From contig JBGARF010000013.1 of the NCBI GenBank assembly GCA_044230345.1, forward strand, positions 90,370 to 154,369: a stretch of DNA of 64,000 bases. The letters are read 5' to 3'. The DNA is from Limisphaerales bacterium (GTDB taxonomy: Bacteria > Verrucomicrobiota > Verrucomicrobiia > Limisphaerales > JADJPG01). Positions 1-64,000 of the stretch are shown here, one piece after another. The position numbers and the translations under genes are program-made. Below the pieces are notes generated by a model. The model saw only the letters and a program-made list of their open reading frames with translations. It ran no database searches and was not told the DNA's origin. Position 1 is the first letter of the stretch. Each line of letters begins with the position of its first letter.

Positions 1-2379
1 CAGATGGAGGACGGAATGCAGCTGAAGTTGGGTGAAATAGCGGCGGCGATAGGTCATGAGGCTGTCGGCGATCTCGAGCAAAGCCTCGAGCATGAGCGGT
101 CCGCGGGCGTCCACGGTGAGGGCGGCCCGGACCAGGCGGGCGGCTCCGCCGGCGCGCTCAAGGCGTCGTCCGAATTCCAGGAAGCGCCAGCCGTGTCCGC
201 GGGTCATGTTTTCGTTGGCGAGGCCGCTGAATGCCGCGAGGTCGGTGATCAGCGTGTTGAGCAGGGTGAGGGCATCGGCGACCGGGAGACGGCGGGGGCG
301 CACCCGGCTGTGGTGGTGCAGTTCGGTGAAGATGCGCCAGGTGTCGGCGGAGAAGCGGTCGCGCACGGTGGCGGCGATGTGGCGGATGCGATTGACGAGG
401 CTGCGCACGCCTTGGTCGCGATTGCTTTTGTAAACCAGGGCGAGGAGTTCGCGTTCGGCCTCGAGGACGGTGGGGAGGATGGGAACGGCGGGCGCGGCGG
501 GCGCGGTGGCTGCTGCGGCCGCGGTGGCAACGGGAGCGGCAATGGCGGGGGCTGGGTCCGCGGCGGCGACGGGGCGGGGTGGGGTGGTGGGGGCGGCCTT
601 GACCGCGCCGGGTTTGGGTGATTTGACCGGGAGCAGTTCCAATCGGACCAGCAAGGGCACGATGGTGAGGCGTTCGGGGCCGGTCTCGCCGCCGGCTTCG
701 CCGGACAGGTGGCGCAGCGCGCAGCGCAGGATGCGCAGGAGACCTTCCAGGCGTTCGGTGTAGCGGCCGAGCCAGAACAGATCGTCGGCGACGCGGCTGG
801 GCACTTCGGCGGCGGCGCGTTCCACGCGCACCTCGTGGGTGGGCGGCTTGAGCAGGGTGACCAGCTTGACGGGACCTTCGGAGAGCACCCAGGTGTCCTT
901 GCTGCCGCCGCCGCTCTGCATGGAAACCACCGGATCCTCGGGCGACATCGAGACGCGGGTGAGGCCCCCGGGCATGACGGCATAGCCACCGGGCGTGGCG
1001 GCGACGTAGGCGCGGACCACAAGGGGCCGGGGTGTCATGCGGCCGTCGGACCAGACGGGAGCCATGGAAAGCGCGACCTGTTCCTGGCCGACGAAGAGGT
1101 GGGGGGCGGCCTTGATCTCGGCGATCAGGCTGGCCTTGCGTCGTTCGCCTAACAATTCGCCGAACACGGGTTCGCCGAGCGTGGGGGCGAAGGCGCGTTT
1201 GACGACGATTTCGTCGAGGTGAGTGGCGACGTAGCTGAGTTCGCGGCGTTGTCCGCACCACCAGGTGGCGACCGAAGGCATGAGCAGGTCCTGGCCGAGG
1301 AGGTGACGGCAGAGGCTGGGGAGGAACGCCATGAGGGCGGGGGTCTCCACGAGGCCGGAGCCGAGGGCGTTGGCGACCGTGACCGTGCCGGCGCGGACCG
1401 CCTCGATCAGGCCGGGCACGCCGAGGTAGGAGTCGGCGCGCAGTTCGAGCGGATCGCAGAACGTGTCGTCGACGCGGCGGAGGATGACGTCGACTGGCTG
1501 GAGGCCTTCGAGCGTTTTGATGAACACCTGGCGATCGCGCACGGTGAGATCGCGGCCTTCGACGAGGGCGAAGCCGAGGTAGCGGGCGAGGTAGGCGTGT
1601 TCGAAATACGTTTCGTTGTAGGGGCCGGGCGTGAGCAGGACGATGTTGGGATTGTCGCGCCGGCGGGGGGCCATGGCCCGGAGCATGTCGCGGCGGAGCT
1701 GAAAAAACGAAGCAAGGCGCTGGACCCGGGCGGACTCGAATTCGTCGGGGAGGATGCGCGACAGGACGATGCGATTCTCGAGGGCATAACCGGCGCCGGA
1801 GGGCGCCTGCGTGCGATCGGCGAGCACCCACCAACGCCCGTCGGGCGCGCGGGCCAGATCGACGGCGTGCAGGAAGAGGTGGACGTGGTCGGGCACCTTG
1901 AGTCCGTGGCACGGCCGGAGGAAGGCGGGATTGGAGAAAACCAGGGCTGGGGGCAGGATTCGTTCGCGGATCAGGTGCTGGGAGCCGTAGAGATCCACCA
2001 GGATTCGGTTCAGCAACGTGGCGCGCTGGATGAGGGCAGCTTCGATGGCGCGCCATTCCTGAGGCGGGATGACCAGCGGGACCATGTCGAGCTGCCAGGG
2101 GCGATCGAGTCCCTGGGAATCGGAGTAAACGTTGTACGTGACGCCGTGATCGTGAATCATGCGGCGCGCTTCCTCCCAGCGCGCCCGCAGTTCGTCCGGC
2201 CCCATGCGTTCGAATGAAACCAGGAGGTCCCGCCAATGGGGTCGTGCCTCGGCGCCGGGAGGGCCTGACTCGTTGAAGACCCCTTCCGGACAGCGGTATT
2301 GGCCGAACAAAGTTGGCGGCGGGGCGGGCGGCATGAGGGCCGCGCGCCGCCGTAACTCGGTGTCGGAAAGTTGGCTCAT
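1..2379 (-). CDS. Circularly permuted ATP-grasp (type 1) :: alpha-E fusion protein, partial (C-terminus beyond left edge)
   Basis: Absent from the ORF track because it has no stop in the window. My translation of the minus strand from ATG 2379-2377 stays open for 793 codons to position 1. It reads MSQLSDTELRRRAALMPP...RPHWRDLLVSFERMGPDELRARWEEARRMIHDHGVTYNVYSDSQGLDRPWQLDMVPLVIPPQEWRAIEAALIQRATLLNRILVDLYG, then ...SGGGSKDTWVL..., then VPSRVADDLFWLGRYTERLEGLLR (alpha-E 'ER' helix). Track ORFs 158..2236 and 249..1022 are Arg/Pro-rich alternative frames of this gene. Confidence 0.88.
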   Translation of the reverse strand, partial: MSQLSDTELRRRAALMPPAPPPTLFGQYRCPEGVFNESGPPGAEARPHWRDLLVSFERMGPDELRARWEEARRMIHDHGVTYNVYSDSQGLDRPWQLDMVPLVIPPQEWRAIEAALIQRATLLNRILVDLYGSQHLIRERILPPALVFSNPAFLRPCHGLKVPDHVHLFLHAVDLARAPDGRWWVLADRTQAPSGAGYALENRIVLSRILPDEFESARVQRLASFFQLRRDMLRAMAPRRRDNPNIVLLTPGPYNETYFEHAYLARYLGFALVEGRDLTVRDRQVFIKTLEGLQPVDVILRRVDDTFCDPLELRADSYLGVPGLIEAVRAGTVTVANALGSGLVETPALMAFLPSLCRHLLGQDLLMPSVATWWCGQRRELSYVATHLDEIVVKRAFAPTLGEPVFGELLGERRKASLIAEIKAAPHLFVGQEQVALSMAPVWSDGRMTPRPLVVRAYVAATPGGYAVMPGGLTRVSMSPEDPVVSMQSGGGSKDTWVLSEGPVKLVTLLKPPTHEVRVERAAAEVPSRVADDLFWLGRYTERLEGLLRILRCALRHLSGEAGGETGPERLTIVPLLVRLELLPVKSPKPGAVKAAPTTPPRPVAAADPAPAIAAPVATAAAAATAPAAPAVPILPTVLEAERELLALVYKSNRDQGVRSLVNRIRHIAATVRDRFSADTWRIFTELHHHSRVRPRRLPVADALTLLNTLITDLAAFSGLANENMTRGHGWRFLEFGRRLERAGGAARLVRAALTVDARGPLMLEALLEIADSLMTYRRRYFTQLQLHSVLHL

Positions 2380-2464
2380 GAAAACGCGGGGCGAGTTAAA
2401 CACCGGACCCGACGTCGGGCAAGATGCGCGGCGGCATCCGTGATCCCCGCGTGAGAGTATTAAT

Positions 2465-2620
2465 ACCGCAGCGAATGCCGCACCGACACGCGGATACCCG
2501 CAGATAAAACCGGCGATTTTGTGGTGGACGACGATTCAACCCGTTGTCGACAGGCTGTCGATAATCCGCGTCGTAGGCGGAGCTCAAAATGTCTGCGTCC
2601 ATCTGAGTTAATCTGCGGTT
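2465..2620. repeat. Degenerate palindromic REP-like element (same family as 32170-32399)
   Basis: The right arm tgtctgcgtccatctgagttaatctgcggtt resembles tcatctgcgttaatctgcgtgcatctgcggtt of the 32.3-kb copies. The left end accgcag... is complementary to ...ctgcggt. It lies in the 308-nt spacer between two co-directional genes. Confidence 0.35.
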
Positions 2621-2687
2621 TTGAAATCCGGCCGACCTGGTTACGCGTGGTTGTGGGCGGCCGGTGTTCGTTGGCTGGCCGGACGCA

Positions 2688-5600
2688 TCAAGGGCGTTCG
2701 AGCTGGCTGCGGCGCAAGTCGAGCGTGAAGGGAAACTCGGGATCGGGCGCCAGGTAGCGCGGCGCGGTGGAGCCCGGCGTGTGTCCGAAGCGGAAGAATC
2801 GGGAAAGCCGCCGGCTTTCCGCCTCGTAGGCGTTGACAGGGAATGTCGTGTAGCTGCGTCCACCTGGATGCATGACATGGTAACTGCAGCCGCCGATGCT
2901 GCGCTGGTTCCACTGATCGATGACATCGAAGATCAGGGGCGTGTTGACGCCGAGGGTGGGGTGGAGGCAGTTGGGCGGCTGCCATGCGCGATAACGCACG
3001 CCCGCGACGAATTCACCGTTCGTGCCCGTCGGGCGCAGCGGGAGGAGAATTCCTCCGACGGCGACGGCGTGCCGGGACGGGGTGAGGCCGGCAATTTTGA
3101 CCTGAAGCCTTTCCACGGATGAATCCACATAGCGAACCGTTCCGCCGGGTCCGGGCTCTTCGCCGAGCACATGCCAGGGCTCCAGGGCCTGGCGCAGTTC
3201 GAGCTGGATGTCCTTCAACTCGAGGTCGCCGAGTGACGGAAAGCGAAACTCAAGGTGAGGCGCGAACCAGTCGGGCTGGAGCGCGTAGCCGCTCCGGTTG
3301 CATTCCTCGATCACCTCGACAAAATCGTTCCAGATGAAATGCGGCAGCATCCAGCGGTCATGGATGTCGGTGCCCCAGCGGACAAGCTTTTGGGCATAGG
3401 GCTCCTTCCAGAAACGGGCAATGAGCGTGCGCAACAACAGCTGCTGAGCAAGGCTCATCTCGGCGTGCGGCGGCATCTCGAACGCCCGCATCTCCAGCAG
3501 GCCCAGCCGCCCGGCGGCGCCATCGGGAGAGTAGAGCTTGTCGATGCAGAACTCCGCCCGGTGGGTGTTCCCGGTTGAATCGATCAGGAGATTGCGAAAC
3601 AGCCGATCGACGAGCCACGGCGGGCATGGGGCCGAACCAGGAAGTTGCCGGAAGGCGAGGTCGAGCTCGTAGAGCGAATCGTTGCGGGCCTCGTCGATGC
3701 GCGGGCTCTGGCTGGTCGGTCCGAGAAACATCCCGCTGAAGAGAAAGGAGAGCGACGGATGATTCTGCCAGTAGGTGACCAGCGAGCGAAGCAGGTCGGG
3801 TCGGCGCAGAAACGGGCTGTCCTGGGGCGTGGCGCCCCCGAGCACGATGTGGTTGCCGCCGCCGGTGCCGGTGTGGCGCCCGTCGAGCATGAACTTCTCG
3901 GTGCCCAGCCGCGACAGCCGGGCGTCGGCATAGAGCCCCACCGTGCGGTGGACCATTTCGTCCCAGGACTCGGCGGGATGGATGTTCACTTCGATCACGC
4001 CGGGGTCGGGCGTAATCTTGAGCGTGTTGAGGCGCGGGTCGGAGGGCGGGGCGTAACCTTCGATCACGATCGGAGTGCCTAACAGTTCAGCCGTGTCCTC
4101 GATCGCGGCGATCAGATCGAGGTAGTGCTCGAGGGAGCGCACGGGCGGCATGAAAATGTGCAGCCGCCCGTGGCGGGGTTCCACGCAGAGCGCGGTGCGC
4201 ACCAGCCAGGAGGCAGACTCGCCGCGGCCGGGGGCGGGGCGAGACTCGGGCAGGCGTTGCTCCCGGCGCCCGCGTTCGGCGCCGGCACCGGTGCTGGTGC
4301 CGGTGCCATCAGCACTGCGCCCGAAGCCGAAGCCGCTGGCTCCGCCCCGGGATGCGAGCCAGTCGGCGGGGAAATACTTCTGGAGATCCTTTTCCGGTCG
4401 GGGCGGGAGCGGCGGGCGCGTTTCCAGCGGGTCTTGCGGATGGAGATACGGATAATCGGCCGGCGCGACCCACGGAAGCGAATCGAGCGGGAGCCGGAAG
4501 CCCAGCGGCGAATCGCCCGGGATCAGATAGCAACGTTCCGGCCGGAGAAACCACGGTCCGGAAACCCACGGGGGCAGTCCGGGTTGCTCAAATTCGGGCC
4601 GGTGCAACGGAAGGACATAGCCGACCACGCGGTCGAGACCCCGCTCGAAGATCCGGGCGAGGCGGGCGCGGTCTTCCTCGTTTTTCAGCTGAGACCGGAA
4701 CGGGTCCACGTTGGTCGGCAGGCGGCGTTCCTTCCAGAGGTAATACCACGCATCCTCGTAGGCCGGGAGAATCCATTGGCTTGCGCAACCCAGGCGATGG
4801 CTGAGCGCGAAGATGAATTCCTCCGCGTGCTTTTCGCTGGCGCCGTAGTTTTTTCGCTCGTCGGCAAACAGGGCTTCATTCTCCCAGATGGGCTGGCCGT
4901 CCTTGCGCCAGTAGGCCGCGAACGACCAGCGCGGCAGCGATTCGCCCGGGTACCATTTGCCCTGCCCGTAGTGCAGCAGCGCCCCCTCGGTGAAGCGACG
5001 CTTCAAGCGCTTCATGAGATCGTCGGCCAGCAATCGCTTGGTGGGTCCCAACGCCACCGTGTTCCATTCCGCGCCGTCCATGTCGTCGATCGAGACAAAC
5101 GTTGGCTCGCCACCCATCGTGAGGCGGCAGTCGGACTCTTCCAGATCCACATCGACCGCCTGGCCCAGTTGGCGGATCGCCGCCCATTGTTCGGGCGTGT
5201 ACGGCTTCGTCACCCTTGGCGTTTCCTTCAGGCGCGTGACCGTCATCTCGAACGAGAACTCGGTCTCGCATTCGTCGAGCGTGCCGTCGATCGGGGCAGC
5301 GCTCTGGGGATCAGGCGTGGCGGCGAGCGGGATGTGGCCTTCGCCGGCGAGCAGACCGCTGGTCGGGTCCAGGCCGATCCAGCCGGCCCCGGGCAGGTAG
5401 ACCTCGCACCAGGCGTGCAGATCGGTGAAGTCCCGCTCGGTGCCGCTCGGGCCGTCGAGGGATTTCTGATCGGGGGCCAGCTGGATCAGGTAGCCGCTGA
5501 CGAAGCGGGCGGCGAGGCCGAGGTGACGGAAGAGCTGGCACAGAAGCCAGGCGGAATCGCGGCAGGAACCGCTGGCGAGCTGCAGCGTTTCCTCCGGGTC

Positions 5601-6263
5601 CTGCACGCCGGGTTCGAGCCGGATCGTATAGCGAATGTCCCGCCAAAGCATCTGATTGATGCCGACAAGGAAATCGATCGTGCGCGGGCGCGCATCGCCT
5701 TCGGGGTCGGCATGCAGTTGATCCGCCACCGGGAGAACGCCGCCTCCGTGGTGAGGGTCCAAGGCGCCGGCCTCGGAGTGGATGGCGGGAATGGCGGGCA
5801 GGTGCGCCGGGACGGTGGTGCCGGCAGCTTTGGCCTTGTTCTGGGGCAACAGCTCGCGCCGGACCCGTCCGAGATAACGGGCGAATTCCGGAGTGGCCGG
5901 GCACCGCAACTGGAATGGGGCCAGCTCGTGATCGAGCGAGCGGTCGTACTTGAACGGAAAGCGTTCCGCCGCCGGCTCGAGGAAGAAGTCGAACGGGTTG
6001 AACACGGCCATCTCCGCCACCAGATCCACCTCGACCAGGAACTCCTTCGTGGGTTCTGGAAAGACCAGCCGCGCGAGATAGTTCGACTGCGGGTCCTGCT
6101 GCCAGTTGACGAAATGTCCGCCCGGCTGGATCCGCAGGGAGTAGCCGAGAATGCGCGTGCGGGCGTGGGGCGCCGGGCGCAGCCGGACGACCTGTGGCCC
6201 GAGGTGGATCAGGCGGTCGTAGCGGTAGTGAGTGCGATGGTGAAGGGCAACGTGAATGGACAT
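2688..6263 (-). CDS. Large transglutaminase-like protein (Bact_transglu_N + transglutaminase core + DUF2126-type C-terminal region)
   Basis: Track ORF 2688..7271 trimmed to the in-frame ATG at 6263 (MSIHVALHHRTHYRYDRLIHLGPQVVRLRPAPH, the typical family N-terminus). The catalytic Cys/His/Asp context is visible: SGSCRDSAWLL and DLHAWCEVYLPGAGWIGLDPTSG. The 336 upstream codons overlap the PFK gene in another frame. Confidence 0.9.
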   Translation of the reverse strand: MSIHVALHHRTHYRYDRLIHLGPQVVRLRPAPHARTRILGYSLRIQPGGHFVNWQQDPQSNYLARLVFPEPTKEFLVEVDLVAEMAVFNPFDFFLEPAAERFPFKYDRSLDHELAPFQLRCPATPEFARYLGRVRRELLPQNKAKAAGTTVPAHLPAIPAIHSEAGALDPHHGGGVLPVADQLHADPEGDARPRTIDFLVGINQMLWRDIRYTIRLEPGVQDPEETLQLASGSCRDSAWLLCQLFRHLGLAARFVSGYLIQLAPDQKSLDGPSGTERDFTDLHAWCEVYLPGAGWIGLDPTSGLLAGEGHIPLAATPDPQSAAPIDGTLDECETEFSFEMTVTRLKETPRVTKPYTPEQWAAIRQLGQAVDVDLEESDCRLTMGGEPTFVSIDDMDGAEWNTVALGPTKRLLADDLMKRLKRRFTEGALLHYGQGKWYPGESLPRWSFAAYWRKDGQPIWENEALFADERKNYGASEKHAEEFIFALSHRLGCASQWILPAYEDAWYYLWKERRLPTNVDPFRSQLKNEEDRARLARIFERGLDRVVGYVLPLHRPEFEQPGLPPWVSGPWFLRPERCYLIPGDSPLGFRLPLDSLPWVAPADYPYLHPQDPLETRPPLPPRPEKDLQKYFPADWLASRGGASGFGFGRSADGTGTSTGAGAERGRREQRLPESRPAPGRGESASWLVRTALCVEPRHGRLHIFMPPVRSLEHYLDLIAAIEDTAELLGTPIVIEGYAPPSDPRLNTLKITPDPGVIEVNIHPAESWDEMVHRTVGLYADARLSRLGTEKFMLDGRHTGTGGGNHIVLGGATPQDSPFLRRPDLLRSLVTYWQNHPSLSFLFSGMFLGPTSQSPRIDEARNDSLYELDLAFRQLPGSAPCPPWLVDRLFRNLLIDSTGNTHRAEFCIDKLYSPDGAAGRLGLLEMRAFEMPPHAEMSLAQQLLLRTLIARFWKEPYAQKLVRWGTDIHDRWMLPHFIWNDFVEVIEECNRSGYALQPDWFAPHLEFRFPSLGDLELKDIQLELRQALEPWHVLGEEPGPGGTVRYVDSSVERLQVKIAGLTPSRHAVAVGGILLPLRPTGTNGEFVAGVRYRAWQPPNCLHPTLGVNTPLIFDVIDQWNQRSIGGCSYHVMHPGGRSYTTFPVNAYEAESRRLSRFFRFGHTPGSTAPRYLAPDPEFPFTLDLRRSQLERP

Positions 6264-6298
6264 GAAAGATTTTGCGGCGAGGCGCGTGGTCGATGGCC

Positions 6299-7705
6299 TC
6301 AGGTCACCGGGACCGCGACCGTTTCCTCGAGGTAACGAATACGCTTGTTGACGTCCGTGTTGATCGAGTGATACGGCTGCATCAGGTTGCCCGCCGCGAA
6401 CAGTGTCTGCCGGAGGTGTTCCATGTCGTCCTCGCCGATGGCGTCGGTGAAGATGGGCAGCAGGTAGTCGATGCCGGTGCGCGACGGTTTCATCAGGCGC
6501 GTGTCGTAGAGCGACGGGTGCATCGAACGAGCGTGAATCAGGCCCCAGCGATCGCGAAAGCGGTTGGCGTCGAACCCTTCCACATGAAAGCCGCGGGTGG
6601 AGTTGTATTGGAGAACAGAGACGGCGTTGTTGCGGCCTTCGAGCAGGAGATCGACGGCTTTGGCGCCGAGTTGTGCGGCATAAAAACGGTCGAACAGGAT
6701 GGGGCGCCCGCCGCGCTGGGTATGGCCGACTTTGCGGGTGAAGATCGCCTCGCGGGCGGACTGGCTCCGCCGGTAGAGCTGGAAGTATCGATCGCCGATC
6801 ATCTGGATGAGGCGGCTGCGGAGGGCCTCGGCGGCGCCGCTGAGCACCACGTTGCCGGCCGGGTCGGTGGACTTGGTCTCGGCGCCCAGTTCGCGGCCCT
6901 GCTCGTCGACGATGCCTTCGCCGCAGACGATGACCACATTCTTTTGCAGGTCGTAGATGTGCTTCACCCGTTCGACCAGATGCTCGAGGTCGAGCGGTTG
7001 TTCGGGGACGAGCACGATGTCGGGCCGTCCGTAGGTGGAGCCGAGGGCGATGTAGCCGGAGTGCCGGCCCATCACCTCGATGATGGCGATGCGGCGGTGG
7101 CTTTCGGCGGTGGTGCGGATGCGTTCGACGCCCTGGGCGGACACGAAGACCGCGGTGGCGTAGCCTGGAGTGACGTAATTGACGATCTGATCCAGGTTGA
7201 AGACGGTGCGCGACTCGGTGCGCTTGTAACGGGAACCGCTTTTCTCCGTCGGGTCGGCGACGCGCACCCATTCGTCGGGTTCAGCGGCGTAGTTGAGGCC
7301 AAGATCGTTGTCGATCGTTTTCGGGGCGAGGACCGTGGGGAGCCGGTCGGCGAGCGGTTGAAGGCCGTTCAGCGTGCCATCGCCGCCCACGCAGATCAGT
7401 CCCTCGACCTTGAGGCGGCGGAGGCGATCGACGATCTGATCGAGCTTTTCGTGGTCGGCGGCGTCGACAAAATCCCGGGACGAGCCGATGAGCGTGCCGC
7501 CTTTGGTGGGGTCGAGTTCGGGGATCTCGTGGAAGAGCGGGTTGAGATGAACGTGCGGGACGCGCGGGTTGAAGAGGCTGTTGAAGCCCTTGATCAGGCC
7601 GAGGATTTCGACCTTGAGCTGGTTGGATCGGGTGACCGCGCCCTGGATGGTGGCATTGAGCGCCGGCGTGTCCCCGCCGGCGGTCAGAATCGCGATGCGT
7701 TTCAT
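6299..7705 (-). CDS. pfk: 6-phosphofructokinase (PfkA family; phosphoryl donor not assignable)
   Basis: MKRIAILTAGGDTPALNATIQG, ICVGGDGTLNG, APKTIDNDLG and GHTQRGGRP are canonical PFK motifs. The start is 16 nt after the alpha-E stop and the stop is 35 nt before the DUF2126 start. Confidence 0.9.
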   Translation of the reverse strand: MKRIAILTAGGDTPALNATIQGAVTRSNQLKVEILGLIKGFNSLFNPRVPHVHLNPLFHEIPELDPTKGGTLIGSSRDFVDAADHEKLDQIVDRLRRLKVEGLICVGGDGTLNGLQPLADRLPTVLAPKTIDNDLGLNYAAEPDEWVRVADPTEKSGSRYKRTESRTVFNLDQIVNYVTPGYATAVFVSAQGVERIRTTAESHRRIAIIEVMGRHSGYIALGSTYGRPDIVLVPEQPLDLEHLVERVKHIYDLQKNVVIVCGEGIVDEQGRELGAETKSTDPAGNVVLSGAAEALRSRLIQMIGDRYFQLYRRSQSAREAIFTRKVGHTQRGGRPILFDRFYAAQLGAKAVDLLLEGRNNAVSVLQYNSTRGFHVEGFDANRFRDRWGLIHARSMHPSLYDTRLMKPSRTGIDYLLPIFTDAIGEDDMEHLRQTLFAAGNLMQPYHSINTDVNKRIRYLEETVAVPVT

Positions 7706-7721
7706 GGTTGGAAAGCCGCGG

Positions 7722-8717
7722 TCAGGTGGCCTCCGCCCCGGCGCGCACCCCTTTGCGGACGTGCGGCTGCGGCGTTTTCAGCGCGAGAAACGTTTCAAAA
7801 ATCTCCGTGCCGACCTGGTTCATCCGTGTTTGCAGATCGTCCAGGTACTCGTGCAGGCCCTGCTTGAAAATGTCCTCGACGCTGGCGAAGGAAAGGTCGG
7901 AGCAGAGCTGGCCGAGGACTTTTTCCGCGCTGTTGCGATAGGTGCCGACGGGTGTGCCGGAAACCGCGTAGAGCGAGTCGCGGGCGGAAAGGAGGCAGTA
8001 TTGGATGGCGCGCGGGAACTCGCGGTCGAGCAGCATGAATTCCGCGACGCCGCGGGGCGAGATGCGCCCGTGACGCTTGCGGAACATCTCGAAGGCGCTG
8101 GCGGAGCGCAACACGGCCGCCCATTGCACGTCGTCGAACGCGGTGCCCACGTCCTCGACCGAGCGCAGCAGGATGAAGTATTTGACATCGAGAATGCGCG
8201 AGGTTTTGTCGGCGCGCTCGAGCATCCGGCCCATGTGGAGGAAGTGCCACCCTTCATTGTGCGTCATGGTGGCATCGGTGATGCCGTTGAAGAGATGGCT
8301 GGCGTTCTTGACCTCGGTGAAGAATTCGTGCGGCGACGTCAGCGCCTGCGGGTTCACGGCCGCGGAGGTGACCATGAGATAGAATTTGTTCAATTCCACC
8401 CACATGGAGGAGGAGATGATTTCACGGACCGTGCGGGCATTTTCACGGGCGGCGCGCAGGCACGACAGGATCGAGTTGGGGTTCTCGGCGTCAAACGTGA
8501 GGAAGTGCATCACGTTTTGCTGCGTGGCTTCGGGAAAGCGCTTGGCAAAGGACTCGTGGTCACCCGTCGTGTTGACCAACGGCCGCCACTGCTGATCGTC
8601 CCCCGAGGTCGAGTCGAGCATCAGTTGCAGGTTGACGTCGATGAAGCGCGCGACGTTTTCAGCGCGCTCGATGTAGCGGCACATCCAGTAAATCGAGTCG
8701 GCGACACGGCTGAGCAT
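7722..8717 (-). CDS. Alpha-E domain protein (DUF403-type)
   Basis: Track ORF 7722..9233 trimmed to ATG 8717 (MLSRVADSIYWMCRYIERAENVARFIDVNL, the conserved 'ER' helix). It sits 47 nt downstream of the ATP-grasp gene, which is the canonical partner arrangement. Confidence 0.85.
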   Translation of the reverse strand: MLSRVADSIYWMCRYIERAENVARFIDVNLQLMLDSTSGDDQQWRPLVNTTGDHESFAKRFPEATQQNVMHFLTFDAENPNSILSCLRAARENARTVREIISSSMWVELNKFYLMVTSAAVNPQALTSPHEFFTEVKNASHLFNGITDATMTHNEGWHFLHMGRMLERADKTSRILDVKYFILLRSVEDVGTAFDDVQWAAVLRSASAFEMFRKRHGRISPRGVAEFMLLDREFPRAIQYCLLSARDSLYAVSGTPVGTYRNSAEKVLGQLCSDLSFASVEDIFKQGLHEYLDDLQTRMNQVGTEIFETFLALKTPQPHVRKGVRAGAEAT

Positions 8718-8764
8718 GGCGGTGACAAACGGGGTTGGGTTCGAGCGGCCTCCGAAAACGGCGG

Positions 8765-10285
8765 CTAGGCCGCAGTGACGGACTGGGTTTGAGTCTGCGT
8801 CTGCGCCGAGTTGGACGGCCGCGGGTCGAAGGGTTCTTCTTCGGGGACCGGTTGATCGGCCAGAACCCAGGTGTCCTTGCTGCCTCCGCCCTGGGATGAA
8901 TTGACGACCAGCGAACCCTTCTTCAAGGCCACGCGGGTCAGGCCTCCGGGCATGACATAGATGTCCTTTCCATAGAGGATGTAGGGCCGCAGGTCCACGT
9001 GGCGGCCCTCGAAGTGATCCCCGCAGATGGTCGGCACCCGCGACAGGGCCAGAGTGGGCTGGGCGATGTAGTTGCGCGGGTTCTGCTGAACTTTCACCAC
9101 AAACTCGTCCACCTGTTCCCGGGTGGCGTGCGGCCCCACCAGCATGCCGTAACCTCCGGATTCGTTCGCGGCTTTGATCACCAGCTCGTCGGCGTGCGCG
9201 ACCACATGTTTCAAGTCGGCTTCCTCGGCGCAAATGTAAGTGGGGACGTTCGGCAGAATGATGTCCTCATCGAGGTAATACTTCACGATGCGCGGGACGT
9301 AGGCGTAGACGACCTTGTCATCGGCCACGCCGCCGCCCGGAGCATTCGCCAGAGCGACATTGCCGGCCTGGTAAACTTCCATCAGCCCGGGCACGCCGAG
9401 CATGGAGTCAGGGCGAAAACATTGCGGATCGAGGAAGTCATCGTCGATGCGGCGGTAAATGACGTCGACGCGTTCAAAGCCCTTGGTCGTGCGCATGCAG
9501 ACGAAACCGTCGTCGATGACGAGGTCACGGCCTTCGACCAGTTCGATGCCCATCTGCTGGGCGAGGAATGAGTGTTCGAAGTAGGCGGAATTATAGATCC
9601 CGGGGGTGAGCAGGACGCAGCGCGGAGTGCTGACATGGTCGGGCGCCAGAAACTCGAGCATGTCGCGCAGTCGTCCCGGGTAGTTCCCGACGGGGCGAAT
9701 TTTGGAGGCGGAGAAGACTTGAGGAAACATGCTCTTCATCACGGCCCGGTTTTCCAGCACGTAGGAAACGCCCGACGGACAGCGCAGATTGTCCTCCAGC
9801 ACGTAGATTTGGCCGTCGCGATGCCGGACGAGATCGGTGCCGGTGACGTGGCACCAGATGCCGCGGGGCGGCTTGAAGCCGCGGCACTGCTGGCGATAGG
9901 CCTTGGACGAGAGAATGATTTCTGCCGGGACAACCTTGTCCTTGAGGATTTTCTGATCGTGATAGAGGTCGTTGATGAAGAGATTGAGCGCGAAAATCCG
10001 CTGTTTGAGGCCGCGTTCGATGCGGGTCCATTCGGCGGCCGTGACGATGCGTGGCACGAGATCAAACGGAAAGATGCGTTCCGCGCCGGCGCGTTCGCCG
10101 TAGACGTTGAACGTGATGCCCATCTGGAGCAGGGCGCGCTCGGCGGCTTGCTGCCGATTGAGCAGCTCGCCGGACGGCATGCGCTCGATGTTTTGGACCA
10201 GCGTGCGGGCGGAGGCCCGGGGACGGCCGTTCTCGCCGAAGATCTCGTCGAAGTAATCACCGACCTCGTAGCCAGAGAATTTCAT
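8765..10285 (-). CDS. Circularly permuted ATP-grasp protein, type 2
   Basis: Track ORF 8765..10504 trimmed to ATG 10285 (MKFSGYEVGDYFDEIFGENGRPR...ITFNVYGE...FPFDLVPRIVTAAEWTRIERGLKQRIFALNLFINDLY...SQGGGSKDTWVL). The discarded upstream part runs through a 17-bp tandem repeat, which is not a multiple of 3. Confidence 0.9.
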   Translation of the reverse strand: MKFSGYEVGDYFDEIFGENGRPRASARTLVQNIERMPSGELLNRQQAAERALLQMGITFNVYGERAGAERIFPFDLVPRIVTAAEWTRIERGLKQRIFALNLFINDLYHDQKILKDKVVPAEIILSSKAYRQQCRGFKPPRGIWCHVTGTDLVRHRDGQIYVLEDNLRCPSGVSYVLENRAVMKSMFPQVFSASKIRPVGNYPGRLRDMLEFLAPDHVSTPRCVLLTPGIYNSAYFEHSFLAQQMGIELVEGRDLVIDDGFVCMRTTKGFERVDVIYRRIDDDFLDPQCFRPDSMLGVPGLMEVYQAGNVALANAPGGGVADDKVVYAYVPRIVKYYLDEDIILPNVPTYICAEEADLKHVVAHADELVIKAANESGGYGMLVGPHATREQVDEFVVKVQQNPRNYIAQPTLALSRVPTICGDHFEGRHVDLRPYILYGKDIYVMPGGLTRVALKKGSLVVNSSQGGGSKDTWVLADQPVPEEEPFDPRPSNSAQTQTQTQSVTAA

Positions 10286-10316
10286 AAGCCGGTTTTGGAC
10301 ATGTGTTTGGTGACCA

Positions 10317-10401
10317 TCCGGAACGAACCAGGATCCGGAACGAACCAGGATCCGGAACGAACCAGGATCCGGAACGAACCAGGATCCGGAACGAACCAGG
10401 A
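10317..10401. repeat. Tandem repeat, 5 x 17 bp (ccggaacgaaccaggat)
   Basis: Read directly: four perfect units and a fifth lacking only its final base. It ends 32 nt upstream of the ATP-grasp start codon (10285, minus strand). Confidence 0.95.
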
Positions 10402-10724
10402 ATACCGCGGGAAGGAGCAACGCCAGTGCCATGAACGCCGTGCCGGTGGTGAATGAGCGCGTCCAGCCCGAAGGACCGACTGGCCCCAGCCTTGGTTCCG
10501 GCACGAATCAACTTTGATGAATGTATTGAATGGTTATGATGCGGATGATCGAAGTGACTGGGATTTGTCCGGATCTTCTCGCGGTGACCAAATTCGGCCA
10601 GAGCCCGCCGCGCCGGTCGGCGGACGCGGAGGCGGCTTTTGGCCGGATGCGTTTGACCAACGTTTTACAATTTGCTGACCGACACGTGACAACTTGTGGT
10701 GCATCGTCGAGGAACGATCCGCCT

Positions 10725-11189
10725 ATGAAATCGACCGATCTGTTGCGGGCTTTGGTTCTGGCCTTTCTCGCATTCCTTCCGCCCGCGGCTCCGGCCGCGT
10801 CGGATGCGGACGTCACCCTCTTGAAGGTGAAGCGCGTGGTGATCGAGGAGAATTTGATCACGATTGTGGTCACGGAGGCGAGGACGCGGATCACCTTGAT
10901 TCGAGATGACCACGATCCGGCATTCAAAGGCGACACGTGGCACGGCATGCCCGTCACGAGAGTCCAGGTGATCTCGAACCAGGCTACCTTCATCATCAAA
11001 CGGGGACCTGAAGCCGCGCCGGGCGGGCCGCTGGCCAGTGCCTGGCAGGACAGCTTGAAGGCCGCCGAGGCATTGCGGGCGGGGCAGGAGGTTGGACGCA
11101 TTGGATTCTACGCCCCCGATATCGTGATCAAGGGCAACCTGATCGATTCCATCACCGGCGTTGGTTTTCTTTTTGCGAAGGGAAAGTGA
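10725..11189 (+). CDS. Small secreted hypothetical protein
   Basis: Track ORF 10530..11189 trimmed to ATG 10725. This gives a signal-peptide-like N-terminus, MKSTDLLRALVLAFLAFLPPAAPAASD. I recognise no family. Confidence 0.55.
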   Translation: MKSTDLLRALVLAFLAFLPPAAPAASDADVTLLKVKRVVIEENLITIVVTEARTRITLIRDDHDPAFKGDTWHGMPVTRVQVISNQATFIIKRGPEAAPGGPLASAWQDSLKAAEALRAGQEVGRIGFYAPDIVIKGNLIDSITGVGFLFAKGK

Positions 11190-11300
11190 CCGCCGGTTCC
11201 CGCCGCTTCCGAACGCTCCCGGCTCCCGGCTGCGTTCCGCTGCTTCCCATTCGGCTGCTGACGGGTCATAGTGCGCCGGCGGTCGGGCGATGACTCTGAC

Positions 11301-12380
11301 ATGGTGAAAAAAATTCTGGTGCTGGCGGCGGCGGGGATTGGCGATTGTTTGATCGCCACGCCGTTGATTCATGAGTTGAAGGCGAATTTTCCCGAGGCGG
11401 AATTGCATGCGCTGGTCGTGTGGAAAGGATCGAAAGATCTGCTGGAAGGGAATCCGCATCTGCATGCCATTCACCAGAAGAACCTGATTCGTGATGGCAA
11501 GCTGGATGGCCTGCGGTTTCTGCTCCGGCTGCGCCGCGAGAACTTTGATCTTTCGATCAACGCCCATCCGCAGGGGCGGATTCACTACCGGTTGGTGGCG
11601 AGGTTGCTGGGCGCGCGCCTTCGGGTGAGTCATGCCTATGAGAACGCGGGCTGGTGGGATCGGTTGCTGGTGCATCGGACCGTGCCGCAGGATTACGCGG
11701 TGCACACGGTGGAGAACAACCACCGCCTGCTGCCGCTCGTGGGGGCGCGTCCGAAGTTGACCTCGCATGATTTCGAACTGTTTCTGACTCCGGCCGAAGA
11801 GCAATGGGCCGCGGAGTATTGCGGACGGCACCAGCTGGGCACCGTTCGTTGTCTGGGAGTTCACGTGGGCAGTGGCGGAACGAAGAACCTGAAACTGAAG
11901 CGCTGGCCTTTCCCCCATTGGTTCGAGTTGATCGGGCGCCTGGCGAAGAGTCGCCCTGACCTGGCGATCCTGTTGTTCGGCGGGCCCGAGGAGCAGGATG
12001 AACATGGAGAGATTCTCGCCGCCACGCGGGGCTTGCGCGTGCTCGCGCCGGAGACCCGGAATTTGCGGCAGGCGGCCTCGCTCTTGAAACGGTGCAGCGC
12101 ATTTCTCAGTGTCGACACCGCCCTGATGCACCTGGCGGCGGCGGCGAAAGTGCCCAACCAACTCGTCATTGAAGCGCCGACCTTGAATCCGACCAATGTC
12201 CCCTGGGGCAATCCCTACCGGTTGATTCCGAACGCTGCCATCGGCGGACGCAACCTCCAATACTACCGCTACGACGGCGGACCGATGCGCGGTTCAGACG
12301 ATGAACTGCGCCGGTTGATGGCGTCGGTCTCCGTGGAGACGGTCGAAGCCGAAATCACCCGGACGCTGCCGCGAGCATGA
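11301..12380 (+). CDS. Glycosyltransferase family 9 (heptosyltransferase-like)
   Basis: MVKKILVLAAAGIGDCLIATPLIHELKANFPEAELHALV..., HVGSGGTKNLKLKRWPFPHWFELI and SVDTALMHLAAAAKVP match the GT9 / ADP-heptose:LPS heptosyltransferase pattern. Start taken at ATG 11301. Confidence 0.8.
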   Translation: MVKKILVLAAAGIGDCLIATPLIHELKANFPEAELHALVVWKGSKDLLEGNPHLHAIHQKNLIRDGKLDGLRFLLRLRRENFDLSINAHPQGRIHYRLVARLLGARLRVSHAYENAGWWDRLLVHRTVPQDYAVHTVENNHRLLPLVGARPKLTSHDFELFLTPAEEQWAAEYCGRHQLGTVRCLGVHVGSGGTKNLKLKRWPFPHWFELIGRLAKSRPDLAILLFGGPEEQDEHGEILAATRGLRVLAPETRNLRQAASLLKRCSAFLSVDTALMHLAAAAKVPNQLVIEAPTLNPTNVPWGNPYRLIPNAAIGGRNLQYYRYDGGPMRGSDDELRRLMASVSVETVEAEITRTLPRA

Positions 12381-12603
12381 CGATTTGGCCGGTTCTTTCG
12401 GCGTCCGCGGGAGGAAAAAGGGTCCTGCGCTACAAGCTTCCTGCGGCATCGTGCCGGTGCCGACCATCGAAAGCGCCCGCCGCCTCCGCATTGCTACACC
12501 CGAGGACAAGTACCCTGCGGGACGCCGCCGTCATCGAAACCGTTGATGGAACTCTTAGTTTATCAACTTTCAACGGCCGGCTGATCGGTGGTTGAGTCTG
12601 GCC

Positions 12604-15600
12604 ATGACATTCCTGGGAGTGTTGGTGGTCCTGGTCGCCGTGGGATGGCTCTTCGTCAAATTGAGCGAAAGCCAGGCGACCGTGGATCGATTGGAACGCC
12701 GAATGTTGGCGCTTGAGAATCGGCTGGACCGCCAAAGCGCGAAGCCGCCCGCGTTCGGCTTGCGCGAAGACGCGACCGAACCTGTCGTGCCTGAGCCCTC
12801 CGCGACGGCCGTTCCCGCCGAGCCGGAGCCTGTGGCCGTGCCGCCTCCGTTGCCGTCGCCGTTGGCGACGGCCGCCATGCCTGGCGCGGAGGCGATGTCT
12901 GCGGCGATGTCCGCGGCGACCTCGGAAGCGATGTCCGCGGCGGCGAAACCGGGGGTGACGCCGGCGCGACCGCCGTCTCCGGCTCTGGCTTCAGCTCCGG
13001 CTCCGATTCGAGTGCCATTGTCCGGGCTAAAAGCGGGTGCACGTCGTCCGGCGATAAACTGGGAGAGTTTTCTGGGGGTGAAGCTGTTCGCATGGTTAGG
13101 CGGTTTTGCCTTGTTCCTGGGGGTGGCGTTCTTCGTCAAGTATTCGTTCGAGCACAACCTGATCAGCCCGTTCCTGCGGGTGACGATTGGGTATGCCATT
13201 GGGCTGGGGCTCCTGGTGGGAGCGTGGTTTCTGCCGCGCGCGCGGCAGGCGGTCACGGTGCAAAGCCTGACCGCCACGGGCATAGTGGTGCTTTACGCCG
13301 ACACCTTCGGAGCCCATGCCCTCTACGGTTTTTTGGATTTTGGTTTCGGACTGCTGCCGGTCTTCGCGATCATGAGCGCGATCACCGTCCTGGCCTTTGT
13401 GCTCGCGGTGCGCCTCGACGCGCAGGTGGTGGCGGTGCTGGGCTGGCTCGGCGGATTTCTGACTCCCTGGTTGTTGTCGACGGGGCAGGACAATCCGGCC
13501 GGGCTGTTTGGCTACCTGGCTTTGCTCGATGTGGGATTGCTTGCCGTGGCGGTGCGCCAGCGCTGGAACTATCTGGCGTTGCTGGGGGCGGCCGCGACCA
13601 TGGTGATGCAGTTTGGCTGGGTGGCGAAGTTCTTCGTCGCAGCGAAGCTGATGGTGGGGATGACAGTCTTTGTGGGCTTCGCCGCGCTGTTTTTTGGTGG
13701 ATTTTGGTGGGCGCATCGAAGGGGCCAGGTCAATCGATGGGTGGTGGGCGCGGCCATGCTCGCCGCGGTTTCCGGATGGCTGTTCGCGGCCTATCTTCTG
13801 TGGCATTCGGATACGTCCATCGCGGGTCGAGTTTGGTGGTTGCTGGGTTACATCCTGATTTTGGATTTGGTGTTTGTGGGGATGGCGTGCTGGCGGGTGG
13901 AGCTTCGGCCGCTCTTGCCGGCTGCGGGCGCGGTGGTGTTTCTGCTCCTGATGCACTGGACGGTCCGGGCGCTGACGCCGGAGCGCCTGAATGCGGCGCT
14001 GGTGTTCTACCTTGCGTTCGCCGCGTTGCATGCGGCGATCCCGTTCTGGCTGGAATCCCGCCAGCCCTCGCCGGCGTCGGCGGTGTCCCTGGCCCGGTGG
14101 ATGCACGTGTTTCCGTCGCTGGGTTTGGTGCTCATTCTGGTTCCACTGTTCACCATGGGTAGCCCGAGCCTCTGGGTCTGGCCCGTGGTGTTGTTCATCA
14201 ACGTGCTGGCGATCGCGCTGGCAATCATGACGGCATCGCTGGGTTCCTTGTTGGCGGTCATCCTGTTGACCGCGCTAGGCGCAGCGGCGTGGATTTTTCA
14301 GCAACCGGTGAATGCGCCGGACCTCGCCGGATTGCTGACGATTGTCGGCGGCTTCTCGGTGTTCTTCGTCGGAGCCGGCCTGCTGGCTGCACGCAAACTT
14401 TACGGCCCGAACCTGGCGTCGCCTTCGCCGGGGGTTGGCGGGGCGGGACGGACCGTTGCCTTGACCCGCGAACAGTTCGGTCAGATGGCGTCGTTGTCGG
14501 CGTCGCTGCCGTTTTTGCTCCTGACGATGGCGGTGCTGCGATTGCCGTTGCCGAATCCGTCCGCCGTGTTCGCCGTGGCGGCGGGGTTGTCGGTCGGCTT
14601 GCTGCTGGTGGCGACGCGCAGCCGTTTTGACGGCTTGATGGCGGTGACGCTGGGCGGGGTGCTGGTGTTGGAATACGCCTGGCACGCAGACGATTTTCAG
14701 GCGCAGAACGCGGGGGTGGCGCTGGCCTGGACGGCGGGATTCAGCGCTCTCTTTTTTGCGTGGCCGCTCCTTGGTCGAAAGACGCTTGAAGCGCGGTCGT
14801 GGCCGTGGGCCGTCTCTGCCTTGGCCTGGCCGTTGCATTTTCTTTTGTTTTATTGGGCGGGGCTGGCGGCGTATCCCGACGCCGCCTATCCCGGCCTGAT
14901 TCCGGCGCTGTTGGCGGCGCCCTGCGCGGCGGCGTTGTTTTGGCTGGTGCGCAGCGAGCCGGCTGCCGCGGCTGGTGCGCTGGCTCGGCGCGCGTGGTAC
15001 GCCGGGGCGGCGTTGTTCTTCGTCACCCTGACCATCCCGATTCAGTTTGAGCGACACTGGATCACTCTGGGCTGGGCTTTGGAAGGCGTGGCGTTGGTGG
15101 CCTTGTTCCATCGCGTGCCGCATCCGGGTCTGCGGCTCACGGGGGTGGGCCTGCTGACGGCGGCGTTCGTTCGGCTCGCGATGAACCCGTGGGTGATTCT
15201 GGAGTACGAACGATCCGGGACACCGATCTGGAACTGGTATCTGTACACATACGGGGTGACCGCGTGCGCCTTGCTGGCGGCCGCCTGCTTGTTGGCGCCG
15301 CCTAGAAATGAAGTGCTGCGGCACAACATGCCGCCAGTGTTGTATTCGCTGGGCACGATCCTCCTGTTCCTGCTGGTGAACATCGAGATCGCGGATTACT
15401 TCAGCCCGGCGGGCGGGCGTTTGGTCTTCAATTTCTCAGCGGGTTTCGCCCAGGACATGGCCTACACCCTGGCGTGGGCTTTGTTCGCGTCGGCTTTGAT
15501 GACCGTAGGATTCCGAGCGCGGAATGCCGCGACGCGTTACGCGGGGCTGGGCTTGCTGGTGGCCACGATGATCAAACTCTTCCTGCACGACCTCTGGCGC

Positions 15601-15753
15601 TTGGGTGGCTTGTATCGGATTGGATCCCTGGTCGGACTGGCGGTCGTCCTGATCCTCGTGTCGTTCGTCTATCAACGTTTCCTCGCCGCCGGCGGATCTG
15701 GATCTGGAGCTGGAGCTGAGACCGGGAAGCCAGCCAATCCGTCGCCGCCGTGA
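12604..15753 (+). CDS. Polytopic membrane protein, DUF2339-like
   Basis: N-terminal TM helix, a short coiled segment (RLERRMLALENRLDRQ) and a Pro/Ala-rich linker are followed by more than 20 hydrophobic helices. Start is either ATG 12604 or TTG 12592. Confidence 0.8.
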   Translation: MTFLGVLVVLVAVGWLFVKLSESQATVDRLERRMLALENRLDRQSAKPPAFGLREDATEPVVPEPSATAVPAEPEPVAVPPPLPSPLATAAMPGAEAMSAAMSAATSEAMSAAAKPGVTPARPPSPALASAPAPIRVPLSGLKAGARRPAINWESFLGVKLFAWLGGFALFLGVAFFVKYSFEHNLISPFLRVTIGYAIGLGLLVGAWFLPRARQAVTVQSLTATGIVVLYADTFGAHALYGFLDFGFGLLPVFAIMSAITVLAFVLAVRLDAQVVAVLGWLGGFLTPWLLSTGQDNPAGLFGYLALLDVGLLAVAVRQRWNYLALLGAAATMVMQFGWVAKFFVAAKLMVGMTVFVGFAALFFGGFWWAHRRGQVNRWVVGAAMLAAVSGWLFAAYLLWHSDTSIAGRVWWLLGYILILDLVFVGMACWRVELRPLLPAAGAVVFLLLMHWTVRALTPERLNAALVFYLAFAALHAAIPFWLESRQPSPASAVSLARWMHVFPSLGLVLILVPLFTMGSPSLWVWPVVLFINVLAIALAIMTASLGSLLAVILLTALGAAAWIFQQPVNAPDLAGLLTIVGGFSVFFVGAGLLAARKLYGPNLASPSPGVGGAGRTVALTREQFGQMASLSASLPFLLLTMAVLRLPLPNPSAVFAVAAGLSVGLLLVATRSRFDGLMAVTLGGVLVLEYAWHADDFQAQNAGVALAWTAGFSALFFAWPLLGRKTLEARSWPWAVSALAWPLHFLLFYWAGLAAYPDAAYPGLIPALLAAPCAAALFWLVRSEPAAAAGALARRAWYAGAALFFVTLTIPIQFERHWITLGWALEGVALVALFHRVPHPGLRLTGVGLLTAAFVRLAMNPWVILEYERSGTPIWNWYLYTYGVTACALLAAACLLAPPRNEVLRHNMPPVLYSLGTILLFLLVNIEIADYFSPAGGRLVFNFSAGFAQDMAYTLAWALFASALMTVGFRARNAATRYAGLGLLVATMIKLFLHDLWRLGGLYRIGSLVGLAVVLILVSFVYQRFLAAGGSGSGAGAETGKPANPSPP

Positions 15754-15777
15754 GTGTTGCTGGACTCACCAGACATG

Positions 15778-15915
15778 AACCAGCGGACTGCTCCACCTCA
15801 CCCGGTTCCGACCTCGCGCGGGCGAGTTCGGAACCTGCCCTCTCCCCCGCAGGGTGGCGGAGAGGGGTACGCGGTCGACCGAATCGACTAACAAGTTGCT
15901 CGATCTCCGCGCCGC
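15778..15915. repeat. Dispersed structured repeat, copy A (partner at 42122-42258)
   Basis: Shared blocks are a[ag]ccagcgg[ag]ctgctccacctcaccc (24/26 identical) and ccctctcccccgcaggg[tc]ggcggagagg (27/28 identical). A hairpin between the blocks differs in sequence between copies but keeps its pairing. Confidence 0.75.
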
Positions 15916-16081
15916 CCGCCGGCGTGTCGATCCGGGCCCCGAAAGGCCACGACGTTGCCGACGGCCGATTCCATCACCGCGCGGTCGCTGAAGTTCCCCC
16001 TCTCCTTGGGGAGAGGGTTGGGGTGAGGGCGATTCGCTAGCGCTTTCTGTCTCCAGCCGCCGCCGCGGAATGACCGTTGAG

Positions 16082-16193
16082 GTGCCGACGAAGAGGTGCC
16101 GACGAAGAGGAGTCGACGAAGAGGAGTCGACGAAGAGGAGTCGACGAAGAGGAGTCGACGAAGAGGAGTCGACGAAGAGGTGCCGACGAAGAA
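16082..16193. repeat. Tandem repeat, 8 x 14 bp (gtgccgacgaagag x2, gagtcgacgaagag x5, gtgccgacgaagaa x1)
   Basis: Read directly. It ends 7 nt from the stop codon (16201-16203) of the minus-strand gene. A 14-bp unit cannot be coding. Confidence 0.95.
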
Positions 16194-16200
16194 CCGAGAG

Positions 16201-16869
16201 TTAGAAGCTGGATTTGGGGCGGCGGGCGCTTTCGGTTTCGTCTTCGCCGAGAATATTTTCGGCCATGCGGGGCAGGGCGGGGGACAATTCCTCGAGCAAG
16301 GCGCGGGAGTCCTGTTCAGACAAGCGAAGCGTTGGGCCGACGGCGTGGATGAAGCCCATGAGCGTCTGGCGTTCGTAGCTGCAGAGGCCCTGGAGGACGG
16401 GCAGCGAATAGACGGCGAGAGTCAGGCCGTAGACGAGCGTATGCCAGCCGTGGGCGAGTCCGCTGTCGACGGCTCGGAGATAGCGTTGGACGAGCCGGAC
16501 ATCGCGGAGGGGACGAAATCGTTTGAGCTGGGATTGGCCGACGCGCCGGCTGGCGGAGGCGAAGGGAGCGAGGATCGACTCGTTGGCGATCTCGTTGTCG
16601 AAGGCAATCAGCTCCCGGGTTTCGTTGCGGGCGGCGTGACGAAACGCACGTTGGATCGCGGGGAGTTCAAACGGAACCAGAATGTGCGTCTGATACGCCT
16701 CGAGAAACTGGCGCAGCGAACGGATGTCCGTGACGTGGTTGAGTTGGAGCGAGTGCGAGACGGTGCTGAAGGACACCAAGCCTTCGGACGAGCCGAGTTG
16801 CTGCACCAGCGGGTGCCAGTCTCCCAGCAGCTCCGTCGATTCCGGTTGTGGTTGCGGTTGATTCAACAT
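16201..16869 (-). CDS. Hypothetical protein, weak UreF-like (urease accessory family) resemblance
   Basis: 222-aa ORF with normal composition. The segments ASRRVGQSQLKRF, HGWHTLVYGLTLAVYSLP and CSYERQTLMGFIHAVGPTLRLSEQDSRALL loosely parallel UreF helices from memory. No urease genes lie nearby. Confidence 0.55.
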   Translation of the reverse strand: MLNQPQPQPESTELLGDWHPLVQQLGSSEGLVSFSTVSHSLQLNHVTDIRSLRQFLEAYQTHILVPFELPAIQRAFRHAARNETRELIAFDNEIANESILAPFASASRRVGQSQLKRFRPLRDVRLVQRYLRAVDSGLAHGWHTLVYGLTLAVYSLPVLQGLCSYERQTLMGFIHAVGPTLRLSEQDSRALLEELSPALPRMAENILGEDETESARRPKSSF

Positions 16870-17264
16870 GAGACCGCGCCTTCAGCACTCGGTGCATCCG
16901 GTGCTTGAACGGCCTGCATGCTATATCGGCACGCCCCGAGGTGGCCAACAGTAAAAGTTCTTCGGCCGTGACTTTTAATTGGAAGAATTTTTTCGCCGAC
17001 GCCGACGCCCCGCCGGCAGTCGCCCTCCGTCGGGTGTAGCGACGCGGTGTGTTCGAGTGTTTTCAGCGTTCGACGCTTCCGTGGGGCAGGCCCGCAAAAC
17101 CAGAGTGGTGATCTCGAAATCGATGCTCGTGCGGTCGGTGTAATCGGGCCGTATCTTCGCGTCCGTGACGCTCGTTGGAGTCGACTCGCGCGAACACTTT
17201 TCGTCTCGCGTTCTGGACCGTGATTCGTTGCGTGAGTGAGTCGCAAAACTTTGGAAGCCGGGCG

Positions 17265-17293
17265 TTGACACGTGCAAGGGCAGCTACTAGTCT
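17265..17293 (+). promoter_or_regulatory. Candidate sigma-70 type promoter (TTGACA - 17 nt - TAGTCT)
   Basis: ttgaca at 17265-17270, a 17-nt spacer, then tagtct at 17288-17293. This is about 33 nt upstream of ATG 17326 in a lower-GC spacer. Pattern match only. Confidence 0.3.
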
Positions 17294-17325
17294 GCCACAG
17301 CGTTTAACCCGTTACCCGGTATATC

Positions 17326-18090
17326 ATGGCATTGCGAATCAGTTTGATCCTGGCCATTCTGGCAGGACTTGGCGTCATCGGCGTGAGTCAGTTTGTATTG
17401 CGACCGCAGGTCGAGGAGATCGTTGCCACCCGCGACAGTAACAAGAAGAACTGGGACGACGCGGAGGGACGATTTAAGAAAAAATCGAAAGAGCTCACCG
17501 AAACCCAAACCAAGCTCACTTCAACCGAGAAGACTTTGGAAGATACCAAGAGTCAGTTGGGCGCGATGACGTCCAAGGCCGATTCTCAGGAAAAGCGGGC
17601 CAACGGTCTTGATCAAGTGCTGGCTCAGACCAAGCAGACGCTGAAAGGTGCCCAGGAGAAATTGGAGCAATGGCGTCAGACTGGTCTCGAGCCCGAGCAG
17701 GTCCGAAATCTGATTGCGAGCGAGAAGGTTTTGCAGCAGGCCAAGGCGGCCCTGGAGGAAGAGGTCAATGTTTTCGCCAAGAAGAACGCGCGTTTGGAGA
17801 ATGAGTTGCTGACTTACCGCAGTGGCGAAGTGGATCCCTACGTTCCTGCAGAGGTTCGGGGCAAGGTGACGGTGGTGGATCCGAAATGGGATTTCATTGT
17901 GCTCGATGTTGGCGCGGGCAAGGGGATTCCTCAACGAGGCATTCTCTTGGTCAGCCGCAATGGTGAGTTGGTGGCCAAAGTTCGCGTGATGACGGTGGAA
18001 GACCAACGTTCCATCGCCAATGTCCTTCCGGGCTGGAAGTTGAAGGACATCATGGAAGGCGACGTGGTGATCGCCTATTCGACGCGGTAA
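17326..18090 (+). CDS. Membrane-anchored coiled-coil protein (hypothetical)
   Basis: N-terminal TM helix MALRISLILAILAGLGVIGV, about 150 aa of heptad-like K/E/Q/L-rich sequence, and a small C-terminal beta-rich domain (KVTVVDPKWDFIVLDVGAGKG...GDVVIAY). Confidence 0.7.
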   Translation: MALRISLILAILAGLGVIGVSQFVLRPQVEEIVATRDSNKKNWDDAEGRFKKKSKELTETQTKLTSTEKTLEDTKSQLGAMTSKADSQEKRANGLDQVLAQTKQTLKGAQEKLEQWRQTGLEPEQVRNLIASEKVLQQAKAALEEEVNVFAKKNARLENELLTYRSGEVDPYVPAEVRGKVTVVDPKWDFIVLDVGAGKGIPQRGILLVSRNGELVAKVRVMTVEDQRSIANVLPGWKLKDIMEGDVVIAYSTR

Positions 18091-18128
18091 TCGGGTGATG
18101 CGCTAACGGGCGTTGATCCAAAAACGAC

Positions 18129-18302
18129 ATGGTCTGGCGCCAAATACGACTTCCGATCCTGCTGAGCCTTCTGGCCTGCAGCGCCTATCTTCTCGTGGGC
18201 TGCGCCAGTCCTGAGGCGGCCGAAAACGAATCCGAACGTCCGTGGAATGCCCCGCGCAGCTGGGAGCACGGCCTGCCCGGGTTCATGAACGAAGGCCGAT
18301 AA
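18129..18302 (+). CDS. Small putative lipoprotein (57 aa)
   Basis: Below the ORF-track size cutoff. My translation is MVWRQIRLPILLSLLACSAYLLVGCASPEAAENESERPWNAPRSWEHGLPGFMNEGR*. It has a lipobox-like LLVGC after a hydrophobic stretch. It starts 38 nt after the previous gene, and a hairpin ccgccg-tcct-cggcgg follows the stop. Confidence 0.5.
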   Translation: MVWRQIRLPILLSLLACSAYLLVGCASPEAAENESERPWNAPRSWEHGLPGFMNEGR

Positions 18303-18493
18303 GACGTCCGACCCCGCGTCCGGCCCCCGCCGTCCTCGGCGGCAATAAGGTGCGTCAATTCAGAGTTAACGCAGTGGCTAGGGGCATCGTCTTCCCATCC
18401 CTCGAAGAATTCTCCCTCCCGAGCCTAACTGAGCAGAACTAACTGAGCAGAAGAATGAGATGAGTCCGAGATGGATCCTCGTCTCGCCCGCCT

Positions 18494-20059
18494 TTACTTC
18501 GCAAATTCCACGCAGCGGGTTTCCCGCACCACGGTCACGCGAATCTGTCCTGGGTATTGCAGTTCGGCCTCAATCTTTCGCGAGATCGATCGAGCCAACG
18601 CAAAGGACTCTTCATCCGTCAATTGTTCCGGCTTCACCAGCACCCGCAACTCCCGTCCAGCCTGCACTGCATAGCACTTGTCGACGCCGGTGAACGATAA
18701 TCCGATGCGTTCCAGATCGCCGACGCGCTTGATGTAGGTGGTCATCGTTTCCGACCGGGCGCCCGGTCGCGATGCGCTGATGGCATCCGCCGCGCTGATC
18801 AAGATGCCGAGCACGCCGTGGTGCGGAACTTCGTCGTGGTGGGAGGCCACCGCGTTGACGATCTCTTCGGTCTCACCGCAGCGCCGGAGAATGTCGGCTC
18901 CCACCAACGCATGGGCGCCTTCGATCTCGTGGCTGACCGCCTTGCCGATGTCGTGAAAGAGTCCGGCGCGGCGGGCGGCGGAGGCGTCGAGGCCCATCTC
19001 CGAGGCGAGCAGGCCGGCGAGGTGGGCGACTTCGGTCGAGTGATCGAGAATGTTTTGGGAGAAGCTGTGCCGGAAGCGCAGGCGTCCGAGCAGTCGGGCA
19101 ATCTCCGGATGCACCGCCGCGAGGTTGACCTTGGCCACGGCTTCCTCGCCCAAGCGGACGATGGTTTCGTCCATTTCCTGGGTGACCTTGGTGACGACCT
19201 CTTCGATGCGGGTGGGGTGGATGCGTCCGTCGAGGATGAGGCGATGCATCGATTCGCGGGCGATCTCGCGTCGGACCGGGTCGAAGCCGGAGAGCACCAC
19301 GGCATTCGGGGTGTCGTCGATCAGCACGGTGATGCCGGTGGCGGCTTCGAAGGCGCGAATGTTGCGGCCTTCGCGGCCGATGATGCGACCCTTGAGTTCC
19401 TCGTTGGGGAGCGCGACGGTGGCGCTGGAGATCTCGTAGGTGTGTTCCCCAGCGTAGCGCTGGATGGCGAGGCCGATCAGATGACGGGCCTTGTCTTCGG
19501 CTTGGGTGCGCGCCTCGTCGAGAATTCGGCGGGTAAGCGAGCCCGCGTCCCGGAGGGCTTCGGTTTCGACGTCCTTGAGGAGTTGCTGGCGGGCTTCGGT
19601 CTCGGACAGTCGGCTGACATTGGCCAGGGCTTCGCGGCGCTGGGCGGCGAGCTGGCGCAGTTCCTGGCGCTCGTTTTGGAGAGAGTCAGTCTGGCGCCGA
19701 AGTTCCTCGCGCTGTTCGCGCACGGACGCTTCCTCGGCCACCATGTGGCGGAGTTGGCCGTTGACGAGGGACTCGCGTTCGGCGAGTCGGCGTTCGAGGT
19801 CGTGGGCTTCCTCTTGTCGGCGGGCGAAGGATTGCTCGGTGGCCTGCCGCAATTTGAGGGCTTCCTCGTTCGCCTGGAGGCGCGCTTCCCTGAGGATAGC
19901 CTCGGCATTGCGACGGGCGTCCTCCAGGATGGATTGTTCCCGAATGGCGAGCGCGCGGCGGATTGAACGTTCCTTCCAGCGCAGGAGCCAGTAACCGCTG
20001 GTCATCCCGAGCACGAGGCTGGCCGAGCCGACCCAGAGCGGATTTTCGAGAAAACTCAT
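18494..20059 (-). CDS. rny: Ribonuclease Y
   Basis: N-terminal TM helix, long coiled-coil, KH domain (LKGRIIGREGRNIRAFE) and HD domain (HSTEVAHLAGLLA...LFHDIGKA...HH). Confidence 0.95.
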   Translation of the reverse strand: MSFLENPLWVGSASLVLGMTSGYWLLRWKERSIRRALAIREQSILEDARRNAEAILREARLQANEEALKLRQATEQSFARRQEEAHDLERRLAERESLVNGQLRHMVAEEASVREQREELRRQTDSLQNERQELRQLAAQRREALANVSRLSETEARQQLLKDVETEALRDAGSLTRRILDEARTQAEDKARHLIGLAIQRYAGEHTYEISSATVALPNEELKGRIIGREGRNIRAFEAATGITVLIDDTPNAVVLSGFDPVRREIARESMHRLILDGRIHPTRIEEVVTKVTQEMDETIVRLGEEAVAKVNLAAVHPEIARLLGRLRFRHSFSQNILDHSTEVAHLAGLLASEMGLDASAARRAGLFHDIGKAVSHEIEGAHALVGADILRRCGETEEIVNAVASHHDEVPHHGVLGILISAADAISASRPGARSETMTTYIKRVGDLERIGLSFTGVDKCYAVQAGRELRVLVKPEQLTDEESFALARSISRKIEAELQYPGQIRVTVVRETRCVEFAK

Positions 20060-20060
20060 G

Positions 20061-20744
20061 CTACGACAACGGGCTGCGGTCTTGGCCGGATTGCGGCGGG
20101 GCGGAGGAGTGCCGGGGTTGGGAGCGGAGGCAACCCGACGGTGTGATCACCAGGTCGAGTCGAACGTCGTGCGGTTCCATCGGAAGTTCCGGAATCATCT
20201 GTGCTTCGAACGCCACGCCACATTTACAGCCCGTGCCAACGGCCAGCAGGCGGTCGTAGTAACCCTTGCCCCTTCCCAGCCGGGCCCCTGAGGCGTCGAA
20301 GCCTAGGCCAGGCACCAGGATCAAGTCGAGCGCCTTTCCGTTCCATGCGGGGCAATGAGTTCCCGGTTCGCGAATTCCATATGGGCCCACGCCAAGATCC
20401 TGGTCCAGATCCATCACCCGGCACGGCTGGTAGGCGTTCGTTTTCGGATCGAAGCGCGGCAGGTAAATGGCCCGGCCGGCAGCGTGCGTCGCGCGCACGG
20501 CGGGCCAGATGTCCGGCTCGCCCGCCGTCGGCACGAAGGCAAGGATCGTGGTCGCATCGCGCCAGGCGGGCAACGCCAGGAGGTGTTGCCGGATTTGCGC
20601 TGATTCATCCTGCCGACCGGCGGCGCTCATGGCCCTGAGTCGTTCGCGCAGTTCCCGGCGAAGTGCGGCCTTGGCCTCCGCTCGGCTTTCGGCGGGCCCG
20701 CTCACGGCGTGGCCTTTCGCGCGGCGCGCAACGCCTCCCGCCAT
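20061..20744 (-). CDS. 5-formyltetrahydrofolate cyclo-ligase
   Basis: LRRELRERL...ILAFVPTAGEPDIWP...IYLPRF...DLILVPGLGFDASGARLGRGKGYYDRLL. ATG 20744 overlaps rarA by 43 nt. An alternative GTG at 20705 forms a GTGA overlap with the rarA stop. Confidence 0.85.
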   Translation of the reverse strand: MAGGVARRAKGHAVSGPAESRAEAKAALRRELRERLRAMSAAGRQDESAQIRQHLLALPAWRDATTILAFVPTAGEPDIWPAVRATHAAGRAIYLPRFDPKTNAYQPCRVMDLDQDLGVGPYGIREPGTHCPAWNGKALDLILVPGLGFDASGARLGRGKGYYDRLLAVGTGCKCGVAFEAQMIPELPMEPHDVRLDLVITPSGCLRSQPRHSSAPPQSGQDRSPLS

Positions 20745-22093
20745 TTCTCAATCCGTTCCTTGATCTTCTTCTCCGTCCCCTGCTCGGTGGGCTCGTAGTA
20801 GCGCTTGTCGGCACCGAGATAATCCTGGGCCACGAAATGTCCCGGATGTTCGTGGGCGTATTCGTAGCCCGTCCCGTGACCCAGCCGGCGGGCGCCCTCG
20901 TAGTGGGCGTCGCGCAACGCCGAGGGGACGGGCAGCGTCCGCCCCGAACGCACGTCCTCCAGCGCTGCATCGATGGACTTGATCACGCTGTTGCTCTTGT
21001 GGGCGCCTGCCACATAGATCGCGGCTTCCGCGATCGGAATCCGTGCCTCCGGCCAGCCGACAAACTCCGCCGCCTGATGCGCCGACATGGCCAGCACCAG
21101 CGCCATCGGGTCGGCCAGCCCGACGTCCTCCGCCGCCTGAATGACAATCCGCCGCGTGATGAACCGCGGGTCCTCGCCCGCATGAATCATCTTGGCCAGC
21201 CAATACAGCGTCGCATCCACGTCTCCACCGCGCATCGACTTGATGAAGGCGGAGATGGTGTCGAAATGCGCATCGCCGTCGCCGTCATAGACAATGGCCT
21301 TCTTCTGGATGCTTTGTTCGGCCACGGAAAGGTCGACCACGATTTCTCCCGTGGGCTGGGGCGGAGTCGTCAGCGCGGCGATCTCCAGCGCGTTGAGCGC
21401 CTTGCGGGCGTCGCCGTCGGAGACGCGGGCGAGATGGCGAAGCGCGTCGTCGTCGACCCGGAGCTTGAGATAGCCGAGCCCGCGTTCGGCGTCGCGCAGG
21501 GCACGTTGGAGCAGTTCGAGCAGGTCTTCCTCGGAGACGGGTTTCAACTCGAAGACCTGCGAGCGGGAGACCAGCGGTGAATTGACGAAGAAGAAGGGAT
21601 TGTGGGTGGTCGCACCGATCAGGCGCACGTGGCCGGCTTCGACGTCGGGCAGGAGGACGTCCTGCTGCGATTTGTTGAAGCGATGGATTTCGTCCACGAA
21701 CAGGATGGTCGGCTGGCCGGTGTTGGCCAGGCGATTGCCGGCCGAGGCCAGCACGCGGCGCATGTCGGCGACGTTCGATTCAACGCCGCTGAGGCGCTCA
21801 AAGTGGTTGCGGGTCTGTCCGGCGATGATCTGCGCGAGGGACGTTTTTCCCGTGCCTGGTGGGCCGTAGAAGATCAACGACTGGATGCGATCGGCTTCGA
21901 TGGCGCGCCGGAGGAGCATGCCGGGCCCGAGAATGTGCTGCTGGCCGACGTAGTCCGCGAGCGTGCGCGGGCGCATCCGTGCGGCGAGCGGCGCCGAGGC
22001 GTGTGCCGATGACTCCAGCCGCGGTTCGGCCGGCGCCGGCGTCGGCGTCCCGGGCGCGGCTGGAGCTGGCCCAAACAAGTCTCGTTGCGACAT
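20702..22093 (-). CDS. rarA: Replication-associated recombination protein A (AAA+ ATPase)
   Basis: LAARMRPRTLADYVGQQHILG, Walker A FYGPPGTGKTSLA, Walker B ILFVDEIHRFNK, ATTHNPFF, and a MgsA C-terminal region. Confidence 0.92.
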   Translation of the reverse strand: MSQRDLFGPAPAAPGTPTPAPAEPRLESSAHASAPLAARMRPRTLADYVGQQHILGPGMLLRRAIEADRIQSLIFYGPPGTGKTSLAQIIAGQTRNHFERLSGVESNVADMRRVLASAGNRLANTGQPTILFVDEIHRFNKSQQDVLLPDVEAGHVRLIGATTHNPFFFVNSPLVSRSQVFELKPVSEEDLLELLQRALRDAERGLGYLKLRVDDDALRHLARVSDGDARKALNALEIAALTTPPQPTGEIVVDLSVAEQSIQKKAIVYDGDGDAHFDTISAFIKSMRGGDVDATLYWLAKMIHAGEDPRFITRRIVIQAAEDVGLADPMALVLAMSAHQAAEFVGWPEARIPIAEAAIYVAGAHKSNSVIKSIDAALEDVRSGRTLPVPSALRDAHYEGARRLGHGTGYEYAHEHPGHFVAQDYLGADKRYYEPTEQGTEKKIKERIEKWREALRAARKATP

Positions 22094-22313
22094 GCCCCGA
22101 TTCTAGCCATCGCGCGGACACTGCACAGGCCGAAAAATGGACAGGCCTTTCTGAGGCGGTCGATTTGGATTGGACGCCGCTGCCGTTTTCAGGCGGAGGA
22201 GTGTCCAGAGAGGATGACAACGGGGACAGATACGTCCTGTCCCCAGACAGCGAGAAGATCGGGAGGACCTCGCGAGGCTCGTGGTATCCGCGGTGCTTAA
22301 GGGCGCTCGACGT

Positions 22314-25300
22314 ATGAGATGTCGTGTCAGCATTGGACGAGAGAACGGAGCGCGAGGACGAGGATGGCGCATGTTGCTGGGGCTTTGCTTGAGCCTTGGC
22401 CTAGGACTTGGACTTGGACTTGGACTTGTGTCGACGAGCCAGGCTGGCCAATCCATCGCCCTCGCCTGGAATCCCAACACCGAAACAAATCTCGCTGGAT
22501 ACAAACTTTATTACGGCACGGCGGCGGGCGTTTATTCGGGGCAGGTCACGGTGGAGCAACCGGGCACGGATGCGATCGTCACGAACCTGACCGCTGGTGC
22601 GACTTATTTTTTTGCGGTCTCCGCCTACTCGACTGAGGGGTTGGAGAGCGAGTTGTCGACGGAGATCTCGTATTTGGTGCCTGGCCCGGGCTCCACCAAC
22701 GTACCGCCGACCGCCCTGCCGTTGAGCGTCACCACCTCCGAGGAGCAAAGCGTGGCGTTCGCCCTGCGTGCGGCCGATGCCAATGGAGACCCGCTGACCT
22801 TCGTCATTGTGGCGCCACCGATCAACGGTCTCATCAGCGGATCGTCGCCCAATCTCACTTACCGGCCCAATGCGAATTTCTTCGGGACCGACACGCTGGT
22901 GTTTCGGGTGAACGACGGCCGAGCCAACTCCGGGCTCGCGATCGTCACGATTACCGTGAATCCGGTCAACGACACGCCCACACTGGCTCCACCGGGCAAT
23001 CTGTCGCTGCCCGTGAATGCGGGAGCCCAGACGGTCAGCTTGAGCGGCATCGGAAGCGGTGCGACGAACGAAAGTCAGACGCTGGTCGTGACCGCCTCCT
23101 CAAGCAACACGGGTTTGATCCCCAATCCGCAGGTCAGCTATGTCAGCCCGAATGCCACCGGCAGCCTGAGCTTCACGCCGGTGGTGAACGCCACGGGCTC
23201 GGCCACCATCACGGTGACCGTCAACGATGGTCAGTCGTTGAACAACGTGCTCAGCCGGACCTTTGTGGTCACGGTGGGCGCGCCGGGTAATCAGCCGCCG
23301 ACCATCAATCCGCTGTCCGATGTGGTTTGCAATGAGGATGCGCAGCAGCAGCTCGTGAATTTTGGCGGCATCACCGCGGGCGGCGTCGGCGAAAGTCAGA
23401 CTCTGTCGGTGACGGCTGTGTCCAGCAATCCCGGACTCATCCCCCATCCGACGGTCCGCTACGACAGTCCGATTTCCGCCGGCTACCTCACGTTTACGCC
23501 GGTGCCAGGCGGCTTTGGCACCGCGGAGATTACGGTCACGGTGAACGATGGTCAGCCCACGAACAATCTCACCTCGCGCCAGTTCCAGGTCACCGTCAAT
23601 CCGGTCAACGATCCACCGACGCTGGACCGCATCAACGACGTCGAGCTCTACGAGGACGACGGCGGAACCACCGTGGAGCTGACTGGAATCGCCAGCGGCG
23701 CAACCAATGAACAGCAAAACCTGACCATCACCGCCGTCTCCAGCAACCCGAGCATCATTCCGGATCCGGTGGTGCGTTACGACAGTCCTTCGTCCACGGG
23801 ATCTCTGCGGATCACGTCGGTGACCAATGGGGTGGGTTCCGCGACGATCACCGTGACGCTCAATGACGGTGGAGGAACCCGCAACACCGTGGTGCAGACG
23901 TTCTATGTCGCTGTGCGTGGAGTGAACGATCCGCCGGTCATGTCGCGCGTTCCCGACCAGATCATCGACGCCAACGGTTCTTCCGGTGTCCTTCAGTTCA
24001 CGGTGGAGGATCCGGACACGGCTCTGAACAGCGTGAGCATTCGCGCCACGAGCTCGAACCCCGCCTTGATTCCATCGTCGGGCCTCGTCGTGGGCGGATC
24101 GGGCGGCAACCGGACTCTGAGCATCACTCCAGCGCTCAGCGTCTCCGGCATCGTTCAGGTTTCCCTCGCTGCCACCGACGGCTACGCCACCAACACGCAG
24201 GTGATTCGGGTGAACGTTGGCTATGTCAACCAGGCCCCGACGATCTCCGCGATCTCGAATCAAACGGTCAACGCCTCCGCCACGCTGGCCAATGTTCCCT
24301 TCCAGATCGCCGACGCCGAGACGGACGCCGAGTCGCTAATACTGTCCGCCACCTCCGCCAACGCCGCGCTGATCCCGTCCACCAACGTCGTCTTTGGTGG
24401 TTCGGGCACGAACCGAACCCTGACCCTGACGCCGCTCGTGGGCCGCACCGGCACGACGATGGTCAGCGTGGCGGTGAGCGACGGCGCCCGCCGCGCGCAG
24501 CGATCGTTTCAACTCATTGTTCGCCCAGTGCAGGCGCGTTTGACCGTCAACCGGTCGGGCCGGGGGACCGTGACGCCCGACTTGAATGGCCAGAACCTGG
24601 TGGTGGGCGCGTCGTACTCCATCACGGCGGTGCCGGATGCCGCGCAGCTTTTTACTGGGTGGAGCGGGGGAGTCCACAGCACCAATCGCACGGTGACATT
24701 CGTCATGTCGTCAAACCTGGTGATTGAAGCCCGCTTTGAGGCGGACTCTTATCAGGTGGCGCAGGGCAGTTACAACGGATTGCTGGCCGAGGAGGATCTA
24801 GTCCGTCACGAAACCTCGGGCTTCTTCTCGGTCGTCTCGACCTCGCGCGGGTCCTACTCAGGCAAGGTGCAGGTGGGGTCCGGGAAGTATTCGATCTCCG
24901 GGTTGATGGGCCGCGATGGTCGCGCAACAAATCGCGTCCTTCGCACCGGGCTCAGCCCGTTGACCGTGGAAGTGTCGTTGGAATTGGGAGAATTGGTGGG
25001 CCGCGTGCGTGGCCGGGTGACAGATGGGGTGTGGACGGCTTTCATCGAGGGCGACCGCCAGCACTATCAGTCCAAGACAAATCCCGCGCCGTTTGCCGGC
25101 GCCTACACGCTGACGCTTCCCGCGGACACAGAATCGCCGACGGGCCCGCTGGGCAGTGGCCACGGCACCGTGCGAGTCGACGGCAACGGCGTCGCCTCGT
25201 TTCTGGGGGTGCTGGCGGACGGAAGCAAGACGGTGCAGAAAGTCCCTCTTTCTCGCAATGGTCAGTGGCCCTTCTATCTGCCGCTTTACCGGGGCGCGGG

Positions 25301-25748
25301 TGCTGCGCTCGGCTGGCTGCGGTTGGACAACGACGTGCGTGAGGTTGACGGGCAGGTGAGCTGGATCAAACCGACCGTGCCGTCGAAGTATTACGCGGGC
25401 GGATTTACCAACGAATCAGCGGTGGTGGGCGCCGGCTACGTGCAGCCCACCCCGGAGCAGTTGAAGTCGGGAGCGCGCCTGATGGAAGTCGCGTGCCTTG
25501 GCGGCAATCTGGCGGGTGTCGTGACCAATGAGTTGATGGTGCTGCCGAACGGTCGCCCGGTGGCCCCCAGCGGCCCGGTGAAATTCGGGTTTTCGCCGTT
25601 GACCGGTTTGTTCAAGGGCACCGTCCAGGACCCGGCCACGGGCAAGTTTCGAACGTTCTCCGGCGTGCTGCTGCAAAAGTGGGGCTCCGGCGCGGGCGCG
25701 GTCTTCGGCCTGGACGAAGTCGGCCTGGTTGAAGTCGCCCAGCCGTAG
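22314..25748 (+). CDS. Secreted FN3 - 6x cadherin-like repeat - InlB-B-repeat-like - uncharacterised C-terminal domain protein
   Basis: Signal peptide ...RGWRMLLGLCLSLGLGLGLGLGLVSTSQA (start ATG 22314 or ATG 22371). FN3 domain: SIALAWNPNTETNLAGYKLYYG...ATYFFAVSAYSTEGLES. Six ~105-aa repeats end in ...VTVN(P)VNDxPT. Then LTVNRSGRGTVTPD...FTGWSGG. The last ~330 aa are shared with the next gene. Confidence 0.85.
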   Translation: MRCRVSIGRENGARGRGWRMLLGLCLSLGLGLGLGLGLVSTSQAGQSIALAWNPNTETNLAGYKLYYGTAAGVYSGQVTVEQPGTDAIVTNLTAGATYFFAVSAYSTEGLESELSTEISYLVPGPGSTNVPPTALPLSVTTSEEQSVAFALRAADANGDPLTFVIVAPPINGLISGSSPNLTYRPNANFFGTDTLVFRVNDGRANSGLAIVTITVNPVNDTPTLAPPGNLSLPVNAGAQTVSLSGIGSGATNESQTLVVTASSSNTGLIPNPQVSYVSPNATGSLSFTPVVNATGSATITVTVNDGQSLNNVLSRTFVVTVGAPGNQPPTINPLSDVVCNEDAQQQLVNFGGITAGGVGESQTLSVTAVSSNPGLIPHPTVRYDSPISAGYLTFTPVPGGFGTAEITVTVNDGQPTNNLTSRQFQVTVNPVNDPPTLDRINDVELYEDDGGTTVELTGIASGATNEQQNLTITAVSSNPSIIPDPVVRYDSPSSTGSLRITSVTNGVGSATITVTLNDGGGTRNTVVQTFYVAVRGVNDPPVMSRVPDQIIDANGSSGVLQFTVEDPDTALNSVSIRATSSNPALIPSSGLVVGGSGGNRTLSITPALSVSGIVQVSLAATDGYATNTQVIRVNVGYVNQAPTISAISNQTVNASATLANVPFQIADAETDAESLILSATSANAALIPSTNVVFGGSGTNRTLTLTPLVGRTGTTMVSVAVSDGARRAQRSFQLIVRPVQARLTVNRSGRGTVTPDLNGQNLVVGASYSITAVPDAAQLFTGWSGGVHSTNRTVTFVMSSNLVIEARFEADSYQVAQGSYNGLLAEEDLVRHETSGFFSVVSTSRGSYSGKVQVGSGKYSISGLMGRDGRATNRVLRTGLSPLTVEVSLELGELVGRVRGRVTDGVWTAFIEGDRQHYQSKTNPAPFAGAYTLTLPADTESPTGPLGSGHGTVRVDGNGVASFLGVLADGSKTVQKVPLSRNGQWPFYLPLYRGAGAALGWLRLDNDVREVDGQVSWIKPTVPSKYYAGGFTNESAVVGAGYVQPTPEQLKSGARLMEVACLGGNLAGVVTNELMVLPNGRPVAPSGPVKFGFSPLTGLFKGTVQDPATGKFRTFSGVLLQKWGSGAGAVFGLDEVGLVEVAQP
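22392..22427 (+). repeat. In-frame hexanucleotide SSR inside the signal peptide ((L-G)n; ggactt x4 plus 2 related units)
   Basis: agccttggcctaggacttggacttggacttggactt read directly. It encodes SLGLGLGLGLGL. Confidence 0.9.
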
Positions 25749-26205
25749 GCGGGTTCGAGGCTCGAGCCGGGATCTGTTCTGCCTGGCGTCTCCGCGGCGC
25801 GCGACCTCCCCGCGCGCCTTTGGCGACGCTCCCCTTTTTCGCGGCGCGGCGTTGACGGTCCCACGACGCTACGACGCTACGACGCTCTCGATCTTTCGGT
25901 GGCTGCCGCGTTCAGCGATCCCCATCCGTGTCGTAGGAATTGCCGTGCCCACGGTTTCCTCCAAGACGGGTTCATCCACGCGCGTCCGAACCTCCGAGCG
26001 TCGTAGCCGACTCAAGCCGCTGCGGGCTGCAAGCCGGCTGCAAGCCCGCGGTCCGGCCGTTCCCCCCGCAGTGAGCGCTGGTGCTTTGTCCTGACGCGGG
26101 ACAACCAAGACAGGGCATCGGTTAGGCAGGACAGGGGCTCGGGCTGCAACTGGCTGAGGGGCAGGCACCGTTCAGGTGGTATCCTCGGTGCTAATGGTCG
26201 CAGTC

Positions 26206-27693
26206 ATGAGCGACCGATCAAACCGGCAGCGAACCAAAATCTGGGGAGCGCTGGCGATCCTTTTGCTCACCGTCGGGTGGGCGGCAGTTCCAGGTGCACG
26301 CGCCGGCCAGTCCATTGCGGTGGCCTGGTATCCGAATTCCGAGACCAATCTCGCCGGCTATCGATTGTTCATTGGTCCCGTGTCCCGCAACTACGACGGG
26401 ATGGTGGAAGTGCCGGCGCCGGAAGTCAGCGCGACCGTGACCAACCTTCTGCCGGGGGCGACCTATTTCTTTTCTGTCATCGCGTACAACACGGAGGGAC
26501 TGGAGAGCGATTTTTCCGAGGAGATCAGCTACACCGTGCCCGGGGGCAACAACGGTGGGGGCAACAATGGCGGCGGGAGCGGGACCAACAATAACAACGG
26601 CGGCGGCAACAACGGGGGAGGGAACAATGGCGGAAATAACGGTGGCAACAACGGTGGCAACAACGGTGGCGGCGGGACGGTGACCAATGATCCGGCGTTC
26701 TTCCTCGCGGCAGCCGGAAATTACAACGGGCTGGTGGCCGAGGAGGACGAAGTTCGCCATGCTCATTCCGGCAGCTTCACCCTGACCGCGACGACTCGCG
26801 GCAGTTATTCCGGCAAAATGTTGATCGCCGGAAAAAATCTTTCGATCCGCGGATTGCTCTCGCCGACGGGACGCGCCACGAATGTCATCGTGCGTCCGGG
26901 CGACGAGACTTTGACGGTGTTGTTGGCGGTGACTCCGGCGCAGCGTCGGGTGGATGGCTGGGTGGTGACCGATTCGTGGCTGGCGCCCTTGATGGGCGAC
27001 CGCAATTCGTATCATGCCAAGACCAATCCCGCTCCGTTTGCCGGCAGCTACACGCTGACCATTCCCAGTCCGGTGGGAACGGTGACCGGGCCGCAGGGGC
27101 ACGGTTATGGCACGGTGAAGATTGATACCAAGGGACAGGCTACTTTCCTGGGCTTTCTGGCCGATGGAAGCAAGGCGACGCAGAGGGCCACGCTGTCCGC
27201 CGGGGGCCACTGGCCATTTCACCTCAATCTCTATGGCGGCGGCGGTTCGTCGTTGGGCTGGCTGGTCGTGAGCGATCAAGGCGACGTCGGCGGACTGGTC
27301 AGTTGGATCCGGCCGACGGCGCCCGGACGGTACTATGCTGGCGGACTCACGAACGAATCCAGTGTCGTGGGTGCGAGCTACACGGTGCCGTCGCCAACGG
27401 ATCTACAGGGCACGGCCCGGCGCATGGCGATTGTCTGTCGAGGCGGCAATTTTGCGACCTCCATCAATGACGAAGTCATGGTCCTGCCGAACGGACGCAT
27501 GCTCGCCCAGCTCGGGGACACGGTCAAATTCGGGTTCTCACCCTCGACGGGCTTGTTCAAGGGCGTCGTGCCCGATCCATCCACGGGCCGTCCGTTGTCC
27601 TTCGGCGGGGTGATCCTGCAGAAATGGCAGTGGGGCGCCGGCATGGTCCTCGGCACGAACCGCGTGGGCTACGTCGGAGTCTCGCTCGAGTAG
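26206..27693 (+). CDS. Secreted FN3 - Gly/Asn low-complexity linker - uncharacterised C-terminal domain protein (paralog of 22314..25748)
   Basis: MSDRSNRQRTKIWGALAILLLTVGWAAVPGARA signal (alternative starts 26176 and 26194). FN3 domain: SIAVAWYPNSETNLAGYRLFIG...ATYFFSVIAYNTEGLES. A GGNN-type linker spans 26542-26676. The C-terminal ~330 aa align with the previous protein. Confidence 0.8.
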   Translation: MSDRSNRQRTKIWGALAILLLTVGWAAVPGARAGQSIAVAWYPNSETNLAGYRLFIGPVSRNYDGMVEVPAPEVSATVTNLLPGATYFFSVIAYNTEGLESDFSEEISYTVPGGNNGGGNNGGGSGTNNNNGGGNNGGGNNGGNNGGNNGGNNGGGGTVTNDPAFFLAAAGNYNGLVAEEDEVRHAHSGSFTLTATTRGSYSGKMLIAGKNLSIRGLLSPTGRATNVIVRPGDETLTVLLAVTPAQRRVDGWVVTDSWLAPLMGDRNSYHAKTNPAPFAGSYTLTIPSPVGTVTGPQGHGYGTVKIDTKGQATFLGFLADGSKATQRATLSAGGHWPFHLNLYGGGGSSLGWLVVSDQGDVGGLVSWIRPTAPGRYYAGGLTNESSVVGASYTVPSPTDLQGTARRMAIVCRGGNFATSINDEVMVLPNGRMLAQLGDTVKFGFSPSTGLFKGVVPDPSTGRPLSFGGVILQKWQWGAGMVLGTNRVGYVGVSLE

Positions 27694-27761
27694 ACCGCCG
27701 GACGCCGAAGTCGCCAACTCACTCCGCGGCTCGCCTCCCGCGGGGATCATCTCCTCCTCCT

Positions 27762-27839
27762 GCTCTTGCTCTTGCTCTTGCTCTTGCTCTCGCTCTTGCT
27801 CTCGCTCTTGCTCTCGCTCTCGCTCTCGCTCTCGCTCTC
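27762..27839. repeat. Intergenic hexanucleotide array, 13 x gctct[tc]
   Basis: Read directly: gctctt x4, then alternating and run units of gctctc. Degenerate units continue to about 27856. It starts 69 nt after the stop at 27693 and follows a hairpin tccgcgg-N8-ccgcggg (27723-27744). Confidence 0.95.
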
Positions 27840-27974
27840 AGCTTGCTCTCAGCTCCGGGAGGAACAACAACCTTTTCAAGCGCGACCCAATTTGCTACCA
27901 CCTGACCTGGCCGACGGGCAGGGGACTCTCGGGCGGCTTGGCTAAACCAACTCAAAACACAGAAAGGAAATCGT

Positions 27975-28130
27975 ATGGCTGCCAAGGCACGTCGAACGAC
28001 ACATCGTAGCAGTGCGGGTAAAAAGCTCTACGCGGTGCGCGACAAGAAAGGAAAGTTTAAGGATATCCAAACTTTTGAGCGTGCGCATCGCGCGGATTTG
28101 GCTCGCAAGGGTAAGGGCGAGAAAAAATGA
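27975..28130 (+). CDS. Small basic protein (51 aa), hypothetical
   Basis: Below the ORF-track cutoff. SD-like aaaggaaatcgtATG precedes MAAKARRTTHRSSAGKKLYAVRDKKGKFKDIQTFERAHRADLARKGKGEKK*. It sits in a locally lower-GC stretch. Confidence 0.45.
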   Translation: MAAKARRTTHRSSAGKKLYAVRDKKGKFKDIQTFERAHRADLARKGKGEKK

Positions 28131-28252
28131 ATCGGAGCGCCGCACGCGAGGTTCGCCGCAGAACCGTTCCCGGCGCTTGGGCTTGACGGTATGGTACCAG
28201 GGCGGCACGCCTGATTCCCTGCTCTCCGCACCCTTGAAATGGAGATAATGTC

Positions 28253-29032
28253 ATGATTTGCCTTCGAAAGAATCGCCCCCGGGCTGCCGGCCGTTGGCTT
28301 GCGCTTGGCCTGAGCGCGGTCGTGAGCCTCCTTCCCCTGAGCCTGCGTGGCGCCGTGGTGGTCGCCGGTCCATCGGTGCTGCCGGTTTCAACCACGAACG
28401 CGGTGGTCACCTGGACCACGGACGTCGCCACGCGCGGCGTGGTCCGATACGGATTGAGCCTGGCCAATCTGGATCAGACCGCCGAAGAGGACGACGTGCA
28501 GGGCAAACATTCGGTGAAGTTGACCGGGCTGCGGCCGGGCGCGCGCTATCATTACGTGGTGGCCACCGCCCGGGTGCCCCTTGCCACCAACGCTTTTGTC
28601 ATGCCGGCAGCCGGGACCTCGGCGCCGGTGCCGTTAGTGGCAACGCGTCCGCGGGAGTCCGCGTCTCCCGGCGTTCCGGCCGTTAAGGAGGCGGCTCGTG
28701 TCACGACGCCTCGGGCGCCGCCCACGCGCGAATCGTGGGGGCAGATGGCCAGCCTGCAGGACCACTACGAGCGGCACGGACCCGATTTTCAGGCGCGCGA
28801 CGCCGACGATTACGCGCGGCAGGCCTGGGAGTTTTTGCAGCGTGCCCGGCAGGAGGGGTTGCCGGCGAAAGTCGACGATGATGGCGTGGTGCGTATTTAC
28901 GATCCCAAGACCCGCGCCTTTGCCGCTTACAATCGCAACGGCACAACCAAGACCTTTTTCAAACCGAACAGCCGCGATTACTTCGAGCGCCAACCGGGGC
29001 GCCCCGTTAACGCGAAGACTCTCAAGTTTTGA
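28253..29032 (+). CDS. Secreted protein: signal peptide + FN3-like domain + Pro-rich linker + ~110-aa C-terminal module of unknown (toxin-like?) function
   Basis: GGAG lies 9 nt upstream of ATG 28253. Signal peptide: MICLRKNRPRAAGRWLALGLSAVVSLLPLSLRG. FN3-like domain: VVTWTTDVATRGVVRYG...LTGLRPGARYHYVV. C-terminal module: LQDHYERHGPDFQARDADDYARQAWEFLQRARQEGLPAKVDDDGVVRIYDPKTRAFAAYNRNGTTKTFFKPNSRDYF. Confidence 0.75.
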   Translation: MICLRKNRPRAAGRWLALGLSAVVSLLPLSLRGAVVVAGPSVLPVSTTNAVVTWTTDVATRGVVRYGLSLANLDQTAEEDDVQGKHSVKLTGLRPGARYHYVVATARVPLATNAFVMPAAGTSAPVPLVATRPRESASPGVPAVKEAARVTTPRAPPTRESWGQMASLQDHYERHGPDFQARDADDYARQAWEFLQRARQEGLPAKVDDDGVVRIYDPKTRAFAAYNRNGTTKTFFKPNSRDYFERQPGRPVNAKTLKF

Positions 29033-29034
29033 TC

Positions 29035-29313
29035 ATGAGCAATACCTGCCCAGTCTGCCGTTTTCCCGGATTGACCGAACCGCCTCGAGGCAAGTCAGGC
29101 GGCGCCTCCTTTGAAATCTGTCCCTGCTGCGGCTTTCAGTTTGGCGTCTCGGACGACGACGAAGGTGTGACCTACGTCGCGTGGCGGCGACGCTGGAAGG
29201 AAGGAGGCATGCGTTGGTTCAGCAAGGGGCGCCGGGCACCCGCCGGCTGGGATGCGGCCGCCCAGTTGAAAGCCAGACCCGTGGCCCCGGCGAAAGTTGC
29301 GCGCAAGAAATAG
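29035..29313 (+). CDS. Small 4-Cys zinc-ribbon protein (CPxC...CPCC type)
   Basis: ATG 29035 lies 2 nt after the upstream stop (29030-29032). MSNTCPVCRFPGLTEPPRGKSGGASFEICPCCGFQFGVSDDDEG... has two Cys pairs followed by an acidic patch and a basic tail. Confidence 0.65.
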   Translation: MSNTCPVCRFPGLTEPPRGKSGGASFEICPCCGFQFGVSDDDEGVTYVAWRRRWKEGGMRWFSKGRRAPAGWDAAAQLKARPVAPAKVARKK

Positions 29314-29526
29314 GGATTCCGGGGGGGGCGGAGACTCTCATGGGGCGATTCTTTAGTTGACGGTCGAATCGCTTTTGGGCAAGCCTTGGCCTCGTCAGCG
29401 CAAAGAACAGCGGTGTCGGTGTCAAAAGACAGATTGTCAGCCAGCCAGAACTAGCGACGAATCAGAGCTACTGCCAGGGCAGCAACTCCCCACTTAGTTT
29501 TTTAAGCGCCCAACCACCTTGGTGTC

Positions 29527-29883
29527 ATGAATGAGTCCCGTCTCTTCGTAGGAAACCTCTCCTATCAAACCATGGACAACGACCTGCAGGACTACTTTTC
29601 CCAGGCAGGGGTTGTCGCGTCTGTGAACGTCATGCTCGACAAGTTCACGGGTAAGTCCCGCGGGTTCGCCTTCGTGGAAATGTCCACGCCGGACGAAGCC
29701 AACAAAGCCGTTGAAATGTTCCACAACAAGGAATTTCAAGGCCGTCCCTTGACGGTCAACATCGCCCGTCCGCGCGAGGAACGTCCGCCCCGTCAGGGTG
29801 GCGGTGGCGGCGGCGGCGGATACCGTGGCGATCGCGGGGACCGAGGTGACCGCGGCGATCGGGGTGATCGCGGCCGTTACTAA
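29527..29883 (+). CDS. RRM-type RNA-binding protein with Gly / (RGD)5 tail
   Basis: RNP2 motif LFVGNL, RNP1 motif RGFAFVEM, and a C-terminal GGGGGGGGYRGDRGDRGDRGDRGDRGRY. Confidence 0.9.
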   Translation: MNESRLFVGNLSYQTMDNDLQDYFSQAGVVASVNVMLDKFTGKSRGFAFVEMSTPDEANKAVEMFHNKEFQGRPLTVNIARPREERPPRQGGGGGGGGYRGDRGDRGDRGDRGDRGRY

Positions 29884-29908
29884 GCCTCTCGACAAAAGAT
29901 TTTGTGCA

Positions 29909-29944
29909 AAGGCCGTCCGGTTTTCCGGACGGCCTTATTTGTTT
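29909..29944. terminator. Bidirectional rho-independent terminator
   Basis: A 12-bp perfect stem aaggccgtccgg / ccggacggcctt with loop tttt, followed by atttgttt. It lies between convergent stops at 29883 (+) and 29972 (-). Confidence 0.75.
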
Positions 29945-29971
29945 GGGTGGATCGTCCGGCCCCGGCAAGGG

Positions 29972-30895
29972 CTACCGCCCGATCCAGCCGAAGAAACCAA
30001 TCGCGTCCAAGTCAGCGGTGAGCGCATCGATTTGGTCGGCCGGCAAACTGACATTCGGAAGCCGGGCGGGACCTACGTCCACTCCCAGGATTTTCATCAA
30101 CGCCTTGGCGCTGCCCATGAAACCGCGTTTGACCAGGATCTTCACCAGTTGCGCCGAGCGGAACTGCTCATTCCGCGCTGTTTCCAGATCGCCTCTGACC
30201 TGCGCCGCCATCAAACGGTGGTAGATCGGCGCCGCGAAATTGTAGGTGCTGCCCACGGCTCCCCTCGCTCCGAGAGCCAGCGCCGCCAGCAGCCACTCGT
30301 CGGTCCCGTAGGGAACATCGAACCGACCGTCGGCCGCCCGCAGGCAGAATTGATACGACATCAGATCGCTGTTGGTGAACTTCAGGCCGGCCAGGGTCGG
30401 AATGCGCTCAGGAGCGCGCTCCAAAAAGTCCGGCATCGACAGGCTGACGCCCGTCAGACTCGGAATGTCATAGAAATAAAACGGTGTGCCGGGCGCCGCC
30501 TTTGCCACGTCAGCGCAGCTGGCAATCAGCGTGTCGAGTGTCGCCGGTTTGAAGTAGGAAGGTGCCAGCGCCGAGATGGCCAGTGCTCCCAATGCCTCCG
30601 CCTGGGCGGCCAGCGCGCGGGCGTCGGCCAGACAATTCGATCCAACATGCACGACGAATTTCAGATCGCCGCCGCGCGTGACCTCTGCCCAGCGCTGGGC
30701 CAGTTGGCGGCGTTCATCCACGGTCAAGGAGTGACTCTCGCCCGTGCTGCCGCCAATGAAGACAAGGCGCACGCCCGTCGACCACAGGTGCGCGGCTTGA
30801 CGTTCAACGATCTCCAGACGGAGCGATCCGTCCGGATGAAACGGCGTGTGCGTGGCGGCTACGAGGCCGGTCAGGCGTGGGGCGGTGGTGGTCAT
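29972..30895 (-). CDS. nanA: N-acetylneuraminate lyase / DapA-family aldolase
   Basis: Track ORF 29972..32104 trimmed to ATG 30895 (MTTTAPRLTGLVAATHTPF...VFIGGSTGES...FYFYDIPSLTGV...LAGLKFTNSDL). The ATGA overlap with the MFS gene and the sialidase upstream support a NanA role. Confidence 0.8.
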   Translation of the reverse strand: MTTTAPRLTGLVAATHTPFHPDGSLRLEIVERQAAHLWSTGVRLVFIGGSTGESHSLTVDERRQLAQRWAEVTRGGDLKFVVHVGSNCLADARALAAQAEALGALAISALAPSYFKPATLDTLIASCADVAKAAPGTPFYFYDIPSLTGVSLSMPDFLERAPERIPTLAGLKFTNSDLMSYQFCLRAADGRFDVPYGTDEWLLAALALGARGAVGSTYNFAAPIYHRLMAAQVRGDLETARNEQFRSAQLVKILVKRGFMGSAKALMKILGVDVGPARLPNVSLPADQIDALTADLDAIGFFGWIGR

Positions 30896-32142
30896 GACTG
30901 GGGCGGAGTATCGAGCAGCGCGCGGGGCTTGGGTCGGATCAGCAGGACGAGCACAATCGAGATTACTGCGGTGCCGGCAAAGAGGCCGAAGATGGCGTTC
31001 AACGGCACGGCGCGATCGCGCAGTATGCCAAAGCCCCAGTCGGCCAGCCCGCCGCAGCTGATGCTGACCAGATTCATAATTCCATAGCCCGTCGCCCGGA
31101 GTTCCGGTCGGACAATCTGGGACAGAATCGGCATGTTGTTGCAGTCGAAAAAGCCCCAGCCCAATCCAAACAGAATGAGAAACCACACCGCCACGATCAG
31201 GCTGCCGGCGTTGCCCACGCCGAACAGCGCCGGAATGATCAACGCCATGCCAATCGCGCTGGCATAGATGCGGCCCCGATCGGTTTGCTTCATCCAGCGA
31301 TCGGCCAGCCAGCCACCCGCCAACGCCCCGACGATGGCCGCCGACTGCCAGTAGAGCGTCGCGGAAACGCCCGCCTTGCCTTGCCCCAGATGAAACTGCT
31401 GCTTCAAGATCGCCGGCATCCAATCCCGCACCACCCACCCCGCCAACGCCGGCAAGGTGAAATAGAGGACCAGCAGAATGAAGGACGGATTGGACAACAA
31501 CTCGCCCAAGGCGGAGATCGGTTGCGGCGCCTTGGGGCTGGCCTCGGCCCGAGGGGCGTCGCGCAAGGCGAACGCCAGCGGCACCGCATAGAGCATTCCG
31601 GCGATGCCGCAAACTCCAAACGCGAATCTCCAGCCCAAGGTGGGCGCATCCGCCACGTAACCGCTGAATCCGCCCACGATCACGCCCACGTAGATCGCCA
31701 TCTGATGCAATCCGACCGCCCGCGAACGTGTGTGCGCCGTGTGATAGTCCGAGATCAAGGCCAGCGCCGCCGGAATGTAAAACGCCTCGCTGATGCCCAT
31801 CAGCGTCCGCGTCCACAGGAGACCGTCGTAGGTGGTGACGTGACCCGTTGCCCAGGTCACCGCCGACCACACGAACAGGCTGCCGCAAATGGTCAGCCGT
31901 CGGCTGAAGCGATCGGCGATGTAGCCGCCGATGGGACTGAGAAACGCGTAGACCCACTTGAACTGTCCCAGCATCCGACCCCAGTTCGCGTCGGTCGCAA
32001 CACTCGGGATGTCCGTCATGACCGAAAACTTCACCGACGCCAGCATCTGGCGATCGAGATAATTCAACAGTGCCACCGGCCAGAGCAGGCCAACGACGAT
32101 CCACGCGTAACGACTTAAACTGGACGGCCCCCCACTACTCAT
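30892..32142 (-). CDS. MFS transporter
   Basis: Twelve-helix-type hydrophobic profile with LNYLDRQ and GYIADRFSRR (MFS loop 2-3 motif). Confidence 0.85.
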   Translation of the reverse strand: MSSGGPSSLSRYAWIVVGLLWPVALLNYLDRQMLASVKFSVMTDIPSVATDANWGRMLGQFKWVYAFLSPIGGYIADRFSRRLTICGSLFVWSAVTWATGHVTTYDGLLWTRTLMGISEAFYIPAALALISDYHTAHTRSRAVGLHQMAIYVGVIVGGFSGYVADAPTLGWRFAFGVCGIAGMLYAVPLAFALRDAPRAEASPKAPQPISALGELLSNPSFILLVLYFTLPALAGWVVRDWMPAILKQQFHLGQGKAGVSATLYWQSAAIVGALAGGWLADRWMKQTDRGRIYASAIGMALIIPALFGVGNAGSLIVAVWFLILFGLGWGFFDCNNMPILSQIVRPELRATGYGIMNLVSISCGGLADWGFGILRDRAVPLNAIFGLFAGTAVISIVLVLLIRPKPRALLDTPPQS

Positions 32143-32169
32143 AGCTTGTGAAAGGAAGATGGACGCCCG

Positions 32170-32270
32170 TTGGGAACCGCAGATGAACGCCGATGGACGC
32201 CAATGCCACGCTTGGCGTGACGCGATCGTTCAGTGTCTTCATCTGCGCCAATCTGCGTGCATCCGCGGTT
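32170..32270. repeat. Palindromic REP-like element, copy 1
   Basis: ttgggaaccgcagatgaacgccgatggacgcc...cttcatctgcgccaatctgcgtgcatccgcggtt. The termini aaccgcagatg and catccgcggtt are complementary. Confidence 0.85.
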
Positions 32271-32299
32271 AAACATTGGCAGTGGGGAAAGGGCGTCAC

Positions 32300-32399
32300 T
32301 TGGGAACCGCGATGAACGCCGAAGGACCCAGAGACCACGCTTGCCGTGACGCGATTGTTCAGTGCCTTCATCTGCGTTAATCTGCGTGCATCTGCGGTT
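32300..32399. repeat. Palindromic REP-like element, copy 2
   Basis: About 85% identical by eye to copy 1, and in tandem with it in the 275-nt spacer between the sialidase and MFS genes. Confidence 0.85.
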
Positions 32400-32417
32400 G
32401 GCCAATTTTGCCACGAA

Positions 32418-33566
32418 TCACTTCCGCCCGTAATCGAGCTCGTTCAATTTCAGCCGGATGCTGACAATGAACGGCGGATCTTTCTCGACCCAGTGGCCGT
32501 AGGTGGTGGTCACGATGGTGCCATTCGGCAGCACCTCGACCCCAGGATACGCGCAGTCCGAGCCGTCATGATTGTCCATCAGGCGAATTCGATATTGGCC
32601 TTCTTTTCCCGCCACAATGTCTTCGTAGCGGCCGACCCACGCCACCCAGTCGCCTTTGGTGGGCGATTCCAGCGTGGTATCGCGAAAGCTGATGAACAGG
32701 CGTCCGTCGGGAGTGTACTTGCCGGTGTGCCGATCGCCGGTCAGCGCTCCCGGCAATTCCCGCGGGGCCGACCAGGTCTGGCCTTCGTCGTCGGAAAAAA
32801 TCACGTGCGAGTTTTTGCGCCGGGAATTCTCGCGCAACAACACGGCGATTTGTCTGCCATTCGGCGAACGAATGAAGCCGGGCTCGCAAAGATGCACGTC
32901 GCTGCGCTTGAACACCGCCTCCGGCGTGGACCAGGTCAGGCCGCCGTCTTTGGACCACGTCTTGAACAGCGTGAAAGCCACCGGCTTTTCCGGCTGGGGC
33001 TTGGCGGTGAAATAACGCCCGTCGTCGTGAAACATCGCCAGGTAATGCCCAGGACCGGTTTTCACCGGCTCGGTGAAGCCCATCACGACGATCCCGCCCC
33101 AGTCGCCGGCGGGCTTGAGTTCGCTCCAGGTTCCGCCGTCGTCTTCGCTCACTGCCAGGCGGGCCGGATACATGCCGGACCAAAGAATCAGGCGTTTCTT
33201 TCCCGAGGCATCGATTACGCGATGGAGGGTAGGGGTCTCCTTGCTGGTGGCCCAGTTGGCGGGGGTGGGCAGGCGCTCGCTCCAGTTCATGCCGCCGTTC
33301 GTGCTGCGTTTGTAAACGATGGGCCCCTTGCCGTGACCCTTGGGATAAACGCACAACATCGTCCGCCCGTCTTCGAGGAGCAGCGTCGACGGATGACCCA
33401 GATACTGGCCGGGCTCGCGATCCACGACGACCTGCCGATGCTTGTCCGCGGCGAGATCGATCAGGGGAATGGAATAGCCGCGGGGCGGTGGAGATGATTC
33501 GGCCGACCGTGCCAGCGCCGGTACGAGACACGAGGCGAGGCAGAGAAGGGCAACGCGTGAGTTCAT
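32418..33566 (-). CDS. Exo-alpha-sialidase (GH33-like, BNR/Asp-box repeats)
   Basis: Trimmed to ATG 33566 (signal MNSRVALLCLASCLVPALARSAES). Four Asp-boxes are present: STNGGMNWS, SEDDGGTWS, SKDGGLTWS and SDDEGQTWS. Confidence 0.85.
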   Translation of the reverse strand: MNSRVALLCLASCLVPALARSAESSPPPRGYSIPLIDLAADKHRQVVVDREPGQYLGHPSTLLLEDGRTMLCVYPKGHGKGPIVYKRSTNGGMNWSERLPTPANWATSKETPTLHRVIDASGKKRLILWSGMYPARLAVSEDDGGTWSELKPAGDWGGIVVMGFTEPVKTGPGHYLAMFHDDGRYFTAKPQPEKPVAFTLFKTWSKDGGLTWSTPEAVFKRSDVHLCEPGFIRSPNGRQIAVLLRENSRRKNSHVIFSDDEGQTWSAPRELPGALTGDRHTGKYTPDGRLFISFRDTTLESPTKGDWVAWVGRYEDIVAGKEGQYRIRLMDNHDGSDCAYPGVEVLPNGTIVTTTYGHWVEKDPPFIVSIRLKLNELDYGRK

Positions 33567-33672
33567 GGCCGGGAGCGTGCGCGAAAGGGCGGTCGTGAGG
33601 CGAGCCTGGAAATGATTCAAACCCGGTGTTGACAAAACCCCGCGCATTTCGAATCTTCTCCGCCTCTTGGTT

Positions 33673-33748
<76 letters not shown>

Positions 33749-33908
33749 CTTTCTTTCCACCCAATAGAATAAGGGGTTTCTACCACGTTCAGTTCGTCAC
33801 CGCTCGGTTTCTAATGCGAACATGTTCGTGCGTGGCGGGATTGATCCGGGGTGATTCACTTCGGATGAATGGAGCCAACAGTCCGTCTCAATTCGCCATC
33901 ACCCCAGC

Positions 33909-36900
33909 TTACGGCGCTCTCGGCGTGACCAATCGATAGAACCTCCGCGGGCCGCCTGGCGGAAGCGGGTCGATGATTTCCACGAGGCGCGTGGTGGCTC
34001 CGGCCGGCAGATCGGCAACGCGCGTCCACGGCGCGGAAAGGAGATTCGTTGTTCCGAGCACCGAATAGGTTCGGCCACTGACGGCGTTAAACTCGATGCG
34101 CACTCCCGACACGGGCTGACCGTCCGCCGTGGTGTTCGAGACGCGGAGATAACTTTGCGGATCGAGCGGATCGGTGCCGGCCAGATATTCGTCGCGATTG
34201 CTCTGGCCGTCGCGATCGGTGTCGAGCAAAGCGTCCGCCGCGTTGTTCGTGTTCAAACCCGCGGTCACCTCCCAAACGTCGGGCAAGCCGTCTCCGTCGA
34301 AGTCGGCCAGGGTGGTGATGGTGGCTTGTGCGGAGGCGACGCCGGTGGGGGAAGCGGCATTGCGCACGACGACGCGGTAACTCTGGCTGCCGATCGTGGC
34401 CGGAGCATTGAAGGTGAAGAAGTCGGTCGTGAGGGTGGAATCGTTGGTGAAGATGGGCACGGAACCGCGACGCCATTCATAGCTGAACGGGCGCGGGTTG
34501 GCGTCGATGCTGGCGCTGAGCGTCACCGGTGCGCCCGCGACCACTGACTGGGAAATGGGCTGGATGACGAACCTGGGCGTGATCAGAACCGTCAGGGTGA
34601 CCGCGTCGCTGAATGTGGGCCCGATGTCATCGATGACGCGCACCCGATAGGTTCCTTCTTGCGCGACCTGCACATTGACGAGCGTGAGCGTGGGGGAAGT
34701 GGCTCCGACGATGGGCACGTTATTGAACAGCCATTGGTAGCGCAGCACGCCGGTGCCGATGGCGGTCACGTTGAACGCGGCGTTGGTCGGCGTGGTGCCG
34801 AGTCGGACGGTGACGTTCGTCGGCTGGCTGGTGACGGTGGCCGGGATGAGAACGGTGAGATTGGCGCCGGCGCTGAGCGCTGAGCCGGCAGTATTTTGGA
34901 CGAGCACCGTGTAGATGCCGGCCTGGGAAGCCTGGACGTTGTCCACCGTGAGCGTCCGGTTGGTGGCGCCAACGATGGTCACTCCGTTGAAGCGCCACTG
35001 GTAGGAGAACGGTGGCGTGCCTCCGGGCGTCACCGTAAAGGTGGCTGCTTGATCGCGTATGGCGGTCGCCGGTTGCGGGTGCTCGGCGATGACGGGTGGG
35101 AATTGCACAACCAGCGTGGCGGGGTCACTCGTGATGGCTCCCGCGGTGTTCGCCACCACCACGGAGTAAAGGCCGGCGTCGGCTTCCTGGAGATTGGCCA
35201 GAGTCAGCGTGGCGTTGGTGGCGCCGGGCAGATCGAGATTCTGAAAGCGCCACTGGAACGAGAACGGCGGCGTGCCACAAACCGCGACGCTGAACGTCGC
35301 GGTGCCGTTGGTGGGGGCGACGCGGTTTTGGGGTTGCGCGGTGATGGCCGGCAGTCCGGCAGGAAGATTGGCGCGGGCGCGTCCGGCCGTGGGCGGCTCA
35401 GCGGTCCAGTTGAAGGGCTGTGAACCGGCTGCGGCGGTGCTGAGGCGCTGGATGGAATTGCCGCTGCCGTCGGCGCCGCAAGGCCACGGCGATTGGTCAG
35501 CATAGAGCACCTCGTCGACGATGATCCAACTGACCGGGTCGCCGGGCAGGTCGGGCGCCTGCGGTTTTTCCAGCGCGATCCGATCGCTGTTGTTGGCGAG
35601 CTTGCCGAGGTAAGGTCCGACAATCTTCAAGCTGGGATCCGTGATCGCATGGGTCGCCTTGAACGCTGCGAGTTGCGTGACGTTCGTGGCGGGATCGAAA
35701 TTTGCGATGACGAGAAATTCGCCCGGCGCGAGCGTGACGGGCCCGGCGAACACGAATTCGACGCCGCCGTTGAGGCGCCAGGGACCGTTGGTGTTGGCCA
35801 GCGTGACGGTGACCGTCGAGGCGTTGTGCAGTTCGATGAATTCATCCAGCGAATTGTCCACGCGATTGGTGCCGTCGAGGACGTCGGGTGGATGGAATTG
35901 AAGCTCGCTGATGATCACCGACGGCGTGGGCGCAGCGTTGGCGGCGGAGCGGGTCGGAGGCGTGAGCGCGAACCAGTCGGGCGCGCCATCCGGGTAACGG
36001 CCAAGTGACCAGTCGTTTTCCTGGCCTTTGAAGCTGACCGAGTCGATGACCCGATCGGCGGTCGTGCCAGGCAGGAATGAGAGGAACACCTGTTCGCCCG
36101 CCTTGTTCAGGCCGAAGCCAATGTTGGTCGGGTGGTGAAAGCCGGTGACTTCGTCGAACGCGACCCAGCCGCGGGCCGGGACGGTGGTGCCGGCGGGGAT
36201 CTGCCATTTTTTCAAGGCCAGATACGTCGAGCCGTCGTCGCTGAGATACCAGCCGTCGCCGAGCGTGATGGCGTTGTCGGTCGGATTGTAGAGTTCGATC
36301 CAGTCGTTGGAATCGAACTCCGTCGTGAAATCCGTGTGCGCCACGATTTCGTTCAGGACGAGCGACGGCGGCGCAGCGGCGTCGGTGCGGCCGGGCGATC
36401 CGCGCAGCAACGCGCTGGGACGCCAGTTGCCCGCGTAGTCACTGGATCCGGAGTCCTGGGCGGCGAGGGCGGATTCTGAGAGCACCAGCGAATGGCCGGC
36501 GCCGTCGGCGGACGCGGGCCAGCCTCGGCCGTCGCCGTAGGAGAAATTGACGATGTCCGTGCCGCCGGCCGCGGTGCGGAGCACGATGGCTTCGCCGGCG
36601 TTGTTGAGGCTGCCGCTGTAGGGGCCGTAGACGGGCACGGAACCGTCGAGTTGATGATAGGCGCGAAAGGCGGCGAGGTCCGGCGTGCCGACCACGACCA
36701 GGAATCCGCCGGGCGGCAGGGAAGCGCCGGCGGGGAAGGTGAAGTCGATGCCTTGAGTAAACTTCACGCCGGCGAGATTCAGCGTCAGCGTCGGGCTGAT
36801 GTTGAATAGTTCGATGTATTCATAGCCGCCGGGCGCGGGGTTGAACATGATCTCCGTGATGCGGAGGTTTCGGATCAGGTCGGCTTCCGTGAAAGGTTCG

Positions 36901-39900
36901 CCGCAGGTGAACTCGATCGGTTGCGACCAGTTGCTGTTGCGTCCGGTTTGATCCGTGTGCAGCACGCGAACGCGGTAGCGGCTGCCGACGCGCAGGACGT
37001 CGGCCGGGATTTGGATGTCCGCCGCGAAGGGAGAGAGGTTGCCGCTTTCCCAGACGGGTTCGATCTCGTAGCGACGCGGTTCTCCGGGGCGGGCGGTGAC
37101 TTCGCCGACACGCCAGCGGAGCGAGCGGAACGGATTGGCTCCGGAGTAGGCGGACGATCGGAAGGTGAGCTGGTTGAGGGGGAAGTCCGACGGGCCGGTG
37201 TAGGTGATGGTGGGCCGCGCGGGTCGGGCGTTGTCGGCCGACATGGTATCGAGCGAGAAGGCGGCATTGGTCGCGCGATAATCGACGTAGCTTTTCATCA
37301 GCTGCACGCCGCCGGCAAAGGTCTTGGGCAGACCGGCGGGATTGGGCGTCTGGGCGGGCCATTGATAGTAGCGGCCCTGGCCGGCTTTGGCGGCGGAGTT
37401 GGGGGAGTAGGTGCCGTCGATCATCTTGGGGTTGAAATCCCACATCGAACGATCGGCGTCGAGAATCGTGGGGGCGTTCGTGGGGCCGCGCAGGAGGCTG
37501 GCGTACTCATCGATCAACGCATAGGCCTGGTCGGTGTTCCAAAGCAGATCGCGGATTTCGCGCACGCGATTGCGGAACTCGATGTTGATGTTCGGCAGGC
37601 GTCCCGGGTTGGCGAAATTGTCGAGCAGCCGGCTCTTCAGCGGCTCGTCGCCTCCGGTTTGGCCGCCGCGATACATGTTGTCCGCCCACGTCAGGTCCAG
37701 ATCCCATGTGCAGGTTTCCCACAGGCGGGTCACCGGATTTCGATAGAAGAAATAGTTTTTTCCGTCGGCGATGTCGTAGTGGTGGATGCCCTGAACGATG
37801 GCCTGATAGCTGTAATGGCGGGGCAGGTTCCAATTCGTGCGCCACCATTGCTCCGACGCCAGGCTGTAGTTGGCCTGGAGGTAGGTCAGATCGGATTTGT
37901 CGGTGGGCCCGGTGGGACCGACGTTGTTCAGTTCGCCGGTGCCGCCTTCCATCTTGTAGAGATTGCCGTCGGGCAGGCCGTGTTCCTCGAGGAACCGGCC
38001 GTTCTCCTGTTCGATCGCGAGGTATACCCCCCAGAAGTCGCCTTCGAACTGGGACGTTGCGGCCGCTTCGGCCGCCTCGTCGATCACGCGCAACGTGCTG
38101 AAGGTGGAGTGAGGCGCAGCGACGCCCGCCAGATTGAACAGGCGAAAGCCGACCGATTCGAACATGCCCTGCTCGCCGCGGTGATTGAAGTCGCCCTGCT
38201 GGATGCACGCGCCGAGGTTCAACTTGGTCCAGGGCACCGAATATTTGCGGCCCCAGTTGTCGCGCATCTCCAGATCGTGGCCCCGGTTCAAGTCGAACTT
38301 CCACATGTTCTTCGTCATCGAATAGCGCCACACGCCGCCGCGCGCCCGGTAGCGGATATGATCCAGCACCTGGCCGTCGTAGACGAGCGTCCCGGCCCAC
38401 TGATACGCATCGCCACCGTAGCGACTGAACCAGGTCGCCGTTGCGATGGTGTTGCTGCGGCCGATGAGATGAAACACCGGGAGGCGTCCCATGGTGTTGC
38501 TGGAGTAGTTCACGACCGTCCCGAGCGGCCCGGCGGAGCCCGGTTGCACGGCCGCACGCCAGCCCGGCACGCCGTCGTAGACGAAGTAGGCGAAGTTCGG
38601 CTGCGGATCATCCGGGTAGGGAACCAGCGCCGACCGGCCCAGTGCGTCAGTCACGGTGAGGCGATAACGAATGAGGCGACGGTGTTGCTGGACGGAAGCC
38701 GAGATTTGTCCGGTGAAAAAATCGTCGCCGGCGACCGCATCGCCGCCAGTGCCGGCGTCGTTCATCGGCACGGAAATCCAGTTCGCCGCGTTGGTGTAGG
38801 CGGCGTCGGTCAGCTCGATGTATTGGCCGGGGGCGACAATTTGATAGGCGAGGACCACGCTGGCCACCCCTTGCGGATCGGTTACCTTCGCGGTGATGGT
38901 CACCGGCGTGCCGCTGGTGGGTTCGTTGGGATGATGTTCCACCTGGCGGATGTTGGGGGGCGCGTTGGTGGAAAAGACCGTGTTGATTCGGCCCGGGGTC
39001 GGGCCGGTGCCGCCGGTGGCGCCGATCTGTCCGATCAGGCGGGCGTCGAAGAAAAAGTCGCTGCTGCCGGTGAGCGCTGAGTTGTGGGCTTGAATCGCGA
39101 TGGTGTTGACGCCGGGGACGAGCAAGCTGGCGGGGAGGCCCGTCAGGTTGAACCCGACGAAGTTCAGGTTCTCCAGCGCGGACACCGCCGTGCCGTTGAA
39201 CGGCACTTCGCCAGCGGTCATATTCGCGGTGCCATCGATGACGAGCACGCCATTGATCCACGCCTTGAAGCCGTCATCATATTGAGCCTCGAGCAGGAGG
39301 GAGTTGTAGGCGGCGGGATTGGCGACCGTGAACTGTTTGCGGAGGAAGACGGAGGAGTAACCGCCCGACATGTCGGGCAGGGTGGTGGCGATGAATGTTT
39401 CGCCGTAGCCGATCGGCAGGGCTCCTTCGGCCCAATCCGTGTCGTTGAAGGCCGGTTGCCGCCAGAGCGAGGTTGGCGACGATGCTTCGTTGGTGCCCTT
39501 GGCGTATTTCCAGGTGGATTGGGCGGGGAACAGGGCGATGTTTTGCGCGGGCGTGCCGCCGCCGCTTCCGGCGGGGCGCCAGCTGCTGCCCAAATTGTTG
39601 TCGAGCGACGGGTGGATGAGTTCGATCGACTTCCCGGTGCCAGGCGCCGTGGCATCGCCAACTGTCGGCCAGGGGAAGCCGAGGCCGTAGTTGACTTCGT
39701 CCATAATCTGTCCGGCGGCGTTGCGCAGGGTAATGGTTTCACCGCGCGCGGACAGGCCGGGGGCACCATCCGGGTTGAACGGCCCGAGGGCACCCGTCAC
39801 GCCAAACTTAGACTGGAGAAAGGCGGGGTTTTGCGCGACGACCACGAACCCGCCCGGCGGGACGTTGGTGGTCGGGAAGGTGTAGTTCAACCCGTTCGAA

Positions 39901-40091
39901 AAGCGCCAACCAAGCAGGTTGACCGTCAGCGGGCCCGTGTTGTGCAGCTCGATGAATTCCGCCGGCTCCGTCTTCACGTCCGGGTTGTAGTGGATCTCGT
40001 TGATCACGACGGCCGCGCGGAGCGGAAAAGGAGTAGTAGCGAGGCTGGCGATGACGACGGCCGGCGCGGCGAGGAGACGACAAAACTTCAT
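33909..40091 (-). CDS. Giant secreted protein: LTD - beta-sandwich region - CotH kinase-like domain - 3x LTD - 4x Ig (I-set-like) - TSP3-like Ca-binding repeats - C-terminal beta domain
   Basis: Signal MKFCRLLAAPAVVIASLATTPFPLRA. LTD motifs: VVINEIHYNP..EFIELHN, LRITEIMFNP..EYIELFN, LVLNEIVAH..DWIELYN and VIISELQFHP..EFIELHN. CotH-like core: YRARGGVWRYSMTKNMWKFDLN...FWGVYLAIEQENGRFLEEHGL. Ig repeats: ...FSFQWRF.../...YQWRFNG... DFDGDGLPDVWE...DTDRDGQSNRDEY. Ends ...RFYRLVTPRAP. Confidence 0.9.
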   Translation of the reverse strand: MKFCRLLAAPAVVIASLATTPFPLRAAVVINEIHYNPDVKTEPAEFIELHNTGPLTVNLLGWRFSNGLNYTFPTTNVPPGGFVVVAQNPAFLQSKFGVTGALGPFNPDGAPGLSARGETITLRNAAGQIMDEVNYGLGFPWPTVGDATAPGTGKSIELIHPSLDNNLGSSWRPAGSGGGTPAQNIALFPAQSTWKYAKGTNEASSPTSLWRQPAFNDTDWAEGALPIGYGETFIATTLPDMSGGYSSVFLRKQFTVANPAAYNSLLLEAQYDDGFKAWINGVLVIDGTANMTAGEVPFNGTAVSALENLNFVGFNLTGLPASLLVPGVNTIAIQAHNSALTGSSDFFFDARLIGQIGATGGTGPTPGRINTVFSTNAPPNIRQVEHHPNEPTSGTPVTITAKVTDPQGVASVVLAYQIVAPGQYIELTDAAYTNAANWISVPMNDAGTGGDAVAGDDFFTGQISASVQQHRRLIRYRLTVTDALGRSALVPYPDDPQPNFAYFVYDGVPGWRAAVQPGSAGPLGTVVNYSSNTMGRLPVFHLIGRSNTIATATWFSRYGGDAYQWAGTLVYDGQVLDHIRYRARGGVWRYSMTKNMWKFDLNRGHDLEMRDNWGRKYSVPWTKLNLGACIQQGDFNHRGEQGMFESVGFRLFNLAGVAAPHSTFSTLRVIDEAAEAAATSQFEGDFWGVYLAIEQENGRFLEEHGLPDGNLYKMEGGTGELNNVGPTGPTDKSDLTYLQANYSLASEQWWRTNWNLPRHYSYQAIVQGIHHYDIADGKNYFFYRNPVTRLWETCTWDLDLTWADNMYRGGQTGGDEPLKSRLLDNFANPGRLPNINIEFRNRVREIRDLLWNTDQAYALIDEYASLLRGPTNAPTILDADRSMWDFNPKMIDGTYSPNSAAKAGQGRYYQWPAQTPNPAGLPKTFAGGVQLMKSYVDYRATNAAFSLDTMSADNARPARPTITYTGPSDFPLNQLTFRSSAYSGANPFRSLRWRVGEVTARPGEPRRYEIEPVWESGNLSPFAADIQIPADVLRVGSRYRVRVLHTDQTGRNSNWSQPIEFTCGEPFTEADLIRNLRITEIMFNPAPGGYEYIELFNISPTLTLNLAGVKFTQGIDFTFPAGASLPPGGFLVVVGTPDLAAFRAYHQLDGSVPVYGPYSGSLNNAGEAIVLRTAAGGTDIVNFSYGDGRGWPASADGAGHSLVLSESALAAQDSGSSDYAGNWRPSALLRGSPGRTDAAAPPSLVLNEIVAHTDFTTEFDSNDWIELYNPTDNAITLGDGWYLSDDGSTYLALKKWQIPAGTTVPARGWVAFDEVTGFHHPTNIGFGLNKAGEQVFLSFLPGTTADRVIDSVSFKGQENDWSLGRYPDGAPDWFALTPPTRSAANAAPTPSVIISELQFHPPDVLDGTNRVDNSLDEFIELHNASTVTVTLANTNGPWRLNGGVEFVFAGPVTLAPGEFLVIANFDPATNVTQLAAFKATHAITDPSLKIVGPYLGKLANNSDRIALEKPQAPDLPGDPVSWIIVDEVLYADQSPWPCGADGSGNSIQRLSTAAAGSQPFNWTAEPPTAGRARANLPAGLPAITAQPQNRVAPTNGTATFSVAVCGTPPFSFQWRFQNLDLPGATNATLTLANLQEADAGLYSVVVANTAGAITSDPATLVVQFPPVIAEHPQPATAIRDQAATFTVTPGGTPPFSYQWRFNGVTIVGATNRTLTVDNVQASQAGIYTVLVQNTAGSALSAGANLTVLIPATVTSQPTNVTVRLGTTPTNAAFNVTAIGTGVLRYQWLFNNVPIVGATSPTLTLVNVQVAQEGTYRVRVIDDIGPTFSDAVTLTVLITPRFVIQPISQSVVAGAPVTLSASIDANPRPFSYEWRRGSVPIFTNDSTLTTDFFTFNAPATIGSQSYRVVVRNAASPTGVASAQATITTLADFDGDGLPDVWEVTAGLNTNNAADALLDTDRDGQSNRDEYLAGTDPLDPQSYLRVSNTTADGQPVSGVRIEFNAVSGRTYSVLGTTNLLSAPWTRVADLPAGATTRLVEIIDPLPPGGPRRFYRLVTPRAP

Positions 40092-40292
40092 GATAAAGGC
40101 GGAGTTCAGCGCGAAACGTCGGCTAGAGGCGGGCCTGATGCAAGAGGGGATTTTGGGGCGGGGACTAAATGGGTGTGATCAAAAACGGGTGAAGGCAGGG
40201 CTGACGTTCGGCAAGAGTGCGGACGCTATGCACCGGGTCTGGCCGGGCCGGGCTTGTCTTGAGCGCCGCGTCAGCTCTTGGGTGCTCCATCC

Positions 40293-40390
40293 AAAGCGGT
40301 GCTGCGCCCCGCACTCCACGACGCTGGCGCGACCGCCTGGCGCCCGCAGACACGCGGAGCGTCATGGAGTGCGGCGGGCACTGCCGCTTT
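40293..40390. repeat. 98-nt imperfect palindrome (dispersed-repeat-like)
   Basis: The left arm is aaagcggtgctgcgccccgcactccacgacgctggcgcg. The reverse complement of the right arm is aaagcggcagtgcccgccgcactccatgacgctccgcg. Confidence 0.65.
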
Positions 40391-40449
40391 CGCTTTGAAT
40401 CCATCTCCCGCCACGCTCGGGGCCTCACCCGCAATTAATTGCACCCGGA

Positions 40450-41568
40450 CTAGCTCGCTGGCGGGTTCCAGCCGGTTGCGACCTGACGGGCGAGTTGTTC
40501 CAGCCACCGAGCGGGTTCGCGGAGCGCCGAGTCCTTGTCGGTCAGAGTGGTGATCGCGTGGACGCCGGAGAAAAGTTTTCGGGCCTCTTCTGGTTGGGGT
40601 ACGATGCCGGCCAGACCGAGGCAGGGGACGCCGGCCGCGCGGCAGACTTGGGCGATTTCCCCCACGCCCTTGCCCATGAGAGTTTGTCCATCCAACGCAC
40701 CTTCCCCCGTGACCACCACGTGCGCGCGACGGATGCGCTCTTCCAACGCGGCCGCTTCGGCAAAGAGCCGAAACCCTGGTTGGAAGGCGCCGCCCAGAAA
40801 GCTCATCAGGCCGAAGCCCAAACCTCCGGCCGCCCCGGCGCCAGGGACGGCGGCCGGGTTCTGATGAAACTCCCGTTCCCAAACCTGAGCGAGCCGGCTC
40901 AAGCAGGTCTCGGCGAACTCGAACTCCGTCAGGCCCTTTTGCGGACCGTAAATGCGCGTGCAACCGGTCGGGCCCAAGAGCGGGTTTTGCACGTCCACCG
41001 CGACAATCAATTGTTCGAACTGCTGCGGCTGGGCGGGCGGGCGAACGCAGCTGAGATGATTGAGCTGGGTCCAGCGACTGATGTTTTCCTCGTGATCATT
41101 GTGGAACTGCCAGCCGAGGGCTCGCGCCAGGCCGAACCCGGCGTCGTTTGTCGCGCTGCCGCCGATGCCCACCACGCAACGTTGCGCGCCGACCGCCAGC
41201 GCATCGCGCAGCACCGCGCCCAAGCCGTAGGTATCGAGCTCAAAAGGATGAAACTTGCCCGGCGGCAACAGCGCGAGGCCGATCACCCGCGCCGATTCCA
41301 CGATGGCAGTCGACCGCGCCGCACTCCACCACCACGCAGCGTCGATCGGGCGTCGGGCGGCGTCGACGGTCCGCGTCACGCGCGGCTCGGCCCCCAAAAG
41401 CTCCCCTAAAACCTCGCCGAAACCGTCCCCGCCATCGCTCATCGGGACGAGTTCCAGCGTGTCCTCTGGCCGCGCCGCGCGCCAGCCGCGCGCCATCGCG
41501 TCGGCCGCCGCCCGGGCGGTCAGGGTTCCTTTGAACTTATCCGGAACAATGAGGACGTTGAGCGTCAC
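40450..41568 (-). CDS. Glycerate kinase
   Basis: (V)TLNVLIVPDKFKGTLTARAAADAM..., MSDGGDGF, GIGGSATNDAGFGLARALG. No ATG start is available. GTG 41568 gives the family-typical N-terminus, and TTG 41604 is the longest option. Confidence 0.85.
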   Translation of the reverse strand: MTLNVLIVPDKFKGTLTARAAADAMARGWRAARPEDTLELVPMSDGGDGFGEVLGELLGAEPRVTRTVDAARRPIDAAWWWSAARSTAIVESARVIGLALLPPGKFHPFELDTYGLGAVLRDALAVGAQRCVVGIGGSATNDAGFGLARALGWQFHNDHEENISRWTQLNHLSCVRPPAQPQQFEQLIVAVDVQNPLLGPTGCTRIYGPQKGLTEFEFAETCLSRLAQVWEREFHQNPAAVPGAGAAGGLGFGLMSFLGGAFQPGFRLFAEAAALEERIRRAHVVVTGEGALDGQTLMGKGVGEIAQVCRAAGVPCLGLAGIVPQPEEARKLFSGVHAITTLTDKDSALREPARWLEQLARQVATGWNPPAS

Positions 41569-41687
41569 GCCCCAAGTCTTCCCCGGATGGGAACGTGGCC
41601 GCAATGCGGAATCTTGGGGCCGCCTCGTAAACCAAATCCATTCGAGGGCTTGACGTGACCCGTTTGGTCAACAAAACTTGCCGGACT

Positions 41688-42026
41688 ATGAACAATTTGA
41701 AGATCGTCGCTTACCTGAAACCGCACTGCGGCTGGAGCAATGGCGTGCGGGCCATCATGCGGAAGTATGATCTGGCGTTCGAAGAACGAGATATCATCAA
41801 CGATCCCGCGCAGCGCCAGGAGATGATCGAAAAGAGCGGCCAGATGTTGAGCCCGTGCGTGGAGATCAACGGCCGGATGTTGCCGGACATCTCCGGCGAA
41901 GAAGTTGAGGCCTACCTCCTGGCCAATGCCTTGGTGCAGTCGAATGCCCGCCAGCCCGACGCGCCGACCAACCAGCCGTGCGCCCACGAGATGCCCGGTG
42001 GCGCGCCCATGCAGTTCCAGCGCTAG
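41688..42026 (+). CDS. Glutaredoxin-like thioredoxin-fold protein (CGWS motif)
   Basis: MNNLKIVAYLKPHCGWSNGVRAIMRKYDLAFEERDI...SPCVEINGRML matches the Grx-fold pattern. Start at ATG 41688. Confidence 0.7.
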   Translation: MNNLKIVAYLKPHCGWSNGVRAIMRKYDLAFEERDIINDPAQRQEMIEKSGQMLSPCVEINGRMLPDISGEEVEAYLLANALVQSNARQPDAPTNQPCAHEMPGGAPMQFQR

Positions 42027-42121
42027 CCTTAATTTTTCATGCCCTGTCCCCGTGAGCATCGCAAGTATTGCGGCAACATGGGGAACCTGCCACTGCCTTG
42101 CGGACCTGCTCGCGGGGAATG

Positions 42122-42258
42122 AGCCAGCGGGCTGCTCCACCTCACCCTGTCCTGACTCGCTCGGACGCGAGTCTGGACGGTCCCTCTCCCCCGCAGGGCG
42201 GCGGAGAGGCTGACGCGCCGGACGATCCGATGAAAAGGTTGGCGAATCTCCGCGTCGC
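42122..42258. repeat. Dispersed structured repeat, copy B (partner at 15778-15915)
   Basis: See copy A. It lies about 95 nt downstream of the glutaredoxin-like gene stop. Confidence 0.75.
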
Positions 42259-42330
42259 GGCGTGACGTCGGGAGGGGCAGAAGCTGCGGCCTGCTTGCCA
42301 AGCCCGGGCGAACCTGTTCATGCTGCCGGC

Positions 42331-43701
42331 GTGAAGCCCGACCATCACCCGATCCTCCGCCGGCGCGTCCTGCCCCGACGCCGTTTTCTCCATTCCCTCA
42401 GCCTATCCACCGCCGGAACCCTGACGGCTCCGGCGTTTCTGCGCGGCCAAAACCTCAACGGCCGGCTCAACGTCGCGGCCATCGGTGTGGGCGGCCGCGG
42501 CGGATCCAATCTGGGCGACGTCAGTCGCACGGAAAACATTGTGGCGATCTGCGACGTCTACGAGCCCTCGCTGGATGCCGCGGCGAAGCGCCACCCGAAC
42601 GCGCGCCGCGAGACGGATTTCCGCAAGCTCTTCGATCACGAGAAGGAGTTTGATGCTGTGGTTGTCAGCACGTGCGAACACACGCACGCCTTTGCCACCC
42701 TGCCGGCCCTCAAACTCGGGAAACATGTGTATTGCGAGAAACCTCTGACGCATAACATCTGGGAAGCGCGAGTCATCCGTGAGGCAGCGGCGAAGGCCAA
42801 GGTCGCCACGCAGATGGGCACGCAGATCCATGCCACGGACAACTACCGTCGTGTGGTGGAACTGGTCCAGGCGGGCGCGATCGGACCGGTGAGCGAAGTG
42901 CACGTCTGGGTCGGGCGCGCCTGGGGTTGGCAATCCCCTGAAGCGGCAGCCCGCCACAAGGACATCGTCCAAGTGTTGGATCGTCCCGCCGGTTCCTCGC
43001 CGATCCCGGCCGGGCTGCATTGGGATTTGTGGCTCGGTCCGGTGCCGGAACGGCCGTTCCATCAGGTCTATTTTCCCGGACCCAAATGGTATCGCTGGTG
43101 GGACTTCGGCAACGGCACGATGAGCGATTTGGGTTCGCACTGGAACGACCTCGCGTTCTGGGCCCTGAAGTTGCAGGTGCCGCTGACCATCGAAGCCAGC
43201 GGCCCGCCGCCGCACGCCGAGATCGCGCCGGCCTCGATGCAGGCGAGCTACAGCTATGGCGCGCGCGGTTCGATGCCGCCGGTGCGACTGACCTGGTATC
43301 AGGGCGAGAACAAGCCTGCGATTCTCCAGCAGGGCGGGATTCCCAAGTGGGACAGTGGCGTGCTGTTTGTCGGTACCAACGGGCGCATGTTGCTTTCCGA
43401 CTACGGACGTCATGTCCTGGTGCCGGAAAAGGAGTTCACCGACTTTGTACGCCCTCCCAAGACCATCCCGACTTCCTTGGGGCATCACGCCGAATGGATT
43501 CACGCCTGCAAAACAGGCGCGCCCACCACCTGCAATTTCGAGTACGCCGGCTGGCTGACCGAAGCCAATCATCTCGGCAACGTCGCCTATCGCGCCGGCC
43601 GGAAACTCGAATGGGATCCCGTCGCGCTGCGGGCCACGAATGCGCGGGAAGCAGACCGGTTCATCCGCCGGGAATATCGCCCCGGCTGGAAGCTCACGTG
43701 A
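42331..43701 (+). CDS. Gfo/Idh/MocA-family oxidoreductase with twin-arginine signal
   Basis: Tat motif [14 protein letters not shown], then Rossmann segment [15 protein letters not shown]...CEKPL. The start is uncertain (GTG 42331 preferred; GTG 42262 is the longest). Confidence 0.85.
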
Positions 43702-43722
43702 ACGCGTGGCGCGGCTCCAACT

Positions 43723-45231
43723 ATGACACGCTCAAGCCCGGCCCCTGAAGGATCCCCTGTCCGCCGCGGCCCGATGCTGGCGCTGGCCGCGGCCTTTCTC
43801 GGCTGGTTGTTCGACGGGATGGAGATGGGCATCTTTCCGATCGTCGCCCGGCCGGCCTTGCAGGCGATGCAGGCGGCGGCGCACATCGCCGACGAACAGT
43901 TCGTGCAACGCTGGATGGGAATCGTCACCGCCCTGTTCCTGCTCGGAGCGGCCTTTGGCGGGCTGGTCTTTGGCTGGTTAGGCGATCGCGTGGGCCGGGT
44001 GCGGGCCATGACCTGGAGCATTCTCTGTTACTCCCTGTTCACTGGGCTTTGTTACTTTGCCACCGCCCCGTGGCATCTGGGCGCCTTCCGGTTCATCGCC
44101 GCGCTCGGCATGGGCGGAGAATGGGCCCTGGGCGTGGCGTTGGTCATGGAAAGCTGGCCGACCCGCCTCCGCCCGCTGATGGCCGGGTTCATCGGGGCGG
44201 CCGCCAATCTCGGTTACACGCTGATCGCCATCATCGCGATCCAGTTTCCTGTCACGAGCGATTCCTGGCGCTGGGTCATGATGGTCGGCGCCGCCCCGGC
44301 CTTGTTGACCTTCTTCATTCGCCTGTTCGTCCCGGAGTCGGAACGCTGGCAGGAATCCGTCCGCCGCGGTCCCAACGCTCCCGTGCGGGAAATCTTTGGC
44401 CCGGGCCGGTTGAAGCATACCTTGCTGGCCATCGCGTTTTCGTCGGTGGCCCTGATCGTCACCTGGGGAATTGTGCAATGGATTCCGTTGTGGGCGGATC
44501 AGATGACCAGCGATCGGGTGAAAGCGGAGCAGGGGCGGTTGGTGGAGGATTTGCGCTCGATGCCCGGCGTGGCTCCGTCGGCGCTGGAATCGGCGACGGC
44601 GGCGGCGGATCGCTTGCGGCGAAACGACGCCCGGGGAGCCTTGCCGCTCATGGACACGGCGCTTGCCGCGGTCAAGGGAACTGGCTCCGGAGGGCCCGTT
44701 TCGCCGGCCGCCGGCGATTGGGTCCTGCGTCAGGAACAGACGAGGGAACGGACGACGTGGCAGCCGAAGGTGAAAGGCTACATCCAGCTGGTATCGTCGC
44801 TGGGCGCGGTGTTGGGCTGCCTGCTGGCGCCCTTGGTGGGGGGCTGGCTTGGGCGGCGTCCGGTGTATTTCGGCCTGTGCCTGCTCTCGTTGATCCTGTG
44901 CAACGGGTTGTTCCGCGGATTCACCGAATTCTCGGCCGCGTTCCTCCTCATGGTGGGGCTCGTGGGCTTTTCCACTGCCGCCTTCTATGGCTGGCTGCCG
45001 TTGTATTTGCCGGAGCTTTTTCCCACGCGCGCCCGGGCGACCGGACAGGGCTTGGCCTTCAATTTCGGGCGCATCCTCGCGGCCTTGGGCGCCTGGCAGA
45101 TGGGCCCGATCATGGCGTTCTTTGGCAAGAGCTATCCGAAGGCCGGCGCGGCGATCGTGTCGGTTTACCTGGTGGGCATGGTCCTGATCTGGTTTGCGCC
45201 GGAAACCAAGGACAAGCCGTTGCCGGAGTAG
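43723..45231 (+). CDS. MFS transporter with long central loop
   Basis: GWLGDRVGRVR motif and 12 hydrophobic helices. A ~100-aa Ala/Arg-rich insert lies between the two halves. Confidence 0.85.
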   Translation: MTRSSPAPEGSPVRRGPMLALAAAFLGWLFDGMEMGIFPIVARPALQAMQAAAHIADEQFVQRWMGIVTALFLLGAAFGGLVFGWLGDRVGRVRAMTWSILCYSLFTGLCYFATAPWHLGAFRFIAALGMGGEWALGVALVMESWPTRLRPLMAGFIGAAANLGYTLIAIIAIQFPVTSDSWRWVMMVGAAPALLTFFIRLFVPESERWQESVRRGPNAPVREIFGPGRLKHTLLAIAFSSVALIVTWGIVQWIPLWADQMTSDRVKAEQGRLVEDLRSMPGVAPSALESATAAADRLRRNDARGALPLMDTALAAVKGTGSGGPVSPAAGDWVLRQEQTRERTTWQPKVKGYIQLVSSLGAVLGCLLAPLVGGWLGRRPVYFGLCLLSLILCNGLFRGFTEFSAAFLLMVGLVGFSTAAFYGWLPLYLPELFPTRARATGQGLAFNFGRILAALGAWQMGPIMAFFGKSYPKAGAAIVSVYLVGMVLIWFAPETKDKPLPE

Positions 45232-45378
45232 CCACGAACCTCAATGAAGCCACGGCAGATTCGACGGCGCTTTCCTGACGGCAAGCGCGGTCCGTGGGAA
45301 CGCCGGCATCCTGCCGGCCAACGCGCCGTTTCGAAGCCGGTGTTCCCGGGGCGCGGCTTGTGGTGAAGGCATAATGAA

Positions 45379-46341
45379 ATGAAAGTTCTCGTCACCGGTG
45401 CCAGCGGGTTGATTGGCCAGGCCGTTTGCGCGCGCGGCGCGGCACTCGGCTGGCACTTGGTGCGACTCCGACGGGCCCGCGCCGGCGCCAGCGCCCATGG
45501 CGGTGCCGTTGTTGAAGGCGGCAGTTCGTTGGCCCCGGGCTCCGACCCCATCTGGGATCCGGTGGCGGGCTGCATCGACTGGGCGGGCGCGGGCCCGTTT
45601 GAAGCGGTGATCCATCTGGCGGGCGAAACGGTGGCGCAACGCTGGTCGGCCGCCGCGCGTCAGCGGATCTACGAGAGCCGCGTGCAGGGAACCGAGACGC
45701 TCGGGCAAGCGTTAGGCACTCTCGCCGCGCCGCCGAAGGTCGTGGTTTGCGCCTCGGCGACCGGCTTCTACGGGGATCGGGGCGAGGATTGGGTCGACGA
45801 AGATTCGTCGCCGGGCACCGGGTTTCTGGCTGACGTTTGTCGCGAATGGGAAGCCGCAGCGGAACGAACCATGGGCGGAATGACGCGGCTTGTTCGCCTG
45901 AGGTTCGGATTGGTTCTGGCGCCGCGGGGCGGGGCGTTGGCCAGGATGTTGCCGGTTTTCCGGCTGGGCTTGGGCGGGCGGTTGGGCGACGGGCGGCAGT
46001 TCTGGAGCTGGATCACGCTCGATGATCTCGTGCGGCTGATCGAAGGCGTGGTGCTGGACGAGCGCTATCGGGGAGTGATCAATGCGGTGAGCCCCGCGCC
46101 GGTGACCAACGCCGAGTTCACCCGGGCCCTGGGCCGGACACTTCATCGGCCGGCGATCTTTCCCGTGCCGCGCCTTGCGGTGCTCGCTGCCTTCGGCGAG
46201 ATGGGGCGCGAGGCCTTGCTGGCCGGCGTCCGCGTGCGCCCGCAGAAATTGCTCGACGCCGGATTCCAATTTCAGCAGCCGGAGCTGGTCGGCGCGCTCA
46301 AGGCGCTGCTGGCGTCGGGCTCCGCTTCCGAAAAACAATGA
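45379..46341 (+). CDS. TIGR01777/YfcH-type NAD-binding epimerase-family protein
   Basis: MKVLVTGASGLIGQAV Rossmann motif, and a C-terminal DUF1731-like GFQFQQPEL. Confidence 0.85.
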   Translation: MKVLVTGASGLIGQAVCARGAALGWHLVRLRRARAGASAHGGAVVEGGSSLAPGSDPIWDPVAGCIDWAGAGPFEAVIHLAGETVAQRWSAAARQRIYESRVQGTETLGQALGTLAAPPKVVVCASATGFYGDRGEDWVDEDSSPGTGFLADVCREWEAAAERTMGGMTRLVRLRFGLVLAPRGGALARMLPVFRLGLGGRLGDGRQFWSWITLDDLVRLIEGVVLDERYRGVINAVSPAPVTNAEFTRALGRTLHRPAIFPVPRLAVLAAFGEMGREALLAGVRVRPQKLLDAGFQFQQPELVGALKALLASGSASEKQ

Positions 46342-47086
46342 CGTGTTGCCAGGGCAGGCCGCGATGGGTCGTAACCCATTCGAGCGGGTGAGGTTGCATC
46401 TCCTTTCGCACCTGGGCTTCGGTCATCTTGTGCTCCTCCTTGATCGGCACCGCGGGATCCTCGCCGCGAAATTCGACGAACGCGATTCGGCCGCCGGGCC
46501 GGAGGGCGCGCACCATGTGCTCAGTCATTTCAAAGGGGTGCTCCAGCTCGTGGTAGACATCGACCAGAACAATCAGGTCCAGCGCGTTGGTCGGCAGCAT
46601 CGGATTCTGGGCAGCGCCCAGAACCGGGACGACATTCGTGATGCCTTCCTGCTCCAGCGAGTTGGTCAGCAAGGTCAGCATCTCAGGTTGAACGTCCACC
46701 GCGTGCACGCGCCCGGTCGGACCGGCGAGGCGGGCCAGTCGCCGCGTGATGTAGCCCGTGCCGCATCCAATGTCCGCGATGGCCGAGCCTTTTTTGATCT
46801 CGAGCAGCTCCACCAGCCGCGAGGTCCGCTCCTCCTGTTCCCGTTCCGGGCGCTCCAGCCAGTCCGCTGCCTGATGGCCCATCACATGGGCGATCTCCCG
46901 GCCCAGATAGAATTTACCAATCCCGTTGGGGCTGTGCACCGCCCGGAATTCGTAGCGCGACGGCGCCGGTTCGGCGGCGTGGCCCGACGCAACCGCCACC
47001 GCCCAAGCGGCCACCGCGAGCGCGCTCAGGAGGTTTCGAACAAGCCGGGTCAAATACGGATGGAACAGGGTTGGGGTCGAACGCAT
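46298..47086 (-). CDS. Secreted/periplasmic class I SAM-dependent methyltransferase
   Basis: Trimmed to ATG 47086 (signal-like [19 protein letters not shown]). Motif I is [10 protein letters not shown]. The 3' end overlaps the convergent yfcH-like gene by 44 nt. Confidence 0.8.
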
Positions 47087-47271
47087 GCGCCAAGGTTGAC
47101 CGCCGACTCGGAGATGGCAAGACCCGCGTCTTTCTTGTGCAGGCTTCATTCCGGCGTCGCCGCCGCCTCGCATGCTTGCGCGGCGCCACGGAAGCGGTGG
47201 TCGCGGATGCGACAGCGTTTAAACGAGGTTTGCATTGTTCAGGGGCAGGCACTTGCTATTCTTCCGCTCGG

Positions 47272-48075
47272 ATGAATCGAGTAGCTGTCATTACTGGCGG
47301 ATCGCGCGGTATCGGGCGCGGTATCGCCCTCGATCTGGCCAAGCTGGGCTACAACCTGGTCATCAACTACGTCAGCAATGAAGGGGCGGCCCGGCGCACG
47401 ACGAAGGATTGCGCGGATGCTGGCGCCTCCGCCAACCATGAGATCCGCGCGGAAGTTTGCCAAGCCGACATCAGCAGCGCGACCGATCGCGTGAAGTTGA
47501 TCCAGTTCACGCGCGATCGTTTCGGACGCCTCGATTTGCTGGTCAACAACGCCGGCGTCGCTCCAGCCACCCGGGCGGATTTGTTGCAGGTCGAGGAGAC
47601 CAGTTTTGACCGGCTGATCAACATCAACGTCAAAGGCCCGTTCTTTCTCACCCAGCTCGCGGCCCAATGGATGATCGAACAGGCCGGCCGCGGCAATCCC
47701 GTCGCCGTCCGCTCTTACCGGCCCAAAATCGTTACCATCTCTTCGATCAGCGCCTACACCGCCTCGGTCAATCGCGGCGATTACTGTGTATCCAAGGCTG
47801 CGCTTTCGATGCTCACGCCCCTGTTCGCCTCGCGCCTGGCCGAACACGGCATCCAGGTGTTTGAAATTCGACCGGGCGTCGTCGACACCGACATGACTCA
47901 GGCGGTGCATGACAAATACGATCGCTTGATCACCGGCGGACTGACTCCCATCGCCCGCTGGGGCACTCCGGAGGACGTCGGCAAAGCCGTCGCCGCCATC
48001 GCGGGCGACGCGCTGCCGTTCAGTACCGGCGAGGTGATCAATGTCGACGGCGGATTTCACCTGCGAGTGCTCTGA
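47272..48075 (+). CDS. Short-chain dehydrogenase/reductase
   Basis: Trimmed to ATG 47272. [12 protein letters not shown] and the S...YxxxK context (YCVSK) are present. Confidence 0.85.
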
Positions 48076-48080
48076 TTTCC

Positions 48081-49550
48081 ATGCCCATCCGCATTGATGA
48101 TCAACTGACCGCGGCTGGATTGCGTCGGCGCATCGAACGGATGTTCGAGCTTTCCGCCCCGAAAATCCTCGCCATCGAGAAGTCCTGGCAACACTCCGCC
48201 GGAACTCCTGTGTTCACCGTTGACGGTCGCTACACCTCGCGCGGCTGGACGGAATGGACGCAGGGTTTTCAATACGGCTCGGCGTTGCTGCAGTTCGATG
48301 TTGCCGGCGATCGGCGATTCCTGGACCTCGGGCGGCGCGGGACGCTGGAGCGAATGGCCGGTCACGTTTCGCACGTCGGCGTCCACGACCACGGTTTTAA
48401 CAACGTATCGACCTACGGCAATCTGCTGCGGTTGATGCACGAGGGGCGCTTCGACTGGAACGATCGGGAACGCGACTTCCACGAGCTGGCGCTGAAGGTC
48501 AGCGGTGCCGTACAGGCGGCGCGTTGGACCCGGCTCGCCGACGGCACGGGCTTCATCCACTCGTTCAACGGCGCACACTCGCTGTTCGTCGACACCCTCC
48601 GTTCCTGTCGCTCGCTCGCGCTCGCTCATCGGCTCGGGCACGTGCTCATGGGCGAGCAGGATGCGCGCATCTCCCTCCTGCAACGCCTGGTCGAGCACGG
48701 AAAAAATACGGCGCGTTATTCCGTCTACTACGGGACCGGACGCGATGCCTACGACGTGCGCGGCCGGACGGCGCACGAGGCGGTGTTCAATGTGGTCAAC
48801 GGTGTGTTTCGTTGCCCCAATTCCCAGCAAGGCTACTCCCCCTTCAGCACCTGGACTCGCGGGTTGGCCTGGGCCATTTGCGGGTTCGCCGAACAGTTGG
48901 AGTTTCTCGCCACGCTGTCGACGTCGGAGGTTGCTGCCGTGAGCGGACGCGAGTCGGCGACGGACGTGTTCCTCCAGGCCGCGTTGGCGACCGCGGACTT
49001 TTACCTGGAGAACTGCTGCGCCGATGGCGTGCCGATGTGGGACACCGGCGCGCCCAACCTCGGGCGATTGCCCGCCCGTTATCTGGCCCAACGCTCCAAT
49101 CCCTTCAACGCTTGGGAACCCGTCGACAGTTCGGCGGCGGCCATCGCCGCCCAAGGTTTATGGCGTCTGGGCCGTTACTTGGCGGAATCAAAAGGGAGCT
49201 TGAGCCCGAGGTCGAAATCGAAAGCGAAAGCGAAAGCGAAAGCCAAACCGGACCCTCGCTCGAACGCGAGGCGGTATCGGCAGGCGGCTCTGACCATCGC
49301 CCGCACCCTGCTGGATGAACCGTATCTTTCCAGCGATCCGAGGCATCAGGGATTGCTGCTGCATTCGGTTTATCACCGGCCCAATGGCTGGGATCACATT
49401 GCCCGCGGACAGCGAGTGCCCAATGGCGAAAGTTCCATGTGGGGCGACTATCACCTGCGCGAACTCGCGCTGCTGCTCTGGCGGGAGGCGAAAGGCGAGC
49501 CCTATCTCACGTTCTTCGCCGCAGTTCCCTCGCCGGCGAAGGGTATTTAG
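48081..49550 (+). CDS. Glycoside hydrolase family 88-like (unsaturated glucuronyl hydrolase-like)
   Basis: GWTEWTQGFQYG, HDHGFNNVSTYGN and MWGDYHLRELALLL resemble GH88 signature segments from memory. It contains an SSR-encoded SKSKAKAKAKAKP insert (49212-49247). Confidence 0.7.
   Translation: MPIRIDDQLTAAGLRRRIERMFELSAPKILAIEKSWQHSAGTPVFTVDGRYTSRGWTEWTQGFQYGSALLQFDVAGDRRFLDLGRRGTLERMAGHVSHVGVHDHGFNNVSTYGNLLRLMHEGRFDWNDRERDFHELALKVSGAVQAARWTRLADGTGFIHSFNGAHSLFVDTLRSCRSLALAHRLGHVLMGEQDARISLLQRLVEHGKNTARYSVYYGTGRDAYDVRGRTAHEAVFNVVNGVFRCPNSQQGYSPFSTWTRGLAWAICGFAEQLEFLATLSTSEVAAVSGRESATDVFLQAALATADFYLENCCADGVPMWDTGAPNLGRLPARYLAQRSNPFNAWEPVDSSAAAIAAQGLWRLGRYLAESKGSLSPRSKSKAKAKAKAKPDPRSNARRYRQAALTIARTLLDEPYLSSDPRHQGLLLHSVYHRPNGWDHIARGQRVPNGESSMWGDYHLRELALLLWREAKGEPYLTFFAAVPSPAKGI
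49212..49247 (+). repeat. In-frame hexanucleotide SSR ((S/A)-K)6 inside the GH88-like CDS
   Basis: tcgaaatcgaaagcgaaagcgaaagcgaaagccaaa read directly. Confidence 0.9.
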
Positions 49551-49909
49551 GCCGGGGGCTCCGACGGCCACTGATGGTTGAAATAGCCGACCACCGCGTC
49601 GGCTTCATCGTAAATCTCCACCCGATGAACCAATCCGGCCGTCGCCAGGCACTGCGAAAATTCACCGAGCAACGCCAGCGCGCGCTTTGCTGTGCCTTCC
49701 ACCTCACCCGAAAAGAGGAAGCATTGCGATTGGCCGGAATCCATCGCGAGGCGAATTTCGGGTCGGCTGGCGGATCGCAAATACAAGGTCCCGTCGTGCG
49801 CCGAACGGCGCAGCTCAATGCGCCACGAACATCCGGTGAGCGCCTCGGCCACCGGCGCAAGGCCGTGATCCGAGATCACCTCGCCGTAGTACAAAAATTC
49901 CTGTGCCAT
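49547..49909 (-). CDS. Hypothetical protein (120 aa)
   Basis: Track ORF 49547..50074 trimmed to ATG 49909 (MAQEFLYYGEVISDHG...). Composition is ordinary and I recognise no family. There is a 4-nt convergent overlap with the GH88-like gene. Confidence 0.4.
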   Translation of the reverse strand: MAQEFLYYGEVISDHGLAPVAEALTGCSWRIELRRSAHDGTLYLRSASRPEIRLAMDSGQSQCFLFSGEVEGTAKRALALLGEFSQCLATAGLVHRVEIYDEADAVVGYFNHQWPSEPPA

Positions 49910-50427
49910 GAATGAATGCGACAGCTGGTTTGATGCCTGCGGTCCGACGCTGCAACTCAGCGAATGTGCCGACTGTCCCCGAAATGCGCCGGCCTGCAAG
50001 CCGCGAAATCCGAAGGCGCTGCTGGGTGACCTGCCCGGAGCGGGTGCAGCTCGAAGTTGTTGGTAAAAGTTCACACTTGGCTTTCAGCGCGCTGGAGTTG
50101 GGCATTGTCCGTCCGGAGCGCAGATCCCGCCTTGCACGCCTTGCGGGATCCGCAGCGGCTCACCAAGGCCACGCGGCTTGAAGGTTCCAACGCTGGCGGC
50201 CGATTCCACCCGCTGCGGACTTGGAAGTCCGCGCTCCGATCCAACAACTTCGAGAGGCACGGGCCCGGAGGGTGCGCCCAAGCTTTGCATTGCAAGGGCG
50301 GGGCGTTTCCATAGGTTCGGCGAGGGCTCAGGGCGCAGCACGCTGCGCCCAGGGCGGTCGGGCGAAGAGCTTGAAGCGAACGTGCAGCAAACGCTGCGTG
50401 ACCAACGAACACCAAAAGAACACAGCG

Positions 50428-51576
50428 ATGAAGGTCGAAAAGCAAAAGCACGGTCAGTCGACGCTCTGCATCCATGCGGGCACGCATCTCGACGCGGCGA
50501 CCGGCGGGGCGTGCAGCCCAATTTATACCTCGACGGCATTCGCCTTTCCGAACCGCGACAACGCCAACATCTATCCGCGTTATTTCAACACGCCGAACCA
50601 GCGTGTGATCTGCCGCAAGCTCGCCGCGCTGGAGCAGGGGGAAGACGCGCTGGTTTTTGGCTCCGGCATGGCGGCGATTTCAACGTTGCTGCTGGCCCAT
50701 CTCCGTCCCGGGGACCACGCGGCATTCCAGTCCGATCTCTACGGCGGCACGCACCTGTTCGTCACCAAGGAACTGAGCCGGTTGGGCGTGGAGATCTCGT
50801 TCTGCCGCGACCTCGCGGAGTTTCGTGCGGCGTTGCGTCCGAACACTCGCCTCATTTATGTCGAGTCACCCTCAAACCCGCTGCTGCGCTGCGTGGACCT
50901 GCCAGCCATCGCCAGCCTCGGCCGTGAACACAGCGTCTTTACGGCGGTCGACAACACGTTCGCCACCCCGATCAATCAAAACCCGATCCCGCTGGGTCTG
51001 GACGCGGTGATTCACAGCGCGACGAAATATTTAAACGGACACAGCGACGTCAACGCCGGGGTGATCGTTTCCACGGCAGCTGAAATTCGGCGCCTGACGG
51101 AAGTCGCCACCAATCATGGCGGCATGCTGGATGCCCAGGCGTGCGCTCAGTTGGAGCGCGGGCTCAAGACCCTCGCTTTGCGCGTGGAGCGTCACAACGA
51201 AAACGCCGGCCAGCTCGCCCTTTTCCTGGCCAAGCATCCCGGCGTGGCCCGGGTGAATTATCCCGGCCTGCCCGATCATCCCGACCACGCGGTTGCCGCG
51301 CGTCAAATGCGCTGGTTCGGAGGAATGCTGTCGTTTGAGCTGCGTCAGGCGGAGCAGGTCGACGTGTTCCTCAGCCGATTGCGGCTGATCCTGCCGGCGT
51401 TGAGCCTGGGCGGCGTGGAAAGCCTGGTCTGTGTGCCGAGCAAAACCTCACACCGATTGCTGACGCCGGAAGAACGCCAGCGGGCCGGGATCAGCGACGG
51501 CCTGGTGCGGCTCTCGGTCGGCATCGAAGACCTCCGCGACTTGGAGAAAGACCTGACGCAAGCGCTGGACCGATAG
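50428..51576 (+). CDS. Cys/Met-metabolism PLP-dependent enzyme (cystathionine gamma-synthase / beta-lyase family)
   Basis: Trimmed to ATG 50428 (MKVEKQKHGQSTLCIHAG...). DNTFATP and HSATKYLNGHSD contain the PLP-binding lysine context. Confidence 0.85.
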   Translation: MKVEKQKHGQSTLCIHAGTHLDAATGGACSPIYTSTAFAFPNRDNANIYPRYFNTPNQRVICRKLAALEQGEDALVFGSGMAAISTLLLAHLRPGDHAAFQSDLYGGTHLFVTKELSRLGVEISFCRDLAEFRAALRPNTRLIYVESPSNPLLRCVDLPAIASLGREHSVFTAVDNTFATPINQNPIPLGLDAVIHSATKYLNGHSDVNAGVIVSTAAEIRRLTEVATNHGGMLDAQACAQLERGLKTLALRVERHNENAGQLALFLAKHPGVARVNYPGLPDHPDHAVAARQMRWFGGMLSFELRQAEQVDVFLSRLRLILPALSLGGVESLVCVPSKTSHRLLTPEERQRAGISDGLVRLSVGIEDLRDLEKDLTQALDR

Positions 51577-51713
51577 GCCGCTTTGTCGGGGCGGCGATGG
51601 AGGCCGGCCAGAATGTCGCGAAAAGCGCCTGCATCCGGGGTGCTCGTCGAGAATGCAGCCATTCGAGACCGGGATCGCCGTGGCCATCGACGAAACGCGA
51701 CTTGTGATCGGAC

Positions 51714-54700
51714 TTACGGCTGTTGGGGCGTTACCACACGGTAGAAGCGGTTGGTTGCGTAGGCGGGGTCGGGAATGAGTTCGAGGCGGTTGGTGGCGCG
51801 GGCGGGAACGTGAGCGAGCGTCTGCCACTGGCCGCCAGCCACCCGGTCGCTGAACCGCACGGTGTAGGTCCGGTTGGAGACAGCCAAGAAGCCGAGCGTG
51901 GCGGGTCGCGCCGTGAGGGTGTCGATTTTCAGGTAGCTCAAGGCGTTCGTCGGGTTGGTGCCCGCCACGTATTCCTGCCAGTTGAGCATGCCGTCGCCGT
52001 CGGCGTCCTCGGCGGCATCCGCGACCAGGTTGGTATTGAAGCCATGCAACCGTTCCCAGTTGTCGCTCAATCCGTCCCGATCGAAGTCCGGCGCAAAGGT
52101 CACTACGGCCACGACGCTGGTGACGGCGCCGGCGTTGTTGGTGACGATGACCGTGTAGTTACCGGCATTCGCGCTCGCCGCATTGGTGACGCGGAGCAGA
52201 GCGTTGGTCTGGTTGAGGACGGTGATGTTGTTGCGGCGCCACCGGTAGCTCAAGGGCGGGGTTCCGGTGGCGGTGACGGCGATGTTGAACGTCGCGCCTT
52301 GGAGTGCTTCCTGAAACACGGGCGTCGGACCGCTCACAATGACGGGACTGTCGAGCACGCTGAGCACAGCGGGAGCGCTGACGATGGAGCCGATGTCGTC
52401 GCTGATCACGACAGTGATGACGCCGCTGTTGGCCGGAAGGAGATTTGAGAGCGTGAAGGAGGCGTTGGTCGCGCCGGGGATATTCGCGCCATCGCGACGC
52501 CACTGGTAAGCGAGCGTGCCGGTACCGGTGGCGGCGACGGTGAACGTGGCGCTCGCGCCGGACAGAACGGTCAGACTCTGCGGCTGTTGAAGGATGATGG
52601 GCGCGACGATGATGGTGAGGAGGGCGTTGGAGCTCCACGCTGAACCCGAGCCGTTGAAGACAGACACGTCGTAGGAACCCAGCTGGCTGTACTGAATGTT
52701 GGTCAACATCAGCGCAGCGTTGGTCCCGTTGATGAGATTTATTCCGTTGTGGCGCCATTGATACCTGAGCGGACCGTCGCCGTTGGCGATCACGGTAAAG
52801 GTCGCGCTCTGAAAGGCGACGACGGATTGGCCCGTCGGCTGTGCGGTGATGACGGGCACGCCCCCGGTGGCGTAGGGGGCGGCGGCGCCGGGGGCAGCGG
52901 CGACCCAATTCGCCGGATCGTTACCATAGGCATTCGCGCTGCGGCGTTGGAGCGAGGTGCCGTCACCGTCGGCGCCGGGCCAGGGGGTCGAGTCGTTGTA
53001 ATCCACTTTGTCCACGATCACGTAGGGAACGCCAGAAGGCAGGGGCGTCGCGGGTTTCTTGAGTTCCACGTCGCCGCCGGAGTTGTCGAGCTTGCCGCTA
53101 TAGGGGCCGAAGAGTTGCACGCTGGGGCCGACGCTGTACTTCGCACGAAAGGCGACGAGGGCAGCGGGGTCGGTCGTGGGGTTGAAGTTCACCAACAGCA
53201 GGCGTTCACCAGGCGCGAGAGACTTGTTTGTCGGAAAGGTGAAATCCGCACTCCCGGAGAGCTTCCAGGTGTTCGCCGCGTTGGCGGGGTCGAAAAGCTG
53301 GACGGTGCCGGCAGTGAGGTTGAGCAATTCGATGAATTCGTCTGCACTGTTGTCGTTCGTTCCGAGATCCGGCGGATGGAACATGATCTCCGTGATGACC
53401 ACGGGCCCGATGCGCGGCCCGCTGTTAAGCGCATTTAAAGTGACGAACGTTTGCGCGACGAAGTGTTCGTCGCCGGTGCTGGTGACGTGACGGCCAAAGG
53501 TGACGCCGTTCTCCGCTGCGCCGAACCGGAAGCCGTGAACGCGGCCAGTCAGGTTCGTGTTCGCGTCGGCGCTAAAGAGCCAGACCTGTCCGCCGTCCGA
53601 GCCGAGCGCGAAGCCAGCGCCGAGAGGGTTAAACTGGGCTTCGGTGAAAACGGCATAGCTGCCGGCTCCGATGGTGGTGGCGTCCGGGATGCGGAACTTT
53701 TTCGGTGTGTTGAAGGCGTCGCTCAGGAACCAGCCGCCGATGTTCACGTTCGTCGCGGTGGGGTTGAACAGTTCGATGGTGTCGGTGGGGGGCGCCACGT
53801 CTGTGCGCGTCAGCGCCTCGTTGATGACGATGGGGGCCAGGGCGGGCGGCGTCGGCTCGGAGGCGCCGGGGGAACCGCCGAGCGCGCCGCTTGCGCGCCA
53901 GCTCGTTTTGCGGCCCCAAGTGTCGAAAGCCGCGGTGGCGTCCGCGATGACGAGCGAAAACCCGTGGCCATCGGTAATGGGATGCCAGCCGTTCTCGTAG
54001 TCGAAATCGAGAATCTCCTCGCCGCGCGCGTCCACGAGACGGAGGCGCTCTCCGCTGTTGTCGAGGCTGCCAGTGAACCCGCCGGCGACAGGCAGGCCGC
54101 TGCCGTAGCGCGCCGCGAAGGCGGCGGGGTTCTTCACGATCAACACTCGTGCGTTGGCGGCAAGCGTCGTCACCGCGCTGCCGGCAAAGTTGAACTCGAT
54201 GCCGCTGATGAAGCGGATTCCGGTGAGGTCGAGGGCTTGCGTGGGCGAAGTGTTCTGCAGTTCGATGAACTCGAACTCCTCTGCGCTGTTGGTGTTCCCG
54301 GCGAGTGGCGCGGGATGATACATGATTTCTGTGATTCGAAGAAACTGTTGAGCAAGGCTGGGCGCGGCGGGATGCCCCAAGGTCTGCACCGTGCGGCCCC
54401 AACGGTCGATGAGCTGGAGCGAGCCGCCGCGGGCGCTGAGGTTGCCCTGATAGTTTCCCTGCACGAACAGGCCCTGCCCGCCACGTGGGCCGGCGTTGCG
54501 GGCGCGGAACTCGGTCACATTCGGCGAGAGATACATCACGCTGTTGGAAGTCATGACGGTCGCTGGCTTGAAGTCGAACTCCACGTCGCCGCGCACGCGC
54601 CAGCCGGTCAGGTCCACGGCGACCGGGTTCGGGTTGGTCACGCAAATGTATTCCTGCTGCTGATTGCCGCTGGCGGGGTTTACGTCGAGTGAGTGGAATT

Positions 54701-57700
54701 GCACGTGGATGAACGGCGGCTGCGGACCGGGGTTCGCCGCGCCGACACCGGCGATGCCGCTGCCGGTCAGGTAGCCGACGCGCGGTGTGAGGTATTCGTT
54801 TTTGATGCGGTCATTGGCTTGCTGGAGCGTGTAAGTGCCGCCTGGGAAGTGCGCGCTCGATCCCCAGCGGGCCCGATCGGCGCTCACATCAGGGCCGAGA
54901 AGCGCCACGAGTTGATCGATGCGCCGCGCATAGTATCCGCTGACGAGCTGCTCCTCCGCGAGCGTGCGGATGCGTCGCAGGAGCATTTCGCGAGTGCGCG
55001 GAACATTCACGATCGCCTCAATGAAACGGTTGTATTTAGTGGCGTGCAGCATGTAGGGCCGCGCCCCGATGAACGGATGGCTCGGCGCATAAGGCGTGTT
55101 GGTGTTCTGCTGGTTGAAGACAATGTTGTCCGTGTTCAGGGAGTCGGGCCCAAAGGTCAGATCGAGATCCCAGGGCAGAACGCGCCATTCGCGCGTGCCG
55201 AGCGTGTCGCGGTAGACGTAATGGTTCTTGTCGGACGCGTCGATGTTCTGCTGCACGGCGACGATCGCGGTGACGTTGACCATGCCGGGGAGATCGACGT
55301 TGTCGAAGAGGAAGTTTTCCAGCGCGACGCCCGGCAGGGCGAGTCCGTTGATCAGGGCTTGAAGATCCGCGCTGCCTTCTGTCAGGCGGGTTTTCTTTTC
55401 AAAAGCGGTGACGGTTTCGTAGGTGGCGTTGGCGCCGCCGTTGAACCCGGCCTTGTAGAAGGCGCCATCGGCGTCCAGGCCCCAGCGGCGCAGAAAATCG
55501 CGGTCCGGCTGCTCCGTCCAAAGTGCGACACTGTAGAACGCCCCGTTCTGCCTTAGATGCGCGTGGAACGTTTCGATGACGGGTTGGCCCGCGTCACGGT
55601 AGCCTTCGTAAGCAATCACCTTCCGATTGTAAGACTTGTCGGTGTAGGTGGTGTTCCAGTCGAACTCGCTCACCCGCGCCTGTCCGTCCCGGAGGCGGAA
55701 GTGAAACCCTTCATTAAATTCTACCTTGTAGCTTTTCTTTGGCGCGCCGCGCGAGGTGCCGCCGCGGAGCCGGACGAAAATGTTGTCGTAGAACTCCCCG
55801 TCGTAGAAAAGCGAGGAGCGCGTGCCAGTGGCGGCGGTGGCGGCGGTGGGGTTTTGCACGAACCAATGGAAGACGGGGAGCGGCGTGGTGATGGACGGGT
55901 CGGGGATCATTGTGCCTTGATATTCCGGCGATCCCGCGGGGTCGATGAACAAGGGTTCGCGGGAGTCGCGACCGGTGGCATCGAGTGCGGTGACGCGGTA
56001 GCGGACCATTTGGCCGGGGTCGCTCGCGCTCGCGGGAATGGTCGCCCCAAACAGGCCATCGCCGGGCAGGCCGTCACCGTGCGCCCCGTCATCGAACATG
56101 GGCGTTGCAACTTCGTTGGAATACATCACCCGATAGTTGAGGGTGACATTCGTCACTGCGCCGAACGCCTGACGGACGCGCACGGTCACCAGCAAATCTT
56201 GCGTGTCGGTCGGGACCGCCGGCGTGTGGGCGAGTTCCGAGAGGATGGGGCCAAGCACCTCGACGCCGCCGACATTGGCCGAGCCGGGCGTGGGCGTGGC
56301 GAAGTAGCGCTGCGAAGCGGCAAGTTGCAACGTCGAGCGCGCTGCAATCGTTGGGGCGACGAGCAGGTCGCTGCTGTCAAGGCGGGCGTTGAGGGCGTGA
56401 ATGACCAGCCAGTTCGTCCCTGGTACGAGCAGGGGTTCGAACTCGGCCAGGTCGTAGGTCTCGCCGACCAGCACGTCGCCATCGGCTCGGTTCGTCGTGG
56501 AGAAGGAGTTCCAGGCGAGCTGGTCGGGGACGTAGTAGCGCAAGATTTCCTCGCCGTTCAGCCACATCACGCAGCCGTCGTCGCATTGCAGGCGAAGCGT
56601 CCAGTCCGCGAAGTCGAGCGGGTTCGTCACGACAAACGGAATGCGGATGTAGACCGACGGAGCGCGGTTAAACATCTGGGCGCCCACGTCGGTGCGGAAG
56701 AGGCCGGCATAATTTTCCGGAGATGTTTCGTAGCCAACGAAATTGGAGCCGGCCTCCCACGCGGAGTCGTCGAAGCCCGGCAGAATCCAATTCGTGCCGA
56801 GCGCGTCGTTGGTGGGGACGAGCCATCGCAACGATGTGCCGTTGGTCAGGAAGTTCTGGGGCGGGGCGAACGCGGCAAAGCCATAGGAGACATTGGGCGC
56901 CTGCGTTGGGAAGGTGGGGGCGAATTGCGAGACGATGTTGGTATTGGCGTCCACCAACGCGAGGTATTCACCGCCCGCGCTCAGGGAAAAGTTCGCGTGC
57001 AATTCACCATTGCGCACCGACGGTATTTTGCCGGAGGCAAACACGACGAGGTACGCGCCGGAGGCGAGGTTGGTGGCGGGGAAGAGCCATTGGCGAAGAT
57101 TGTTCGTGCGATCGGTGAGCGACCAGTTGGCCAGGTTCACCGCGGCGGCGGTGCCATTGTGAATCTCAATCCAGTCTGGGCTATCACCGTCCGCGTCTTT
57201 GAGCGCGCCGTTATTCTGGGCCATGAATTCGGTGATCGACACCAGGCCGTTGGTGGCGGGCGGTGCGTCAGCGCTGGACAGGCTTTGTCCGTTCAGGCCG
57301 GCGCCGTAGATGGCAAGGACTTCGCCGACGGAAAGCGCGCGGTTCCAGAGACCGAGATCGTCCATCCTGCCTTGCCAGAATCCGGGCGATCCGGTGTCGG
57401 GTCCGGTTCCGGCGTCGTTGAGCTTTACCCCAATGCCCAACGCGGCCATCGGCGAGTTGGCCAGGTTGCCGACGTAGGCCGCGGACCCAACCTCCGTGCC
57501 GTTGCGATAGAGGCGAAGGGTGGAGCCGTCCGCGGTCAAGGCGACGTGCTGCCACGAGCCCAGCGGGAAGGGCGTATTCTCGCGGGCGTTGGGGAAGACT
57601 CCGCCCTCGGTCTGAAGGAAGTTGCTCAAATCTCCGGCGTTGTCCTGCAGACCGAAGTGAAATTGTCCCGCCGCGCTGCCGCCCCAGTTCTTCAAAATGC

Positions 57701-58121
57701 TCGCCCAGGACGGGCGCGCGTCGGCCCAGACCCAGGCCGATACGGACATGGCGCCGGAGAGCTTGGGATACTTCGGAACGCGGACGTATTCGTTGGGACC
57801 CGGCCCGCGGAAGTTCAACGCGCCGCCGATCTTTCCGGCAACCCATTGCGAGTTGTCTGCGGGAAAACTGTTCAGTGCGCCTGAATTGGCATTGGTGGTG
57901 GAATCGGCGGCAGCGAGGCCGTTCGTTTCGTCGAAGCGCCAGTAGGCAACCAACCCGTCCGTGACGGCGGCGCGCGTGTTCGCCGCGCCGGCTATGATGA
58001 GCAGGGCAAGGGAGACAACGCGGCGCGCCTGGCGACGCCGCGCCGGGGAAGAATGACCGAGGTTGGCGCCGAGCTTGATCCACCTCCAGGCGCTGCCAAA
58101 ACGAAGGTCGTGGGTATTCAT
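51714..58121 (-). CDS. Giant secreted protein: LamG - LTD - CotH kinase-like - 3x LTD - 3x Ig - TSP3-like - C-terminal beta domain (paralog of 33909..40091)
   Basis: Trimmed to ATG 58121 (MNTHDLRF...). LamG domain: LVAYWRFDETNG...GQFHFGL...LRLYRNG...DDLGLWNRALS. LTD motifs: SITEFMAQ..DWIEIHN, LRITEIMYHP..FEFIELQN, IVINEAL..TIELFN and VVITEIMFHP..EFIELLN. CotH-like core: KKSYKVEFNEGFHF...FYSVALWTEQPDRDFL. Ends ...RFYRVVTPQQP. Confidence 0.9.
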   Translation of the reverse strand: MNTHDLRFGSAWRWIKLGANLGHSSPARRRQARRVVSLALLIIAGAANTRAAVTDGLVAYWRFDETNGLAAADSTTNANSGALNSFPADNSQWVAGKIGGALNFRGPGPNEYVRVPKYPKLSGAMSVSAWVWADARPSWASILKNWGGSAAGQFHFGLQDNAGDLSNFLQTEGGVFPNARENTPFPLGSWQHVALTADGSTLRLYRNGTEVGSAAYVGNLANSPMAALGIGVKLNDAGTGPDTGSPGFWQGRMDDLGLWNRALSVGEVLAIYGAGLNGQSLSSADAPPATNGLVSITEFMAQNNGALKDADGDSPDWIEIHNGTAAAVNLANWSLTDRTNNLRQWLFPATNLASGAYLVVFASGKIPSVRNGELHANFSLSAGGEYLALVDANTNIVSQFAPTFPTQAPNVSYGFAAFAPPQNFLTNGTSLRWLVPTNDALGTNWILPGFDDSAWEAGSNFVGYETSPENYAGLFRTDVGAQMFNRAPSVYIRIPFVVTNPLDFADWTLRLQCDDGCVMWLNGEEILRYYVPDQLAWNSFSTTNRADGDVLVGETYDLAEFEPLLVPGTNWLVIHALNARLDSSDLLVAPTIAARSTLQLAASQRYFATPTPGSANVGGVEVLGPILSELAHTPAVPTDTQDLLVTVRVRQAFGAVTNVTLNYRVMYSNEVATPMFDDGAHGDGLPGDGLFGATIPASASDPGQMVRYRVTALDATGRDSREPLFIDPAGSPEYQGTMIPDPSITTPLPVFHWFVQNPTAATAATGTRSSLFYDGEFYDNIFVRLRGGTSRGAPKKSYKVEFNEGFHFRLRDGQARVSEFDWNTTYTDKSYNRKVIAYEGYRDAGQPVIETFHAHLRQNGAFYSVALWTEQPDRDFLRRWGLDADGAFYKAGFNGGANATYETVTAFEKKTRLTEGSADLQALINGLALPGVALENFLFDNVDLPGMVNVTAIVAVQQNIDASDKNHYVYRDTLGTREWRVLPWDLDLTFGPDSLNTDNIVFNQQNTNTPYAPSHPFIGARPYMLHATKYNRFIEAIVNVPRTREMLLRRIRTLAEEQLVSGYYARRIDQLVALLGPDVSADRARWGSSAHFPGGTYTLQQANDRIKNEYLTPRVGYLTGSGIAGVGAANPGPQPPFIHVQFHSLDVNPASGNQQQEYICVTNPNPVAVDLTGWRVRGDVEFDFKPATVMTSNSVMYLSPNVTEFRARNAGPRGGQGLFVQGNYQGNLSARGGSLQLIDRWGRTVQTLGHPAAPSLAQQFLRITEIMYHPAPLAGNTNSAEEFEFIELQNTSPTQALDLTGIRFISGIEFNFAGSAVTTLAANARVLIVKNPAAFAARYGSGLPVAGGFTGSLDNSGERLRLVDARGEEILDFDYENGWHPITDGHGFSLVIADATAAFDTWGRKTSWRASGALGGSPGASEPTPPALAPIVINEALTRTDVAPPTDTIELFNPTATNVNIGGWFLSDAFNTPKKFRIPDATTIGAGSYAVFTEAQFNPLGAGFALGSDGGQVWLFSADANTNLTGRVHGFRFGAAENGVTFGRHVTSTGDEHFVAQTFVTLNALNSGPRIGPVVITEIMFHPPDLGTNDNSADEFIELLNLTAGTVQLFDPANAANTWKLSGSADFTFPTNKSLAPGERLLLVNFNPTTDPAALVAFRAKYSVGPSVQLFGPYSGKLDNSGGDVELKKPATPLPSGVPYVIVDKVDYNDSTPWPGADGDGTSLQRRSANAYGNDPANWVAAAPGAAAPYATGGVPVITAQPTGQSVVAFQSATFTVIANGDGPLRYQWRHNGINLINGTNAALMLTNIQYSQLGSYDVSVFNGSGSAWSSNALLTIIVAPIILQQPQSLTVLSGASATFTVAATGTGTLAYQWRRDGANIPGATNASFTLSNLLPANSGVITVVISDDIGSIVSAPAVLSVLDSPVIVSGPTPVFQEALQGATFNIAVTATGTPPLSYRWRRNNITVLNQTNALLRVTNAASANAGNYTVIVTNNAGAVTSVVAVVTFAPDFDRDGLSDNWERLHGFNTNLVADAAEDADGDGMLNWQEYVAGTNPTNALSYLKIDTLTARPATLGFLAVSNRTYTVRFSDRVAGGQWQTLAHVPARATNRLELIPDPAYATNRFYRVVTPQQP

Positions 58122-58141
58122 AATTCTGGTCCCACGGAAGA

Positions 58142-58172
58142 CCGGGGCCGGAGTTGTGATTTCCGGCCCCGG
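58142..58172 (-). promoter_or_regulatory. Intergenic 10-bp stem-loop between the two co-directional giant genes
   Basis: ccggggccgg-N11-ccggccccgg is a perfect 10-bp stem. It lies 35 nt after the stop at 58207 and 21 nt before ATG 58121. No U-tract follows, so its function is unclear. Confidence 0.4.
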
Positions 58173-58206
58173 CGTCACACGGGTCTGACTGTGATGCGTC
58201 TGCGCT

Positions 58207-61200
58207 CTATTGTTTCTGCAGCCGGTAGAACTTGTGGCCGTTTGCCGCGCTGACGGTGACCGAGTAGCGGTCAGCCGTGAGCGTGGCCACGCCAGCGGGA
58301 CTCCACGTCGCCGCGGGCAGCACGTCCGATTGTTCGAGCATGAAACATTTCCCGACGGGCGCCGCGGGCCACGAAATGATCACGTCGCCACCGGAGCGAA
58401 CAATGCGCAGGTGCGGCAGCGGGCTCGCCTCGGTCAAGCTGCGTCCTTCGAGGCCGGCGAGGTAGATGGCTCGGATTTCTGAGGCCCCGAGACCGCGGTT
58501 CCACAGGCCCATGTCGTCCATCTTGCCGTCCCAGAAGCCAGGTGCTCCGCCGTCGGGCACCAAGCCGGAATCGTCCGTCTTGCAGCCGATGGCCAGCGAC
58601 GACATGACCGGCGTATTGAGGATGGTGCCGTTGTAAGGCGTGGATGCCACCTGCGCGCCGTTGCGGTAAATCCGCATCTGGGCGCCGTCGCAGACGAAGG
58701 CGACGTGCTGCCACGTTCCGAGGGGGAACTGGGCGCCTTCGCGCGTCACGAACAAGCCGCCGCCGTTATCGATTTGGTAATTGCTGAGGTCGCCATCGCC
58801 GGCATTCAATCCGAAGTGGAATTGTCCGGCGGTGGCGCCTCCCCAGTTCTTGGCGATGCTTGCCCAGGTCGGGCGCGAGTTGGCCAGCACCCAGGCTGAA
58901 ATGGTCATCGTCGTCGTGGGCTTGGGATAATTCGCCACGTACACCCAGTTCTGCGAACCCTGCCCGCTGAAGCTCAGCGCCCCGCCGATTTGCCCGGCCA
59001 CCCATTGCGAGTTGTCTCCCGGGAAGTTGTTCAAAACGCCGGCGTTCGCATTGTCGGTGGAATCGCTGGCGGACACGCCGCTTGTCTCATCGAATTTCCA
59101 ATGACCCGTCAGCCCGGCCGTGATGAGCGTCGTCGGCAGAGGCGTGATGCTGATGGTGGCGGGCGGCGCGCTCGTCACGCAGCCGACGGCGTTGCAGACG
59201 ACGACGCTAAAGCCGCCGCTCTCGCCCGCGCACAGGTTGTTCAGGGTGAGACTGGAGTTGGTCTCGCCCGAGATGGCCGCGCCGTTTCTGTACCATTGGT
59301 AGGCGAGCGGTGATGTGCCGGCTGCGCCAACGGTGAAAGTCGCGCTGCCGCCTTCGTCGGTGGTCTGATCCTGCGGCTGCGAACCAATGGACGGGGCCAC
59401 CGCGCCGACGATCGCCTCGTTGAGCGGGTTGCCGTTCACGCCGGCGCTGTAGATGGCGAGAATCTCGTCCGCGGACAGGCCGCGGGTCCACAGGCCAAGA
59501 TCATCGATCTTGCCCTGCCACTGGCCCGAGGCCGCAGTGCCCGCGTCGTTGAGCTTCGCTCCAATCGACAACGCCGCCAATGGCGACGGATTGATCAGGC
59601 TGCCGTTGTAGGCGGTGACGGCGACTTGCACGCCGTTGCGGTAAATTCTCATCTGCGCCCCATCGCAGACGAAAGCCACATGCTGCCAGGAACCCAAGGG
59701 GATCGCTGCGGCCTCGCGCGTGTTCGGAGTTCCGCCTCCTTGTTGCTGGATGAAATTGCTGATGTCGCCGGCAGTATCAAACAAGCCGAAGTGAAACTGG
59801 CCGGCGATCGCGTCGGCCCAGTTCTTGATCACCGTTGCCCACTGCGGCCGGGCGTCGGCCCAGACCCAGGCGCTCACGCTCATGGTCCCGCCGGATTGCG
59901 GGTAGCGGTCCACCTTCACGAACTCTCCGTTGGCCGGACCACGAAAATTCAAAGCGCCGCCGATTCGGCCGGCAGACACCCATTGGGAATCGTCGTCGGG
60001 AAAATTGTTCAACGCGCCGTTGTTGTCGTTGCCGGAGTTGTCGATGAGCAGCGCGCCGGTGCCTTCGTCGAAATTCCAATAGCCCGCGAGCGCATCGGTG
60101 ATGCCCGCGACGGCTGTCACCGTCAGCACCGCCGGGGCGCTGGTGAGGCTGTGACCGCCGGTGTCGCTGACGACCACCGTGTAGGTGCCGGCGCTGGCGG
60201 TGGCGAGGCTGGCGAAACGCAGGGTGGTGTTCGTGGCGCCGGATACATCTGCGTCGTTGCGCCTCCATTGATAAGCGAGATCGCCCACGCCGCCCGCCGC
60301 CGCGACCGAGAGCGCGGCGGCTTCGCCGGCAAAGCGCGTAAGATCGGCCGGCTGGCGCGTGATGACGAGTTCCGGGCCCAGGCCGAACAGCTGGCGAATC
60401 TGACTGAGGGAAAGCACCCCGTTCCACACGGTGAATTCATCGAACGAGCCGGCGAAGTCACTGCCCCAATTGCTGACGGGCGCGAGGCTGATTTTGTTTT
60501 CAGCGCCGGGGATGTTGGCGAGCGCCTGCGCGCCCGACCCGATGCTCGTGGCGTCCAGGTAAACGGTCGTCAGATTGTCCGCGCCATTGTGGGTGAGGGT
60601 GAGCATCGCCCAACGGCCGGTCGGATAAGGAATGCCCGTGCTCAAGTCCACGGAGTTGCCCCAGCTGTAGATCCCCCCGCTGAAATTCAGAAAGCCGCGC
60701 GCCGTGCCGGCACCCGTATCCAGGACCGGGCCGAACCCGCCGATGTAAGCCAGCGCCGGCGGCGCGTCAGGCAGGTTCACCCAGAGATTCATGGACCACG
60801 AGGCGTTCCCGGTCATGGGAAGGAAACGTGCCGCCGTGTTCTGAATCATGTCCGCGCTGGCGAGGCTGGCGGCCTGCCCGAAGCGGCCAGCGACGAAGGT
60901 CGGAGAACCTGTGGCGGTGCCGTGATTCTCGAAACCGGACGTGTCACTCAGATTGTTCTCGAACTTCCATTCGACGACCTTTTGCGCGACCAGCCCATTG
61001 CCGCCCACGAACAGGTTGGCGATTTGCGGCGCGGTCAACACCCCCTCCCAGATGCTGAATTCGTCGAACGATCCGGCGAGATCGCTGCCCCAATTGCTGA
61101 CTGGGGCGAGGCTGATTTTGTTCTCAGCCCCAGGGATGTTGGCGAGCGCCTGCGCGCCCGAAGCGATGCTCGCGCCGTCCAGGTAAATCGTCGTCAGGTT

Positions 61201-61680
61201 GTCCGCGCCATTGTGAGTGAACGTGAGCATCGCCCACCGGCCGGTGGGATAAGGAATGCCGGTGCCCAGGTCCACGGAATTGCCCCAGCTGTAAATTCCA
61301 CCGCTGAAATTCAGGAAGCCGCGCGCCGTGCCCACGCCTGTATCCAGGACCGGGCCGAACCCGGCAACGTAGGCGAGGCTATCGGGTGGCGCCGACAGGT
61401 TGACCCAAAGATTCATCGACCAAGAGGCATTGCCCGCCATCGGGAGGCCGGTGGCAGCGGTCTTCTGGATCAGATCGGCGGTGGCCAGGCTGACGCCTTG
61501 GCCAAAACGCCCCGCGACGAAGGTCGGGGCGCCGGTGGCCGTGCCGTGATTGCCGTTGCCGGAGGTGTCATTGAGGTTGTCCTCGAACTTCCATTCAGAA
61601 ACGAGGGTGGCCGCGGCGGCAGTGTTGGACCACTGGGATAGACCGGCGAGAACGGCGAGGAGGAGGGCTTTGGTTTTCAT
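58207..61680 (-). CDS. Secreted multi-LamG / Ig protein (2 tandemly duplicated LamG-A modules, Ig, LamG-B, Ig, LamG-B, C-terminal beta domain)
   Basis: Trimmed to ATG 61680 (signal MKTKALLLAVLAGLSQWSNTAAAA). LamG hallmarks: W(K/N)F(E/D)..., GQFHFGL, MRIYRNG, DD(L/M)GLW(T/N)RGL. Ig repeats contain LAYQW(R/Y)RN. Ends ...KFYRLQKQ. Confidence 0.87.
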   Translation of the reverse strand: MKTKALLLAVLAGLSQWSNTAAAATLVSEWKFEDNLNDTSGNGNHGTATGAPTFVAGRFGQGVSLATADLIQKTAATGLPMAGNASWSMNLWVNLSAPPDSLAYVAGFGPVLDTGVGTARGFLNFSGGIYSWGNSVDLGTGIPYPTGRWAMLTFTHNGADNLTTIYLDGASIASGAQALANIPGAENKISLAPVSNWGSDLAGSFDEFSIWEGVLTAPQIANLFVGGNGLVAQKVVEWKFENNLSDTSGFENHGTATGSPTFVAGRFGQAASLASADMIQNTAARFLPMTGNASWSMNLWVNLPDAPPALAYIGGFGPVLDTGAGTARGFLNFSGGIYSWGNSVDLSTGIPYPTGRWAMLTLTHNGADNLTTVYLDATSIGSGAQALANIPGAENKISLAPVSNWGSDFAGSFDEFTVWNGVLSLSQIRQLFGLGPELVITRQPADLTRFAGEAAALSVAAAGGVGDLAYQWRRNDADVSGATNTTLRFASLATASAGTYTVVVSDTGGHSLTSAPAVLTVTAVAGITDALAGYWNFDEGTGALLIDNSGNDNNGALNNFPDDDSQWVSAGRIGGALNFRGPANGEFVKVDRYPQSGGTMSVSAWVWADARPQWATVIKNWADAIAGQFHFGLFDTAGDISNFIQQQGGGTPNTREAAAIPLGSWQHVAFVCDGAQMRIYRNGVQVAVTAYNGSLINPSPLAALSIGAKLNDAGTAASGQWQGKIDDLGLWTRGLSADEILAIYSAGVNGNPLNEAIVGAVAPSIGSQPQDQTTDEGGSATFTVGAAGTSPLAYQWYRNGAAISGETNSSLTLNNLCAGESGGFSVVVCNAVGCVTSAPPATISITPLPTTLITAGLTGHWKFDETSGVSASDSTDNANAGVLNNFPGDNSQWVAGQIGGALSFSGQGSQNWVYVANYPKPTTTMTISAWVLANSRPTWASIAKNWGGATAGQFHFGLNAGDGDLSNYQIDNGGGLFVTREGAQFPLGTWQHVAFVCDGAQMRIYRNGAQVASTPYNGTILNTPVMSSLAIGCKTDDSGLVPDGGAPGFWDGKMDDMGLWNRGLGASEIRAIYLAGLEGRSLTEASPLPHLRIVRSGGDVIISWPAAPVGKCFMLEQSDVLPAATWSPAGVATLTADRYSVTVSAANGHKFYRLQKQ

Positions 61681-61982
61681 GAGTTGTGTGAGCGCGGCGA
61701 TCAAGCCGAGAAGTCGGTTGCCGCACCCGATTGACGGGTGCGTAACGGTGCGACGAGCTTGTGCCTGGGCTGGCATAAGGGATGCCGGCAAGTATGCCGT
61801 TCCATCCGAGTTTAGGTAGTCCACCAAACGGGGTACAAACCCCCTGAGCCATGCCCGCCTTCGGAAACCACAGCGCGACCAACGGCCGGCGCGCGCTGTA
61901 CCCCGTTTTGCGGACATGCGCACGTCGACGAAGCGGGTGCATCGTGACGCCCGACTCAAAACGGCACAGACGCAAAACTGCA

Positions 61983-64000
61983 ATGGGCATCAATGACAGC
62001 GATCGCACTCCAAGCGCTTCGTGGCAGCCTGACGACAGGCTCTCCGATGACGCGCACCGAACCATTTCCCCGCCGGGCCGTCTTCGGTTGTTGGCCGGCA
62101 TTGTACTGCTGATCGGGTTGGTGGCGCTTGCCGCGCCTGTTTGCGGGGCGGCGACGAAGGACGCCGTCGATTTCGACCGCGAGATCCGGCCCATTCTCTC
62201 CGACAATTGCTTCACCTGCCACGGACCGGACAAAGACAGGCGCAAGGCGGGGTTGCGCCTCGACACGAAGGAGGATGCGTTCAAGAAGCTCGAGTCGGGC
62301 GATTACGCCATCGTTCCCGGCCAGCCCGACCAAAGCCGCGTCCTCGCGGTCGTCGCTCTGCCGTCGGACGATGATGATCACATGCCGCCGGCGAAGACGG
62401 GCAAGAAGCTTTCAACGGCGCAGGTGGATCTGTTGCGACGTTGGATCGCGCAGGGGGCAAAATGGGCGGAGCATTGGGCCTACGCCCCACCGCAACGTCC
62501 TGCCGTGCCCGCCGTGAAGAACGAGAAGTGGGCGCGCAACGAGGTGGACCGCTATATTCTCGCGGCGCTGGAGAAGAGCGGACTAAAACCGAACGCCGAA
62601 GCCGATCGATACACGCTCATTCGCCGGCTCTCCCTCGATCTCATCGGGTTGCCGCCCACCGTGCGGGAAGTCGATGACTTCATCGCCGACAAAAGTTCGA
62701 AGGCCTACGAGAAGGTCGTCGATCGATTGCTCGCGTCGCCGCACTGTGGCGAACGTCTCGCGCTCGCGTGGCTGGATCAAGCGCGGTATGCCGACACCAG
62801 CGGGTACCACTTCGACGGCTTCCGCCAGATGCATCTGTGGCGCGACTGGGTGATCCGTGCGTTCAACGAAAATAAGCCGTTCGATCAATTCACCATTGAT
62901 CAACTCGCCGGAGATCTGCTTCCGGAGGCGACCATTGATCAAAAAATCGCGTCGGGTTTCCACCGCAACGTGATGACCAATGACGAAGGCGGCGCGGACC
63001 CGGACGAGTATCTCGCCAAGTACGTCGTGGACCGCGTGAACACCACCGCGCAGGTCTGGCTCGGCACGACGGTTGGCTGCGCCGAATGCCACGACCACAA
63101 ATACGACCCGATCTCCACGAAGGAATTCTACCAGCTCTACGCGTTCTTCCACAGCGTCCCGGAGAAAGGCCTCGACGGCACGCGCGTGCGGAATCCGGCG
63201 CCCGTCCTCAAAGTGCCGTCGCCGGATCAAGGCTCGAGATTGATCCGGTTGCTCGATCTCATCCCCAAAGCGGAGAAAACGTTGGCCGATCGCGAAGGCG
63301 AATTGCCGAAGGAACAGGAGGCGTGGGAGAAAGAGGTTCAAAAGCAGGAGATCTCAGAGCCCAAGATCGAGGGACTGGTGAAAACCGTCGCGTTCGACGA
63401 GGCCCGCGGCGCCGCGACTAATCGCGTTCCTGGCAAGATCGGTCAGGCACTGTCGTTGCGCGGCGGCACGAATGAGTTCCTCGACCTCGGCCAGGCGGTG
63501 TCGTTCGAGAACACGAATGCCTTCAGCTACGGCGCCTGGGTGAAGCTCCACGGCAAGGCCGGAGCAGTGCTCAGCAAGATGGAAGCGGGCCCAGGCCATC
63601 GCGGATTCGATTTGTTGATCAATGACGCGAAGGTTGAGGTGCATCTCGTCCACAAGTTTCCTGACAACGCGATCAAGGTGGTGACCAGGGACGGGTTGCC
63701 CACCAACACGTGGCTTCATCTGATGGTCACCTACGATGGCTCGAACAAGGCCGGCGGACTGCGTCTGTTCGTCGACGGCAAAAGCCGTCCGCTCGACACG
63801 CCGACGGACAAACTCTCTGCCAGCATTCGCGCCGGGGCGGCGTTGCTCATCGGGGCGCGCGGCGATTCGTTCGCGTTCAACGGCCTCGTCGATGACGTGC
63901 GCTTCTACCATCGCCGCCTGAAGTCCGAGGAAGTCGCGAGGATCGCGGCGCACGCGAACTTGTTGCTCGCAAAGGTTCCCGCCGAAAAGCGCGACGACGA
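61983..64000 (+). CDS. PSCyt1 (CxxCH) - DUF1549 - LamG protein, partial (continues beyond right edge; DUF1553 part expected downstream)
   Basis: Absent from the ORF track because it has no stop in the window. My translation from ATG 61983 reads MGINDSDRTPSASWQ...RLRLLAGIVLLIGLVALAAPVCGAATKDAVDFDREIRPILSDNCFTCHGPDKDRRKAGLRLD...LLRRWIAQGA...RRLSLDLIGLPPTVREVDDF...GCAECHDHKYDPI...FSYGAWVKL...LRLFVDGKS...DDVRFYHRRL. The frame is open to position 64000. Confidence 0.9.
   Translation, partial: MGINDSDRTPSASWQPDDRLSDDAHRTISPPGRLRLLAGIVLLIGLVALAAPVCGAATKDAVDFDREIRPILSDNCFTCHGPDKDRRKAGLRLDTKEDAFKKLESGDYAIVPGQPDQSRVLAVVALPSDDDDHMPPAKTGKKLSTAQVDLLRRWIAQGAKWAEHWAYAPPQRPAVPAVKNEKWARNEVDRYILAALEKSGLKPNAEADRYTLIRRLSLDLIGLPPTVREVDDFIADKSSKAYEKVVDRLLASPHCGERLALAWLDQARYADTSGYHFDGFRQMHLWRDWVIRAFNENKPFDQFTIDQLAGDLLPEATIDQKIASGFHRNVMTNDEGGADPDEYLAKYVVDRVNTTAQVWLGTTVGCAECHDHKYDPISTKEFYQLYAFFHSVPEKGLDGTRVRNPAPVLKVPSPDQGSRLIRLLDLIPKAEKTLADREGELPKEQEAWEKEVQKQEISEPKIEGLVKTVAFDEARGAATNRVPGKIGQALSLRGGTNEFLDLGQAVSFENTNAFSYGAWVKLHGKAGAVLSKMEAGPGHRGFDLLINDAKVEVHLVHKFPDNAIKVVTRDGLPTNTWLHLMVTYDGSNKAGGLRLFVDGKSRPLDTPTDKLSASIRAGAALLIGARGDSFAFNGLVDDVRFYHRRLKSEEVARIAAHANLLLAKVPAEKRDD

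Follow-up and report, generated by a model that had tools for sequence, protein, structure and literature searches.

A Sec-exported FN3-headed protein of a Limisphaerales bacterium with a predicted colicin D-like ribonuclease module and a zinc-ribbon partner as its candidate immunity protein

Two adjacent genes on contig JBGARF010000013.1 of a Limisphaerales bacterium very probably encode, judging from sequence comparison and structure prediction, a colicin D-like RNase toxin and its cognate inhibitor. The pair lies within a stretch of 64,000 nucleotides, referred to here as the window. On the homology and the predicted model described below, the interpretation of the C-terminal module of gene 1 as a polymorphic-toxin nuclease cassette of the colicin D tRNase (BECR) fold holds, and the adjacency of the two genes across different carriers bears the hallmark of a toxin-immunity cassette. 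By sequence, both are real genes rather than chance open reading frames, because homologs of each are numerous. The features of the locus are as follows.

28253-29032, forward strand: gene 1, 259 aa plus stop (open reading frame, Pfam domain matches, homologs)
28253-28354, forward strand: Sec-type signal peptide of gene 1, about aa 1-34 (cleavage site inferred, not computed)
28358-28597, forward strand: FN3-like domain of gene 1, Pur_ac_phosph_N type, about aa 36-115 (Pfam)
28598-28732, forward strand: Pro/Ala/Thr-rich linker of gene 1, about aa 116-160, ending in APPTR (composition)
28733-29029, forward strand: predicted toxin module of gene 1, colicin D-like (BECR fold) RNase domain, aa 161-259 (PDB match, AF2, Foldseek)
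29035-29313, forward strand: gene 2, 92 aa, putative cytoplasmic immunity protein
29047-29130, forward strand: zinc ribbon of gene 2 with two CxxC knuckles, C5, C8, C29 and C32 (invariance of the cysteines, Cys_rich_CPCC matches)
29143-29163, forward strand: acidic patch G-V-S-D-D-D-E of gene 2, aa 37-43, straight after the second knuckle (conservation)

From its N- to its C-terminus, the product of gene 1 consists of a Sec-type leader, a Pur_ac_phosph_N-type FN3 domain, a linker rich in Pro and Ala, and a final module of about 100 aa. An earlier note, made from the sequence alone, had proposed the signal peptide, the FN3 domain and the Pro-rich linker, and computation bears out all three. In the N-terminal sequence, MICLRKNRPRAAGRWLALGLSAVVSLLPLSLRGA, a basic n-region precedes a hydrophobic core, and the maximum Kyte-Doolittle (KD) mean over 12 residues is 2.4; an N-terminal hydrophobic segment (KD >= 1.8) is present in 68 of 79 distinct homologs, and AXA-type cleavage sites are clear in relatives (ALHA/A, VHA/VE, AQA/VE). 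Residues 40-107 match PF16656 Pur_ac_phosph_N (E 4e-9, 37.4 bits against a cutoff of 30) as well as PF00041 fn3 (E 5.4e-6). Of the 46 linker residues (aa 116-161), 9 are Pro and 9 are Ala, and the APPTR directly N-terminal of the module is conserved in FN3-headed homologs.

A Shine-Dalgarno-like GGAGA is found at 28243-28247, 5 nt 5' of the gene 1 ATG. The TGA of gene 1 occupies 29030-29032 and the ATG of gene 2 lies 2 nt beyond it, at 29035, the spacing on which the earlier note had remarked. Neither the promoter and terminator scan nor Rfam, searched with 27600-29600, yielded a hit; gene 1 and gene 2 are both without a match in PADLOC and NCBIfam, and the window holds no second copy of either gene. 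The GC content of 28-30 kb (0.619) falls inside the range of the window, and a genomic island or recent transfer was rejected as an explanation of the locus.

The C-terminal module had been likened to the nuclease cassettes of polymorphic toxins, and comparison with solved structures supports this likeness in both sequence and fold. Searching the PDB with the single module sequence (phmmer) retrieved the CDI toxin chain 8ey4_A with an E value of 6.4e-6, and searching with the module profile (hmmsearch) retrieved the same chain at 5.7e-7. The AF2 model of the module (pLDDT 96.5, pTM 0.89) displays a pre-alpha helix, an alpha helix and a four-stranded sheet in the order pre-alpha, alpha, beta1-beta4 (H15-29, H34-51, E54-57, E63-67, E72-76, E82-86), which is the topology given for the Colicin-like group in the BECR classification preprint. 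The Foldseek comparison that the earlier note had recommended returned toxin folds: the best match to the model is again 8ey4_A (E 7e-6, TM 0.86 normalised to the target), followed by the colicin D tRNase structures 1v74, 1tfk, 1tfo and 5znm with probabilities of 0.97-1.0. Colicin D is absent from the results of the PDB sequence searches with the module. Pfam and NCBIfam, Colicin_D included, gave no module match on gene 1 aa 150-259 at E <= 1, nor did they match at E <= 10 when queried with the 8EY4 sequence or with four homologs.

Conservation points to a candidate active site composed of H171, H175, D178, K206, T232, T234 and K237. The two motifs that the earlier note had read as HxxxHGxxF and T-x-F-x-P, corresponding to H171-x3-H175-G-x-x-F179 and T234-F-F-K-P238, are present in gene 1 and invariant or nearly so over 80 homologs. 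Within this set H171, H175, K206 and T234 do not vary at all, and conservation of D178 is at least 90%; the first four are also common to the module and the CDI toxin 8EY4. The motifs listed for Tox-Colicin D are [KH]K, Hxx[ED], [ST] and [TS]xxK (Zhang et al. 2012, PMC3482391). Three of the four can be read in the module, as H175-G-P-D178, T232 and T234-F-F-K237, and the fourth, [KH]K, is half matched by H171-F172; the matching residues are invariant or at least 90% conserved in the 80 homologs. The correspondence to K607, K608, H611, D614 and S677 of colicin D is a motif reading from sequence alone.

The module has Phe where the [KH]K motif of colicin D has its second Lys, and this could be taken to mean that the module is a catalytically inactive relic, acting as an RNA- or ligand-binding domain of a surface or periplasmic FN3 protein. 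We consider this extremely improbable, given the invariance of H171, H175, K206 and T234 and the conservation of D178, and given that the partner is kept in 79 of 80 loci, a retention that would be puzzling if the protein were harmless.

Gene 2 reads C5-P-V-C8 ... C29-P-C-C32 followed by GVSDDDEG, so that the four-cysteine ribbon and the DDDEG patch described earlier are both in place. Because Ser is usual at C31 across the family, the putative zinc ligands are C5, C8, C29 and C32. These four cysteines are invariant in alignment A5 of the wider gene 2 family, which consists of alignment A3 plus remoter homologs linked to Rhs, cadherin and CdiA proteins. In A3 the four residues from G37 to D40 never vary and conservation at D41 and D42 is at least 90%, while in A5 invariance is confined to G37 and D40, with V38, S39, D41 and D42 at least 90% conserved. 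The protein has no hydrophobic segment, and its C-terminal half is Trp-rich (W50, W54, W61, W72). The fold beyond the zinc ribbon is unassignable, since the structure model is poor (pLDDT 62) and Foldseek against the PDB returned nothing below E 3.8.

By sequence, gene 2 is a distant relative of Pfam Cys_rich_CPCC (PF14206; 'CPCC family cysteine-rich protein' at NCBI), with which it shares the layout CPxCG...L.E...EICPxC followed by acidic residues. The match of gene 2 itself is 10 bits (E 0.81), below the gathering cutoff of 24.5 bits; PF14206 is the best sub-threshold Pfam match of 27 of 29 relatives, among single-domain relatives the lowest E value is 4e-4, and tandem two-domain relatives alone exceed the cutoff. 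An hhalign comparison with a canonical CPCC protein gives a probability of 91% and E 1e-6 over 29 columns covering the ribbon, and the feature that marks the Pfam family, a homologous CPxC...CPxC ribbon with acidic residues, is found in gene 2. However, the similarity is restricted to profile positions 1-27 of 75, and the Trp-rich C-terminal half has no counterpart in the canonical CPCC sequence.

We assessed how widely the module and its partner occur together. Searched as single sequences, the module has 107 close homologs and gene 2 has 28; profile searches raise these numbers to 2360 representatives and 3635 clusters, respectively. A genome scan confirmed 306 relatives, the best 80 of which were inspected; labels of the Verrucomicrobiota lineage are attached to 79 of these 80 loci. 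In 79 of the 80 a homolog of gene 2 stands directly 3' of the module, and the sole locus without one has just 51 nt of sequence remaining. In most cases the two genes overlap by 4 nt or are 1-35 nt apart, and in two loci (L001, L002) the gene 2 homolog is downstream though the remaining neighbours differ.

The module lies at the C-terminus of its carriers, within about 10 residues of the end in all but one of the 150 matches listed. These carriers comprise RHS-repeat/YD-shell, DUF637 and WXG100_2 proteins, cadherin/Big_9 giants and FN3-headed proteins, together with a hemagglutinin-repeat protein of Rhizobium; the same domain thus ends different delivery proteins, as polymorphic toxins do. The cognate small gene travels with it. 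A gene 2 homolog is downstream in each of the six carriers of other than FN3 type that were examined, namely two Rhs proteins (L091, L092), a giant cadherin-repeat protein (L093), a WXG100-linked toxin (L095), a CdiA-like DUF637 protein (L096) and a CdiA-like hemagglutinin-repeat protein on a complete RefSeq Rhizobium plasmid (L097). On a Lactococcus plasmid, a canonical CPCC gene stands downstream of what remains of a copy of this toxin module. The survey of homologs that the earlier note had called for agrees with its suggestion of a toxin-immunity layout, and the module also ends Rhs and CdiA-like proteins. Module and partner identities, compared pair by pair, are correlated (r = 0.64), but common phylogeny would account for this just as well, so that it counts for little.

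A small gene strictly 3' of a toxin domain is an established immunity-gene signature. The strict 3' position of gene 2 homologs over six unrelated delivery architectures and several phyla accordingly speaks against a different role for gene 2, namely that of a zinc-ribbon nucleic-acid-binding regulator or a helper in export or folding, with rapid Sec export alone protecting the producer. Some properties of the family would suit such a role. Its members are basic rather than acidic overall, with a core pI of about 7.7-8.8 and a full-length median of 9.3; some homologs carry histone H1-like Lys/Ala-rich tails resembling those of nucleic-acid binders, with a weak match to PF07382 HC2; the low-confidence model lacks a structural neighbour; and, CPCC proteins aside, detectable similarity is limited to generic zinc ribbons of the ribosomal, transcription-factor and rubredoxin type. 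On the other hand, tandem and stand-alone relatives of gene 2 exist and resemble orphan and poly-immunity proteins, and the Rhs proteins and the WXG100-linked toxin of L095 are not Sec substrates, so export alone cannot protect their producers. We therefore judge a non-inhibitor role to be very unlikely and retain the reading of gene 2 as a putative immunity protein.

Among solved structures, CdiA-CT/CdiI of E. coli O32:H37 (8EY4, 'PT-VENN domain-containing protein') is the only one that is detectably homologous in sequence to the module. The two share H171, [KR]174-H175-G, F179, Y187, K206, F223, T234, F236-K-P and Y243, and in both systems the toxin domain has an adjacent immunity protein, although the identity is just 26%. 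The architectures differ: the E. coli toxin sits at the tip of a CdiA filament behind a PT-VENN pre-toxin motif and uses type V secretion, whereas the 259-aa product of gene 1 starts with a Sec leader, carries an FN3 head and lacks the VENN motif. Of the CDI hallmarks (TPS domain, FHA repeats, VENN, cdiB) none was detected, the domain matches of gene 1 being to FN3 only, and no CdiB-like gene was found within 20-33 kb of the window. Sequence and profile searches of the PDB with gene 2 (E <= 10) returned no 8EY4 chain; on sequence, the immunity protein of 8EY4 is not a relative of gene 2. A literature search on 8EY4, the O32:H37 CdiA and CPCC immunity found no publication.

Colicin D with ImmD (1V74, 1TFK, 1TFO, 5ZNM) has the same Colicin-like BECR topology as the module model, the likeness being one of fold and not of sequence. 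Colicin D is a plasmid-borne bacteriocin that is released without a signal peptide. As listed by Zhang et al. (PMC3482391), Tox-Colicin D domains occur on RHS, filamentous-haemagglutinin and Sec/T2SS-exported proteins, their immunity proteins are ImmD and Imm64, with no zinc ribbon among them, and their phyletic range does not include Verrucomicrobia.

Barnase and barstar offer a functional analogy for the FN3-headed form: the RNase is small, Sec-exported and of the BECR fold, and its inhibitor stays in the cytoplasm and shields the cell that makes both. Barstar has an alpha/beta structure, is acidic and contains no zinc; gene 2, in contrast to nucleic-acid mimics of the barstar or ImmD type, is non-acidic. 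Barnase belongs to a BECR branch other than that of the gene 1 module, and no specific structural or sequence match of the pair to barnase or barstar was found.

Within the Verrucomicrobiota lineage the pair is unusually stable. The FN3-headed form with its partner recurs in Verrucomicrobiota MAGs, in loci that bear the labels Limisphaerales, Chthoniobacterales, Verrucomicrobiaceae and Opitutaceae, and also in the cultured Brevifollis gellanilyticus. In strain NBRC 108608 of the latter (L084) the two genes occupy about 145.7-146.7 kb of NZ_BKAG01000001.1. The head is detected in 73 of the 80 loci; the others have no detectable head rather than another payload, and one subclade has lost the FN3 head and keeps a membrane anchor alone. 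Combinations of the same N-terminus with different C-terminal toxins were not found for the FN3-headed form in the 80 loci. A stable head and partner over several order and family labels is atypical for a polymorphic toxin, and the mean identities among FN3-headed loci, 63% for the module and 58% for the partner, represent at the sequence level less variability than an arms-race weapon would show.

The earlier note had counted three consecutive FN3-headed proteins at this locus (starting at 22314, 26206 and 28253) and proposed a cassette in which one head is combined with different payloads. All three do have FN3 heads, but they are not the same head. By sequence comparison, the two upstream proteins are paralogs of each other (62% identity in the head, 53% over a C-terminal domain of 330 aa) with heads unrelated to that of gene 1, and BLASTP of either against gene 1 shows no similarity. 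Their shared C-terminus is non-toxin. They accompany the pair only in its nearest relative (L004) and are absent from a locus that is 82% identical (L011). We thus rejected the cassette idea, the upstream heads being unrelated and unlinked to the pair elsewhere; in gene 1, head and payload are kept together across Verrucomicrobiota, the opposite of shuffling.

The stability of the FN3-headed form bears on what it is used for. Its use as an inter-bacterial weapon is, in our estimate, only somewhat favoured. The pair could instead constitute a domesticated system, in which a periplasmic or extracellular housekeeping or scavenging nuclease (for nucleotides or phosphate) is accompanied by a cytoplasmic inhibitor and no weapon is involved. 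The parallel with barnase and barstar, the recurrence of the same architecture and partner under several Verrucomicrobiota order and family labels (best 80 of 306) and the high conservation of both proteins would fit this scenario, as would export signals of the Sec type only and the lack of dedicated secretion or delivery genes among the neighbours of the pair. The head of gene 1 is of the FN3 subtype found N-terminally in purple acid and PhoD phosphatases, the anchor of the headless subclade would keep the enzyme at the cell envelope, and barnase itself occurs in two guises, as a secreted enzyme and as a payload of polymorphic toxins (PMC3482391). Yet the same pair of module and partner is borne by dedicated toxin-delivery proteins outside the Verrucomicrobiota lineage, characterised Colicin-like BECR enzymes are specific tRNases and not degraders of bulk RNA (BECR preprint), and the flanking genes have no link to nucleotide or phosphate uptake. 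A domesticated RNase of this kind is possible but rather unlikely. A broader proposal, that the Verrucomicrobiota pair is either a lineage-wide, vertically kept 'public' bacteriocin at the level of the phylum with shared immunity or a domesticated envelope RNase, appears improbable to us; if true, the likeness of the inhibitors between species would amount to shared immunity and the toxin would hit outsiders. It would follow from this proposal that the large, DUF-like superfamily of CPCC zinc ribbons represents RNase immunity proteins of a zinc-dependent class.

Returning to the preferred interpretation of a toxin with its inhibitor, the Sec signal peptide would direct the gene 1 product out of the cytoplasm, leaving a mature protein in which a flexible Pro/Ala linker joins the FN3-like domain to a C-terminal ribonuclease of about 100 aa. 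This enzyme most likely cleaves RNA, probably tRNA, in a metal-independent manner, with H175 of the pre-alpha helix acting together with H171 and D178, and T232, T234 and K237 contributed by the last strand. Translation of gene 2 is probably coupled to that of gene 1, and its product would remain cytoplasmic, fold around one zinc ion through four cysteines, and bind and neutralise the RNase domain. Such an inhibitor would guard the RNA of the producer before export and against toxin delivered by siblings.

The kind of polymorphic toxin described here is known, while the immunity family to which gene 2 belongs is uncharacterised, and the toxin domain paired with it has no Pfam or NCBIfam model of its own. 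Short genes of the gene 2 type often go uncalled in annotation, for example in L002, L092 and L097, the last on a complete plasmid. The compact, Sec-only FN3-headed toxin makes a tractable case for two questions, namely by what route an exported RNase toxin of this small size is delivered, or whether domestication has taken place. Our analysis suggests that the relatives of gene 2, which border on the uncharacterised Cys_rich_CPCC family of Pfam, confer immunity to a toxin domain of the colicin D-like RNase type.

The two genes were located in the ORF list as follows.

28253-29032, + strand: gene 1, 259 aa
29035-29313, + strand: gene 2, starting at ATG 29035 (alternative start codon TTG 29029)

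All the sequence features listed in the earlier note were found present: the ORFs, the leader, the FN3 domain, the linker and the 2-nt spacing. Gene 1, with an SD-like GGAGA upstream, has an N-terminal end that combines a basic n-region with a hydrophobic core (Kyte-Doolittle 2.4), an FN3 domain at aa 40-107 (Pfam Pur_ac_phosph_N, E 4e-9, over its cutoff; fn3, E 5e-6) and a linker rich in Pro/Ala. An A-P-P-T-R motif (window 28718-28732, aa 156-160) directly precedes the toxin domain and is conserved among homologs with an FN3 head that belong to different orders; it may serve as a processing site or cap that domain at its N-terminus. At the junction the raw sequence reads ...AAG TTT TGA tc ATG AGC AAT ACC TGC..., with the gene 2 ATG 2 nt past the stop codon of gene 1. 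We place the gene 2 start at this ATG because the homologs all open with M-x-x-x-C-P-V-C. No hydrophobic segment is present in gene 2.

Gene 1 aa 150-259 gave no match in Pfam, NCBIfam or PADLOC. A PDB sequence search with the C-terminal module returned one significant relative, 8ey4_A (E 6.4e-6; 5.7e-7 using the family profile), an 88-residue chain named 'PT-VENN domain-containing protein', whose entry, as described in the fold search, is the complex of a contact-dependent growth inhibition toxin with its immunity protein, from E. coli O32:H37. The AlphaFold model of the module, built with 80 homologs as input, is very confident (pLDDT 96.5, pTM 0.89) and runs from a pre-alpha helix through an alpha helix to four strands. 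With this model, Foldseek again places 8ey4_A first (TM 0.86 on target), ahead of four colicin D tRNase structures (probability 0.97-1.0). In a 2026 preprint that treats the BECR RNases, the 'Colicin-like' group is defined by exactly the same topology (pre-alpha helix, alpha helix, four strands); there, the active site lies on the pre-alpha element together with the last strand and has a conserved His that often comes after Lys/Arg, and tRNAs are the substrate of most characterised members. For Tox-Colicin D, Zhang et al. 2012 (PMC3482391) give the motifs [KH]K, Hxx[ED], [ST] and [TS]xxK. Candidate counterparts read from the module sequence are H171-F172, R174-H175-G-P-D178, T232 and T234-F-F-K237, all invariant or nearly so across the 80 homologs, and most of these residues are common to 8EY4.

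A profile search with the module against 1.84 billion representatives gave 2360 matches, and in the 150 listed the module forms the protein C-terminus. Its carriers include long RHS-repeat/YD-shell proteins (P0203, P0216, P0263, P0267) and fragments of such proteins, a CdiA-like DUF637 protein, a WXG100_2-containing protein encoded after two WXG100 genes, and a cadherin/Big_9 protein of 3155 aa; two further carriers, a hemagglutinin-repeat protein of Rhizobium and a TIGR04388 protein of Leptospira, come from annotated plasmids. Judged from sequence, this distribution is that of a polymorphic-toxin payload. Together, the 8ey4_A match, the colicin D fold and the Rhs, DUF637, WXG100 and cadherin carriers bear out the earlier suggestion of a polymorphic-toxin nuclease cassette.

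We then consider the pairing with gene 2. A scan of one genome per species found 306 stretches encoding a module relative, of which the best 80 were kept (79 labelled as Verrucomicrobiota-lineage, one as Myxococcales). Of these best 80 of 306, 79 have a gene 2 homolog immediately downstream of the module and on the same strand; in the single exception the sequence stops 51 nt past the module. The two genes mostly overlap by 4 nt or stand 1-35 nt apart. In other loci the pair occurs amid otherwise unrelated neighbour genes, and synteny around it is shared with the window by the closest relatives only. A gene 2 homolog also follows the toxin in all six non-FN3 cases examined, where the small gene is uncalled in three: two Rhs toxins (L091, L092), the cadherin giant (L093), the WXG100-linked toxin (L095), the DUF637 protein (L096) and the Rhizobium hemagglutinin-repeat protein (L097). 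Cognate immunity genes are defined by their presence behind the toxin across unrelated delivery systems. Both counts thus give comparative support to gene 2 as the toxin's immunity partner, as had been proposed.

Right behind toxin genes, gene 2 homologs are often unannotated or uncalled (L097 1631-2041, L002 6453-6716, L092 8166-8405); L097 is the complete RefSeq plasmid NZ_CP071607.1 of Rhizobium binae, in which the uncalled ORF overlaps the stop of the hemagglutinin-repeat protein. Two homologs appear truncated past the acidic patch (L083 4303-4551, by an in-frame stop; L095 3802-3975, a 57-aa ORF) and may reflect errors of assembly or immunity genes in decay. Shortly past the pair, window 29527-29883 encodes an RNA-binding protein of the bacterial RRM_1 type (E 5e-21) whose tail is Gly-rich and has GDR repeats, kept in position in loci L004 and L011 and not in more distant ones.

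In the gene 2 family, C5, C8, C29 and C32 are invariant, a G-V-S-D-D-D stretch is conserved, and Trp occurs at 50, 54, 61 and 72. PDB searches found no relatives of gene 2 except generic zinc knuckles, and no relationship to the 8EY4 immunity chain. A link to Pfam Cys_rich_CPCC is real but partial: gene 2 scores 10 bits, under the 24.5-bit cutoff, sub-threshold matches occur in 27 of 29 relatives, two-domain tandem relatives pass the cutoff, and hhalign with a canonical CPCC protein reaches 91% probability, limited to the ribbon. That protein comes from the Lactococcus raffinolactis plasmid NZ_CP047617.1 (L098), where a 9-kb DUF6531 (Rhs-type) gene and the gene next to it precede a frame-disrupted, degraded copy of the toxin module, and the 'CPCC family cysteine-rich protein' gene is annotated 20 nt past the remnant (1501-2014); the arrangement looks like an orphan toxin-immunity module. 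Two gene 2-like zinc-ribbon domains in tandem are seen in P0283, P0284, P0290 and L094 5001-5705; of these proteins, P0283 and P0284 exceed the Pfam cutoff, and P0284 has no toxin gene adjoining it and in this resembles an orphan or poly-immunity protein. As the recorded immunity proteins of colicin D-type toxins are ImmD and Imm64 (PMC3482391), the zinc ribbon would be a further immunity type. Caution on the inhibitor reading comes from gene 2 being not acidic overall and from its poor structure model.

On the other hand, the earlier idea of one FN3 head joined to different payloads was not borne out. The two FN3-headed proteins encoded upstream are each other's paralogs (head 62%, 330-aa C-terminal domain 53% identity); no similarity of either to gene 1 was found, and they lie next to the pair only in L004, the nearest relative. 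A matching gene 1 head is present in 73 of the 80 loci, a Chthoniobacterales-type subgroup carrying a membrane anchor in its place, and head and payload are inherited together within Verrucomicrobiota. Because of this co-inheritance, and because the upstream paralogs are unrelated to gene 1, we find no evidence for a shuffling cassette at this locus and reject it. Both paralogs (window 22281-25748 and 26176-27693) are secreted; for their shared C-terminal domain of ~330 aa there is neither a Pfam model nor a relative by sequence in the PDB, and the larger protein also contains Big_9/Cadherin_5 repeats and an InlB B-repeat. A hexanucleotide tandem repeat, CTCTTG/CTCTCG (27757-27855, about 14-16 copies, 87-92% matches), lies within the 560 intergenic nt that separate gene 1 from the gene for the 505-aa FN3 protein.

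The best-supported reading is that gene 1 encodes an exported, predicted colicin D-like RNase, and gene 2 a co-translated zinc-ribbon protein that would inhibit it in the cytoplasm. It is atypical that a single architecture recurs, highly conserved, in loci whose labels span several orders within one phylum (mean identity 63% for the module, 58% for the partner). Since this architecture is conserved across orders and no delivery genes lie near the pair, we keep two further readings open: a domesticated exported RNase resembling barnase, and a toxin common to the whole phylum, immunity to which would be shared. The toxin-immunity interpretation of the pair is well supported by the comparative sequence data. 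The pair belongs to an already known kind of system, to which it brings an immunity family that is large and uncharacterised, and an architecture that is conserved and unusual; each merits experiment.
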